Assembly (NCBI GenBank): GCA_951406725.2
Contig: OX597822.1
Span: forward strand, 8,990,001 to 9,054,000
Direction: 5' to 3'
Source: Octopus vulgaris
Lineage: Eukaryota
DNA length: 64,000 bases
Shown: piece after piece, positions 1 through 64,000 of the stretch
Layout of the letters: every line of letters starts with the position of its first letter
Numbering within the stretch: the first letter of the stretch is position 1
Position numbers and translations under genes: made by a program
Notes under the pieces: model-generated
Told to the model about the DNA's origin: nothing
The model's input: only the letters and a program-made list of their open reading frames with translations
Databases searched by the model: none

Positions 1-640
1 GCTTCTGACAACCGAACACGATCACATATATTACATATCCAATATTCATTGTTGATTAGAGTACCGAATGTTCCTTTGCGACAGGCCCTTTTAAGCTCAG
101 AGTGCTGAATCATCTTTTCCTCCCTGGCATTACAGCACCCCTACACTTGTTCCGATCTAGAACATCATTTTCAAATCACTTCATATCTAGTTTCTTCAGG
201 TTCTCCTTCACACAGTTTTTATAACTTTTCCTCGGCTTATGTTGTGGTCGCTTACCAGAGCTGAGCTTACCATAAAAAAAAGACGCTTTGGCAATCGCTT
301 CTCTTTCCTTCCAATAACATGTCCAGTTCATCTCATTTGAGCCAACACAACATGTTATTCAATTGAGCTACATAGTGCCATGCGCAAGAATTCTGTACCT
401 GGTATGAAATATTCCCACGTGACTCCTAAGAATACATCTGAGGCACTTTTGATGGAATCTCTCAAGCATTTTTATACGACGTGTGTAAGTGGTTCACTTC
501 TCACTTGAATAAAGAAGTGCAGTCAATACACACGCCTTATGGACATTGATTTTTGTCTGCAGGGAAATACCTCTATCTGCTCATCCTCGCTTTTTGAGCT
601 TTCCAAATACAACACTTCCTTTCCCTATTCGATAGTATAT
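1..640 (-). mobile_element. RTE/BovB-like LINE, decayed RT C-terminal region and zinc finger
   Basis: Manual minus-strand translation gives RTE-type motifs (ERFHQKCLRCILGVTW, GHVIG..RLPKR..YGKLSSGKRP, WICNICDR) with stops and frameshifts. Confidence 0.75.
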
Positions 641-647
641 ATCTTAG

Positions 648-1025
648 TGGAGGCGCAATAGCCCAGTGGTTAGGGCAGCGGACTCACGGTCATAGGATCG
701 CGGTTTCGATTCCCAGACCGGGCGTTGTGAGTGTTTATTGAGCGAAAACACCTAAAGCGCCACGAGGCTCCGGCAGGGATGGTGGTGAACCCTGCTGTAT
801 TCTTTCACTACTACTTTTTCTCACTCTTACTTCCTGTTTCTGTTGTACCTGTATTTCAAGGGGCCGGCCTTGTCACTCTCTGTGTCACGCTGAATATCCC
901 CGAGAACTACGTTAAGGGTACACGTGTCTGTGAAGTGCTCAGCCACTTACACGTTAATTTCCCGAGCAGGCTGTTCCGTTGATTCTGATCAACCGGAACC
1001 CTCGTCGTCATAACCGACGGAGTAC
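648..1025 (+). mobile_element. tRNA-derived SINE (head A plus tail shared with 19436 copy)
   Basis: A-box-like TAGCCCAGTGG and B-box-like GTTTCGATTCC; 3' ~170 bp nearly identical to 19580-19752. Confidence 0.8.
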
Positions 1026-1179
1026 TTCCAAAATCCAGTATATATCTGCATCAAGACCATCATCTCTTGACAGTGTGCTTTACAGGGTGCTTCCAAGTTA
1101 AATATATACATACATAGATACATACATACATGCATACATACATACACAGCCAGAGTGAGAATTAGAAAGAGAGATAGAA

Positions 1180-2072
1180 TACGAAGGGGTATCCAAAGGA
1201 GACCGAAATATTGCAATATTATTTTATTCACTTAGTTATACATGTTTACACTTCTATCGCCTTCAAAGTATTCTTCATTTGAAGCAAAGCATCGGTCCAG
1301 ACGCGTTTTCCACTGTTCGAAGTTGTCCTGGAACTCATACGAAGGGATGCCTTTTAATGCCTCCATCGGTTTTTTTTTCTCCTTTTCTAAATCTGAAAAA
1401 CGTTTTCCTTTAAAAACTTTTTTCATTCAGGGAAACAAAAAAAGTTGCAGGGAGCCATATCAACTGGCAGTTCACGACACGAATTCAGTCCTGATCGCTT
1501 TTGATCCCCCGTGAGCAAGCGAGGCACAAATTTTTGCTGCAACTCATTTCATCCAGAATTCCTCGCTCAAGCTTCGTTGGCTAGAGCCCCAAGACACACC
1601 AGTCATATCAACAAGTTTGACATCTGTTCGGCGACGGTCCTTCAAGATCAGATCATGAACTTTCCTGATGTCTTCATTCGCTTGGGAGGTCGACGTTCGT
1701 CCTGAACGTGGTTAGTTTTCAAGCGAAAAGTGACCATTCCTAAAGCGAGAAAACTTGTAAACTTGTGTTTTGCTCATGCCAATGTCCTTGTAAGCTATCT
1801 GAATCATGATAACTACTTCGGCCGCCGTTTGCCCCAGCAGGAAACAGAATTTCACAGAAGTACGTTGTTCCTTCGTTTCAGCCATCTCAAAGAATCTAAA
1901 AAACAAGGGAGAAGCACTACAAACCAAAGACGCACTGACTGAAACCAACCATGCCGGTCGACAGACCGATGCCTGAGGGTTGCATCAAGTGACTTCTAGC
2001 GGCGGTAACCTGAACTACAACGGGCTCGCCTCACAGAGAATATTTCCTATTACTTTTGGGTAACTCCTCGTA
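1180..2072 (-). mobile_element. Internally deleted mariner transposon
   Basis: ORF pieces MAETKEQRTSVKFCFLLG.. (HTH) and ..FEQWKTRLDRCFASNEEYFEGD (mariner C-terminus); imperfect TIRs TACGAAGGGGTATCCAAAGG / TACGAGGAGTTACCCAAAAG with TA ends. Confidence 0.85.
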
Positions 2073-2554
2073 TATACGCGTACACACATTATTATCTTTT
2101 ATCTTTTACTTGTTTCATGCGATCGCGGCCATGCTTCAAAGAATTTTAGTCGAACGAATCAACCGTTGTATTTATAATTTTAAGCCTGGTATTTATTCTT
2201 GTCATGTGTATGTGCGTGTGTCTGCGTTTGTGGGGTAGTGCCTGTGTGTATGTGTGTGTGTGTTCATGAGAATATCGATTTTCTTTACTCTGAGTTCAAA
2301 TGCCATCGATGTCCACTTTATCCTCTGTGGATCGACAGAGTCCCGGTCAAGTGGAGTTTATTCTTCTCCAGGTCCCTTCCTATCTCTTTCTCTCTTTCTC
2401 GTTATCCCTCTCTTTCTCTCCCTCTCTCTCTCTCTCTTTCTCTTTCTCCTCCTTCTCTCTGTACCTACCTACCTATCTAAGCACTTTACTCGACGTGCTT
2501 ACTGTTCTGCCAGCTCATCGCGCTGATTAAAATAAATATTAGATTCAAATTTTA

Positions 2555-2745
2555 ACACAAGACCAGCAATTTCATGAGAGGTGGGTAAGTCGATTCCATC
2601 GACCCCAGTAACCAACCGGTACTTATTTTATCGACTGCTAAATGATGAAAGGTAAAGTCAAACTGAGTAGAATTTAAAAGACGGATGAAATATCACCAAG
2701 CATTTTCCTCGGCACACTAATAATTTTGCAACCTCTCTGCCTTAG
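2555..2745 (-). mobile_element. Decayed short SINE (related pieces at ~5850-5980, 41100-41265, 47085-47235, 53115-53280)
   Basis: Shared AAGTCGA..ATCGACCCCAGT..GGTACTTATTTTATCGAC..AAAGTC block recurring in the window. Confidence 0.55.
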
Positions 2746-3006
2746 AACAAAATAAATATGAATATCGGTACAAACTACAGGCTGTAATCAACTAAAATGA
2801 TTTGAATGTGCAGCGATAGTATACCTGAAGGCCAAGGATTGAAAGAACAAACTGAATCGAAGGAGACATAGTAGACTAATAATTAAACGTACCTATTAAG
2901 TTTTAACTATTTTCGCATAACATTATTTCTTGTTGCTTAGCTTCAAGCATATAACCAAAGGCATTCCAGACAAGAGTCTCCTATTATTTTGTCATATTTT
3001 TTTTTC

Positions 3007-3400
3007 TCTTTTACTTGTTTCAGTTATTTGACTGCGGCCATGCTGGAGAACCTCCTTTAGTCGAGCAACTCGACCCCGGGACTTATTCTTTGTAAGCCCA
3101 GTACTTATTCTATCGGTCTCTTTCGCCAAACCGCTAAGTGACGGGGACGTAAACAAACCAGCATCGGTTGTCAAGCAATGGTAGGAGGACAAACACAGAC
3201 ACACAAACACACACGCACACACACACATATATATATATATATACATATATACGACGGGCTTCTTTCAGTTTCCACTCACAAGGCTTTGGTCAGCCTGTGA
3301 CTATGGTAGAAGACACTTTCCCAAGGTGCCACGCCGTGGGACTGAACCCGGAACCATGTGGTTGGTAAACAAGCTACTTACCAGACAGCCACTCCTGCGC
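3007..3400 (-). mobile_element. ~400-bp tRNA-derived SINE family S1 (internal TA/CA microsatellite, GTAAAAGA tail)
   Basis: Near-identical to at least nine other copies; head GGCGCAGGAGTGGCTGTGTGGTAAG..GGTTCAGTCCC, CORE-like CTTGGGCAAGTGTCTTCT. Confidence 0.85.
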
Positions 3401-4255
3401 ATATGAGTATTGTTTGTTGTATTTTAAGATGGTGAAATGTAATTTGAGGATGTATTGGTTGCTATCTCTAACAGCTTTTTCGACAACGCTAAAGACTTCT
3501 AAGATATTTCAATATTTTTCTTGGTAGTTTAGAGAAGTATTTAATAATTAACTTGCCAAAGTGTAGTAATAAATAGTTGAGTGCGAAGCTCTGTTTTGTC
3601 TTTGACATTTCCTGTTAATGTAAAGAAGCCATTACTTCTCAGTGAAAAGACCAGTGAAAGAAATCTTCAGATACGTCGTATTATCTCATGTTCATAAACA
3701 TGGTACACACTCTAGCTCTCTTTATACTTAATAACAGGTGAAATTTCCGATTATCTTTCATTTACTTTTAATGAGATTCTATAATTTTCAAAACACTATT
3801 AATAAGCCTGAAGAAAGCAGCATTAATTCTAACCTAGATACATGTTATATAGGAAAAATATGCTAGCCTAGTATTATAACAAATCTTGAATTAATGTAAT
3901 TGATATTGAAATCTATTGCAGAAAGCTTCCGATGTTCGCGTTTGGGCAACGGAATGGTTTTTATTTTTATATTAAATATATATCTATCTGTAATATCATC
4001 TTCAGGATATGAATGCTGAGGACTCCTCCCGAATTCGAAGTCTCCATTCCTTGTCTTTCAAACTTTTATTTCCTGGGTACATTTCACGTGGACTAGTGAG
4101 GTGGTCATGTGCTCCTTGTCAAGCGAAAATCGAGGCTTCCACTTCACCATCACAAGCCTCTACTCGTTCGTCAAACAATTTACATCTTGTACAGAGTGCA
4201 TGCTAGCATGTGCCAGGATCCTATTTCAGATACGATGTGACCGATCCTTTCATTA

Positions 4256-4658
4256 TCTTTATATATAAAAGTGAGGTTGTGTGCTGCCTGTCTCCTACGA
4301 TTTAGATTCCTAACTACGCCCACATTTTGCGGTGCAGTTTAACCAAAACCGGGTATCTTATAGTCGTGATTCATATCGAGCCCTTCTGAGTATTAGCGCG
4401 CGTCTACGATGAGTCTACGATTTTAAAAAAATTTACCATCAATTTTTCCCTTTTTTAATGCATTTTTGGCATATATAAGGGAAGTAACTCTCTAAAAATT
4501 TATTATTAAATCTCAGAACGTAAAAAGCTACAGTAACCCTCCCCCCCCCATCCTTTGTGGTTAGCCACATTGAGATGGCTATTATACTTTACATCTCTAA
4601 AAATGCTTATATAGTTATTTCCCTTACAAACCCGAGCAACGCCGGGCGATACTGCTAG
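4256..4658 (+). mobile_element. Non-autonomous Helitron (family H1)
   Basis: 5' TC, 3' CTAG, subterminal hairpin CCCGAGCAACGCCGGG, inserted between A and T with no TSD; copies at 28544, 7734 and 6735. Confidence 0.8.
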
Positions 4659-4899
4659 TTGTATATAAACGAAATAAAGTACTGAAAACTGTTTTATGTT
4701 TTCTAGATAAGCATATAAATGAACAAATATGCATAACTATTATAAGCATATAGACACTTGCTGAACAAAAACACCTTCTATTAATAGGTGTAGCGTTTGC
4801 TTATGAAATCCGTTCGTAGAGATTATTTAGGATTTATAGTTTCTTTTATATATATTATGTCGATCATTGTGTGAATTACATAATAGTGGTTTTTCTCTA

Positions 4900-4959
<60 letters not shown>

Positions 4960-5088
4960 TTATTATTTACTATTTTGCACATTACTTAATCATTGTTATA
5001 TGTTTTATATTATAAGATGTAATTTTTCTAAGTAATGGTATAATTTAATTTTTCATTATTGAGTTGATAAAAGGTGTTTTTTTTCTAA

Positions 5089-5134
<46 letters not shown>

Positions 5135-5140
<6 letters not shown>

Positions 5141-5853
5141 GCTTATATATTTGTTGTGCAAGATTTTTTATGTGAAGACGTGTGTTGAAACAGATACTGT
5201 TATATTTCGGAATGGTCATTTTGCCAGTTTAGCCAATAAAATCACACGCACTATATACTTGGTGTTACTTTGCTTCAGTGTTATTTATTTTTTACATTAA
5301 TTTTAATCTTATTTCGGCCAGAGTTCTTTCGTCACACTCCTGTGACCGCATCAGTGGTCCTTTGTTTTCTTTTTTCTTATTTGTGTGTCTCTCCTTACTA
5401 ACGGTCAGTCAATTTGTATTCCTATTGTATAAACCTAGAAAATAAACCTAGCCTGAATAGAAAATTAGAATGGAAGAATAGCACACACCACAACATATGA
5501 CGGTAGAGGATCCCGAAAACATAATAAATACACAGATAAATAAACAAATAGAAATAAATAAGTATATATATTTTTATTTATTTATTATTATTATTACTAG
5601 TATTGTTGTTATACATACATACATACAAGCATATGTAATGATAATAATAAAGGGATGTAAACACATGAACAAAATAAGAATAAACAAAAACAACAACAAA
5701 AACAAATTACATGAACGTATATAAACAGAAGATACAAATATTACAGGCATCCCCCCACACACTAAATAAACATAGACGCACACAGAGATATAAGCATACG
5801 CAAATGAAGACATACAATAGGAATACAAAATGACTGACCGTTAGTAAGGAGAG
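5135..5853. mobile_element. Penelope-like pLTR remnant with short inverted arms
   Basis: 42-bp inverted repeat 5389-5430 / 5812-5853, begins at (TA)n, partial hammerhead-like core on the minus strand near 5310-5357. Confidence 0.45.
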
Positions 5854-6044
5854 GTCGACTTTGCCTTTCATCCTCTCGGGGTCGATAAATAAAGTACCAG
5901 TTTCGCACTGGGTCAATGTAATCGACTTAATCCCTTTGTCTATCCTTGTTTGTCCCCTCTATGTTTGTGGGTAATAAAGAAATATATATGTATGTATGTA
6001 TGCATGTATGTAAAATATGAGAGAAAGAAAATGGAATTCACGAG

Positions 6045-6165
6045 ATTCTCTATTACAAGCCACAGCGATTGTTTCGATCTATCACTGATCGATACCTCGT
6101 AGGTGAAATTTCTGTAAGAAAGAGCTGTGATGCACCGTAGGTACAAATAGTCTTCCCGGATGAAT
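6045..6165 (-). ncRNA. Decayed hammerhead/pLTR copy homologous to 62481-62586
   Basis: Minus strand ..GATCGAAACAATCGCTGTGG..AATCTCGTG aligns with ..GTCGAAACAATTGCAGTGA..ATTCTCGTG at 62.5 kb. Confidence 0.4.
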
Positions 6166-6734
6166 TCCAAAATTTGATGTGTGAAAAGTCACATGAAGAG
6201 TCGAATGATGTGTCCCTTAAAATATACATATGTTTGCATATATGTGTATACATATGCATGTGTGTGTGTATGTGCGTGTGTGTTTCTATTTAATATCTTT
6301 TATCCAGAAGTAACATGCGAGCTAAAACAAACATATTGTATGCGAAATTAGAGATATAAATATTTGATAATAGATTCGTATCAAATACCTTAAATGAAAG
6401 AAAAAAATAGATAAATCTTTGCTTTCTGCATTTGAAAATATCCAAGCACCCGTTTGCATAGATCCGTAATAGCACAATACTAAAGAAACTTGCCTAACTT
6501 TTACGGGGAAATTTGAAATTTTACGCTTATAATTAACAATAGACTTTATATTTTAAATCGTATTTTACAGCACTGAGAAGTAGATTAAGTTTATTCAGAG
6601 CCTGCGTCGCTGTCTTCTTAGCGTGTGGCTTTCTCAGCTGCCAGAGCTGCCAGAGCTGCGAACATGATGTCTTCCAGAACAGGTGAATTCATTTGCGGCA
6701 TTTGAAGTGTTTTGCTTGGAAGCTTCTTTGTCGA

Positions 6735-6836
6735 TTTTTAATGCATTTTTTTGCTATTTTTTGGCTATAACTCTCTAAAAATGCTTATATAGTTATTTCT
6801 CTTACAAACCCGAGCAACGCCGGGCGATACTGCTAG
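6735..6836 (+). mobile_element. Helitron H1 3' fragment
   Basis: CCCGAGCAACGCCGGGCGATACTGCTAG terminus followed by (TA)n. Confidence 0.7.
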
Positions 6837-6918
6837 TATATATATATATATATATATATATAACATTATTGGTGAATTGAAGAAATGGAGCTGAACGCAG
6901 ATTGAACAGAAATCGTTT

Positions 6919-7012
6919 TATTTCATTCTACACGTGTTTCGAAAGGCACAAATTACCAAAATCCGATGGAATAATGGGACCATATTGTGTCTTTCTCTTC
7001 AGGAAGAAAATA
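6919..7012 (-). ncRNA. Type I hammerhead ribozyme
   Basis: Minus strand: stem I TATTTTCTTC, CTGAAGA, stem II GAAAGACACAA..TTGTGCCTTTC, GAAA, palindromic ACACGTGT, GUA triplet, GAATGAAATA. Confidence 0.75.
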
Positions 7013-7139
7013 GGAAATCCGTTGGAAAAACAAAAACAGAACAGAGGCGGAGCAAAAACAAATCGAACTATGCTCCTAAGAGCCCATGGCGAAACTTTTG
7101 ATTAATCTACTACAAGATTATTCATCTTTCTATTTCACA

Positions 7140-7220
<81 letters not shown>

Positions 7221-7733
7221 TTAAATATATATATATATATATATGTATTTAAATATATGAGTTTATTCAGATATAGTTTCGTTTATGTCAACACTTAACA
7301 GCTTTTATTCATAAATATATGTGTGTGTTTCTTTGTTTCTGTTTCAGCTTGGAAATCTATACCGTACACTTGAATTAGCATAAAATATGTTGAGCTTGAC
7401 ATATCAATTGTTATTGAATTGTTCCTGTCGAAACACAATAGCCATTCCTTTTCCAGTGTATCTTTAGCGATGTATTTCCTTAGCTAGTGATGTGTTATTT
7501 GGGTTATTCCCTCAGTGAAATTGATACACCATCAGATAATTGTTGCTTTCTCAACCTCTACATTACCTTTCATTCAAGATTTAAATCGCAGCTAGACATG
7601 TAAATTTAGTCTAATCAATAATGAAGCAGTTACCATGCACACAACAAGGCGAAATGATCTGAAAGTATTTTCTTTCTTCTTTTAGTTTTGTTGAATAGAA
7701 AGTGAGCTCACGTTCTATATATATATATATATA

Positions 7734-8125
7734 CTAGCAGTATCGTCCGGCGTTGCTCAGGTTTGTAAGGGAAATAACTATATAAGCATTTTTAGAGAGT
7801 TATAGCCAAAAAATAGCAAAAAAATGCATTAAAAATGGAAAAAAAATTATGGTAAATTTTTTTTTAAATCGTTGACTCATCGTAGACATTTTTAGAGAGT
7901 TACTTTCCTTATATAATAGCGAAAAATGCATTAAAATGGGAAAAAAACGATGGTAAATTTTTTTAAAATCGTAGTCTCATCGGAGACGCGCGCTAATACC
8001 CAGAAGGGCTCGATATGAATCACGACTATAAGATACCCGCTTTTGGTTAAACTGCACCGCAAAATGTGGAAGTAGTTAGGAATCTAAATCGTAGTAGACA
8101 GACACCACACAACTTCACTTATATA
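7734..8125 (-). mobile_element. Helitron H1 copy with internal partial duplication
   Basis: Reverse complement of the 4256-4658 element; CTAG end at 7734 inside (TA)n. Confidence 0.75.
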
Positions 8126-8154
8126 TTTATATATATATATATATATATATATAA

Positions 8155-8382
8155 CCGGGCGTTGTGTGTGTCTATTGAGCGAAAACACCTGAAAGCTCCA
8201 CGAGGCAGGGTGTGATGGGGACTCTGGTTGTACTCTTTCGCCACAACTTTCACTCCTCTCTCTCTTCCTGTTTCTTGGGTAACGCTGCAGTGGACTGGTG
8301 TCCCGTCCAGGTGGGGGGAACACATACGCCACAGAAACCGGGAAACCGGGCCCATGAGCCTGGCTAAGCTTGAAAAGAGCGA
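8155..8382 (+). mobile_element. 5'-truncated SINE with head-A body and V-domain-like tail
   Basis: First ~110 bp match 717-840; then GTGGACTGGTGTCCCGTCCAGG..AGAAACCGGGAAACCGG; related minus copy at ~30045-30300. Confidence 0.6.
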
Positions 8383-8404
8383 CGTTTATTGTTATATATA
8401 TATA

Positions 8405-8810
8405 GGCGCAGGAGTGGCTGTGTAGTAAGTAGCTTGCTTACCAACCACATGGTTCCGGGTTCAGTCCCACTGCGTGGCATCTTGGGCAAGTGTCTTCTGC
8501 TATAGCCTTTGGCCGACCAATGCCTTGTGAGTGGATTTGGTAGACGGAAACTGAAAGAAGCCTGTCGTATATATGTATATATATATATTGACATGTATGT
8601 TTGTGTGTCTGTGTTTGTCCTCCCACCATCGCTTGACAACCGATGCTGGTGTGTTTACGTCCCCGTCAGCTAGCGGTTCGGCAAAAAGAAACCGATAGAA
8701 TAAGTACTGGGCTTACAAAGAATAAGTCCCGGGGTCGATCTGCTCGACTAAAGGTGGTGCTCCAGCATGGCCGCAGTCAAATGACTGAAACAAGTAAAAG
8801 AGTAAAAGAG

Positions 8811-8812
<2 letters not shown>
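8405..8812 (+). mobile_element. SINE family S1, full length
   Basis: GGCGCAGGAGTGGCTG head to (GTAAAAGA)2 tail. Confidence 0.9.
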
Positions 8813-8844
<32 letters not shown>

Positions 8845-8848
<4 letters not shown>

Positions 8849-9123
8849 TGGTGACCCCCTTCGGTCAGACACTGACCATGGGTTTGCACTTAGAGAGTTA
8901 CCCTCCGAGGCACAAGTCTGGGCAAGGTTGTTTTTTACGGAAGACCAGCAGTCGCCCATGCATACCGGCCTCCCCTCTCCACGTCACCGATGTTGTCCAA
9001 GGGAAAGGCAAAGGTCGATACAGCTTGGCACCTGTGACGTCGCAACTCATTTCTACAGCTGAGTGAACTGGAGCAACGTGAAATAAAGTGTCTTGCTCAA
9101 GAACACAACACGCAGCCCGGTCC
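8845..9123 (-). mobile_element. SINE with head-B body and a different tail (also ~35570-35800 +)
   Basis: GTTGTGTTCTTGAGCAAGACACTTTATTTCACGTTGCTCCAG block shared with 19507-19570; tail shared with 35655-35800. Confidence 0.7.
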
Positions 9124-9698
9124 GATATATATATATATATATATATCCATATGCGAGGCAGATTCTCGTGGGGCTTGCACGCATATATATAAAAAACCAA
9201 ATGAACATTCACGCTATCACGGTTACCGTCGGAGCAGGCGTATTTATCAAAGCAAGTCTGTTTGCATATGTATTCATGTATATATGCATGCTTTTATATG
9301 CGAACTGTATTTGCGTGATGCTATCTTTACATAAGCACACATATTTATTAATCAGTCAATGAGCGTATGGTACGGGTGCACATTCGTGTAGTGATTTTTG
9401 TGTGTTTTAACTGAAACAAAGTATTTAATTACATCCAAATAAGATTTGAATAGGCTTATAGCATTTTCCGTCACATGTATGATTAAAATCAGTCTTCTAC
9501 TCACATTTTAGTAACCAGAAATATGTCGGATAACTGATAAATTTTATTTAATTTCTAAAAATCATTGTGTCTAGATTCGAAACTTTAAGGATGTGCATTC
9601 ACTACTTTTATCATTCTTTCACTCTCTGTTCTTCCTTCTGACTCATTCTCCATACACTCACACACACACGTGTGTATATGTATATGTATATGGGAGAG

Positions 9699-9767
<69 letters not shown>

Positions 9768-10276
9768 GTATGTATGCACACTCACTCACACACATACGCA
9801 CGCACGCACACACACGCACATACATTGACACACACACACACACACTTATATATTGCTTCCTCTCGGTGTCTACTGCTCTCGCTGTAAGAGGTCGGATATA
9901 ATTCTGTCTAAATAGTTTCCATGTCGGAAAATAGAAAAACATATCGTAATCATACTTTTCAATCAGTAAAACTACAAACAAAGTGATCATCAATGGAATG
10001 AGAGAGAGATCGAATCAGTAATACAAGTCCTTATTAACAGGTAGAAGTTTGATGCGTAATGTTTTCTGTCGTCAGAAAGGATTTTAATTTAGATAACATA
10101 TTATTCATCGGCGAGTTAAGACGGCACTGCAATACATTGGCGTAACGCGGAAGAATATCCTACGCTATGATGTTTTACTCTGCTTAGGGAATCTAGTAAT
10201 CAGAACACCGAGTTCGATAATGCGATTAAACGGTTTAGTAATGATAAATAATACTAATAAATAACAACAACTTGCC

Positions 10277-12080
10277 TTACTAGCTAAAACTAAAACTACT
10301 TACTAAACTAAAACTACTTACTAAAAGTACTTACTAGCTAAAACTAAAACTACTAACAAAAACTAAAACAACTTACTAGCTAAAACTAAAACTACTTACT
10401 AAAGCTACTTGCTAGCTAAAACTAAAACTACTTACTAAAACTAAAACTACTTACTAAAAGTACTTACTAGCTAAAACTAAAACTACTAACTAAAACTACT
10501 TACTAGCTAAAACTAAAACTACTTACTAAAAGTACTTACTAGCTAAAACTAAAACTACTAACTAAAACTAAAACAACTTACTAGCTAAAACTAAAACTAC
10601 TTACTAAAGCTACTTGCTAGCTAAAACTAAAACTACTTACTAAAACTAAAACTACTTACTAAAAGTACTTACTAGCTAAAACTAAAACTACTAACTAAGA
10701 CTAAAACTACTTACTAAAGCTACTTGCTAGCTAAAACTAAAACTAAAACTACTTACTAAAAGTACTTACTAGCTAAAACTAAAACTACTAACTAAAACTA
10801 AAACAACTTACTAGCTAAAACTAAAACTACTTACTAAAGCTACTTACTAAAACTAAAACTACTTACTAAAACTACTTACTAGCTAAAACTAAAACTACTT
10901 ACTAAAAATACTTACTAGCTAAAACTAAAACTACTTACTAAAAGTACTTACTAGCTAAAACTAAAACTACTAACTAAAACTACTTACTAGCTAAAACTAA
11001 AACTACTTACTAAAACTAAAACTACTTACTAAAAGTACTTACTAGCTAAAACTAAAACTACTAACTAAAACTAAAACAACTTACTAGCTAAAACTAAAAC
11101 TACTTACTAAAGCTACTTGCTAGCTAAAACTAAAACTACTTACTAAAACTAAAACTACTAAAACTAAAACTACTTACTAAAAGTACTTACTAGCTAAAAC
11201 TAAAACTAAAACAACTTACTAGCTAAAACTAAAACTACTTACTAAAGCTACTTGCTAGCTAAAACTAAAACTAAAACTACTTACTAAAAGTACTTACTAG
11301 CTAAAACTAAATCTACTAACTAAAACTAAAACAACCTACTAGCTAAAACTAAAACTACTTACTAGCTAAAACTAAAACTACTTACTAAAACTAAAACTAC
11401 TTACTAAAACTACTTACTAGCTAAAACTAAAACTACTTACTAAAACTACTTACTAGCTAAAACTAAAACTACTTACTAAAACTAAAACTACTTACTAAAA
11501 CTACTTACTAGCTAAAACTAAAACTACTTACTAGCTAAAACTAAAACTAAAACTACATACTAAAACTAAAACTACTTACTAGCTAAAACTAAAACTACTT
11601 ACTAAAACTAAAACTACTTACTAGCTAAAACTAAAACTATTTACTAAAACTAAAACTACTTACTAAAACTAAAACTACTTACTAAAACTACTTACTAGCT
11701 AAAACTAAAACTACTTACTAAAACTACTTACTAGCTAAAACTAAAACTACTTACTAAAATTAAAACTACTTACTAAAATTAAAACTACTTACTAAAATTA
11801 AAACTACTTACTAAAATTAAAACTACTTACTAAAACTACTTACTAGCTAAAACTAAAACTACTTACTAAAACTACTTACTAGCTAAAACTAAAACTAAAA
11901 CTACTTACTAAAACTAAAACTACTTACTAGCTAAAACTAAAACTACTTACTAAAACTAAAACTACTTACTAGGTAAAATAATACTGATAAATTTTTTAAA
12001 AATTATAAAATAATACTGATAAATAACAACTTGCCTTACTAGCTAAAACTACTTACTAAAACTACTTACTAGCTAAAACT
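10277..12080. repeat. Minisatellite built from CTAG, CTAAAA and CTACTTA words
   Basis: Directly visible; a 23-nt module CTAGCTAAAACTAAAACTACTTA dominates; bracketed by a duplicated AAATAATACT.ATAAATAACAAC..TTGCCTTACTAGCTAAAACT. Confidence 0.95.
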
Positions 12081-12575
12081 ACCATCCACGTAAGGTAACC
12101 ATGACAACTATGATACCCGTTATGCATGTACGCACAGTTAATTCATTTACATCTAATACGAAACAAAATAGTTTTTACTAGCTGAAATAGTATTAAAACT
12201 AATATTAGTCAGCAATATTTTCTATTTTATGGAAACATACCACTAGTACTGCGTGCGGTGTGTTTGATTATTTTATTACTTTTATCTGCCGGTAATTTTT
12301 GTGCTGTTTTAGATTCTGATTTAATATTATCTAATTCTTTTTTATGAAACGACTACATCATAAATTAGTAGCTTTGATGTTTATTCGGTGGTCTTGATTG
12401 GTTTTTTATTAACTTGAGTGCATATTATTTATTTTTGAAAACTTACTCATTCTCATTATTCTTACGTTCTATGTCAGCTGCATGCTTCCATAGCTTTAGT
12501 CAGAGTACGATGCATCACATCGCTGAACGAGTAGTCTTGTGAATACTCCTTATTACGTCTTCCTTTAGTCTCCAA

Positions 12576-12640
12576 ACTCACGCCATCTTCTACGTTACGG
12601 TTTGTTCTTCTGTAGCAGCATAGCATAGTTCTAGATTTTG
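12576..12640 (-). other. Possible first coding exon (ATG GC followed by GTGAGT donor)
   Basis: Minus strand reads ..CGTAGAAGATGGC|GTGAGT; no downstream exons could be linked. Confidence 0.25.
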
Positions 12641-12688
12641 TCTAGTATAACAATCCCAGAATAAAATGAGCATCATATTTTTCCAGTT

Positions 12689-13675
12689 TCAGGTGAAATT
12701 GGCCCATCCCTTCCAATCCATCGGTCTGGAAATGTTTGATTGAGGAACTGACGAACATGCTGTTCCCAATGTGGTGGGGGCACCATCTTGCTGGGAACTG
12801 ATGGTTGGTTGTAAATCAATCAGTTGTGGTGCCAAATATTCGGTCATAAGGTCGAGGTAAACATCCGCAGTAATTGTTGCCTCGTTGAAGAAAAATGGAC
12901 CAATTATTCGATTGCACATGATTCCACACCACACATTCACTTTTGGACTATCCCGATGAAGCTCCCTGGTCACATGAGGGTGTTCTGATCCCCAGATTCT
13001 CATATTGGGTCTGTTTAATTTCCCTGAAACATGAAAAGTGGCCGGGTCACTAAAACAAACTCACTTCAGGAATGCTTCTTCCTCAGAAATGCGTTCCAGC
13101 ATATTGAGTGCAAGCTCTTTTCGTTTTGGCTTATCATTTTGCTCAAGTGCCTGTAACAGTTGCACTTTATAAGCGTACGACCGTAAGTTCTTGTGGAGAA
13201 CCTTGCGCACTGTTGAACGTAGAAGTTGCAACTGTCTGGCAGCAGTGCGGATGGACTTCGTAGCAGAAAAAGCAAAGGCTTTTGAAACACGATCCATGTT
13301 TTCATCAGATGTTCTTGGTAGGCCACTCCTCTCTTTATCCAACACTGTCCCTGTCTCCATAAATTTCTTGTGCCATGAACGAATTGAAGGACGCGATGGT
13401 GGATCTCTTCCGTACTTAGTTCTGTAGTTTCGTTGAGTTTGAACATCGGATTTTGTCTCAATAAACCAGGATACACGTTGTGCCTCTTCATGAGGAGTAG
13501 CCATTTTACAAGGGTTCAGTGAATCAGTTCCCTTCTATCAACAGAGTATCTGAAACACAAAAATTTAATATCAATAAAACCTTTAATAAACAATTGTTAA
13601 AATAAATCAAATCTGGTTAAAATATTTCACCAACTGCCTTTCTAATATTTTTTAAAAATTGTAAATGGACTTTAT

Positions 13676-13680
<5 letters not shown>
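12689..13680 (-). mobile_element. Tc1/mariner transposase remnant (rosa/DD41D-like), 3'-truncated
   Basis: ORFs 13061-13504 and 12689-13003: MATP..VSWFIETKSD..YGRDPPSRPSIRSWHKKFMETG, RIWGSEHPH..DSPKVNVWCG..IIGPFFF..QQDGAP; partial TIR GGACTTTATGGA beside (TA)n. Confidence 0.85.
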
Positions 13681-13733
<53 letters not shown>

Positions 13734-13737
<4 letters not shown>

Positions 13738-14206
13738 TGACGTATATTTGCCATTTAAATATGGCTAACCCCTATGGGTGGATGCTACTGTAGTTTGTAG
13801 CCCCAGGAAGATACCTCCTCCAGCTGGCTATAGACACACTTTCTGTGCCCTATCATTGTTTGATTTCACTTTTTCAATATCAGTGTCAATCGACACTGGA
13901 AAAAGTATATGTATTTGTGAGGGAAACTGAATTCTCGTCGACAACTATGATTGTCACATGCCCATGATAGGTAAATACCTTGAAACTCGAGTCCATGTGT
14001 ATCATAAGTTGAAGACGGGAAGGATGACTTCCCTTCACAAATACTGATAGGGCACAGAAAGTGTGTCTATAGCCAGCTGGAGAAGGTATCTTCCTGGGGC
14101 TACAAACTACAGTAGCATCCACCCTTAGGGGTTAGCTAAATTCAAATGGCAAATATGCGTCACGATGTGTTACGGCTACTGTTTATAACTCGCTCTGAGA
14201 TTTATC

Positions 14207-14210
<4 letters not shown>
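13734..14210 (+). mobile_element. Penelope-like pLTR (family X) with 122-bp inverted arms and a degenerate HHR
   Basis: 13734-13855 is the reverse complement of 14045-14166; (TA)n on both sides; HHR-like motif at 13955-13999. Confidence 0.6.
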
Positions 14211-14246
<36 letters not shown>

Positions 14247-14253
<7 letters not shown>

Positions 14254-14953
14254 TCAATATAGGGTGGCAAAAAATTTTGTAGAATCTTATTGCCACCAGC
14301 GGCCTAGTGGGAAAAAATTAAATAGTCATAAACCATTTTTAAGTTCAACATCACAATCAAGGAACGGCCATAATAGGCCATTCACCCACTAGAAATAACA
14401 GCCAAAAGCTTCAACCGCAAAATAACATCAATTCCGTAAACCAGGAGAAAATTAAAAAAACATTTACCCTGTAATTTCTTATACGATGCACCGTTTCGTC
14501 TACTGTTTAATGGTAAACTAACCTGATTAAATTAAATCAAGCCAATCTACCATAGGCCCTTAGATTCATCAGTAAGAAATAGCCAAGTTGGAACAGATAT
14601 TTTTCACGAGGCATTCCGTCCCTGCCTCGGCAATATCTGACCTAAAATTTTCAAATCATCGCACTCGCGCCAAATTTATCGGCAGCAAATAAATATAAGC
14701 CGCCGATTCCATTACGGAACTAACCAGAAAATTCATAATTAATCAATATAGGGTGGCAAAAAAATTTTGTAGAATCTTATTGCCACCAGCGGCCTAGTGG
14801 GAAAAAATTAAATAGTCATAAACCATTTTTAAGTTCAACATCACAATCAAGGAACGGCCATAATAGGCCATTCACCCACTAGAAATAACAGCCAAAAGCT
14901 TCAACCGCAAAATAACATCAATTCCGTAAACCAGGAGAAAATTAAAAAAACAT
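14247..14953 (-). mobile_element. Retrozyme-like ~489-nt repeat, ~1.45 tandem units, inverted relative to 15186-16387
   Basis: TAATCAATATAGGGTGGC recurs at 14251 and 14740; contains the HHR at 14474-14580. Confidence 0.8.
14474..14580 (-). ncRNA. Type I hammerhead ribozyme (487-nt family)
   Basis: Reverse complement of the 15515-15621 motif. Confidence 0.8.
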
Positions 14954-15158
14954 AAGTTGAAGACGGGAAGGATGACTTCCCTTCACAAATACTGATAGGG
15001 CACAGAAAGTGTGTCTATAGCCAGCTGGAGAAGGTATCTTCCTGGGGCTACAAACTACAGTAGCATCCACCCTTAGGGGTTAGCTAAATTCAAATGGCAA
15101 ATATGCGTCACGATGTGTTACGGCTACTGTTTATAACTCGCTCTGAGATTTATCATTA
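14951..15158 (+). repeat. 208-bp duplication of 14003-14210
   Basis: Identical by eye at offset 948; joined to the retrozyme-like unit through a CAT microhomology. Confidence 0.9.
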
Positions 15159-15514
15159 TATATATATATATATAATATATATATATGCGGTTGAGGCTTT
15201 TGGCTGTTATTTCTAGTGGGTGAATGGCCTATTATGGCCGTTCCTTGATTGTGATGTTGAACTTAAAAATGGTTTATGACTATTTAATTTTTTCCCACTA
15301 GGCCGCTGGTGGCAATAAGATTCTACAAAATTTTTTTGCCACCCTATATTGATTAATTATGAATTTTCTGGTTAGTTCCGTAATGGAATCGGCGGCTTAT
15401 ATTTATTTGCTGCCGATAAATTTGGCGCGAGTGCGATGATTTGAAAATTTTAGGTCAGATATTGCCGAGGCAGGGACGGGAATGCTTGTGAAAAATATCT
15501 GTTCCGACTTGGCT

Positions 15515-15621
15515 ATTTCTTACTGATGAATCTAAGGGCCTATGGTAGATTGGCTTGATTTAATTTAATCAGGTTAGTTTACCATTAAACAGTAGACGAA
15601 ACGGTGCATCGTATAAGAAAT
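15515..15621 (+). ncRNA. Type I hammerhead ribozyme
   Basis: Stem I ATTTCTTA/TAAGAAAT (8 bp), CTGATGA at 15523, long stem II, GAAA, near-palindromic ACGGTGCATCGT, GUA triplet 15611-15613. Confidence 0.85.
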
Positions 15622-16001
15622 TACAGGGTAAATGTTTTTTTAATTTTCTCCTGGTTTACGGAATTGATGTTATTTTGCGGTTGAAGCTTTTGGCTGTTAT
15701 TTCTAGTGGGTGAATGGCCTATTATGGCCGTTCCTTGATTGTGATGTTGAACTTAAAAATGGTTTATGACTATTTAATTTTTTTCCCACTAGCTGCTGGT
15801 GGCAATAAGATTCTACAAAATTTTTTTGCCACCCTATATTGATTAATTATGAATTTTCTGGTTAGTTCCGTAATGGAATTGGCTTATATTTATTTGCTGC
15901 CGATAAATTTGGCGCGAGTGCGATGATTTGAAAATTTTAGGTCAGATATTGCCGAGGCAGGGACGGAATGCCTCGTGAAAAATATCTGTTCCGACTTGGC
16001 T

Positions 16002-16108
16002 ATTTCTTACTGATGAATCTAAGGGCCTATGGTAGATTGGCTTGATTTAATTTAATCAGGTTAGTTTACCATTAAACAGTAGACGAAACGGTGCATCGTA
16101 TAAGAAAT
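16002..16108 (+). ncRNA. Type I hammerhead ribozyme (second tandem copy)
   Basis: Same motif; CTGATGA at 16010, GUA 16098-16100, 487 nt downstream of the first. Confidence 0.85.
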
Positions 16109-16389
16109 TACAGGGTAAATGTTTTTTAATTTTCTCCTGGTTTACGGAATTGATGTTATTTTGCGGTTGAAGCTTTTGGCTGTTATTTCTAGTGGGTGAA
16201 TGGCCTATTATGGCCGTTCCTTGATTGTGATGTTGAACTTAAAAATGGTTTATGACTATTTAATTTTTTCCCACTAGGCCGCTGGTGGCAATAAGATTCT
16301 ACAAAATTTTTTTGCCACCCTATATTGATTAATTATGAATTTTCTGGTTAGTTCCGTAATGGAATCGGCGGCTTATATTTATTTGCTCC

Positions 16390-16556
16390 TAGAATCGGTT
16401 ACAGAAAAATATTCCCAAACTGGATTCCGAAACTGGCAGGAACACTGGAATCGGTATAGTGCTGTGCAAGGCGACTATTTCGATGAAGATGATGTTAAAA
16501 CTTAGCTAAATAAATTACTTTTTATCAAACATAACTAGTCCGGGAACCTTTTGAAA
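16390..16556 (+). mobile_element. Mariner 3' end
   Basis: Encodes ..WQEHWNRYSAVQGDYFDED; TIR-like GTCCGGGAACCTTTTGA. Confidence 0.6.
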
Positions 16557-16938
16557 TATATATACATAAACGCATGGATCCTGTTGGTTTCCTTTTTATG
16601 AGTCAGCTTGGTTATACCTTACTTCATTTCGTAACTGTTGCTATTTCAAAAGAATATTTGTTCAGTATTATGTTGCATACCAATTTTTGAATTCACATCT
16701 CCACCAGAAGATTCGAATTCATATATTTGTAAATTTTATTGATAAGATTACTTTCCTTGACAACTAACAGTTTTCATAAAGTTTCCGGTTTAAATTTAGA
16801 TTTGGACAACACAAATTTCAATTTTCTATTTGCCTTAGTATCGTACATTCGCCGCGAATCAAAACAACCCGGATTATAATAACTATAGGTAGCAAAAAAA
16901 ACTAGAAGGGCTTTGGAAGCATTCGAGAGATTACATTC

Positions 16939-17127
16939 AGGAATGGCTGTGTGGTAAGTAGCTTGCTTACCAACCACATGGTTCCGGTTTCAGTCCCATT
17001 ACGTGGCATCTTGGGCAAGTGTCTTCTACTATAGCCTCGGGCCGACCAAAGCTTTGTGAGTGGGTATGGTAGACGGAAACTGAAGCAAGCCCGTCGTATA
17101 TATGTATATGTTAATATATATATATAT

Positions 17128-17168
<41 letters not shown>

Positions 17169-17388
17169 TGTGTGTTTGTATGTCTGTGTTTGTCCGACCA
17201 ACATCGGTTGACAACCGATGCTGGTGTATTTACGTCCCCATAACTTAGCGGTTCGGCAAAAGAGACCGATAGAATAAATACTAGGCTTACAAAGAATAAG
17301 ACCTGGGGGTCAACTTGCTCGACTAAATGCGGTGCGACAGCATGGCCGCAGCCAAATGACTGGAACAAGTAAAAGAGTAAAAGAGTAA
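16939..17388 (+). mobile_element. SINE family S1
   Basis: Matches 8405-8812. Confidence 0.85.
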
Positions 17389-17986
17389 ATATGTTCGCAG
17401 AGTCCTGAGTTTAAAAACAAAAGAAATAATTCCACCAAGGAAAACTTTGCATTTCATACTTTCAGTATCGCTGAATAAGACAATAGGACATATTGGTGTA
17501 TTGGCTACCTTCGTAAAGTCGAAAAATACGTCTTTCTTTCATATTTTACCTTTCCTATGCTGGCTTCAGACATTCGGAATTTGAATAATGGTAACTGATC
17601 CCCCCCCCCACACACACACACACCGCACTGATGCATAAACGACATAGCACTTCAGGCAATATCCCAAACAGACCAATAGACATTAATTACAAAACAATAA
17701 ACTCACGTGGACCCTTGACTAAAGTGAGGCAAACGCTAGGAAATAAAAAAAAAATGATGGCCTCAGAAACGCACTATCTCTAAACATGTAATGCTTAGGG
17801 ATCGTCAAGAATTAGATTACAAATATGTTCCATTTTATTTTGGCATAGAGGATTCATATCTGCGTTTTATGAGGAAACCATAAGTTGTCCACGTCGTTGT
17901 GGTTGTTGCTGCTGCTGCTGCTGTTTTTGTTGTTGTTGTTGTTAAGCAACAAGACGGGTAAGGGTGATTAGGTGATGGTCTAGCGC

Positions 17987-18226
17987 TTAGGGGCGGGAGG
18001 CCCCAGAGATTGGAAAAAAAAATAACTTTAGTCGTCTTGTTGTAGTCGAGGGTTCTTCGTTGACCCCCGACACCTCTGGGAGGTGGCCCTCAAAGTCGCT
18101 GGAAATGGAGATCTCCAGGTCCAAATTCTTGAACAGTTGCTGCTGCTGCTGCTGCAGATGATGATGATGACGATGATGATGAACTTTTTGCTGATTTTTC
18201 GCGCTCAGCAGTGTATATATGTGAGC
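17987..18226 (-). CDS. Candidate terminal exon of a host gene (His/Gln-rich or Ser/Ala-rich reading)
   Basis: Non-repeat GC-richer island after AAACAG|; phase-0 frame open for 79 codons to TAA (AHIYTLLSAKNQQKVHHH..QQQQQQLFKNLDLEIS..); acceptor is weak. Confidence 0.35.
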   Translation of the reverse strand, partial: AHIYTLLSAKNQQKVHHHRHHHHLQQQQQQLFKNLDLEISISSDFEGHLPEVSGVNEEPSTTTRRLKLFFFPISGASRP

Positions 18227-18499
18227 CTGTTTAACATCATCATGTAGATATCATATTAAGTATATCTAACAGTCCAATTTGTTGTTAACATGACTCCAGT
18301 CAAGCGATAAATACCTTTCTTCCTCCCGCTAGTCATATAATTCCTGAAAACAGTCATCATTCCAACTTTCATTATCTCAACAAGACATCAACAAATCTTT
18401 ATTTATCTATGATGTCAACTTCATTAAAAACGGAATCCTATAAATGATGTTCTTTTATAATTCATGTTCTTTATAATCGTTTGAGATTCAAATAGTAGG

Positions 18500-18775
18500 A
18501 GAATTCAAAGAGAAAAGAAAGAAGAAAATGAACAAATTGAAAGAAATGGGACTGCAAGGTCAGTTCATACAACAAACCGAAGATGGTGGAAGTGAAGCCC
18601 ACTGGCTTTGGTTGATGGACGGGAACTTGAAACGAAAAGCAGAAATGTTAATTACATCCGGTGAGTAAGGAGTCCTATGAACAAATCTGATGAATGCAAA
18701 GGTGGACAAAATTCAGTCAAATAGTAAATGTACAATCTGCAGGAAAAGAAATGTGAGTATCAATGACATTTTCTG
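18500..18775 (+). mobile_element. Old R4/Dong-like retrotransposon fragment
   Basis: KEMGLQGQF..HWLWLMDGNLKRKAEMLI..SNSKCTIC, homologous to the 46018 ORF region. Confidence 0.55.
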
Positions 18776-18789
18776 TTCTATATTTAAGA

Positions 18790-19378
<589 letters not shown>

Positions 19379-19435
19379 GATCACATTTTGTGTGAGAGAC
19401 GTATAACACAAAAGGAGTAGAAGAGCAGGCAGTGA

Positions 19436-19752
19436 GGGCGCGTGGCTTAGTGGTTAGGGCATTCGGCTCATGATCGTAAGGTTGTGAGTTCGATTCCCGG
19501 CGACGCGTTGTGTCCTTGAGCAAGACACTTTATTTCACGTTGCTCCAGTCCACTCAGCTGGCAAAAATGAGTTGTACTTGTATTTCAAAGGGTCAGCCTT
19601 GTCACTCTCTGTGTCACGCTGATTATCCCCGAGAACTACGTTAAGGGTACACGTGTCTGTGAAATGCTCAGCCATTTGCACGTTAATTTCACGAGCAAGC
19701 TGTTCCGTTGATCGTATCAGCTGGGACCCTCGTCGTCGTAAACGGCGGAGTC
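19436..19752 (+). mobile_element. tRNA-derived SINE (head B plus tail shared with 648-1025)
   Basis: A-box TGGCTTAGTGG, B-box GAGTTCGATTCCC; flanked by a probable TSD TAGAAGAGCAGGCA. Confidence 0.85.
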
Positions 19753-20471
19753 TTTTTAGAAGAGCAGGCAAGACTGTTTAGGCAAAATAATGCTTTGGGA
19801 TGTGTCGAGAATGTGGCTTCAAAACATCACACGCTTGTGATAGAAAATGAAAATTACAACATATTGTGAGAGTTCGCCCTTGAGGCAAGAAGACCAGGCA
19901 TGGTTAAAAACGCTTATGTTGAAAGATATTCCATGATTACATAAATAACTACACCGACTTTTTTCTTTTTCAGATTCTGTCTATCTCCGACTTTATTCTG
20001 CAATCTATCCTTCCCTTTTAAAGATGCTTTGAGGTGGATTTAACTACACTTTCTTGCAGAAGAAACGACCATATAAAGAGTCACAAATACTTCACTTTGA
20101 TTTATATCAATGCATATCATGCACTCTTTTCATTCATTTTCAATTCTAAAGCTAAGCTTTTGATTAAAGGATCAGTGCGGGTTTGGTGACCCAACTTCAC
20201 AATTCAGTTTCGATTCCCGATTAAAATCAATCCATTATAATTAAGTCGTTTATGCTCGAGAGAAAAGCGTAATGATTATAGGATTCCGTCATTTCCTCTC
20301 ACCTATGTACGACCTTGCGTCCAATTAATAAATCGATATGTTATCATTCATTGTGATCGAATTTGTTATAATACATGTATTGATGTTCTTTATAATAATG
20401 CATTAGCTGTTACACATGAATTCCACAAAAATACACTGAGGAAGTTTGCTTGTTTGCGCGCAACATGAAAA

Positions 20472-20519
<48 letters not shown>

Positions 20520-20540
20520 TCTCTCTCTCTATATATATAC

Positions 20541-20602
<62 letters not shown>

Positions 20603-21628
20603 GTATATATATATATCTGTATATGTATGTATGTGTGTCTGTATATATAAACGTACATGCTCTTAGTAAATGTGTGTACATTTAAAAAGCTACAGCAGTG
20701 TTGTGTTAGTAAATTTAACTTAAGATAAGCACAGGTTTTATAAAATATTGTAGATGTCAGTGTGGTGTATTTTATGCGTATGTATATATACATATATATA
20801 CATACATGTACATATATACATATATACACACTCGTATAAAGTTATGCACATGTGTAGAAATACATCTGTATGTAGGTGTATATATATATATATATATTTA
20901 TATGTGATATACATGTTGATATGTATATACGTACATTACGTATATACGTATGCAAACATGTACATACATATAAAAACGTATGCATACATGTACATACATA
21001 TACAAATGTATGCATACATATATGTATACACATGTTGACAAATATGAATAAGTTGAAATTCTTTTTAAAAAAAATACACAGACATACACACAAAGAAAGA
21101 AAAATATGTAAAAAAAAATTAAGAGTACGGATCAAATGATATTGGAATATTTTTTTGTTCTTTCATTAAAAAAATGTGATATTTCAATATGTGAAAGATG
21201 TTATTGCATTATAGAAGAAGAAATACGTATGTCGTTATTGAAAAATATATTATGTAACTGATAATTCTATGCCACAAAAAATAACTGTATATTTATGTAA
21301 ATAATGATTTTAAATGTATTTGATGCACGTCATATATGCGTAAAAGAATAAAATGAAACATGAGTCTGCGCATGCGCTTATACATTTTAGCATATACTTA
21401 TACAGACAGGGAAAGAAACACATATACGTAATGACACTTCCACCGTCTCTCTCTCTCCCTCTCTGTATATATGCATACATATATATATATATATACAGGA
21501 TTAATCAGCCGAAATTTCCTATGATGATCCGGTTTCTGACTGAAAATTAAAGGCTTCGAATGACCCGTCCGTTTTTTGTGTTCGTCCCTTTGTGTATTTC
21601 ACGTTCTTGTTTCTTTATATATAATTTT

Positions 21629-22109
<481 letters not shown>

Positions 22110-22899
22110 TTATATATACATATATATATATACATATATACATACACACATAAGCACACATACACATACACAAACTTAAATGTACACCTCAGTGATTTGT
22201 AAATTAGTACATCTAATGAAGCTGAAATCTGGAATTGACAAATTCCATCGCCCCTGCTGTACACCTTTCATCTGTTGTTGACATACTTATAGGCTTTCTA
22301 TGGATGGATGGATGGATGTGTGTGTGTGTGTAAGTGTGTGTGTACATAAGGTCACCGAAATAATGTGAATTTTTGCGATATTCCGAATCCCTGATTGTGG
22401 TTGTTATGTCGCATCTCTTCCTCCAATTTCAAGGAATGAGTGGCACCCTTGTGTTCAGACCAGAAACCATTGCTTTAAAAATGCATCATTTCTGTTTTGG
22501 TTTGTAGAAGTGAATGAACTCCCATTTTATAGCTAGTAAGCTGGTTCCAGCGTCTTTTTTTAACGCCTTGTTAACTAAAATCTGTTGACTAGTGTTTTCA
22601 ATCGCTTGGTATTTAGAATACAATTCCAAATTTAATCAAACTTCTCTCTTCTCCAATGCAGAGTATGGATTGTTGATGATCATTCCCCCAATACCTGCGT
22701 AATTTATTCACTGAAGCGGTCACTGTGTCTTTTCGCTCCGAAAATGATCTGGCATCTGGTATCGTTGGTATCTCTACATGATAATTCGTTTTTGGCCTCT
22801 CGGCTTTCTATTATTCGCGATAACCGGTAGCTGGATAGCTTAGGAGATCGATATAGACTGGGAATTTTCTCAATCATAATAGTAATAATAATAATAATG

Positions 22900-23016
<117 letters not shown>

Positions 23017-23179
23017 TATACAGCTGACATTTTCCACCATACCCAGCAAAATATGCAGTGAATTTTCATATAATGATAATAATAATAATAAGAAGAAGAA
23101 GATGAGGAAGATTTTATTATTGTTATTATTATTTTTATTATTATTATTATTACCATTATTATTATTATTATTATTATTA

Positions 23180-23229
<50 letters not shown>

Positions 23230-23260
23230 GTTATTATTATTATTATTAATATTATTATTA

Positions 23261-23300
<40 letters not shown>

Positions 23301-23323
23301 CAATATTATTATTATTATTACCA

Positions 23324-23412
<89 letters not shown>

Positions 23413-23424
23413 GTTATTGTTATT

Positions 23425-23462
<38 letters not shown>

Positions 23463-23469
<7 letters not shown>

Positions 23470-24585
23470 TAGTTTTATTTTTATTTTTATAGCGTGCTTT
23501 CACTTCACTACCGAGCGCAGCTCTGTGTGCCTTGGGTATGTGCTGTGATTTGTTGTGATGCTCTGATGGTTATTGTATGGAAAGTGTTCTGCGTAGGATG
23601 TGTGCAATGCCTAGTAGTGCAATTTTCTGTATGTTATATGTGTTTGTAAGTCCTGGTGTTTTTGTTATGTATTTGTCTGAATATTTTTTTATCATGCCTA
23701 ATGCACCTACTATGATAGGAATTGTTTCTGTTTTCAGATTCCACATTCTAGTTACCTCTATTTCCAGGTTTTTGTATTTTGAGAGTTTCTCCATTTCTTT
23801 TAGAGACACGTTGTCATCTGCCGGTATTGATACATCAATTAGAAAGCATTTTTTTCTTCATGGTCTCTGACAACTATATCTGGTCTGTTGGCCTTAATTT
23901 CTCTATCTGTGTGTATCGGCATATCCCAGAGTATGGTTGCTTTCTCGTTTTCTGTGACCTTTTCTGGTGTGTGCCTATACCATCCTTTTTTCTGTTGTTA
24001 TTCCATAATGTTGGCATAGCTTCCAATGTATGTAAGTTCCAACTCTGTCGTGTCTGTGAATATATTCCTTCTTAGCCAGGACTGGGCAGCTAGAGATAAT
24101 ATGATTTATTGTTTCTTGTCCATCTCCACATATTCTGCAGTTACTTGTAATATTTCTTTTCATTACATGTTTTTGGTAATTTCTGGTGGGGAGGCTTTGG
24201 TCTTGTGCTGCAATTAAAAATCCCTCTGTTTCTGCTTTGAGTCCTGAGCTTCTCAACCATTGCTGGGATTTTTCTTTGTCTATTTCTTTTGCGTTTAGTT
24301 TAGTCCAGTATTTACCACGAAGGGCTTTTCTTGCCATCGTTTTATCATGGTTCGTTGCTGTTCTATTTTTAGTTTGGATTTCATTTTTTTTATAGCTTTT
24401 GTTGTTTCTTCATCTTCTTCTTCTTCTTCTTCATGTTTATTAGGTGGTATGATTTCTTGTTTGTATTTGTCAGCTTCCTTAAATACTGAGAACAGTTTTT
24501 TGTTTTGCTCGTGTTTTGCCGCTATCTGGATCAGTTTTCCTTCCTTCTGAAGTAGATATTTTTGCAGTCCTATGGTGGTTATTTT
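23463..24585 (-). mobile_element. R4/Dong-like non-LTR retrotransposon, 5'-truncated (CCHC zinc knuckle plus REL endonuclease)
   Basis: ORFs 23975-24337 (CRICGDGQETINHIISSC..RHD) and 23570-23809 (EKLSKYKNLEIE..PIIVGALG); embedded in (TAA)n on both sides. Confidence 0.9.
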
Positions 24586-24587
24586 AT

Positions 24588-24656
<69 letters not shown>

Positions 24657-24684
24657 GTTATTATTATTATTATTAATATTATTA

Positions 24685-24715
<31 letters not shown>

Positions 24716-24718
24716 CAA

Positions 24719-24766
<48 letters not shown>

Positions 24767-25289
24767 CATTATTATTATTATTATTATTATCGTTATTATT
24801 ATTATTATTAATATGACAATAGTAGTCCAACTTCTGGTACAAGAGCAGTAACTTCGGAGAATAGGTAAACTCGAATACATCGACCTCGCTTTTCAATTGG
24901 TATTTATTTGTATCGCCAATTGTTTTATTGAGAACCTAAAGACGGGCGAAATACCACCTAGCACTTAACTCGGCGCAGTAATGATCTGCTCGTTCTGCGA
25001 GACCTAACGTTTCTCTCTGCGGGAAACTGAAAGCTTCAACAGAAAATACTGAGGAACACTGGGGGATGTTTCAGAGTGACTTTGTGTAGTGTTTATCAGA
25101 GAAAATCCGTACGTTTAGCATAGGACATCTCGGGACCTGTTACAGGGGAATAGCTGAGAGCACTTTAAGACTTCCTTAAAATTTATCCAAGTAAACTGAT
25201 TCAATCCAGTCATACACCTCGAAATCAAAACATTGTACGTATATAATGCATATATAGATCTCTTCTTTCTTTTTTCTTTTATTTTTTTT

Positions 25290-25452
25290 CAGTCGTTTGA
25301 CTGCGGCCATGCTGAAGCACCACAGGACTTATTGTTTGTAAGCCTAGTACTTATTTTATCGGTCTCTTTTGCTGAACCGCTAAGTTACGGGCACGTGAAC
25401 ACACCAACATCGGTTGAAAAGCGATGGTGGGGGATCAAACACAGACACACAA

Positions 25453-25545
<93 letters not shown>

Positions 25546-25707
25546 CGACAGGCTTCTTTCAGTTTCCCTCTACCAAATCCACTCGCAAGGCTTTGGTCGG
25601 CCCGAGGCGACAGTAGAAGACACTTACCCAAGCTGCCACGCAGTAAGACTGAACCCGGAACCATGTAGTTAATAAGCAAGCTTCTTACTACACAGACACT
25701 CCTGCGC
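25290..25707 (-). mobile_element. SINE family S1
   Basis: Matches other S1 copies. Confidence 0.8.
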
Positions 25708-25764
25708 CTATATATATATTTTTTTTTTTAGTGTTTGTGTGTGTGCACGCGCGCATGCACGCTT

Positions 25765-26660
25765 TTCTATACTATAATAAGTATTTACAGAACAGTAGCT
25801 TGTATAGCACTCCATCCTCTGAACCATTAGATCGTAAGAATAGTTCCCGTAAAACATTAGGATTCAGTCCTCACTTCCCTCAAAGTGTTAGGATAAATGA
25901 AGGTAGAAGATTCTTACAATTATTACATATTCACTCTCCTAGCAATCACACATACAGAAATATATTTAAGAGGCACACGATTAAAATCACATTTCCCTAA
26001 CTCCCTCCCCTTATTTAAAGGCTTGCAACAATAAACAACTTATAACTCAAACTTTTCTCTCATACACCTGCAGAGATAAATCTCAATGTCCCCTAGGCAC
26101 GATGCGATATATCCTCTGTAGTTTATGAAGCATAAGTCTCAACAAACTATGGCAACGACCGTACAGAGAACTAGCGTTATATTGGATCAATGAAAAGAAC
26201 TTAAATCCAAATACAACAATCATCTTTCGACCTTTAGGAACCGCGAGAAGAGACAAGCAATAACGCTCTCGGCATTCATCTTGAAACTTAGAGATGAAAA
26301 CTTCAATTACAATATCAAACATCTTATAAACGGGTCAAAATGATATTCAATATGTACCTTCGAAAATCTGCATCTTTTCAAAAACTTAAATACTTCTAAT
26401 AACCGTGTTAATTCCAGGAAAGATTATTTTCTCTTTATGTCCACATTTTAAAAACTCCGTCATAAACCATTCCACCGGACACACCATAAACTGTTTCAGT
26501 CTGGCTTACGTAAGTTTGACATGTGTGTGACATTAGCTGTTTGTTGTAGGGTTGGTTATCTCCTTCGTGTTTTGTGTTTTTCTCTCGGTCTTTTTCTATA
26601 ACGACGTTCTCATTCATCGTCAACTGCTTGAAACGCATTTAAAAACCAACCTGTTAAGAA
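25765..26660 (+). mobile_element. Penelope-like element remnant (RT thumb/linker plus GIY-YIG endonuclease)
   Basis: RKTLGFSPHFPQSVRINEGRRFLQLL..HTYRNIFKRHTIKI, TCRDKSQCPLG, RYIGS..KSKYNNHLSTFRNREKRQAITLSAFILKLRDENFNYNIK; frameshifted. Confidence 0.75.
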
Positions 26661-26829
26661 CTTGAGAAATGGCTAACACAAGACATATTTTTTACGTGTG
26701 TGTCTGTGTGTCTGTGTGTGCGTGCGTGTGTGTGTGCGTCTATGTATATATATATATATACATACATGCATACATATATATACATACATACATACATACA
26801 TACAAACATATATATATATATATATATGA

Positions 26830-27030
26830 TGAATCGCTAGCTTCTGCACGCATTTTTTCTCTCCTTGTTTCTCTCTGTGTTTCTTTTCTGTGTATCTTTC
26901 TGTTGAAGAGCGTAGACTCGAAGCGTAAAAGACTTGTTTTATTTATGTTCCTGAGCGCCATACTAATACAATTGTTTGTTTGTACTCCACCTGCCTTCGT
27001 CTTTTGTTTATTTTCATAAAGCTTCCCGTT
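26830..27030 (+). mobile_element. pLTR-like repeat with degenerate minimal HHR (26895-26932)
   Basis: TCTTT CTGTTGA A GAGCGTAGACTC GAAGCGTA AAAGA, flanked by (TA)n. Confidence 0.4.
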
Positions 27031-27834
27031 ATATATATATATAATATATATATATGTACGTATGTATATGTATGGTATTGTGGCAATACACTATATAATC
27101 ATATATATAAATATGTTCAAGTATATAGCTGGAAGTAATGCTTCAATTTATTAATATTCGCTTGAATAGAACATTACCGTATGTTATAACAATCGAGCAA
27201 ATATAATCCGTATCATTCTATGAAAACAGCGGCAGATAAATTCTGCATCGCAAGAAACAAATAGAACTTGAACCATCGAAAATGATGGCTATCTAAAATA
27301 TACAACGGCCTATACATTCAAGTTTATTAATAATCGAAAAAGAAACATGAAAAAAAAAGAAAGAAAACATATGCTAATTCTACATGCACATCTGATAGCG
27401 GCAGCATAGCAAAATAAAGCGGAACGACGATATTCACATTTAATGTAGACAGTAAATAGTTGTTGTCTACATATAGCGATAGATGCAAATAGACTGGCAA
27501 ACTAAAGTAAAAATAAATGAATGCAGTTAAGGTCATTCGCTGTCCCCATGGCCATTCCGGTAAAATGCTGGAAAAAAGTTAACGTAAAAAGGACATTTAA
27601 ATCAAGACGTTTAAATCTGTTAATGACTATAAAATTTAATTGGTGAAAATTGACAATAATTAGCTGCAGCTGTTAAATAAGTACATAATATCACAGTATC
27701 CCCCCCCCCAAAGACCAGATGGCGATTTTGTTGTACATATGCAGAACAAGGTGGAAGCATCTTCTCTCCTCTTAAGCAACACGTTCTGCTGTCAGAGGAA
27801 CAACAACCATCAACTTTCCGGAAAATATTCAATT

Positions 27835-28243
27835 GGCGCAGGAGTGGCTGTGTGGTAAGTAGCTTGCTTACCAACCACACGGTTCCGGGTTCAGTCCCAC
27901 TGCGTGGCATCTTGGGCAAGTGTCTTCTAATATAGCCCCGGGCCTACCAATGCCTTGTGGGTGGATTTGGTAGACGGAAACTGAAAGAAGCCTGTCGTAT
28001 ATATGTATATATATATATATATAAGTGTGTGTGTATGTGTTTGTGTGTCTATGTTTGTCCCCTTAGCATTGCTTGACAACCGATGCTGGTGTGTTTACGT
28101 CCCCGTCACTTAGCGGTTCGGCAAAAGAGACCGATAGAATAAGTACTGAGCTTACAAAGAATAAGTCCCGTGGTCGATTTGCTCGACTAAAGGCGGTGTT
28201 CCAGCATGGCCGCAGTCAAATGACTGAAACAAGTAAAAGAGTA
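27835..28243 (+). mobile_element. SINE family S1, full length
   Basis: Matches 8405-8812. Confidence 0.9.
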
Positions 28244-28543
28244 ATGTAAGAATTCTTTATTCCGGCTCCCAGCGTTCAATTCTTGGCAAGGTTAATTTCA
28301 TCTTTAATTCTCTCTAGAGTACTACCTGGTTGTGTCTCATTGTTAAACATTGAGTTACTCTAAGTGTATACATTCCTGTGAGGTTACGCAACTGCTCACG
28401 TGTGTTGCTTTCACAAGACGGAATTCACTTCGTCGAACAACGAAATAATTATCGAGGGCCAAACGGAGGCTAACAATAGAGATATGAATACAATAATAAA
28501 ACATTAGTATTTTGATGCTCGCATGCTCCGTCGAACTTACATA

Positions 28544-28940
28544 TCTTTATATATAAAAGTGAAGTTGTGTGAGTGTCTGTCTCCTACGATTTAGATTCCT
28601 AACTACTCCCACATTTTTCGGTGCAGTTTAACCAAAACCGGGTATCTTATAGTCGTGATTCATATCGAACCCTTCTGGGTATTAGCACGCGTCTACGATG
28701 AGTCTACGATTTTAAAAAATTTTACCATCAATTTTTCCCATTTTTAATGCATTTTTAGCATATATAAGGGAAGTAACTCTCTAAAAATTATTATTAAATC
28801 TCAGAACGTAAAAAGCTACAGTAACACCCCCCCCCTTTGTGATTAGCCATATTGAGATGGCTATTATACTTTATATCTCTGAAAATGATTATATAGTTAT
28901 TTCCCTTACAAAGCCGAGCAACGCCGGGCGATACTGCTAG
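28544..28940 (+). mobile_element. Helitron H1, full length
   Basis: TC..CTAG, A|T insertion, highly similar to 4256-4658. Confidence 0.8.
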
Positions 28941-30548
28941 TATTCATATAATTTTACATCCACATGGACATATATACAGGCATATTTAAAGAGAACTGGG
29001 CATCATATTAACTGCATATACAAACGAGCGTATATTTTTATGCTATTTCGCACCGGTTCGCCTCGTCCAATGGAATGTGGTCCTCATTTTTCAAGTTTTC
29101 CATTGTGCGTGTTTCTTTTTATGGCATATTTTATGATTTATTTACTTATTGTAAAGCACGATAATTCAGTTAATGGCACTTAGAGTTTATTTTGATCGTG
29201 TGATTTTAAGACGTTGAGTATAGAGTGATTTTGATCAACACAGAGGCCATACATGCACGCAAAATATACACACTTTCACATAGAGATACCCATACACTCT
29301 TACTGGAACCCATACACACACACACACATTAAGATACACACACATATACATACATACATACATATATATATACGTACATACATACATGTAAATGAAGATA
29401 TTCGTACATATTTCGTTATACATATTAGTGCATATATACCCGACGTCCTTCCATAGAAATAACCCTCATTAGAAAGAATTCCATGAAGATTTTTCAAAAG
29501 TCACTTAAAATGAAATGTAGAAGCATAAACATCATGTTTTTCTAAATGAAATATGAGATTATATGGAATACTGCATTTGTAACATGATAGTTCTCTAAAC
29601 TGTGACGTAACCTTCGCAACGTTGAATTGTATTTCTCGAAATGAATATAATTTTCTGCTTTTCTTGTGTATTCTCTTTTCTTTTCTTCCTTTTTTTATTT
29701 TTCAGTGTATACATGTCTTAAAAAGTAGCATATCATCTGAAAAGTTGAAAATAAACAGGAAATAATTCTATAGAAATAGAAAAAGTATTGGTGTTATTGG
29801 ATTTAACTTATTGAAATTTTCCTTCCCTGAAGTGCAGTAATTTTGCACATACACACACACACACACAACAAAACAGAAAACATTCATATATTTGTGTACG
29901 TGTAAATAAATGTGGATAAAGTAGTCAATAATAAATAAGGTTGCCTTATATAGCAGTAAACAAGGAGTAGAAATTATGAAATTCCGTGTCATGTCACAAG
30001 TAGATAGTAATTGTATACGTTACACACACGTGTAAATATATATCAAAAAGAATCATGGGCTCATCCTGAGCCCTAGGTTCATAAGGCAGGTTTCCCGGAT
30101 TTTGTGCTGGAAATACTCCCCCTTGGATGCAACACCGATCCGTCGCAGGATTACTTATTATTTTGGCCACTGGAGTGGGATGGAGTAACGGGAAAGAAAG
30201 TATTTTTCCCAAAATACACTGCATCATCCAGTCCAGGAAGGGAATCCACAATATTTTTGACCATGAGTGCAATACCATAACAATTAAGCCACGCAAACCC
30301 AACTATTTGAAATTATATCTTAATAATATCTCTTAAAACAATGCAATAGGATTATTCTCAATCAATTTATGCACGTGAAACTAAATAGCTGTTCTAATCA
30401 AGGATTTTTGTCTCTCTCCATTTCACTTGAACACTCCTTTTTTGCAGTCCTATATATTTTTTTTTTGTTTCCATAACAAGAAGCGAAAATTATATATACA
30501 CACATATATGCATATACACGCACACACACACACACACACTCACACACA

Positions 30549-30628
<80 letters not shown>

Positions 30629-30726
30629 TTACTAAGTCTCTATAAAAGAGATTATGGCAGCGTTTACTGGAAATTAATTGTTATCGCCATATTAATATGG
30701 CATTCTTATAGATATGTATATATATT

Positions 30727-30780
<54 letters not shown>

Positions 30781-31322
30781 AGGTAGCAGCCAGTTGGCAT
30801 TCCTTATCGACCAAGAGTGTCGCAAATCTTTGTCGATGCTTGTCAAAACTGCGTCAACCAAGGGGTCAAAACTGCGTCGACCAAAGGGCTGCAGTAGACG
30901 AGTTTGGGTTAACAGACTTGAGGTAACTGGCTTGAGCTAACGGAAGTCAATTAGTACGAAAATTATTTTCTAAATTAAGGTAAAAGTTAAAATCGTTAAC
31001 GAAAATGTTTACTTCGTTAATTAACGATTGACAGATTAACGGACTTACGCCCAGATCTGTATGTATATATATATATAATTCAGATAGATATGTTTCCATC
31101 AAAGATGTCTAACTTTCTGGCACCACCTGATAGAATTTGCTAAATCCTTTCTAAGTCAAGTCTTGTGGCATCATGGAGTAGGGAGTTCTTGTTTAAGAGG
31201 AATGTTTACGTGAATGACGTCACAGTTCATGTTCATGTAACACCAACAAAGTCTATCGGCATCACCTGTTATCTTCAACAAACGATTGAAATATATACGT
31301 ACATATATATGTATGTATGTAT

Positions 31323-31373
<51 letters not shown>

Positions 31374-31477
31374 CAACAGAAAGGAACTAGAGAAAATAAA
31401 CAGAGAATAAAAAGCTTTAGTGGCTAGCGGTCGATCATGGCGATGACTGGACAGAGGTTTATATATATATATGTCAT

Positions 31478-32175
31478 TATTCATTTTATTTCAAGATTTC
31501 TTGCCAATAGAGAAAGAACCGGTTGCTGACCTAGATCCAAAGTTCCTTTATTAGAATTTCAACATCAACACCAGGGTATATTTCTTTGCATGTATGTATT
31601 TATGTATGTATGTATGTATGCATGCATGCCTGTATGCATGTATGTATGTATGTATGTATGTATGTATGTATGTATGTATGTATGTATGTATGTATGTATG
31701 CATGCATGTATGTATGTATGTATGTGCGGATTTGTATTTTTTTTGTATGCATTCTCATGCATATAGTTACATATCTAGACTTGCTCATATATATTTAAAT
31801 GATGAACTTCTGGAAAGTTTTCCAGATTTTTACAGTTCAAGTGATGGATTAGATCTTCGAATTAGCTTTCTCCCTTCTCGTTTTGAGAAGCCTAATTTTT
31901 TAAGATTGATATGTACGCAGTGTGTTACATATCCCAATGCCCAATAGCTACAGGTATAAACTTGAACTTGCAATCCGGATAGAGTAACTGTAGTATTCTC
32001 GATAGTTCAGTGTAAGTGTTCCCTTTTCCACTGATCTTCAGCTTTTTATTAACATCTGGTGGGCAGCTAATTTCTGCAATTGTACACAGTTTCTCTTTTC
32101 TATCCCAAATCATTATATCAAGTCAGTTGTGCTCACATTTTACTGAGGAATTCACTGGTACATTCCACCACTATT
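31478..32175 (-). mobile_element. R4/Dong-like REL 3' fragment (third subfamily; also 43893-44345 and ~44640-45010)
   Basis: MIWDRKEKLCTIAEISCPPD..YTELSRILQLLYPD..FIPVAIG; the 3' UTR with (TATG)n is shared with 43893-44345. Confidence 0.7.
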
Positions 32176-32184
32176 CCATTTCAT

Positions 32185-32899
32185 TATGCCCCAACCTATT
32201 TAAAGGCTCGGATATCCTTTCCAAACAAAGAGAGAGGTTCACAATTAAAACCAACTTTACTTGTGCCTTTGAGAACCTAATTTAAGTAATAACCTGCTCG
32301 GTTTGTGGACAGACGAGAATGACATTGAGACGGAGAACCACTCTACATAAAGAGCAGATCCAGTTCCCGCAATACAGACAAATTCCTTTAGGAGAACACA
32401 GAAATTTGCAGGTAACATCAAACCAAATTTCACAGTTTACCCCGTCTACCAGTGCAAAGATACAATTTCTTTACAAGAACATTTAAATAAAGAATTTTTT
32501 TCATCGAAAAATGCAGAACACTTCTAAATAGGCACGCATAACCAACTTTGATCTCCTTACATATTTTCATTCAGATTACATACCCATCACTGTACATATT
32601 TCTCCCCAATAATCTAATTTTCAAATTTTTGTGTATTCATATATTCCCTCCCCCTACCGAAAGGTGAACAGTTATCTCCCCCGCCCACAATAATAACGAT
32701 AAGCAATTACCGCCCATTAGATTTTTCTACTTGTTGAGTCATTCACTAATAATTTTCACACACAACATGGACCAAAAAAATTCTTATGACGAAAATACGT
32801 ATTTAAATAAGTTTTAATATCATGAATAGTGAAAGCGAAACCGGTCGACAAACACAATACAAGATACATTAAAAAGTGTGCATTTTCCATCTTTAATTT

Positions 32900-32902
<3 letters not shown>
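32185..32902 (+). mobile_element. Penelope-like (Neptune-type) GIY-YIG remnant plus 3' pLTR
   Basis: CPNLFKG..ERFTIKTNFTCAFENLI*VITCSVCGQTRMTLRRRTTLHKEQI..; downstream HHR variant at 32817-32851; ends in (TA)n. Confidence 0.75.
32817..32851 (+). ncRNA. Minimal hammerhead, A3-U8 core variant
   Basis: ATATC ATGAATA GTGAAAGC GAAA CCGGTC GAC; second copy at 58486-58520. Confidence 0.55.
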
Positions 32903-32950
<48 letters not shown>

Positions 32951-34167
32951 CCATACATGTGCATATGCATATATATGCATTCATGAGTCTATCTTTGTAT
33001 GTGAGCATATACGTGTTTTTCCCTAGCTTTATGTTTACTGATATAAAAAGCTGTGCCTAATTTCAACATTTTATGTAAAACAATTTTAACAGATTTTCCA
33101 TGCGTAAAAGTCGATAAAAAGTATACTAGACTGAAGGAATTAAGAAAGTCAATTCCATCACCTCATGCTCTTAATCTAGTGACACAAGGTAGTCACAACT
33201 AAAGACTGAGAGCGAGAAGCTACTTCTATATGTATGTGAATGTGTATGCGTGTACATGTATGCTCCTGTGTGTGTGTACGTGTGTGTGTGTGTGTGCATG
33301 TGTGTGTATATGTATGGACGTGTGTGTACGCGCACATGTGCATGCGTACATAAATTTTATGCCGTTAAATCCAGAAGTTACCTGGTCAGGTGTATAAGTT
33401 AAAATCAGGTCTGGAGTGAAATATAACGCACACCTACATATGTGCGTGTATATGTGTGCATGTTTGCGTGTACTTTTATGCGAGTGTGTATTTGTGCTTA
33501 TGTAGCCATATACGACATGTGTATATTCAAGATATTATATAATGGAGATTTTAACATTTTCTATACGGATTCATTTTATAGCCTTACTTTAAGAAAAAAA
33601 ACAATCAAACTTTCGAAATACATTTAGTTGTTAAAGTTTTATCTACAGTACACAATAACATTTCTTCCCGTTTTCCTTAATTATTCTTCTCATAAATTAC
33701 CCTGTGTTTTCAAGAAATTGCTATAAAATTCCATTGTTATTAATATAATGCTTCTACATAATGCTCCACCGTTTAAAATATTTATATCAGTCGACAGGTA
33801 GTTACAGATATTTCTATAGAGAATTCTATACAACGCTTGCTAGAATTTTGTTCGCAGGTTTGTTGTAAATGAAAGTGTAAAAGTGATTGTATTGTGGAAT
33901 TAAAGAGAAATATTAGCTAAGTATCGTGTTTTATTGCTTCTTGTGATGAACGTATCATCTTGTTTTAATTGTTGCATGAAGCGTAATTCGGGAATTCTTT
34001 AAACATTAACCTGTTCGATTCTACGCCAATTACTTGCAACAGCAGCAGCAACAATAACTTTGATAGTAGTCATAATAGTGTTGGTGGTGGTGGTGGTGGT
34101 GGTAGTAGTAGTAATAGTAGTAGTGGTGGTGGTGGTGATTTTGGTGGTTGTGGTAGTGGTAGTGGTG

Positions 34168-34214
<47 letters not shown>

Positions 34215-34224
34215 GGTGGTGGTG

Positions 34225-34287
<63 letters not shown>

Positions 34288-34864
34288 ATAGCAGCAGTAA
34301 TAGCGCGGTGTAGTTATTGATGCCGGTAGTATTCATTTTCACTTGATTCAACATGTCGCCATACTAGGGAGCCACCTTGAAGGATTGTTCCTTTTTTTTT
34401 TTTTTTTTGTCGAACGAATCAACATCACTACTTATTTTCTCGGTCCCTTTTATGGAGAGGTAAACACACCAACATCGGTTGCCAAACGGTGGTAGGGAAC
34501 AAACACAGACACACGCAAAACATATACACACATGCATCCCTCATTATTCCATCGTGACTAGTTCATGTGAAATTTAGAAAGTAATTTAGAAATCCTTTTC
34601 ACAGTAATGTTAGCAAATAGAGATTGCTCTTCTGGCTAACTTTTAATGCGGAGGCGCTGGGGTTGGCTAAAGAAGCTGGAATTTCAGTTCACGCCCATTT
34701 GAATACTTCTCTGTGCTATCTATACTCAGCTTAATTCACTTTCAGCCGCTCTGGAGTCTAATATCTAACACACACACACATTTGTATGTATGTATGCATG
34801 TATGTATGTATGTATGTATGTATGTATGTATGTATGTATGTATGTATGTATGTATGTATGTTTG

Positions 34865-34896
<32 letters not shown>

Positions 34897-34955
34897 TGTA
34901 TGTATGTATGTATGTATGTTTGTATATGTATGTATGTATGTATGTATGTATATGT

Positions 34956-35015
<60 letters not shown>

Positions 35016-35194
35016 CGAGGAGTTGAGGTTATAAGAGATAATGGTGTCATTGAGATCCAAAGGTGTCAGGTATTGCTGAATAAGTGCTATAGACAGACCA
35101 TAGTTAAGTTCCAGATTCGTTAATATTGCGAGTTGGAGTTGGAAGTTCTCCATCATCCGATATTTTCATCTGATCTTGTCCCCACTGATTAATA

Positions 35195-35452
35195 CTTCTT
35201 GCAGAATTTGGATAACATTTTAAAAGAAAACAACTTTAGTTCCGACGATGCTGAAAAACAGACCGTCTAAGATTTTATTGACTCTAGATTGCCAGGCAAT
35301 TAACAGTTCTCAGCTGGACAAGCTACCGCTGAATTGGCAAAAGTGTATTGACAATATGGGTGCATACTTTGATGAACAAAATTATTCTTTGTATTTATAA
35401 AACATTGGCAAATATTTTTTCTCATTTATACAAATTTCATACTTAAACTAAT
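35195..35452 (+). mobile_element. Mariner 3' end
   Basis: ..DFIDSRLPG..KLPLNWQKCIDNMGAYFD. Confidence 0.7.
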
Positions 35453-35845
35453 GTGTGTGTGTGTGTGTGTGTGTGTGTTGGTAAGACACTCTCAGGAGAG
35501 CTGAACAACAGGTCTTCTGAGAAGTCCCCTTTGGGCATGTGTGTTTGTGTATGTGTGTGCGTGTGTATGCTCAGTGGTTAGAGCATCGAGCTTACGATCT
35601 TGAGTTTGTGCTTTCGATTCCCGGACCGGGCTGCGTGTTGTGTTCTTGAGCAAGACACAGGTGCCAAGCTGTATATCTGCTGTTGTCTTTCACCTTGGAT
35701 AACATCGGGTGGCGTGTTGAGGGGAGCTGGAATGCATGGGCAGCTGCTGGTATTCTATAAAAACAATCCTGGTTGTACGTTCGCACAGCCTGTGTTGTAA
35801 AACACACACATACGCATGTATATATATATGTATGTATAAAATGTA

Positions 35846-35877
<32 letters not shown>

Positions 35878-36868
35878 CTGTGTGTGTCTGTGTATGTATA
35901 TATATTACATTTTCTGTGTGTGTTTTAGTCTCTGTGTTTATACTCCTCAGCAGTGCTTGAAAACCATGTTGTGTATTTACGTCCCCGTAAATATTGGTGC
36001 AAGAAAGAGACCGATAAAATAAGCGCTTGCCTGAAACAAATAATAGGGCCGATTCGTCTGACCAGAATTCTTCAGAGCGGTACTCCAGCGTGACCACACA
36101 CTAATGACTAAAACAAGTAAAGGATAAACGTTAAAGAGCATACATATTTAATTTTTTCAACATATTTAAAAAACTTCACAAAGATTGTTATCGTTGGTAG
36201 TAATATATAGAGCTGAGGATTCTTCTGAATCATCAGCAGTGTCTAAGTTGAAATAAATAAATTAAGCTCAACTCAGCACTTTTCAAAGTTTGAAATTTCT
36301 TGTAGAATAAATCAGAAATTTCTTTCCTTCTTTCATCTTAAATCATTTAACAGAAAGTCAATCAAAAAAGTCATTGCGAGTTCTTTTGGCAATGCTAACA
36401 CACAAAAACATACTGACAATAACACGTCTGACATTCTTCACCTTCCTGCAACCTCAAAGACTTTAACAAGAGTCTGCTTGGTTCCTATTGTTTATTTGGC
36501 AAAAGAAAATATCCAGTACAACAATGTACATAAGAAGACTATCCAAAACAACAATGTACATAAGTGTAAGTCGGGATATATTAATCCCGACTAACGTTCC
36601 TGTCAAATTATATTTATACTTTATATGTGATACATAGATTGTACTTCACATATACAAAGTTATACATTATACGTATGGGTGTGGGGGGTGCACCTGTGTT
36701 AGTATATAGTATAATAAATAAAAAGTATACTGAGAACTTCATGCGGATTAAAGAAAATACAAGTCTTGCTGACGTAGACTAACACCAGTATTTGTGGATA
36801 CTATGTTATTATCCAGAGATACACACACACACACCACCACCGCCACCACACACATATATATGTGTGTG

Positions 36869-36923
<55 letters not shown>

Positions 36924-37080
36924 GGGGGGTGAGTGGGTGTTTGTGTGTAGAATAAGCAGGAGAAACAGAACACAACAGGGTTTTAGAAGAGTCTCCTTTT
37001 CATTCGACTGTATTACAAAGTGATTCAAAGGCCGAGAATTCTGTATATGCCAAATATCGATAAAACAAACTGTAACTTCT

Positions 37081-37137
<57 letters not shown>

Positions 37138-37256
37138 ATATATATATATATATATGCACGTACGTACGTATGTATGTATGTGTGTAGATAGATATAGATA
37201 TAGATAGACTGTCAGAGTGAGACAGATATGCACACATACAGACAGAGAGTGACAAC

Positions 37257-37341
<85 letters not shown>

Positions 37342-38101
37342 TATGATGTCTTCTTTACGCTTTCCGTCAAACAAATACCACAAAGAATTCATTAGTAAAC
37401 TTGCATCTAAAACAAAAATTATTACTATTGTACTGTCCAAACAATATTCTCTCATACTGCGCTGCATTTTTAATAATGCAACAGACGGTACTTGTCAGTA
37501 CTCTATAATCTGCAACATTTCGATTGCAGCTGCTGGAAGACATCAGAGCCATACGAAAGACAAATAAATATATAAATGATGGACCAAATCCGAAACATGA
37601 AAGAGATTATGCAAAACTATGTTAATTCATTTATGCAGGAGGCATCTCTATGACAGACCACTCGTGCCATAAAAATAATCCTAATTAATTCCTCCAAATA
37701 AGAAGTAACGTTAAACCATGTTATAAACCGTGTCTGTTTCGCCAGCATTTCTACACCGAATCTACTTTCTGCAAGAACATCCTCGTTTAAGAAGTAAATA
37801 CTTGACACTATAAATTGTGAAAGTTATCTTTAGGAATGTGCATGGTTTTGTCTGTGTTTAATTATGAAAAATGTATAACTGTGTTGTTCTCATTATTGTG
37901 GCTGTAATTGTTTAGCAAATAGTTAGTCCTAAATGGGTAGACTGGTGCTCAATGACTTAAAAATCGGAATTATCCTGTTATGATATAAATAGGCAGTATT
38001 TTCCAGTGTGACACTCCATTTCAAAATTTGCTAGTATTTCTACTAGATAGTAAGACTAAACAAAAATTCACCGGTTGCCTAATATCAGTGTTAGTATGTG
38101 T

Positions 38102-38206
38102 AAGCGCATGACAAAGACACGCGACAAAAGTGCATGACAAAGGTGCATGACAAAGGTGCATGACAAAGATGCATGACAAAGGCGCATCAAAGAGGCGCAT
38201 GACAGA
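38102..38206. repeat. 13-bp minisatellite (GCATGACAAAGGT)n, ~8 degenerate copies
   Basis: Directly visible. Confidence 0.8.
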
Positions 38207-39997
38207 GCAGTGAAAGAGTTGATATATCGGTTAAAAGATCGAACATCTGGTTTCTATACATGGTACCTTGATTAGTTGTCGCCTTTCAGTTGTGATTGGA
38301 ATATAATAGAGAGAAACTCTGCAGCTACATATAGCTTAAACCATGCCTGTGTTTCAAGGGTCCAGATTACTACATATACTGTTATGGGAAATCTGACTGA
38401 GAATTACGTCATGTATACAGATGTGCAAAACTTAGTCACACAATAGTATGTTAGACTGTACCTGAAAATCAAAGGACCAGGCTCGATACCCATTACGAAA
38501 TGTTGATTCTATGAGAAATTTATATTAGGCTACAAGTATTTGTGGACTAATCAGTCCCATTCTCTATATTTGTAATAGTGAGGAGCCATAATTTTAATTG
38601 ATGGAATTCGCAACATTTGGATGAGTGTTATCCTTCAGTAATTTCCATGAAATTAATCAATTGTATATTGCTACATCGAAATGGTAGTTCTTGATATGAC
38701 TGGATGTTCTCTGTTGGCGTATACCTCACCTAAAGTCGCATTATTTGATCAGAACTACATCTAAATACCTTGACGTAATTTCTTGATTGCAAATGATTGC
38801 AAAGGAAACTTACTGCAATTACAAATGGATGGATCGTAGAGATAACATTGATACCACGTATCTTATGCTATTATCATGCAAGACAGACAAGTCTCTAATC
38901 ACGTTGTTAAGTAGATAGGTTGTTCAAAATTAGCTTGAAGTTTGAAGGCACCACCACAGGATATATTCACTGCAGGAATGCGAAAATAGTGATATTAAAG
39001 GTACGCATCTTCAACTCCATTTTTTTTTTTCATTCTTTCTTTTTTCATTTCTTTCTTTTTGAACACTAACAATCCTCTGAAAGCTGGTGCATTATGTCGG
39101 TAAGCTACGAAAGAAATACTTAGTAGGGAGAATACAGTCTTCAGATTTATAAGCATCTGAAGCATCTTGAATCGTCGTTGTGAGTTTCAAATGTTTAAAA
39201 AAAGAAGTAGGCTGACAAGGTATATGCAAAAATATTTGTAAAATTACGTTGACATATTGGTATCTTTTGCAAAATATACGTTTCCTACATCAATGGTTTT
39301 GGTTTTGGAACAATTTACGATGTTGTTAAGATTTTGGGGGTTGTTAGATGAATTCTTCCTTACATTCCCTTCGATATTTATTAAACAACTTCCGGCTATG
39401 AACTGTTTACATTACATAATTTCCTGCATAAAGGACTTGTCAAATCCTGGAGCATAATCACAGAGTGAAAAAAAAATTCATCAATACTAAACGACTTTCA
39501 TTTTGTGAGGTGTCGGATATGTGAGGTATTCTGCGTGTAAAAGTTGTAAAAGTGAATGTGTGACTCAATTTCTAGCATTTTCCATTTTATTTTTTCTTCG
39601 CTTGTTTGTGTGTTTGTATCTGGTTTTGAGACTGCTGAAATCTCTACTCTTTACGTCTAATCTTATCCCCCCGCATTAGTGAATATATTTACTTGTATAT
39701 TATTCATGCTGTCTATCTTCAATAACCCAAAGGGTTCGACCTATATCTCTCTCTCCGTCATATATATATATATAAATATGTGTGTGTGTGTGTGGGTGTG
39801 GGTGTTATGTATGTATGTATAATGTATGTATGTATCTGTGTATTATGTATGTATGTATGTATATTACTCGTGCGCTCACATACCTATTCAGGGATTGAAA
39901 ATTTATATACCGTTCATAATAGTTGGCAGGTTAGTTCTAGAAGAAATTATGAAAGCAATTTCAATTATACTATGAGTATGCGGATGAAAATAAACAC

Positions 39998-40058
<61 letters not shown>

Positions 40059-40060
<2 letters not shown>

Positions 40061-40447
40061 TCTTTACTCTTTTACTCTTTTACTTGTTTCAGTCATTTGA
40101 CTGCGGCCATGCTGGAGCACCGCCTTTAGTCGAGCAAATCGACCCCAGGACTTATTCTTTGTAAGCCCAGTACTTATTCTATCGGTCTCTTTTGCCGAAC
40201 CGCTAAGTGACGGGGACGTAAACACACCAGCATCAGTTGTCAAGCAATGCTAGGGGAACAAACACAGACACACAAACACACACACATATATATATACATA
40301 TACATATATACGACAGGCTTCTTTCAGTTTCCGTCTACCAAATCCACTCACAAGGCTTTCGTCGGCCCGGGGCTATAGCAGAAGACACTTGCCCAAGATG
40401 CCACGCAGTGGGACTGAACCCGGAACCATGTGGTTGGTTAGCAAGCT
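40059..40447 (-). mobile_element. SINE family S1
   Basis: Matches other S1 copies. Confidence 0.9.
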
Positions 40448-40487
40448 ATATATATATAATGCGTTTATTTTCATCAGCATACGTATA

Positions 40488-40620
40488 TTATACGCAAAAC
40501 ACTTTCCATACAGTAACCATAAGAGCATCACAACAAATCACAGCACAAACTCAAGGCACACAGAGCTGCATTCGGTGGTGAATTGAAAGCACGTAATGAA
40601 AATAAAACTACTGAATAATA
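40488..40620 (+). mobile_element. R4/Dong-like 3' tail ending in (TAA)n
   Basis: Reverse complement of 23463-23595; another copy at 42290-42475. Confidence 0.75.
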
Positions 40621-40633
40621 ATAATAATAATAA

Positions 40634-40664
<31 letters not shown>

Positions 40665-40675
40665 AATGAGAATGA

Positions 40676-40725
<50 letters not shown>

Positions 40726-41326
40726 TATATTACATATATATATATGTCTGTGTGTGTATGTGTGTGTGTGTGTATGTCTGTTTGTATGTATGTATATGTA
40801 TATGTACATCTATAATATATACAATTATATACATTCACACTCGTACACGTACTGTTATGGATAACATGCGCAGATATACATAGATCTATAAAGTGAAATA
40901 AGGGTATATATACATTGGTGCATACATGTACGCAAATACACATACCGACACACGCATGTGTCGAATATCATGAGTGAATGTACATATATAGTTATATAAA
41001 TATATACGTATATAACTATCAATCCATATATATCTATGCATGTGTACACATATATACGCATGCACATATGAATCATCCTCTTTACTATAGGAACATATAG
41101 AAATTTTGGGAGGGTGTTAGTGGATTATGTCGACACCAGTACTCAAGTGGTACGGATTTTTCTCAATCACGAAAGGGCGAAAAGCAAAGTCGACCTCTCA
41201 GGAATCTGAACTCAGAACGTAAGCATTTCACCCGGCGTGCGAACGATTCTGCCAGCTCATCAACTTAATAATAATGATGATGATGATGACGATGACGATG
41301 ATGATGATGATGATGATGATGATGAC

Positions 41327-41361
<35 letters not shown>

Positions 41362-41905
41362 CGATGATGATGATGATGATGATGATGACGACGATGATGA
41401 TGATAAATGCCCCGATGCAGCACCAGGCATTGGCTGCCGCGGCTTCTCATCTTAACTGATTGGAAGTGTTATCATGTACAGTAAATATTATGCACAATAC
41501 CAGAGATATACTTGTCACTTAGTTGACCTTAACCAATTCAACTCATCCCTTGGTGACTGACAATATGGACATCTCTGATCATGGGCAAAAGTAGTGGTTG
41601 AACATCATAGCCATATGCTAGGGGGAATTTTTTGTGGTTTGAATAATTCATCTGTAAAAACATAGGTCTTTCGCTCATTATCTTAAATAAATCTTATTCA
41701 TGGGCTTTTTGAGTGGGATGACTGAAGAGAATTTTCACTAGGCCCCAGCTGCAAGGTCATGTGATGTTTATCTTAATGTGAGTCCACCATGTCGCACACA
41801 TATGATTGTGATACATGTGCCTGGTGTACACTTATCAAACGGGTAGTCATGTTGGGTATATTAGGCTTCGAATATTTGATTGCATGTATTGCTCTCTCAC
41901 TCAAT

Positions 41906-41980
<75 letters not shown>

Positions 41981-41993
41981 AATAAAAATAATG

Positions 41994-42030
<37 letters not shown>

Positions 42031-42035
42031 TAATG

Positions 42036-42108
<73 letters not shown>

Positions 42109-42117
42109 TAATAATAA

Positions 42118-42277
<160 letters not shown>

Positions 42278-42289
42278 CACATATAATAA

Positions 42290-42468
42290 TAATATAACAA
42301 ACACATATAACATACAGAAAATTGCACTACTGGGCACTACACACATCCTACGCAAAACACTTTCAAAACAGTAACCATCAGAGCATCACAACAAACCACA
42401 GCACATACCCAAGGCACACACAGCTGCGCTCGGTAGTGAAGTGAAAGCACGTTATGAAAATAAAACTA

Positions 42469-42475
<7 letters not shown>
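42290..42475 (+). mobile_element. R4/Dong-like 3' tail within (TAA)n
   Basis: TNTYNIQKIALLGTTHILRKTLS, then 3' UTR ..AAAACTACTGAATAATAAT. Confidence 0.85.
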
Positions 42476-42534
<59 letters not shown>

Positions 42535-42676
42535 TGAATATCTCACAAAAAAAATGAACGAACTAGTGAGTTTAGTTTAATGGCCTACCAATGTATACTA
42601 TGAGTTTCTTTGCCCTAGGAGTAGGGAGGACACTCGGCAAGAAATGGATGCAAATTTGAAAGAAGAAGAAAAACCC

Positions 42677-42742
<66 letters not shown>

Positions 42743-43210
42743 CTACTATATAACACTTTCGTTCCCTCTACTTCTTTCTTTTCTTTTCTCTGTTAGCTTT
42801 CTGTATATGTACACTTGCAACACTCAAGCATGAACACACACACACATACACACAACATCGATACATGACTACACGCACATCCATGATGGTATTTGGAATA
42901 TGCATACACACAATCACTCTCATTATAGGTAGCTAACTGTAACTTTATTGTTGTGGAAGGAAGGGGTAAAACGGAAGTAGAACAATTTTGCACACAAATA
43001 CTCGCATATGTATCTACATTTATACGTGCATACATACACATATTCTATATACACATACACACACACACACTCACATACATGAGGACATACACAAATACAT
43101 ATATACATACTAACATATATATATGTGAATCTTTTCACACATTGTTACATAATGCATACTTATATATATGTGTGTAAATATATATGCGCATAAATGCAGG
43201 TATATAAATA

Positions 43211-43289
<79 letters not shown>

Positions 43290-43509
43290 ACATATACACA
43301 GGCGATAAATATGCAATTATGCACACATATTACGCTTATAAGATATTAATATCAACTTGTATATATTCACAATTGCGTATAAATAAATAAATGATTGTAC
43401 AGATATTTAAACAGCTAGAAACATGTGTATACACGCCGCATGATTTTGCACACGCGCGTAAATGTATATAGCATAGCAACAGCGGCAGCAACAGTAGCAG
43501 CAGCATTAA

Positions 43510-43600
<91 letters not shown>

Positions 43601-43740
43601 TGTAGTAGTAGTAGTAGTAGTAGTATATAACTGGCAGAAATATATTTAAATATGTGTGTGTGTATGAGAGTGAATACAAAAACCGAATAGATATATAAAA
43701 TGAAGCCAAGTAGAATAAGTAAATAAAAGAAATAGATATG

Positions 43741-43795
<55 letters not shown>

Positions 43796-44004
43796 GTGGG
43801 ATGTAGATTTGAGGAATAATGTGGAAAATGTGGAGAAATTTGATATAAAGGAAGGAGGCTGTATGCATATGCATGTATGTATGTATGTTATTATTCAGAT
43901 TTCTTGCCAATAGAGAATGAACCGGTTTCTAACCCAGATCCAAGGTTCCTTCATTGGAATTTCAGCATCAAAAACAGGATATTTCATCTTTGTATGTTTG
44001 TATG

Positions 44005-44035
<31 letters not shown>

Positions 44036-44365
44036 GAACGTATGCATGTATGTATGTATGTATGTATATATGTACAGATTTATATTTTTTTGTGTATGTA
44101 TTTTCATGTATATTGTGACATATATAGACATGCTCATATATATATTAAAATGATAAACCTCTGGAAAGTTTTACAGGTTTTTAAAGTTCTAGTGATGGAT
44201 TGGATCTGTAGTCTTCAAATTAGCTTTCTTATTTCTGGTTTTGAGAAGCTTAATTCCTCAAGATTGGTATTTAGGCAGTGTGTTACATATCTCAGGGCCC
44301 CCAATAATTACAGGTATAAACCTGAACTTGCAATCTGGATAGAGTATGCGTGTATATATGTAAGC

Positions 44366-44398
<33 letters not shown>

Positions 44399-45054
44399 TG
44401 TATGTATGTACGTATATATGTCTGTATGCATGTATTTATTTGTATGTGTAGGTATTTACGATCTCATCTGATTATAATTATTTCAATTCTTTCTTTGAGG
44501 AAGGAGCTGCTTTCAATTGTTGAAATATAGATGAGAAAACCACCATTACGTTTTAAACTTGAGAAAACTCTTGCACATTTTTACTGTTCCACTTGCAAAT
44601 TGTTGTATGCCAGTTAGTTACTTGATTTCTTTTTTCTGAAAACCCTAGTTAATCAGAATGTCCTCTAGGCTTCCACTCACAAAACCAGAAGCGCAAATTA
44701 TTATTGGTATGAACCTGAGTTTATAATATGGGTATTGAAGCTGGAGGTTTCGAAGAATTTTAGCAATAATTATTTTCCTTCTCTTTGATTTTCCAAAGAG
44801 AGATCCATACCAGCAGGACAGCTGATTTCTATAACACTACATACATTTTTTTGCCTGTCCTAAACAACAATATCCAGTGTGTTATGTTTGCACTTGACAG
44901 AAGTTTCCATGCGAATGTTCCAACTGCATTCCTTGTGTTGATGTTTATGTATGTATTCAATAACAAGGGGGGTTATATTAATTCTAGTGCTGTCATTTTT
45001 CCCGGATGACATTGTATATTGTTTTGCCATAACGTCAAATCGCACAGGGAATCC

Positions 45055-45605
45055 GAAACTCAGTAACAGAAAGATAGATGCGAAAAGGACAGATATCATA
45101 TTGAAAGACTTCAGACAAAAAATTATGCCCCTCATTGATATGACTGTCCCAATTGATATAAACGTATCTGTCAAGACTTATCGAAAACTGAGCAAATATA
45201 AAGATCTTGAAGTAGAAATCAGCAAAATGTGGAACCTGAAGACTAGAACAATACCTGTTGTCATAGGTGCCCTGGGAATGATGGCAAAAGGGGCTGATTG
45301 CTACCTAGCTCAGATACCAGGAAACCCGAAAATGGCCAAAATTTAAAAGATATTGCTTATGGGAACTGCCGATATCCTACGTAAAATACTCTCTATGCAA
45401 TCTTGGATTTTAAAACAAACACACAATTTTTTATGGTTTCTTAAACATGCTCTAGAACAACACTTAAGTACAAAACCAAATATATGGCACCCTAAGCATA
45501 TCACCAATATGAACTTCTAACTTGTTGTCTCTTGAGTTCTCTGGGTGAGACTTGGAACCAAATTGTACAAATGCAAAACAAAAGTCAAACATAAAAAAAT
45601 TATAA
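45055..45605 (+). mobile_element. R4/Dong-like REL 3' fragment (older copy of the 45842 element)
   Basis: RKIDAKRTDIILKDFRQK..LIDMTVPIDINVSVKTYRKLSKYKDLE. Confidence 0.8.
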
Positions 45606-45841
45606 TAGTACATGAAACAAATAGGGGCTGCAATAAGGGTGGAGCACTTGCAGAACATAGCACTTCTTGGAACCGCTCGAATACTCCGGAAGGTGCTCGA
45701 AAAATACGAAGTGTTACTTTAGTTTACTGGTAGTGAACGGCTGACACCGTAGTACATCTTCAGCGTTAGAAACTGTGCAAAGTTAATAATAATAGTAATA
45801 ATAATAATAATGATAATAATAATAATAATTATTATTATTAT

Positions 45842-46886
45842 TAGAGATAGACATACAAGAAACAAGCACAGAAAAAGCTAGGCGCATGAAAACCCGTGCC
45901 AAAGCTGCGGCCTTAGATATTCTGAATAATAAATGACAAGAAAAACCTCTCTATGGCAAATACCCAAAGAGAGCGAATAATGCAGATATTGACAAAGCCC
46001 TGACCCATCAATGGCTAATGGCCTCTGGCTTAAAATCTGAAACAGAAGGGTTTATCATAGCAGCTCAAGATCAATGCCTACCAACAAGAAACTACCAGGC
46101 CAACATATTAAAGAACGGCAGTAGCCCAACATGTCGTGTATGCCGACAACAAAATGAAACCATTGATCATGTTGTCTCCAAATACAGTCTTCTAGCGCCT
46201 ACAGAGTACCTCAACAGGCATGATAGAGCTGCACAATATATTCACTGGGTAATTTGCAAAAGCCTGGAGTTGCCCCATGAAAAAAACTGGTGGGAACACA
46301 ATCCACCTCCAGTGCTTGAAAATGACCACATCTCACTCCTCTGGAACTTCACCATTCAAACTGAAAGAAAGATAGATGCAAATAGGCCAGACATCATATT
46401 GAAAGACTTCAGACAAAGAACATACCTCCTCATTGATATGACTGTCCCAATCGATATAAACGTATCTGTCAAGACCTATCAAAAACTGAGCAAATATAAA
46501 GATCTTGAAATAGAAATCAGCAAAATGTGGAACCTGAAGACTAAAACAATACCTGTTGTCATAGGTGCCCTGGGAATGATAGCGAAAGGGGCTGATTGCT
46601 ACCTAACTCAGATACCAGAAAACCCCAAAATAGCAGAAGTTCAAATGATAGTGCTCATGGGAACTGCTCATATCCTACGCAAAATACTCTCTATGTAATC
46701 CGAATGTTAAAAACAAACTTTTTTTAAAATTTATATATTAGACATTCACTAGCACAGCACGAAAAAACCACCAAATATATGGCACACTAGGCATAACAAC
46801 AACGTGAACTTCCAACCTGTTGTCTCTTGAGGTCTCTGGGTGAGACTTGGAGCCAACTTGTACAGACATAAAACAAGTCAAACATA

Positions 46887-46890
<4 letters not shown>
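45842..46890 (+). mobile_element. R4/Dong-like retrotransposon, 5'-truncated, with 226-aa zinc-knuckle/REL ORF (46018-46698)
   Basis: CRVC..ETIDH, RHD, RPDIILKD..LIDM..K.YQKLSKY; bracketed by (TAA)n. Confidence 0.9.
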
Positions 46891-46918
<28 letters not shown>

Positions 46919-46924
46919 GTAGTG

Positions 46925-46972
<48 letters not shown>

Positions 46973-46990
46973 ATGATAATAATAATGATG

Positions 46991-47022
<32 letters not shown>

Positions 47023-47236
47023 GAATGATGATGATGATGATGAATGATGAATGATGATGATGATGATGATTCAATGACAGAAACAAGGACTAAAGTTTGA
47101 CGGAGTGGTTATTCGAAGTTATTGATAACGATATTTGACTGGCGTAAAACCGTTGACCTCAGCGAAGTTTGGACTCAAAAAGTAATTGCCGGAAGAAAAT
47201 TCGCTAGAATTTTCTGTTGCCGATTCTGCTAACGCA

Positions 47237-47310
<74 letters not shown>

Positions 47311-47386
47311 TGATGATGATGATGATGATAATAATAATAATAATGATGATGAATAATAATAATAATGAATAATAATAATAATAATA

Positions 47387-47420
<34 letters not shown>

Positions 47421-47421
47421 C

Positions 47422-47459
<38 letters not shown>

Positions 47460-47500
47460 TGATGATGATGATGATAATAATAATAATAATAATAATAATG

Positions 47501-47577
<77 letters not shown>

Positions 47578-48655
47578 CAATAATAGTAATATATATATAT
47601 ATATATATTATTGGTCTCAAGGGCCAAAACATTGAGAGCAATACAAAGACGAAATACAACGTAGAACTGTGGTGTTCACTTCAAGTAAATGGAAGTAAAA
47701 TTATGATGATGAGGAGGAAGGGGGGAAGGGGGGGAGCATAATCAATACGCCGATTTGAATACTTTCATCACAACACCCAATATTATGTAAACATTAATGA
47801 AAATACCCAATACCATTTCTGATATCGTAATTTTGTTACAGAGAATTGGCAACAATGCTTAATAGTATTAAGTCCACATAAAAAATCACTATTTCTTCAT
47901 TGGATTAACCACTTGTCAGCTTGTGTATTCGATATTACATTTTTTTTATTAATATTACTTGTATTTTTTTAACTCTTATTTACATTACCTTCTATGTGGA
48001 CTACAAGAATTTTTGCTTTCTAAATTCTGTAATATTAAGAATATATACGTTACAATTAAAAAGCAACAAGGCTCTGCGAATTACAAGTGTTGCACGGGAT
48101 ATATTTTCCAGTGCAGGACTTGAATTACAATCCTGTATAATGTTTTGATTGTGACTGCCTCACAAAGATTAGTGCGTTATTGTACTGAATGCCTCACCGT
48201 ATGCATTTACATTCATTCATAGATACATATGGACATACATAGGCGTTTCAAAACGTCTACCAAGTACAAAAACATCAGGCCTTAAGCAGTTATTTCGGAC
48301 AGAAACGAAAAGTCATATACAATCATTGGGCTTAGCTGTTCTGAAGATTTGGATCGGTCTTCCAAACTTAAGGAGTAAAATATCATTATAAGCCAAGGAG
48401 TTCAAAACCCAAAGCGCTTCTACTATGATTATACACTTACAATGATTCCAATTCTCCTTGGTGCATTCGGATATGATTGTAAATTTGTCACAATCTGGAA
48501 ATTGTAAAGTTTTGAAGCAAAGAAATAATGCGCTTAACACAAATTTATAGAAACAATCTGTGGAACCGTAGAAATATGTAAGACATTGTTAAGTTTCGAT
48601 ATGTCACAAATATCAATGCATCTAAATTCCAATGATAGAATACACACACACATAT

Positions 48656-48818
48656 CGCAAGAGTGAGTGTGTGATAAGAAGCTTGCTTCCAAACCACACG
48701 GTTCCGCGTTCAGTCCGATTGCGTGTCACCTTGGGCAAGTGTCTTCTACTATAGCCTCGGGCCGACCAAGGCCTTGTGAGTGGATATGGTAGACAGAAAC
48801 TAAAAAGAGCCAGTTGTT

Positions 48819-48883
<65 letters not shown>

Positions 48884-49090
48884 ATGAATATATATATATA
48901 TATATGTATGTCGCTTGACAACCGATGTTGGTTTGTTTACGTACCCATGACTTAGCGATTCGGCAAAATAGACCGATAAAATAAGTACTAGGCTTAGAAT
49001 GAATAAGTCCTAGGGTCGATTTGATCGACCACAGGCGATGTTCCAGTATGGCCGCAGTCAAATCACTGAAACAAGTAAGAGAATAAAAGC
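48656..49090 (+). mobile_element. SINE family S1 (diverged)
   Basis: Matches other S1 copies. Confidence 0.75.
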
Positions 49091-49351
49091 GTATATATAT
49101 GTATGTATAAATTAACAATTGAGGATAAAATCTTTAAAAGAAATTATCAGTAGTCAGCGTGAAAAGCCTCGTAAGAGATAAAATCCGTAAATTCTTCCTC
49201 TTTGAAAATATTCATTTATATTATATTGAGGGTACTACTATTCGTAGATACCAACACGCTAAGAGGGACCAATGCGGTCAAAACTACTAAAAATAAACAA
49301 AATTTTACCGAATGCAAAACTTCAAAACACATCATTTTAAAAAAGAATTCA

Positions 49352-49415
49352 GTTACATATCACATGTGATTTCGCATTTAATGCAGAATTTGCATTTCAT
49401 GTTCATCAGTGCAAC
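49352..49415 (-). ncRNA. Type I hammerhead ribozyme (498-nt family)
   Basis: Reverse complement of 49874-49937 (one loop difference). Confidence 0.75.
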
Positions 49416-49873
49416 AAACTCAAGAAATATAAGAGAAAAACATAACATTACAAGCTCGATAGCCAACCGTAGAATTCGTCGTAGCATGTACGAATGTTTA
49501 TCTTTACATATCTATGAAAATGGCGGGCTTATTCGCAATGCATTTCGGTACCATATTGTCTAGTCGGAATAAAAATTCAGTATTGAACTATTCCGGTGAA
49601 AAATATAAATTAACAATTGAGGATAAAATCTTTAAAAGAAATTATCAGTAGTCAGCGTGAAAAGCCTCGTAATTGTTAATTTATATTTTTCACCGGAATA
49701 GTTCAATACTGAATTTTTATTCCGACTAGACAATATGGTACCGAAATGCATTGCGAATAAGCCCGCCATTTTCATAGATATGTAAAGATAAACATTCGTA
49801 CATGCTACGACGAATTCTACGGTTGGCTATCGAGCTTGTAATGTTATGTTTTTCTCTTATATTTCTTGAGTTT

Positions 49874-49937
49874 GTTGCACTGATGAACATGAAATGCATA
49901 TTCTGCATTAAATGCGAAATCACATGTGATATGTAAC
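49874..49937 (+). ncRNA. Type I hammerhead ribozyme (498-nt family)
   Basis: Stem I GTTGCA/TGTAAC, CTGATGA at 49880, stem II CAT..AATGCA/TGCATT..ATG, GAAA, palindrome ATCACATGTGAT, AUA triplet 49929-49931. Confidence 0.8.
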
Positions 49938-50239
49938 TGAATTCTTTTTTAAAATGATGTGTTTTGAAGTTTTGCATTCGGTAAAATTTTGTTTATTTTT
50001 AGTAGTTTTGACCGCATTGGTCCCTCTTAGCGTGTTGGTATCTACGAATAGTAGTACCCTCAATATAATATATATGTATGTATATATATATATATATATA
50101 TATATGTCATATGTATATATATATATATATATATCATTGTATGAAAAAATTTATAACATTCTTCTGACATAATGACTCAAATATATATTTTTTAACCTTT
50201 TAAAACAAGCCTTCTGTAGTTTTTTCACTTTTTACTATT

Positions 50240-50270
<31 letters not shown>

Positions 50271-50271
<1 letters not shown>

Positions 50272-50690
50272 TCTTTTTTCTCTTTTTACTCTTTTTACTT
50301 GTTTCAGTCATTTGACTGCGGCCATGCTGGAGCACCGCCTTTAGTCGAGCAAATCGACCCCGGGACGTATTCTTTGTAAGCCCAGTACTTATTCTATCGG
50401 TCTCTTTTGCCGAACCGCTAAGTGACGGGGACGTAAACACACCAGCATCGGTTGTCAAGCAATGCTAGGGGAACAAACACAGACACACAAACATATTCAT
50501 ACACACATATATATATATACATATATACGACAGACTTCTTTCAGTTTCCGTCTACCAAATCCACTCTCAAGGCATTGGTCGGCCCGGGGCTATAGCAGAA
50601 GACACATGCCCAAGATGCCACGCAGTGGGACTGAACCCGGAACCATATGGTTGGTTAGCAAGCTACTTACCAAACAGCCACTCCTGCGCC
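50271..50690 (-). mobile_element. SINE family S1, full length
   Basis: Matches other S1 copies. Confidence 0.9.
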
Positions 50691-51449
50691 CATATATATA
50701 TATATATATATATGCGTATTATTTGGGGAGCATGTCTATGTGTGTGCAAGAAATGACTACATCTTAGCACTCGCAGCTGTTATGGAAGTAATTACAAATG
50801 TGGTGTGGAGGCTGCTGATAAATTGTCTGGTTTACAGGACTGAGAAAGCTAACATGTCATCCAGCATGAGAATGAAAAGAAATGTATCTCGCTGACAGAA
50901 CATGCGTGTTAACTACTATCATTACAGTAAAGGATTAATGCTGTTCTGACATTGAAACTATTGGCGCAATTTTTTATCATACAACTGACTGACAGCGAAT
51001 GTAGTTCACATAGATTCTGCTTTACGTCTTTGCCACGAACAAAATAGATAACTTACTGGATATGTCTAACACACCAAGACATTCTATCGCAAATCAATTT
51101 TTGTAAGAAAACTTTATCAGAGTTATAATATAAGGTAATATAAATATATAAACAATTGTCGGAAATTATATATATGGTCAAAATAGATTTAAGAGCGGAC
51201 ACAATAGGAACACGTTAATTCTAATACCGGAACTAAAACGATATTTAGAGAAGGTATACTGAATTTAAAAAAAGGCAAAATAAAAACCAAGCTGTTTGGA
51301 ATTGAATGAAATGGAAATTGAAAATGCTGTGCCTATATTTAAATTCAAAGATATATTTTACTTGCTTCGAAACGCATTGACTATCGAAGATCAAATACAA
51401 GAGAAAGACAAACAATAACAGAAAAATGAAATTTTATGGAATGGATTGG

Positions 51450-52740
51450 TAGAATGCAAGATAGATAAAAGTGAATACCAAGCATTTTCATTATGCACCG
51501 ATTCCTAATGACATCTCTCCAAAATGTATTCACGAAGTAGCAAATGTTTGTGACCCTGAACTACTAAGTTTAAAATGTATTCCAGATGCTTTCCTCAATG
51601 AATGAGTCGGCCTGATGTTTCTCATTTAACAATTTGTTTAGTGTTTGCTTACCATTGTGTGCTTTATAAAACCGACTTTAAAGACTATTTATTAACATTG
51701 CAGCCATCGGAGAACTCTTCTAAAAACAAACCTTATTTAATTTAATACGTTCATGGAAGAAAATGTAATTTTATAAGATTATTGTTCAAATGTTTACACT
51801 GATGTACTTGCTGATATGGTAGAGAAAATTCATGTTTTTGTTGCAAGAATAAATATTAATAGCACAATGTTGGATGTACCTTCAATTACATTCGTCCTCA
51901 ACCACTAGCGCTGAAGCGTATACTACAATATCTGAAATCAGTATTAAATTTCTGCGAAATTAGTCACTATTAATTCATTCAGAAGCACTAAATGTAACAA
52001 TCTTCTATTTATTATGTGAAAATATGGCGTCTTTAAGCAATTCTATCACTGCTTGTTGAAATGCAATGGAATTGGTGGAGAAAGCATTGGCACTCTTGAA
52101 CTTCGTGAAGAAATTAGGTTCTTTTGAAATTCCAGGTAATGAAAACATCAGTGTTGGAAGGGAAAATTGCAATTCGGATGTACTCTTCCACTTGACTTAG
52201 AATAATTCTGTAATACATGGTACGACTATTACATGTTTCAGTGTCAAAATGTAGACTTAATGCATTGCATTGTAGAAGAAACAAAAAATCCAGGAGAGAA
52301 TGTGTTGTTGGGGATGATGCTGAGCATTTTGGAAACCTTGCTTTTTGTTCTGTCAGAGTTTCAACGAGTCACACAAAGAATCTCACTCTTCCAGAATGTC
52401 TCTGAATTGTGCAAATGAGCAGCAAAGAATTTCTGGTTGAAATTTAAAGCCAGCCTTTAGACTCGTTAAGTATTTTCCATAAGATGAAAAGGACTACCGA
52501 AAAGAAATTGCAGCGAAGTTTACCTTAAAAATCAATATTCCAATAATGGGAACTGACAGATTTTGTACTGCATAAATAAGAGAGTTCACTACTACAAGTG
52601 CAAAAGCTTTAAAAGCGTTAATGCGATTTCCAGCTACATATTTATGTGAAAGGACATTTTCACAGTATGCATATAAAAAATGTATTAGAAATAGAGTGAA
52701 TACAGAAATAGACTAACGATCACAAGTAACTTACATCTTT
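51450..52740 (+). mobile_element. Highly decayed hAT (Buster/Charlie-like) transposase
   Basis: C-terminal dimerization-like motif KALKALMRFPATYLCERTFS..RNRVNTEID*R near 52600-52720, and ELREEI upstream. Confidence 0.6.
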
Positions 52741-53801
52741 ACAAATATTAAAGTTCTTTGACCAGAAATAGGTTCATGGAACAAACCAACTTCTACAACC
52801 TTGTTGATGGTGGTGGCTAATGTTTATTAGCCTTCACTCTGCGGATCAGCCCACTTGGTAATTTCTCCAAGTACCTTGTCATGTCTCTACTCGTATCGGC
52901 CCAGTTCCGTAGGGCATCCAGTCAAAATGTGGTTGTATAAGTAGAAAAAACTTAAATAATCACAGGTGAATGGTTGCCTTACTTATTCGCAGGCCTTGGT
53001 TCGTATGCATTCTTCTCGTCCCAAACTTAAGGCTACAATGGTTAGGAACAACTTGAAAAATCGCTACAATAATTGATAATATTGAAAATGCATCCAGCAA
53101 CTCAAAAAAGTTTAATTTAGGCACAATGTCAGCAAATATTCAACCCGTGCTTGATTTATCGACCCCAGAGAGATGCCAGTCAATGTTGGGTTGGCGGAGT
53201 TTAAAGCGAAACCGTAAACTACCAGAACAAATACCGCAAATCTTTTGATACGCGGTCACCCATTTTTGCCAATCCAACCACATTCCTGCCTCTGATATGC
53301 ATTTGGGACCTAAAATCTTTTGGTAGTGCTGTTTACCGATTATATCGATTTTAAAATTATAAAAGACAATGCTGACCCTAGGTTTTGACCTCAGAAAGTA
53401 ATAAGCCAGAAGAAATACTGAAAGGCATTTTGTTCAACGCGCTAATTAATCTGCACATCTACTGCAATACAAATAATAAGAAACTAATGATATTAAATTG
53501 TTGGGTTTTTTTCCTAATGAAGTGTAACGAAAATAATTATAAAGTGAAAATAGATAGTATAGGTAATATTTTTAAGTCATTGCAAATAACTGAACGACAG
53601 GAAATTGGCGTCTGTCTAAAGAAAGTATTTCTCCGTTAAATTCAATCTTGAGAGGAAAGTCGATTAAGGTTCTTTTTGTGTATGTTTATTATTATTATTT
53701 TTATTGCCAGCCACTTTTTACCAATGTATATGCAATGTTACCCTTTCTACTAACATACAAAGACAGGCTCTAGATATCTCATTTGCAATCAGGGTGGCCT
53801 G

Positions 53802-53857
<56 letters not shown>

Positions 53858-53870
<13 letters not shown>

Positions 53871-54533
53871 TCAACTTGTGTGTTTGTGTGCGTATATGTG
53901 TGTGTGTCTGTGTGTTTAACTTCCCGGCACATCTTCTCCCAGCCAACAAATCGTAGAACCACCAAATATGGGTCACTTAAAGTTTAGGCGAATGAAAATT
54001 TAACTGCACTATTTCTGTTCCGAAATTCATCTCGCAAGTGTAAAAATCGATAATGTGTTTGTTTAGGCCTTATCCCATGCATTGAATAGTGAACTTTACT
54101 CAGTCAGCTGTTTGACGTGAACTGTGTTCACCACGCGTGTAAGCATGCGTAAATTGCATGAAAAATAAAAAATCAAGTTATTAAAAACGAATCGCCGTAA
54201 ACATTGTAGAAATTCGGCAAAGAAATGAATTTTCGGGATATAGCCTGGAGGGTTTTTTCGTATTAATTGTTTGGACTTTGTGAACACATACCAATTGTTT
54301 TCATAACATTTTTAACGCTTTGAATTAAATGTGACCATTTTGCGTTGAGTCTGCAGTTTGAATCACTTTAACCAAATTTTAGCTGGCCGGATTTTTGATC
54401 ATCGCGATACATCGCCAGCGACTCCCTGAAATCCCCGTTGAGAAATCTATTATATATATATAATAATACTTTGAATGTGACTCCTGAGAAAGAGTAAGAG
54501 TAATTATCCGATGAACGACGGGTATTACTGCTA

Positions 54534-54534
<1 letters not shown>
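53858..54534 (+). mobile_element. Non-autonomous Helitron family H2
   Basis: TATATAAAACTCAACTTGTGTG start, 3' ..CCGATGAACGACGGGTATTACTGCTAG|T terminus, inside (TA)n. Confidence 0.6.
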
Positions 54535-54586
<52 letters not shown>

Positions 54587-54911
54587 CATATATACATAAA
54601 TATATACGCACACAAATAGACAGACAGACAGACAAAAGACAAACTTACTCATATACTTATGTACATATACACATACATACAGATACATACATTCAATAAT
54701 ATATACAGTTGTATACGCAGTAAAATAATTCACTTAATATTTATACACGTCCACACACGTAGATTATATGTGTGTATATGTATGTACCAAAGTATATGCA
54801 TGTGTATGTAATGTATATTTTTCGTAAATATTCCAAAATATTATACAGAAAGAAATGAAAGAGCAAAATATAGGGTATATTTGTTTGATACTCAAGAGTA
54901 ATGGGAAAATG

Positions 54912-54948
54912 TTTTGATGTTTCGAGCCTCCGCTCTTCTTCAGTAAGA
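54912..54948 (-). ncRNA. Degenerate minimal hammerhead
   Basis: CTGAAGA A GAGC GGAG GCTC GAAAC ATC on the minus strand; stem I is poor. Confidence 0.4.
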
Positions 54949-55081
54949 AATAGCGAACGAAGACAAATGGAGAGAGAAAATATGGTAACAAAAGTACGAG
55001 TCTAAATTAAGGGTTTTACATGTTGAACTGTTGTATATGTAATGTTTACATATATAAATAACTGTATACAATAATAGAAAT

Positions 55082-55339
55082 ATTAAAATTACTAAGTCTA
55101 GCTAAAGGAGATTACGGCAGCGTTACTGGATATTAATAGTTATCGCCATACTAATATGGCAGTCTATAAATATAAAACTAAAGCTGTCGCTGATTAGCTC
55201 CAAGAGGCCATCGCCTCTAGCTAGCTATATGACACTTGAACCTGCGTCCATTACAACCTTCGAACAGGGGAGCTAATCAGCGACAGCTTTAGTCTTATGT
55301 TTATAGACTGCCATATTAGTAAGGCGATAACTATTAATA
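55082..55339. mobile_element. Repeat with 71-bp inverted arms (homolog at 30621-30712)
   Basis: 55131-55201 / 55269-55339 inverted. Confidence 0.65.
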
Positions 55340-55497
55340 ACTGTATACATATATATATATATATACATATACATACATAAATATAAATGCGTGTGCGTGT
55401 GTGTGCGTACATATACATACATATCTGTGTGTATGTCTCTCTCTGTGTCTATGTGCGTAAGACTGAGATATTGATTCCCTTATGTATGTTTTTGCAG

Positions 55498-55700
55498 TGC
55501 AACCTGCATGTTAATACACTGGAGGATGTGGAGAAAGGATTCAGGCCTCTATTCACGAGTGATGGAATGCTTGTATTCGATGCCAGGTTTGTAGATGCTG
55601 ACACATTGGCACCAGCTCTAGCATCCAGTTATTTCCAGAAGTGGAGAATCTGGAAAAAAAGTGAAACTGACTTTCTTGAGTTCCATTTCCGCGCCTATTT
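55498..55700 (+). CDS. Possible isolated internal exon
   Basis: TTTTTGCAG| acceptor, then an open protein-like frame CNLHVNTLEDVEKGFRPLFTSDGMLVFDARFVDADTLAPALASSYFQKWRIWKK; no convincing donor. Confidence 0.25.
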
Positions 55701-55715
55701 TGACCTATTGTTTTC

Positions 55716-55921
55716 CTTTATTTGTTTCAGTCATTTGACTTCGGCCATGCTGGAGCTCCACGTTTAGTCGGGAAAATCGACCCCAGGACATATTCTGTGT
55801 AAGCTTAGTACTTATTCTATCGGTCCCTTTTGCCGAACCGCTAAGTTACGAGGACGTACACACACCAGCATCAGTTGTGAAGCGATGCTGGGGCAATACA
55901 CATAGACACAAAACACACACA

Positions 55922-55992
<71 letters not shown>

Positions 55993-56137
55993 GACGGGCT
56001 TCTTTCAGTTTCCGTCTACCAAATCCACTCACAAGGCTTTGGTCGGCCCGAGGCTATAGTAGGAGAGAGACACTTGCAAAAGGTGCCACGCCGAGGGACT
56101 GAACCCGAAACTTTGTGGTTGGTAAGCACAGCCACTC
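55716..56137 (-). mobile_element. SINE family S1
   Basis: Matches other S1 copies. Confidence 0.8.
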
Positions 56138-56139
56138 AC

Positions 56140-56530
56140 GTGGTCATGAATGTTGGGTACATTTCGAACAGGTGCGATTGCAAATATAAGCGACCATAAT
56201 GAAGTTCCTCTGATTGTTCTCTGGAGCATCGTTACTGGGCGGGATTGCGTGACTCGGAAATCAGGCAGTCTCTCTGGTTGAGCCACTACTTCAAAATGAC
56301 AGATGGTCGCACCTGCACTACGGGCATGCGATTAGAATGTTGCAGGAAAGGATCACAAGATGGATTGTTGAAGCTGTGTCAACTGGCCGGAGACCTAGAG
56401 ATAAACCAAGAATGAGATGTTTGGGTAACATTCAGAATCTCTGTTGGTCGTGTTAGGGAAACCAGGTGGATGATGTAATGATGATTGCTTCCGTTAGGAT
56501 CTATGGATGACCAAAAAAAATGTGGTCGAA
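56140..56530 (+). mobile_element. RTE-type LINE 3' fragment
   Basis: ..SEIRQSL..HLHYGHAIRMLQERITRWIVEAVSTGRRPRDKPRMRC. Confidence 0.6.
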
Positions 56531-58292
56531 AATGGATGGACGACTGCATCTATATGTGTATGTATAGTTCAAGATTTCGTCATATCACAAAACGTAGAAG
56601 TTACGAGTTATTTCTATCACATATCATACAAACAGAATACTTTAAAAATAAATGATGTAAATCACACTCGATGACTCATTGTACATATTAAATATTCGTA
56701 CACATACTTTTTTTCTGATTTTAACAGGAACTTATCTATTCACTAAATCGTGTGGCAAGTCAATTTATTTATCCGGAAAATTCACAACATTTGTAAATTT
56801 TTTAGGTACACGTTACTTACAAATGTGTTTAATATTAGTTTCAACGTCTTGCGTGACACGAAAAATTACGCCACATCGGTGATTATATATTTGATTTGAG
56901 CTTTCAACAAGTGGATACGATGCATAAGTTGAAGAATCGGAAATTCTGAAACGTAGAATAGTTTAAATAGGAATGAAACGGAAGCCGTTATCGCAGTGGT
57001 ATTGTTGTATTTTCTCAGTGACGCTTCGTGTTTATCTAACTAATAGAAATTATGCGATGTCTTTGAATAGCATTTGTGGATTAATGAACCAAAGTGAACT
57101 CTATGATGGAAAGTTATGAGCAACATTCTGGCAATTTATGCTGGAAATCCAAATCATGATAAACCGCTGAACATAATGTCTATGTATTAGCGAGAAAATG
57201 TGTTTGATAATGTCAAGTACCTTTAATTTAAGGATGAACTACGCAAGGGATGCATGGAGGGAACATATCTTCGATTATCTAGCATGATTTTTATGGGCTT
57301 TGTTTATTGGCCGTGCAGCGTCTTTCTAACTATATCTATAAATATCCAATGGCGGCAGGAAATGAGATTGATTGATATTAGCCATTTATAATAAGGGTAA
57401 TAACTACATATTTAATTAATAAATGGCTGATTTTATTATTTCCAACGCTTTCAAATTCAAAATCAACAGCTAACGATTTAATAACATTGTGTCGCTAGAT
57501 CACTAACGTATTTATCGGTGTCACTTTATGGATTCCCTTTTAAGAATTGCTCGGTTTTCAACGGCGTTATCTCATATTAAATAATTATTTGCTGCCTCTT
57601 GTAAACAAGTGGTGTTTAACAGAAGGCTAACGCATTTCAATTGTAATGATTGCTGAGAATAAACTTTTCTTCTCCAGCTGATGCATATCTGAAGGTAATA
57701 ATGTTGTAGGTCATCTATATACGACATTTTGTTCAACATTGTGTTTAGCAGAAAGTTAGTCAATAGTTCGGTTGTTTGAAGCTCGGAGAAACGTATTGAT
57801 TGAATAAGACATGGTTTTATATTTCAAACAAATAAAACTATACCATCCATTATACACCTATTCAATTTCTAGCCTACGGCAAATCCTCTGAGCGGTGATA
57901 TTCAGACAATTAGAAATAATATCCAAATAACATTCAATCGTCATTCTACGATCAAAAGAGCAAAATAAGTGACTGAAATTAAGACAGCACTGTCAAAGCT
58001 TAAACGATTTTTTTCTTCGATGTGTTCGATCACAGGCATGATGTTAAGCAATAACAACCACGATTACCACACTCTCTTAGCGTTAAAATCATCACTTACT
58101 AAATATGAGTATAGACGATATTACTACAATTCCGGCTAAACCTCTTTAATCCTACAGGGTTCGCCTGGTCTCTGTTTATATTAGTAACAGTTAGTTCTTT
58201 TTTATTCATGCTTCTGCGATAAAACTCGGGGAAAATTCGGTATTAGAGGCTACAGATATGGAATTCTGCTTGTCAAATAGCCAAGTGACAAA

Positions 58293-58324
<32 letters not shown>

Positions 58325-58388
58325 ACACATACAAACGCATACGCTATACCACAGCACACCAAATGAAACACATATACTCAAACACTCA

Positions 58389-58429
<41 letters not shown>

Positions 58430-58433
<4 letters not shown>

Positions 58434-58625
58434 AATTAAAGAAGGAAAATACGCACACTTACATAGCTTTAATATAATTTTTAATATATCGACCGGTTTC
58501 GCTATCGCTATTCATGAAATTATGTTTTACTTATTTGAATATATATGAAGAAATTTGGTCCATGTTGTGTGTGATGAAATTCACGAGTGAATGACTTCAC
58601 AAGTAGATAAATAAAAGGATATAAT
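58430..58625 (-). mobile_element. Solo pLTR of the 32185 Penelope family with A3-U8 HHR (58486-58520)
   Basis: Homologous to 32700-32900 (CACACAACATGGACCAAA..GCGAAACCGGTCGA..AAGTGTGC). Confidence 0.65.
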
Positions 58626-58626
58626 T

Positions 58627-58853
58627 ACTCTTTTTACTCTTTTACTTGTTTCAGTCATTTGACTGCGGCCATGCTGGAGCACTGCCTTTAATCGAGCAAC
58701 TCAACCCCGGGACTTATTCTTTTGTAAGCTCAGTACTTATTCTATAGATCCTTTGTGCCGAACCGCTAATTAACGGGGACATAAACTAACCAGCATTGGT
58801 TGTCAAGCAATGCTAGGGGGACAAACACAGACACACAGACACACACACGCATA

Positions 58854-58919
<66 letters not shown>

Positions 58920-59081
58920 CGACGGCTTCTTTCAGTTTTCGTCTAACAAATCCACTCACAAGGCTTTGGTCGGCCCGAGGATATAGTAGAAGACACTCGC
59001 CCAAGGTGCCACGCAGTGGGACTGAACCCGGAACCATGTGGTTGGTAAACAAGCTACTTACCACACAGCCACTCCTGCGCC
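58627..59081 (-). mobile_element. SINE family S1, full length
   Basis: Matches other S1 copies. Confidence 0.9.
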
Positions 59082-59484
59082 TATTGGTTGTCGTTATTAT
59101 TGTTATTGTTGTGGGTAAGGGAGATAACTGTTCAGCTTTCGGTAATGGGTGGGGATTATATATGTGTACAGACAGAGACAAGTTTCAAAAACCTTCTTTA
59201 GTATGTGATTTATGTATAGAGATGTAATCGTGAAGTGAAATATGTAAAAAGATAAAAGTTGGTTATGCGTGCATATTAAGACGTGATTTGTATTTTTCAA
59301 TGAAAAAGGTTTCTTTATTTAAACGTTGTAGTTGAGAGATTGTGTCTTTGCGCTGCTAGAAAGGGAAGACTGTGAAATTTGGTTTGATGTCATCTGCACA
59401 TTTTTCTATATGTTCACTGAGTGGAATTTGTCTGTATTGCGGGAAACGGATTTGCTCCTAATGTAGAGTGGTTTTCTTTGTCAA

Positions 59485-60242
59485 GGTCATAGCAAGAGAA
59501 CGGTCCAGGTGCGGTTCCCACTATTCGAAGCAGTGCTGGAACTCTTGCTAAGTGATGCCTTCTAACACCTCCTCCACATCTGCAAATTCCGTAGCACGAG
59601 CTTTCGTCACCGGTCATGACCTACGAAACAAGGTGTGGATCAACTTCCAACTGTTATTTTCAGTTCACGACACGAATTCAGTCGTGATTGCTTTTGTTCT
59701 TCGGAGATTAAGCGAGGCACAAATTTTGTGCAACTCTTTACATTCGGAATTCCTCACTCGAAATTCATTGGCAGGAGCCCCAGTACACACCAGTCACATC
59801 AACAAGTTCGTCAGTTGTTCGGTGACGGTCCTCCAAGATCAGTTCATGAATTTTCATTCGTGCGTGAGGTCGACGGTCGTCTTGAACGAGGTTGGTCGTC
59901 AAGCATCAAGTGGGGAAACCACTCGTAAACTTGGGTTTTGATCATGGCAGTGTCCTTGTAAGCTTTGTTAAGTATGACAGCTGTATAGGCCGCCGTTCTC
60001 CTCAGCAAAAAACAGAATTTCACGGAAGCACGATGCTCTTTCGTTTCAGCCATCGCAAAAAAAAATCGGAGAAGCATTGCAAAAGAAAAACGTACTACGC
60101 GGCGTACGGTTTCAGTAGAGGAGGCCGGTCGACAGACTGATGCATTAGGGTCGCATCAAGTGGCGTCTAACGGCGGAAACCTAAACTACATTAGGCTTAT
60201 CACACAAAGAAGATTCCGGTCAGTTTTCGGCACGCCCTTGTA
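59485..60242 (-). mobile_element. Internally deleted mariner (same family as 1180-2072)
   Basis: MAETKEHRASVKFCFLL.., TGDESSCY joined directly to a C-terminal segment; TIR TACAAGGGCGTGCCGAAAACTGACCGGAA. Confidence 0.85.
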
Positions 60243-61074
60243 TATAAATATGAAATACAAAATGGGATAACAACTAGGTGATACAAAAAGAGGCAACAAA
60301 ATATCCAGATAGACGATGCAAAAAACCAAAGACAGGTCTTTCGACTGGGGACGAATTGAATTCAGCTGTGGAAATGGAGCCTTACGGCAGGGATAAAAAA
60401 CTTTCACGAACACAGGGAAGAATATCGATGTAGCAGTGATCAAAGTTAAATGCAAAGAGGGCTAGTAGTCTAGCCTCTCTGTCACGTGGGAAGAGAAGAG
60501 AGAAAAAAGATGAACAAAAGAATTAAGGAGGGATAGGAGAAGAGAGAGAGACAAACATAGACAGAGAGTTGTAGAAGCAGATGGACAGAAGAATTAAAGG
60601 CAGGACGAGAAATAAAAAGAGACAGGGACATAGTGAAGTGATATGTGAGTAAGAAGGCAAAGAAATGGTTGTCCCTTTTTGTATCACCTAGTTGTCCGGA
60701 TGTTTTGCGTTTTTGACCCATTTTGTATTTACATATATATATATATAACGGTGTACGTACACTTTGTTCTCTCTCTTTCTCTCGCTCTCTCTCTCTCTAT
60801 ATATATATATGTATGTATGTGTGTGTGTGTATGTGTGTCTGTGTCCACGCGCTTGTGTGTATGTATTTTAAAATTAATATATGTATGTATATATATGTAT
60901 ACACACGACACACACACGCACACACACACGCACACACACACACACACATATACATACATATATATATATATATAAGTGCGTGTATGCATACATATATATG
61001 TATGTAAGCATATAAATATATATATGCGTGTGTGTGTATATATATGCATATATAAAAATCCATATATATATACA

Positions 61075-61113
<39 letters not shown>

Positions 61114-61391
61114 ATGTGTGTATTCTACAATAGAGCTTTAATGATTTGAAAAAATTCAGTTATCACACAAATTTTACTTCTCACAATCTGCGATTAAGAT
61201 GAGCTATTAAATTAGAGGAAACAAAATTTTTCAGTAATTTTATTATTATGAAGATGCGACTTGTTAGTAACATTTAGAAGAGTTTCAGTCAAGTTTTGTC
61301 GATCATATGTATTTCAGGCCTATAGCAATATATATGATATATGACATATAAATGAACATATATATATAAAACGAATATATATATATATATT

Positions 61392-61503
<112 letters not shown>

Positions 61504-61594
61504 TAGCCACTTGATATGATCGGTATTTTAAATAACGATCTTATCCTTATTTATATAAATTTATATCTATATATAAATATATATATGTATATAT

Positions 61595-61642
<48 letters not shown>

Positions 61643-62380
61643 TATATATATATACATATATATAATAAATATATAGATATAAAGATATAGTTATATATCT
61701 ACATATATACATACATATATATATTCTACATATATTATATGTATACATGCGTACATACATGCATGCATACATATATATACATGAATACATACATACATAC
61801 ATACTTACATACTGTACGAAATTGCGTGCGCGTATCCACAATATATATATTTTTCGAATAGCTGAATCGAGCAACACGATGTAATAAATATCGAATAAAT
61901 AACAAAACCATCTCACACTTTGATATCCTGATCTGACAGAAACACATATCCAAAATGAGAAACGCGTTTAATCCAACGCTATGCGCAATAGGTTAGTTCA
62001 AACATGTGATAGTTATTAAAAATATGTTAAACTATCCGAATCATTACAAAAGCGAATTCCTTTATAAGCCATCCGTTTGATCATGAATGAATCTTATAAT
62101 ATTATATTACTTACGTTACTTATGCAATATCAGAAAATATTTCTATTTTACTTTTGAAGAATGCTAATGTTCAGTTGAGACAAACAAATTTTCTTTGAAT
62201 CTAAGAATATCCTTTGCAATTATGACACGAACATCGTATGATTGCACATAGATCTATGTGAGCAGTTCTACGACCGTTTGTATAAATGGGTATTTGTGAG
62301 CAAGCACTGTGTAAATTTAAATATATTTATATGTATACATATGTGTGTATGCATATCTCTATCAATATCTCTTTATATAA

Positions 62381-62422
<42 letters not shown>

Positions 62423-62454
62423 GTGTGTGTGTGTGTGGTAAATGAAAGATGGAA

Positions 62455-63580
62455 AATGGAAGGCACGAGAATTTTTATTAATCACTGCAATTGTTTCGAC
62501 ACATGTAGTATCGATCCTTCACGGGTGGAATACTTAACAACTGACTCAGGAGCATCCAACGGCGCAGATTTGTCTCTTCGGGTGGCAAACAGAAACAAGT
62601 CGGTAAAACAACATGCGAAAATAACAGTTCTCTAATGTATCTTCTCACTTCTTGTAACGAAAAGCAGCAAATTAAAGGATATAGTTTCATTTATATAGAA
62701 TATCAATAATAAAATAAGCAGATGCAGAAAAGAAACGAACACGCAATACAGTGAAAAAAGTATTTAAAATAACTGTTAACGAATATGGATGTATAAACGC
62801 CCTCACGTAAGTTGTATGGCGCATGTACACTCGCTCATGCAAGCATTCACTAAGATGTAGGCATACGCATACATTTGGTTTGGTGCGCATACTGTCACAC
62901 AGCAAGTTAAGTAGCTACTTGGTGTTTATAAGAACGGGGAGGTTAAATCTAGGCTTAATTCATCCATACCTTAAAGTAAGTTATATAAACAGTTACTCAA
63001 GTTCATTGAGTTACTGCATTGTGCGAAAGTAGATTTTTATGCATGCAGGTATCATGAAAGTCTTTCAGAAATTCTCTTAATGATCTTCTCATTGGTCCAC
63101 AGAATAGACAGGGATTCCTCAGAGCAGAGCCGAAATCTCATGGAAATGATATTATATGGTTTTGCGTGCCATATTATGGACAAAGTTATGCTATACTTAA
63201 TTTCATTTTCATTCAGCCGCCTTAAAAAATCGGCCAAAGATGTTGAATGTCTCTTATTGATTCTCCTGAAGCTGGTGAAATGGTTGCGATAACGGTTCTT
63301 GAATGAAAAAGACGTTTGCCCAGCGTAAACTTACGATCCTCCCTTTCTGTGCACGGTACAGTTATATGCAAAATTCGTACTGATACAGAGGTTCATCAAT
63401 GGGCACACAGAACCATATAATATCATTTCCAGGAGATGCCTGCTCTGTCCCGACGAATCCTTCCCTATTCTGTGGCCAATAAGATCATGAATAGAATTTC
63501 TGAAAGACTTTCAAGATGCCAGCATGCATATAAATGTACTTGCGCACAATGCAATGAGAATGGATTTGAGTAACTGTTAG
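62455..63580 (-). mobile_element. Old Penelope-like element: GIY-YIG remnant, 3' pLTR with HHR, inverted 5' duplicate
   Basis: Minus frame VCPLMNLCISTNFAYNCTV..VYAGQTSFSFKNRYRNHFTSFR..STSLADFLRRL..AKPYNIISMRFRLCSEE; plus-strand arm 63395-63580 repeats the C-terminus (EPYNIISRRCLLC..RLSRCQH). Confidence 0.8.
62481..62586 (-). ncRNA. Decayed type I hammerhead with long stem II
   Basis: GCCAC CCGAAGA GACA..TGTC GAAAC AATT GCA GTGAT; two core lesions (U4C; GUA to GCA). Confidence 0.5.
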
Positions 63581-63639
63581 CATGATTTACTCATCTGTGT
63601 AAAAGATCACACAAAGGATATGTTTCACTTTGTCCACCG

Positions 63640-63990
63640 TCTCCAGCTTTCTAATTTTTGTGCCCCGGTGTAAATGGGTGCCTCACATGTTTCAGTACGA
63701 TTTCATTTTCAAGTTTGCCGTCACTGCTCTTGGAACGTGCATAGCCGAAACACCTCTCTTACGTACCAAACGTCATATGGATTGAGTTGAATCCCTTCTG
63801 ATTGCTTTCTTCAACTCCAGATTGAAATGAAGATCCTTCTTGCTGTTATGACCTCCTGATCCAGTTTTCCTTTCCACTATTTCCTCTTTCCCAAATTTAT
63901 TCACAATTCTCCTGATGGTTCTTCAATGGACTTTGAAGATGGGAACCAGAGAGTAGAATGTTGGCACCATTACTGGATGACCTTAGCCCT
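63640..63990 (-). mobile_element. Tc1/mariner transposase N-terminal remnant
   Basis: LRTIRRIVNKFGKEEIVERKTGSGGHN..KAIRRDSTQSI*RLVRKRGVS..NLKMKSY. Confidence 0.65.
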
Positions 63991-64000
63991 TTCAACATTG

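Follow-up and report, generated by a model that had tools for sequence, protein, structure and literature searches.

The locus at 49106-50072 is very probably a young copy of a multi-copy, non-coding repeat with a unit of 498 nt, which originates from the pseudo-LTR of a Penelope-like element (PLE), corresponds to a "non-LTR retrozyme" and reached its present position in one insertion event. The repeat would have been mobilised in trans by a Penelope reverse transcriptase/GIY-YIG endonuclease. As a non-autonomous Penelope derivative it is a new family of a known kind and not a new system. The novelty implied by an earlier, sequence-only reading of this DNA is therefore not upheld, since a tandem with an adjacent inverted copy is a described structure of Penelope-like insertions. 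Its membership in the PLE-mobilised retrozymes is likely but incomplete, as the G10.1-C11.1 pair of the hammerhead core and a tandem of two units are missing at this locus.

Structure, age and further copies of the repeat

The sequence-only reading had placed two foldback arms at 49217-49618 and 49671-50072 around a spacer of 52 nt. These coordinates proved to be exact, the arms being reverse complements that differ at one of 402 positions (49390/49899, inside the loop of hammerhead stem II). The proposed period of 498 nt followed by an inverted copy was likewise found, the two copies of the direct repeat (Table 1) being identical at 69 of 69 positions. Since the period rests at this locus on these 69 nt, the tandem amounts to 1.14 units (567/498) and not to two full units. 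The left and the right copy are arranged head-to-head with both 3' ends pointing outward into TA-rich DNA, and the right arm is nested entirely within the span of the left copy. According to a BLAST search there are no further copies of the unit in the window, i.e. in the whole 64-kb stretch of DNA that was analysed. The TA-rich flanks, the tandem-plus-inversion layout and the size class had been likened to those of a second repeat family of 487 nt in the window, and this likeness was borne out.

Table 1. Features of the 498-nt repeat and of its insertion site (positions in the window).
Feature	Position	Strand	Remark
Left target-site duplication, 17 nt at most	49093..49109	+	longest shared flank match; in TA-rich microsatellite after SINE-like tail
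Left copy, 567 nt (unit positions 430-498, then 1-498)	49106..49672	-	3' end 49106 abuts (TA)n
First copy of 69-nt direct repeat	49106..49174	.	sets the 498-nt period
Left foldback arm	49217..49618	-	
Type I hammerhead, left copy	49345..49421	-	descriptor match at 49409, extent mirrored from right arm
Second copy of 69-nt direct repeat	49604..49672	.	
Inversion joint	49617..49672	+	TT-GAGG (49617-49622) can pair with CCTC-GT-AA (49665-49672); encloses spacer 49619-49670 (52 nt); 49671-49672 common to both copies
Right arm: inverted, 5'-truncated copy (unit positions 484-498, then 1-387)	49671..50072	+	3' end abuts (TA)n
Type I hammerhead, right copy	49868..49944	+	own descriptor; predicted cut after A49931
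Right target-site duplication	50068..50084	+	8-nt core 50073-50080

The unit has a GC content of 32% and is predicted to adopt a self-paired fold as a circle (z -2.8 compared with 60 shuffles). The longest ATG frames of the circular unit encode 44 aa (sense) and 83 aa (antisense). None of the three small frames of the unit had a Pfam match at the cut-off, and a JmjN match at E 0.14 for one small frame was rejected. An open reading frame for a reverse transcriptase plus GIY-YIG domain was not found in the unit. An ATG frame of 22 codons (49150-49215, minus strand) lies between the alternative 3' ends, again with no Pfam match at the cut-off. The tails of PLEs often carry the first codons of the open reading frame; for the 22-codon frame this interpretation was dismissed on account of the stop at codon 23. 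A sigma-70 promoter scan was also discarded, as it yielded background (6 vs 5.7) and as the model does not apply to the host.

A single target duplication of 8-17 nt encloses the whole insert, the left copy of the duplication being reduced to an 8-nt core (49098-49105) once the overlap with the TA-rich ends of the element is removed. The duplicated 17-mer occurs five times in the window, both strands counted, and random pairs of microsatellite 17-mers match with a probability of about 0.03, so that this low-complexity duplication is supportive but not decisive. The divergence between the arms of 0.25% (1/402; 95% range 0.006-1.4%) suggests a young insertion, unless the arms have converted each other. 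The recent insertion assumed from the sequence alone is thus in agreement with the divergence of the arms and with the intact target duplication.

Composite SINE-like repeat copies (48656-49090 and 50284-50688) flank the insertion in opposite orientation, and the part at 48913-49090 matches at least ten other places in the window. Due to their identity of 79-87% we rejected the idea that they form part of a larger palindrome.

It seems extremely improbable that the foldback arose as an artefact of a chimeric read or of the assembly. The inversion joint was indeed absent, both as a joint and as a piece, among the listed pieces of contigs from four other runs, which would be expected of an artefact. 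A chimera is nevertheless unlikely since one target duplication surrounds the whole insert and since the mirror symmetry stops at the flank: beyond 50072 only 73 of 228 positions match, and past the target duplication the right flank is again unrelated sequence. Furthermore, every aligned contig of the four runs carries the right arm's letter at 49390, the one site at which the arms differ, the flanking SINE-like copies are just 79-87% alike, and the window contains further head-to-head structures.

The stretch or part of it was present in 20 of 24 listed public sequencing runs (ten studies; best share 0.72). Contigs of four runs, including those referred to here as X1, X3 and X4, were aligned to 49175-49700 only, the listed loose ends and pieces being counted. 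Contigs that run past 49672 with a match of 22/25 to the sequence from 49175 onward were found in X1 (one), X3 (six) and X4 (two), and X3 record 17 spans the joint between units at 49603/49604 by 49 and 35 letters. Taken together, these contigs close the 498-nt circle, and the unit is therefore tandem or circularly permuted elsewhere. The 498-nt period, which the sequence-only reading had expected in other copies, is hence found in contigs of X1, X3 and X4.

In other copies the end lies at 49603 within TA-rich flanks (two contigs each of X1 and X4), or at 49214 or 49217 within pure (TA)n (one X4 contig each). These ends are equivalent to both 3' ends used at the locus, which are 111 nt apart, the inner end being represented by two contigs of one run. 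At 49551 and 49554 the letters common to both arms differ from most of the contig depth in X1, X3 and X4, which points either to one template or to a species or population difference between the window and the runs. Run X20, which is recorded as RNA, contributed one contig of 250 nt with a depth of 2.2, and run X4, which is guessed to be RNA, contributed 33 contigs; a DNA origin is possible for both. In X3 the contig depth dips over the hammerhead, but contig depths added together do not give a copy number, and the dip was left out of the argument.

The hammerhead motif and its presumed function

The hammerheads were located with a type I descriptor built for this analysis, which matched five times in the window (twice here and three times in the 487-nt family) and not at all in each of 30 dinucleotide-shuffled windows. 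The predicted cut in the left copy lies between 49358 and 49357. The core of the right copy consists of CUGAUGA (49880-49886) and GAA (49916-49918), and its stem III is a perfect 12-nt palindrome (49919-49930) with the triplet AUA at 49929-49931, which fits the NUH preference (PMC3923133). Stem I comprises 6 bp (49874-49879/49932-49937) plus 5 distal bp (49868-49872/49940-49944), and the stem II region of 29 nt carries a 2x2 internal loop. The elements CUGAnGA, GAAA and U16.1-H17 occur in type I order, and stems I, II and III can form with 6+5, 3+6 and 4 bp, respectively.

The assumption of an intact hammerhead in each arm thus holds for the core, the stems and the AUA triplet, but is otherwise too strong. 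The G10.1-C11.1 pair, which is described as highly conserved (PMC4209133), is replaced by A10.1 (A49887) opposite C11.1 (C49915); a G at 10.1 is carried by a minority of the contigs, namely three of X3 (about 13% of the depth) and one of X4 (11%). Moreover, the hammerhead is not the fold of lowest energy. With -12.7 kcal/mol it lies 3.4 kcal/mol above the minimum (-16.1 kcal/mol), and its predicted probability as a monomer is 0.0008, the core pairing with the palindrome instead (pair probabilities of 0.72-0.77 vs 0.06-0.07 for stem III). The 91-nt hammerhead stretch also folds no better than shuffled sequences (z -0.67). Finally, no hammerhead was found by Rfam among the 10 local matches or among the 150 listed of 170 window matches. 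Minimal and variant hammerheads are often missed by Rfam models. The Rfam matches listed were rejected as driven by microsatellites or hairpins and as below the gathering score.

The palindrome of stem III is stable only as a duplex (-15.8 kcal/mol, compared with +0.4 kcal/mol for the hairpin alone), which fits a dimeric ribozyme. The most likely role of the predicted hammerhead would be to release monomers from multimeric RNAs transcribed at tandem source loci; for this it would probably dimerise via the palindrome or be assisted by a protein. Protein assistance of the hammerhead has been described for the anole PLE, in which uncut RNA is the main template (PMC11167929). Activity of the present motif cannot be assumed since only one of nine predicted dimeric hammerheads cleaved in vitro (bioRxiv 10.64898/2026.07.22.740005).

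The locus itself is probably a dead-end copy. It carries one sense hammerhead per strand, and the at least two consecutive hammerhead-bearing units by which the 2026 preprint recognises active copies do not occur here, which lowers the probability of an active copy but not the likeness to the family. The sequence-only reading had also expected a read-through transcript to form the foldback. This is supported by the computed fold of a transcript across both arms (MFE -710.7 kcal/mol, 442 pairs), in which the one sense hammerhead would be trapped. The dsRNA idea is plausible, but it is generic to any young inverted repeat.

A highly improbable reading goes further and proposes a retrozyme lineage in a heavily editing host whose hammerhead is activated by A-to-I editing at position 10.1, with edited RNA being occasionally rewritten into the genome and with foldbacks serving as dsRNA sinks. 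A-C mismatches are favoured ADAR sites; the A-C at 10.1/11.1 is common to both families of about 490-500 nt, and there are minority contigs with G. However, site 10.1 is located at a three-way junction and sense A-to-G changes are not enriched in the run contigs (three T>C and three A>G sites on the plus strand), the G form may simply be ancestral, and the host is only presumably an octopus. A literature search on hammerheads and ADAR A-to-I editing found no title on a natural editing-activated hammerhead.

Integration and competing explanations

The insertion would have started with the endonuclease nicking the TA microsatellite. The 3'-OH of the plus strand at about 49105 may then have primed reverse transcription at the main 3' end of the family, presumably on a multimeric or circular RNA template, and synthesis would have run for 567 nt, i.e. 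for more than one unit, before stopping at 49672. The plus strand from the left flank onward would accordingly represent the first-strand cDNA, with CCTC-GT-AA as its end at 49672. Presumably this end folded back onto TT-GAGG, located 54 nt upstream, and a further 402 nt were synthesised with the cDNA as its own template; an extension from this pairing yields the right arm exactly. Synthesis would have stopped at unit position 387, the second preferred end, and a shared ATATA could have linked the new end to the opposite side of the target. If this integration model holds, then the foldback is a by-product of integration and not a selected device.

Provided that the repeat is what we propose, the snap-back is the somewhat favoured origin of the inverted copy, two converging cDNAs are possible but clearly less probable, and a later duplication at the DNA level seems unlikely. 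The snap-back is favoured by the microhomology at the joint, the nested arm and the variants shared by the arms. The complementarity at the joint is rare: an equally good score is reached by 231 of 234,060 pairs of ends and partners in the unit, and a partner of this kind lies within 100 nt of 32 of the 498 possible ends, the score having been devised after the joint had been seen. The snap-back helix is predicted to be weak, with pair probabilities of 0.04-0.19 for GAGG/CCTC and below 0.01 for the terminal pairs. Head-to-head inversions with palindromic joints have been interpreted as the result of self-priming and placed on an antisense template (PMC3846280). We infer that the snap-back of a cDNA would give the polarity of this model without an antisense template.

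Twin priming is a conceivable but rather unlikely alternative, in which both target nicks prime cDNAs at unit positions 498 and 387 and the cDNA ends are joined through microhomology. Such a mechanism is known from L1; a literature search on Penelope and twin priming gave no title on the subject. The template would be either one multimeric RNA, with a gap of 42 nt (positions 388-429), or two RNAs on a dimer of the reverse transcriptase. PLE protein of the anole nicks both strands at AT-rich sites and extends both, with two internal start sites of reverse transcription and a modelled dimer (PMC11167929), which would suit this mechanism, as would the recurrence of both 3' ends in other runs and the unit coordinates, which are compatible with a single template two or more units long. 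However, twin priming does not by itself explain why the 5' ends lie just 54 nt apart and why the right arm is nested, and next to another hammerhead remnant there is a second palindrome with a short loop (arms of 71 nt, spacer of 67 nt, 55131-55339).

It is improbable that the locus consists of 5'-truncated pseudo-LTR ends of an autonomous PLE and not of a free-standing repeat. Truncated PLE copies do look like this locus (PMC8557442, PMC4209133), and in X3 record 16 (346 nt) the first 90 letters fit 49529-49618 before the contig leaves the unit for other sequence, which could lead into a coding region. Against this, in three runs the listed loose ends behind 49672 lead back into the unit, none of those listed is identifiable as coding, and there is no frame with a Pfam match. 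Slightly more doubtful still is a simple insertion that was later made palindromic by a template switch at the DNA level (fork stalling or repair) with 402 nt being copied backwards. Such a switch would account for the nested arm, for the near-identical arms and for the microhomology at both switch points (the joint and ATATA). On the other hand, the arm stops within the element at a 3' end that is also used by other copies, one target duplication surrounds the whole, and the structure is typical of published PLE insertions (PMC8557442, PMC3846280). A MITE or foldback DNA transposon was rejected, as the left copy reaches 111 nt beyond the arm and contains a direct repeat and a hammerhead, and as the unit is circularly permuted.

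Under the preferred reading, the locus provides a clean and very young record of a Penelope-type integration with a cDNA of more than one unit, two preferred starts, one target duplication and a joint on microhomology. If many such joints were collected across the genome, snap-back and twin priming could be told apart. The A10.1-C11.1 combination common to both families represents a small, testable variant of the hammerhead core.

Related repeats in the window and comparison with known systems

The sequence-only reading had considered the 498-nt repeat to be independent of the 487-nt family (14246-16387), with no evident similarity between them. A BLAST search of the unit against this family gave no match, which agrees with the latter statement; the global alignment in register stands against it. 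Registered on the 3' ends it scores 12, a score that was reached by 0/500 dinucleotide shuffles, 1/200 letter shuffles, 0/135 out-of-phase rotations, 0/300 block shuffles at each of three sizes and 0/484 background segments. The similarity is located between the cut site and the 3' end (5/500 shuffles). The local alignment (41/500 shuffles), the part 5' of the core (147/500) and the last 30 nt (140/500) are non-significant, and the alignment of the whole units does not superimpose the two cores.

Both families have a head-to-head arrangement, a TA-rich end with a similar terminal motif, A10.1-C11.1, an A at position 17 and a stem III of 12 nt, and the distance from the cut site to the 3' end is comparable (252 nt in the 498-nt unit and 236 nt in the 487-nt family). 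In view of the weak similarity in register, the common A-C pair and these distances the label of an unrelated family is not supported, and the 487-nt family is probably a distant relative. The alignment in register and the shared A-C pair suggest a distant kinship or a shared constraint. In contrast to the 498-nt repeat, the 487-nt family has a much longer stem II and comprises 2.5 + 1.45 units, and its arms are separated by 233 nt of duplicated host DNA. Its left inverted copy is flanked by a direct duplication of 237 nt of host DNA (14003-14239 and 14951-15186, 99.6% identical), which far exceeds the usual target duplication, and the right tandem starts directly after the second copy.

Further hammerhead-like sequences were noted in the window. 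A third remnant (54760-55345, minus strand), with the palindrome 55131-55339 at its 5' side, has about 15 nt before the core and the 3'-end motif in common with the 487-nt family; it shows a bulged A, G10.1-C11.1 and a decayed stem I. Two inverted, outward-facing copies (18798-18912 and 19261-19374; 83% identical) with a core resembling minimal hammerheads are separated by trinucleotide microsatellites. A decayed GIY-YIG-like frame of 92 aa (63055-63330, minus strand) resembled only viral GIY-YIG clusters in the Atlas comparison (0.91-0.92), with no Pfam family and no sequence homologue among 61 longer candidates. Downstream of this frame lie, near 62570-62460, a degenerate motif resembling a hammerhead and also a (CA)n tract. 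The region 63330-62440 (minus strand) is a probable 3' end of an autonomous PLE of another family. The frame with its downstream motif counts in favour of the proposed identity of the 498-nt repeat; an autonomous partner with the 498-nt unit was not found in the window. In general, the window resembles animal DNA, with many microsatellites and interspersed repeats, and its repeat landscape appears similar to that of an octopus genome. It includes remnants of a Tc1/mariner-like transposase (HTH DUF4817 match) and of LINE-like 3' coding regions (12689-13534, minus; 45937-46698, plus; 23570-24591, minus), a weak zf-RVT match at 45937-46695 and a 1.7-kb minisatellite (10276-11985) of short TAAAAC/TACT-like units with periods of 36-55.

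The family is probably new in a lineage from which none has been described in the searched literature, as none of the titles listed by a search on octopus hammerhead ribozymes concerns such repeats. The genome of O. vulgaris contains 31 recently active Penelope-like families (PMC13282606). Neither ribozymes nor retrozymes are mentioned in the available text of this repeat annotation, and its library may already contain the 498-nt unit without a name. Three short motifs (two of the present hammerhead and one of the 487-nt family) were absent from the searched supplement of PMC8557442. An exact 22-nt core pattern had no match in metagenome_contigs or viral_contigs. A 19-nt pattern matched 41 loci in genome_contigs, of which 25 had any BLAST match to the unit and none a match longer than 30 nt; with about 17 expected under uniform composition, these loci were rejected as chance matches.

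The 498-nt repeat resembles animal non-LTR retrozymes (PMC7229834, bioRxiv 10.64898/2026.07.22.740005) in its GC-poor, non-coding unit, which measures a few hundred bp and carries one type I hammerhead, in the head-to-tail unit joint (69-nt redundancy at the locus, circle closed in X1, X3 and X4), in a target duplication of more than 4 bp and in the self-paired circular fold. Its unit of 498 nt is longer than the 150-450 bp given in PMC7229834 and lies within the 51-972 bp of the 2026 preprint. Unlike these retrozymes it has 1.14 units, A10.1-C11.1, a stem II region of 29 nt and a stem III palindrome of 12 nt. The word "inverted" does not occur in the main text of PMC7229834.

With the minimal PLE hammerheads, as far as described in PMC4209133, the motif shares the type I order, the palindromic stem III, the long stem II, the A after A9 and the occurrence as pairs on opposite strands, 100-700 bp apart. 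The minimal hammerheads keep G10.1-C11.1 after a bulged base and have almost no stem III, whereas the 498-nt unit lacks the G at 10.1 and its stem III can form 4 bp. By description, the pDo500 satellite of Dolichopoda crickets (PMC2837043) is also similar, with repeats of about 500 bp (463-505), one hammerhead per unit and both single and double hammerhead folds. It differs in being a satellite of high copy number, which makes up about 5% of one genome, and in cleaving itself in vitro, and "inverted" is absent from the text of PMC2837043.

The insertion as a whole agrees with what is described for PLEs, namely a partial tandem with an adjacent inverted, 5'-truncated copy and a bias for (TA)n (PMC8557442). 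A 30-40-bp tail is part of the same description. The (TA)n preference is also reported there for the Naiad and Hydra families from Octopus species. The 498-nt repeat shares the partial tandem with a head-to-head, inverted and 5'-truncated copy, two alternative 3' ends, the hammerhead near the 3' end and the AT-rich (TA)n target with a duplication of variable length, which is of low complexity here. It differs from PLEs in having no frame for a reverse transcriptase and endonuclease and in a distance of 111 nt instead of 30-40 nt between the alternative 3' ends, the inner end being known from two contigs of one run. Non-autonomous families that form pseudo-LTRs have been described among PLEs (PMC8557442), and retrozymes of 51-972 bp have been presented as pseudo-LTR derivatives (bioRxiv 10.64898/2026.07.22.740005).
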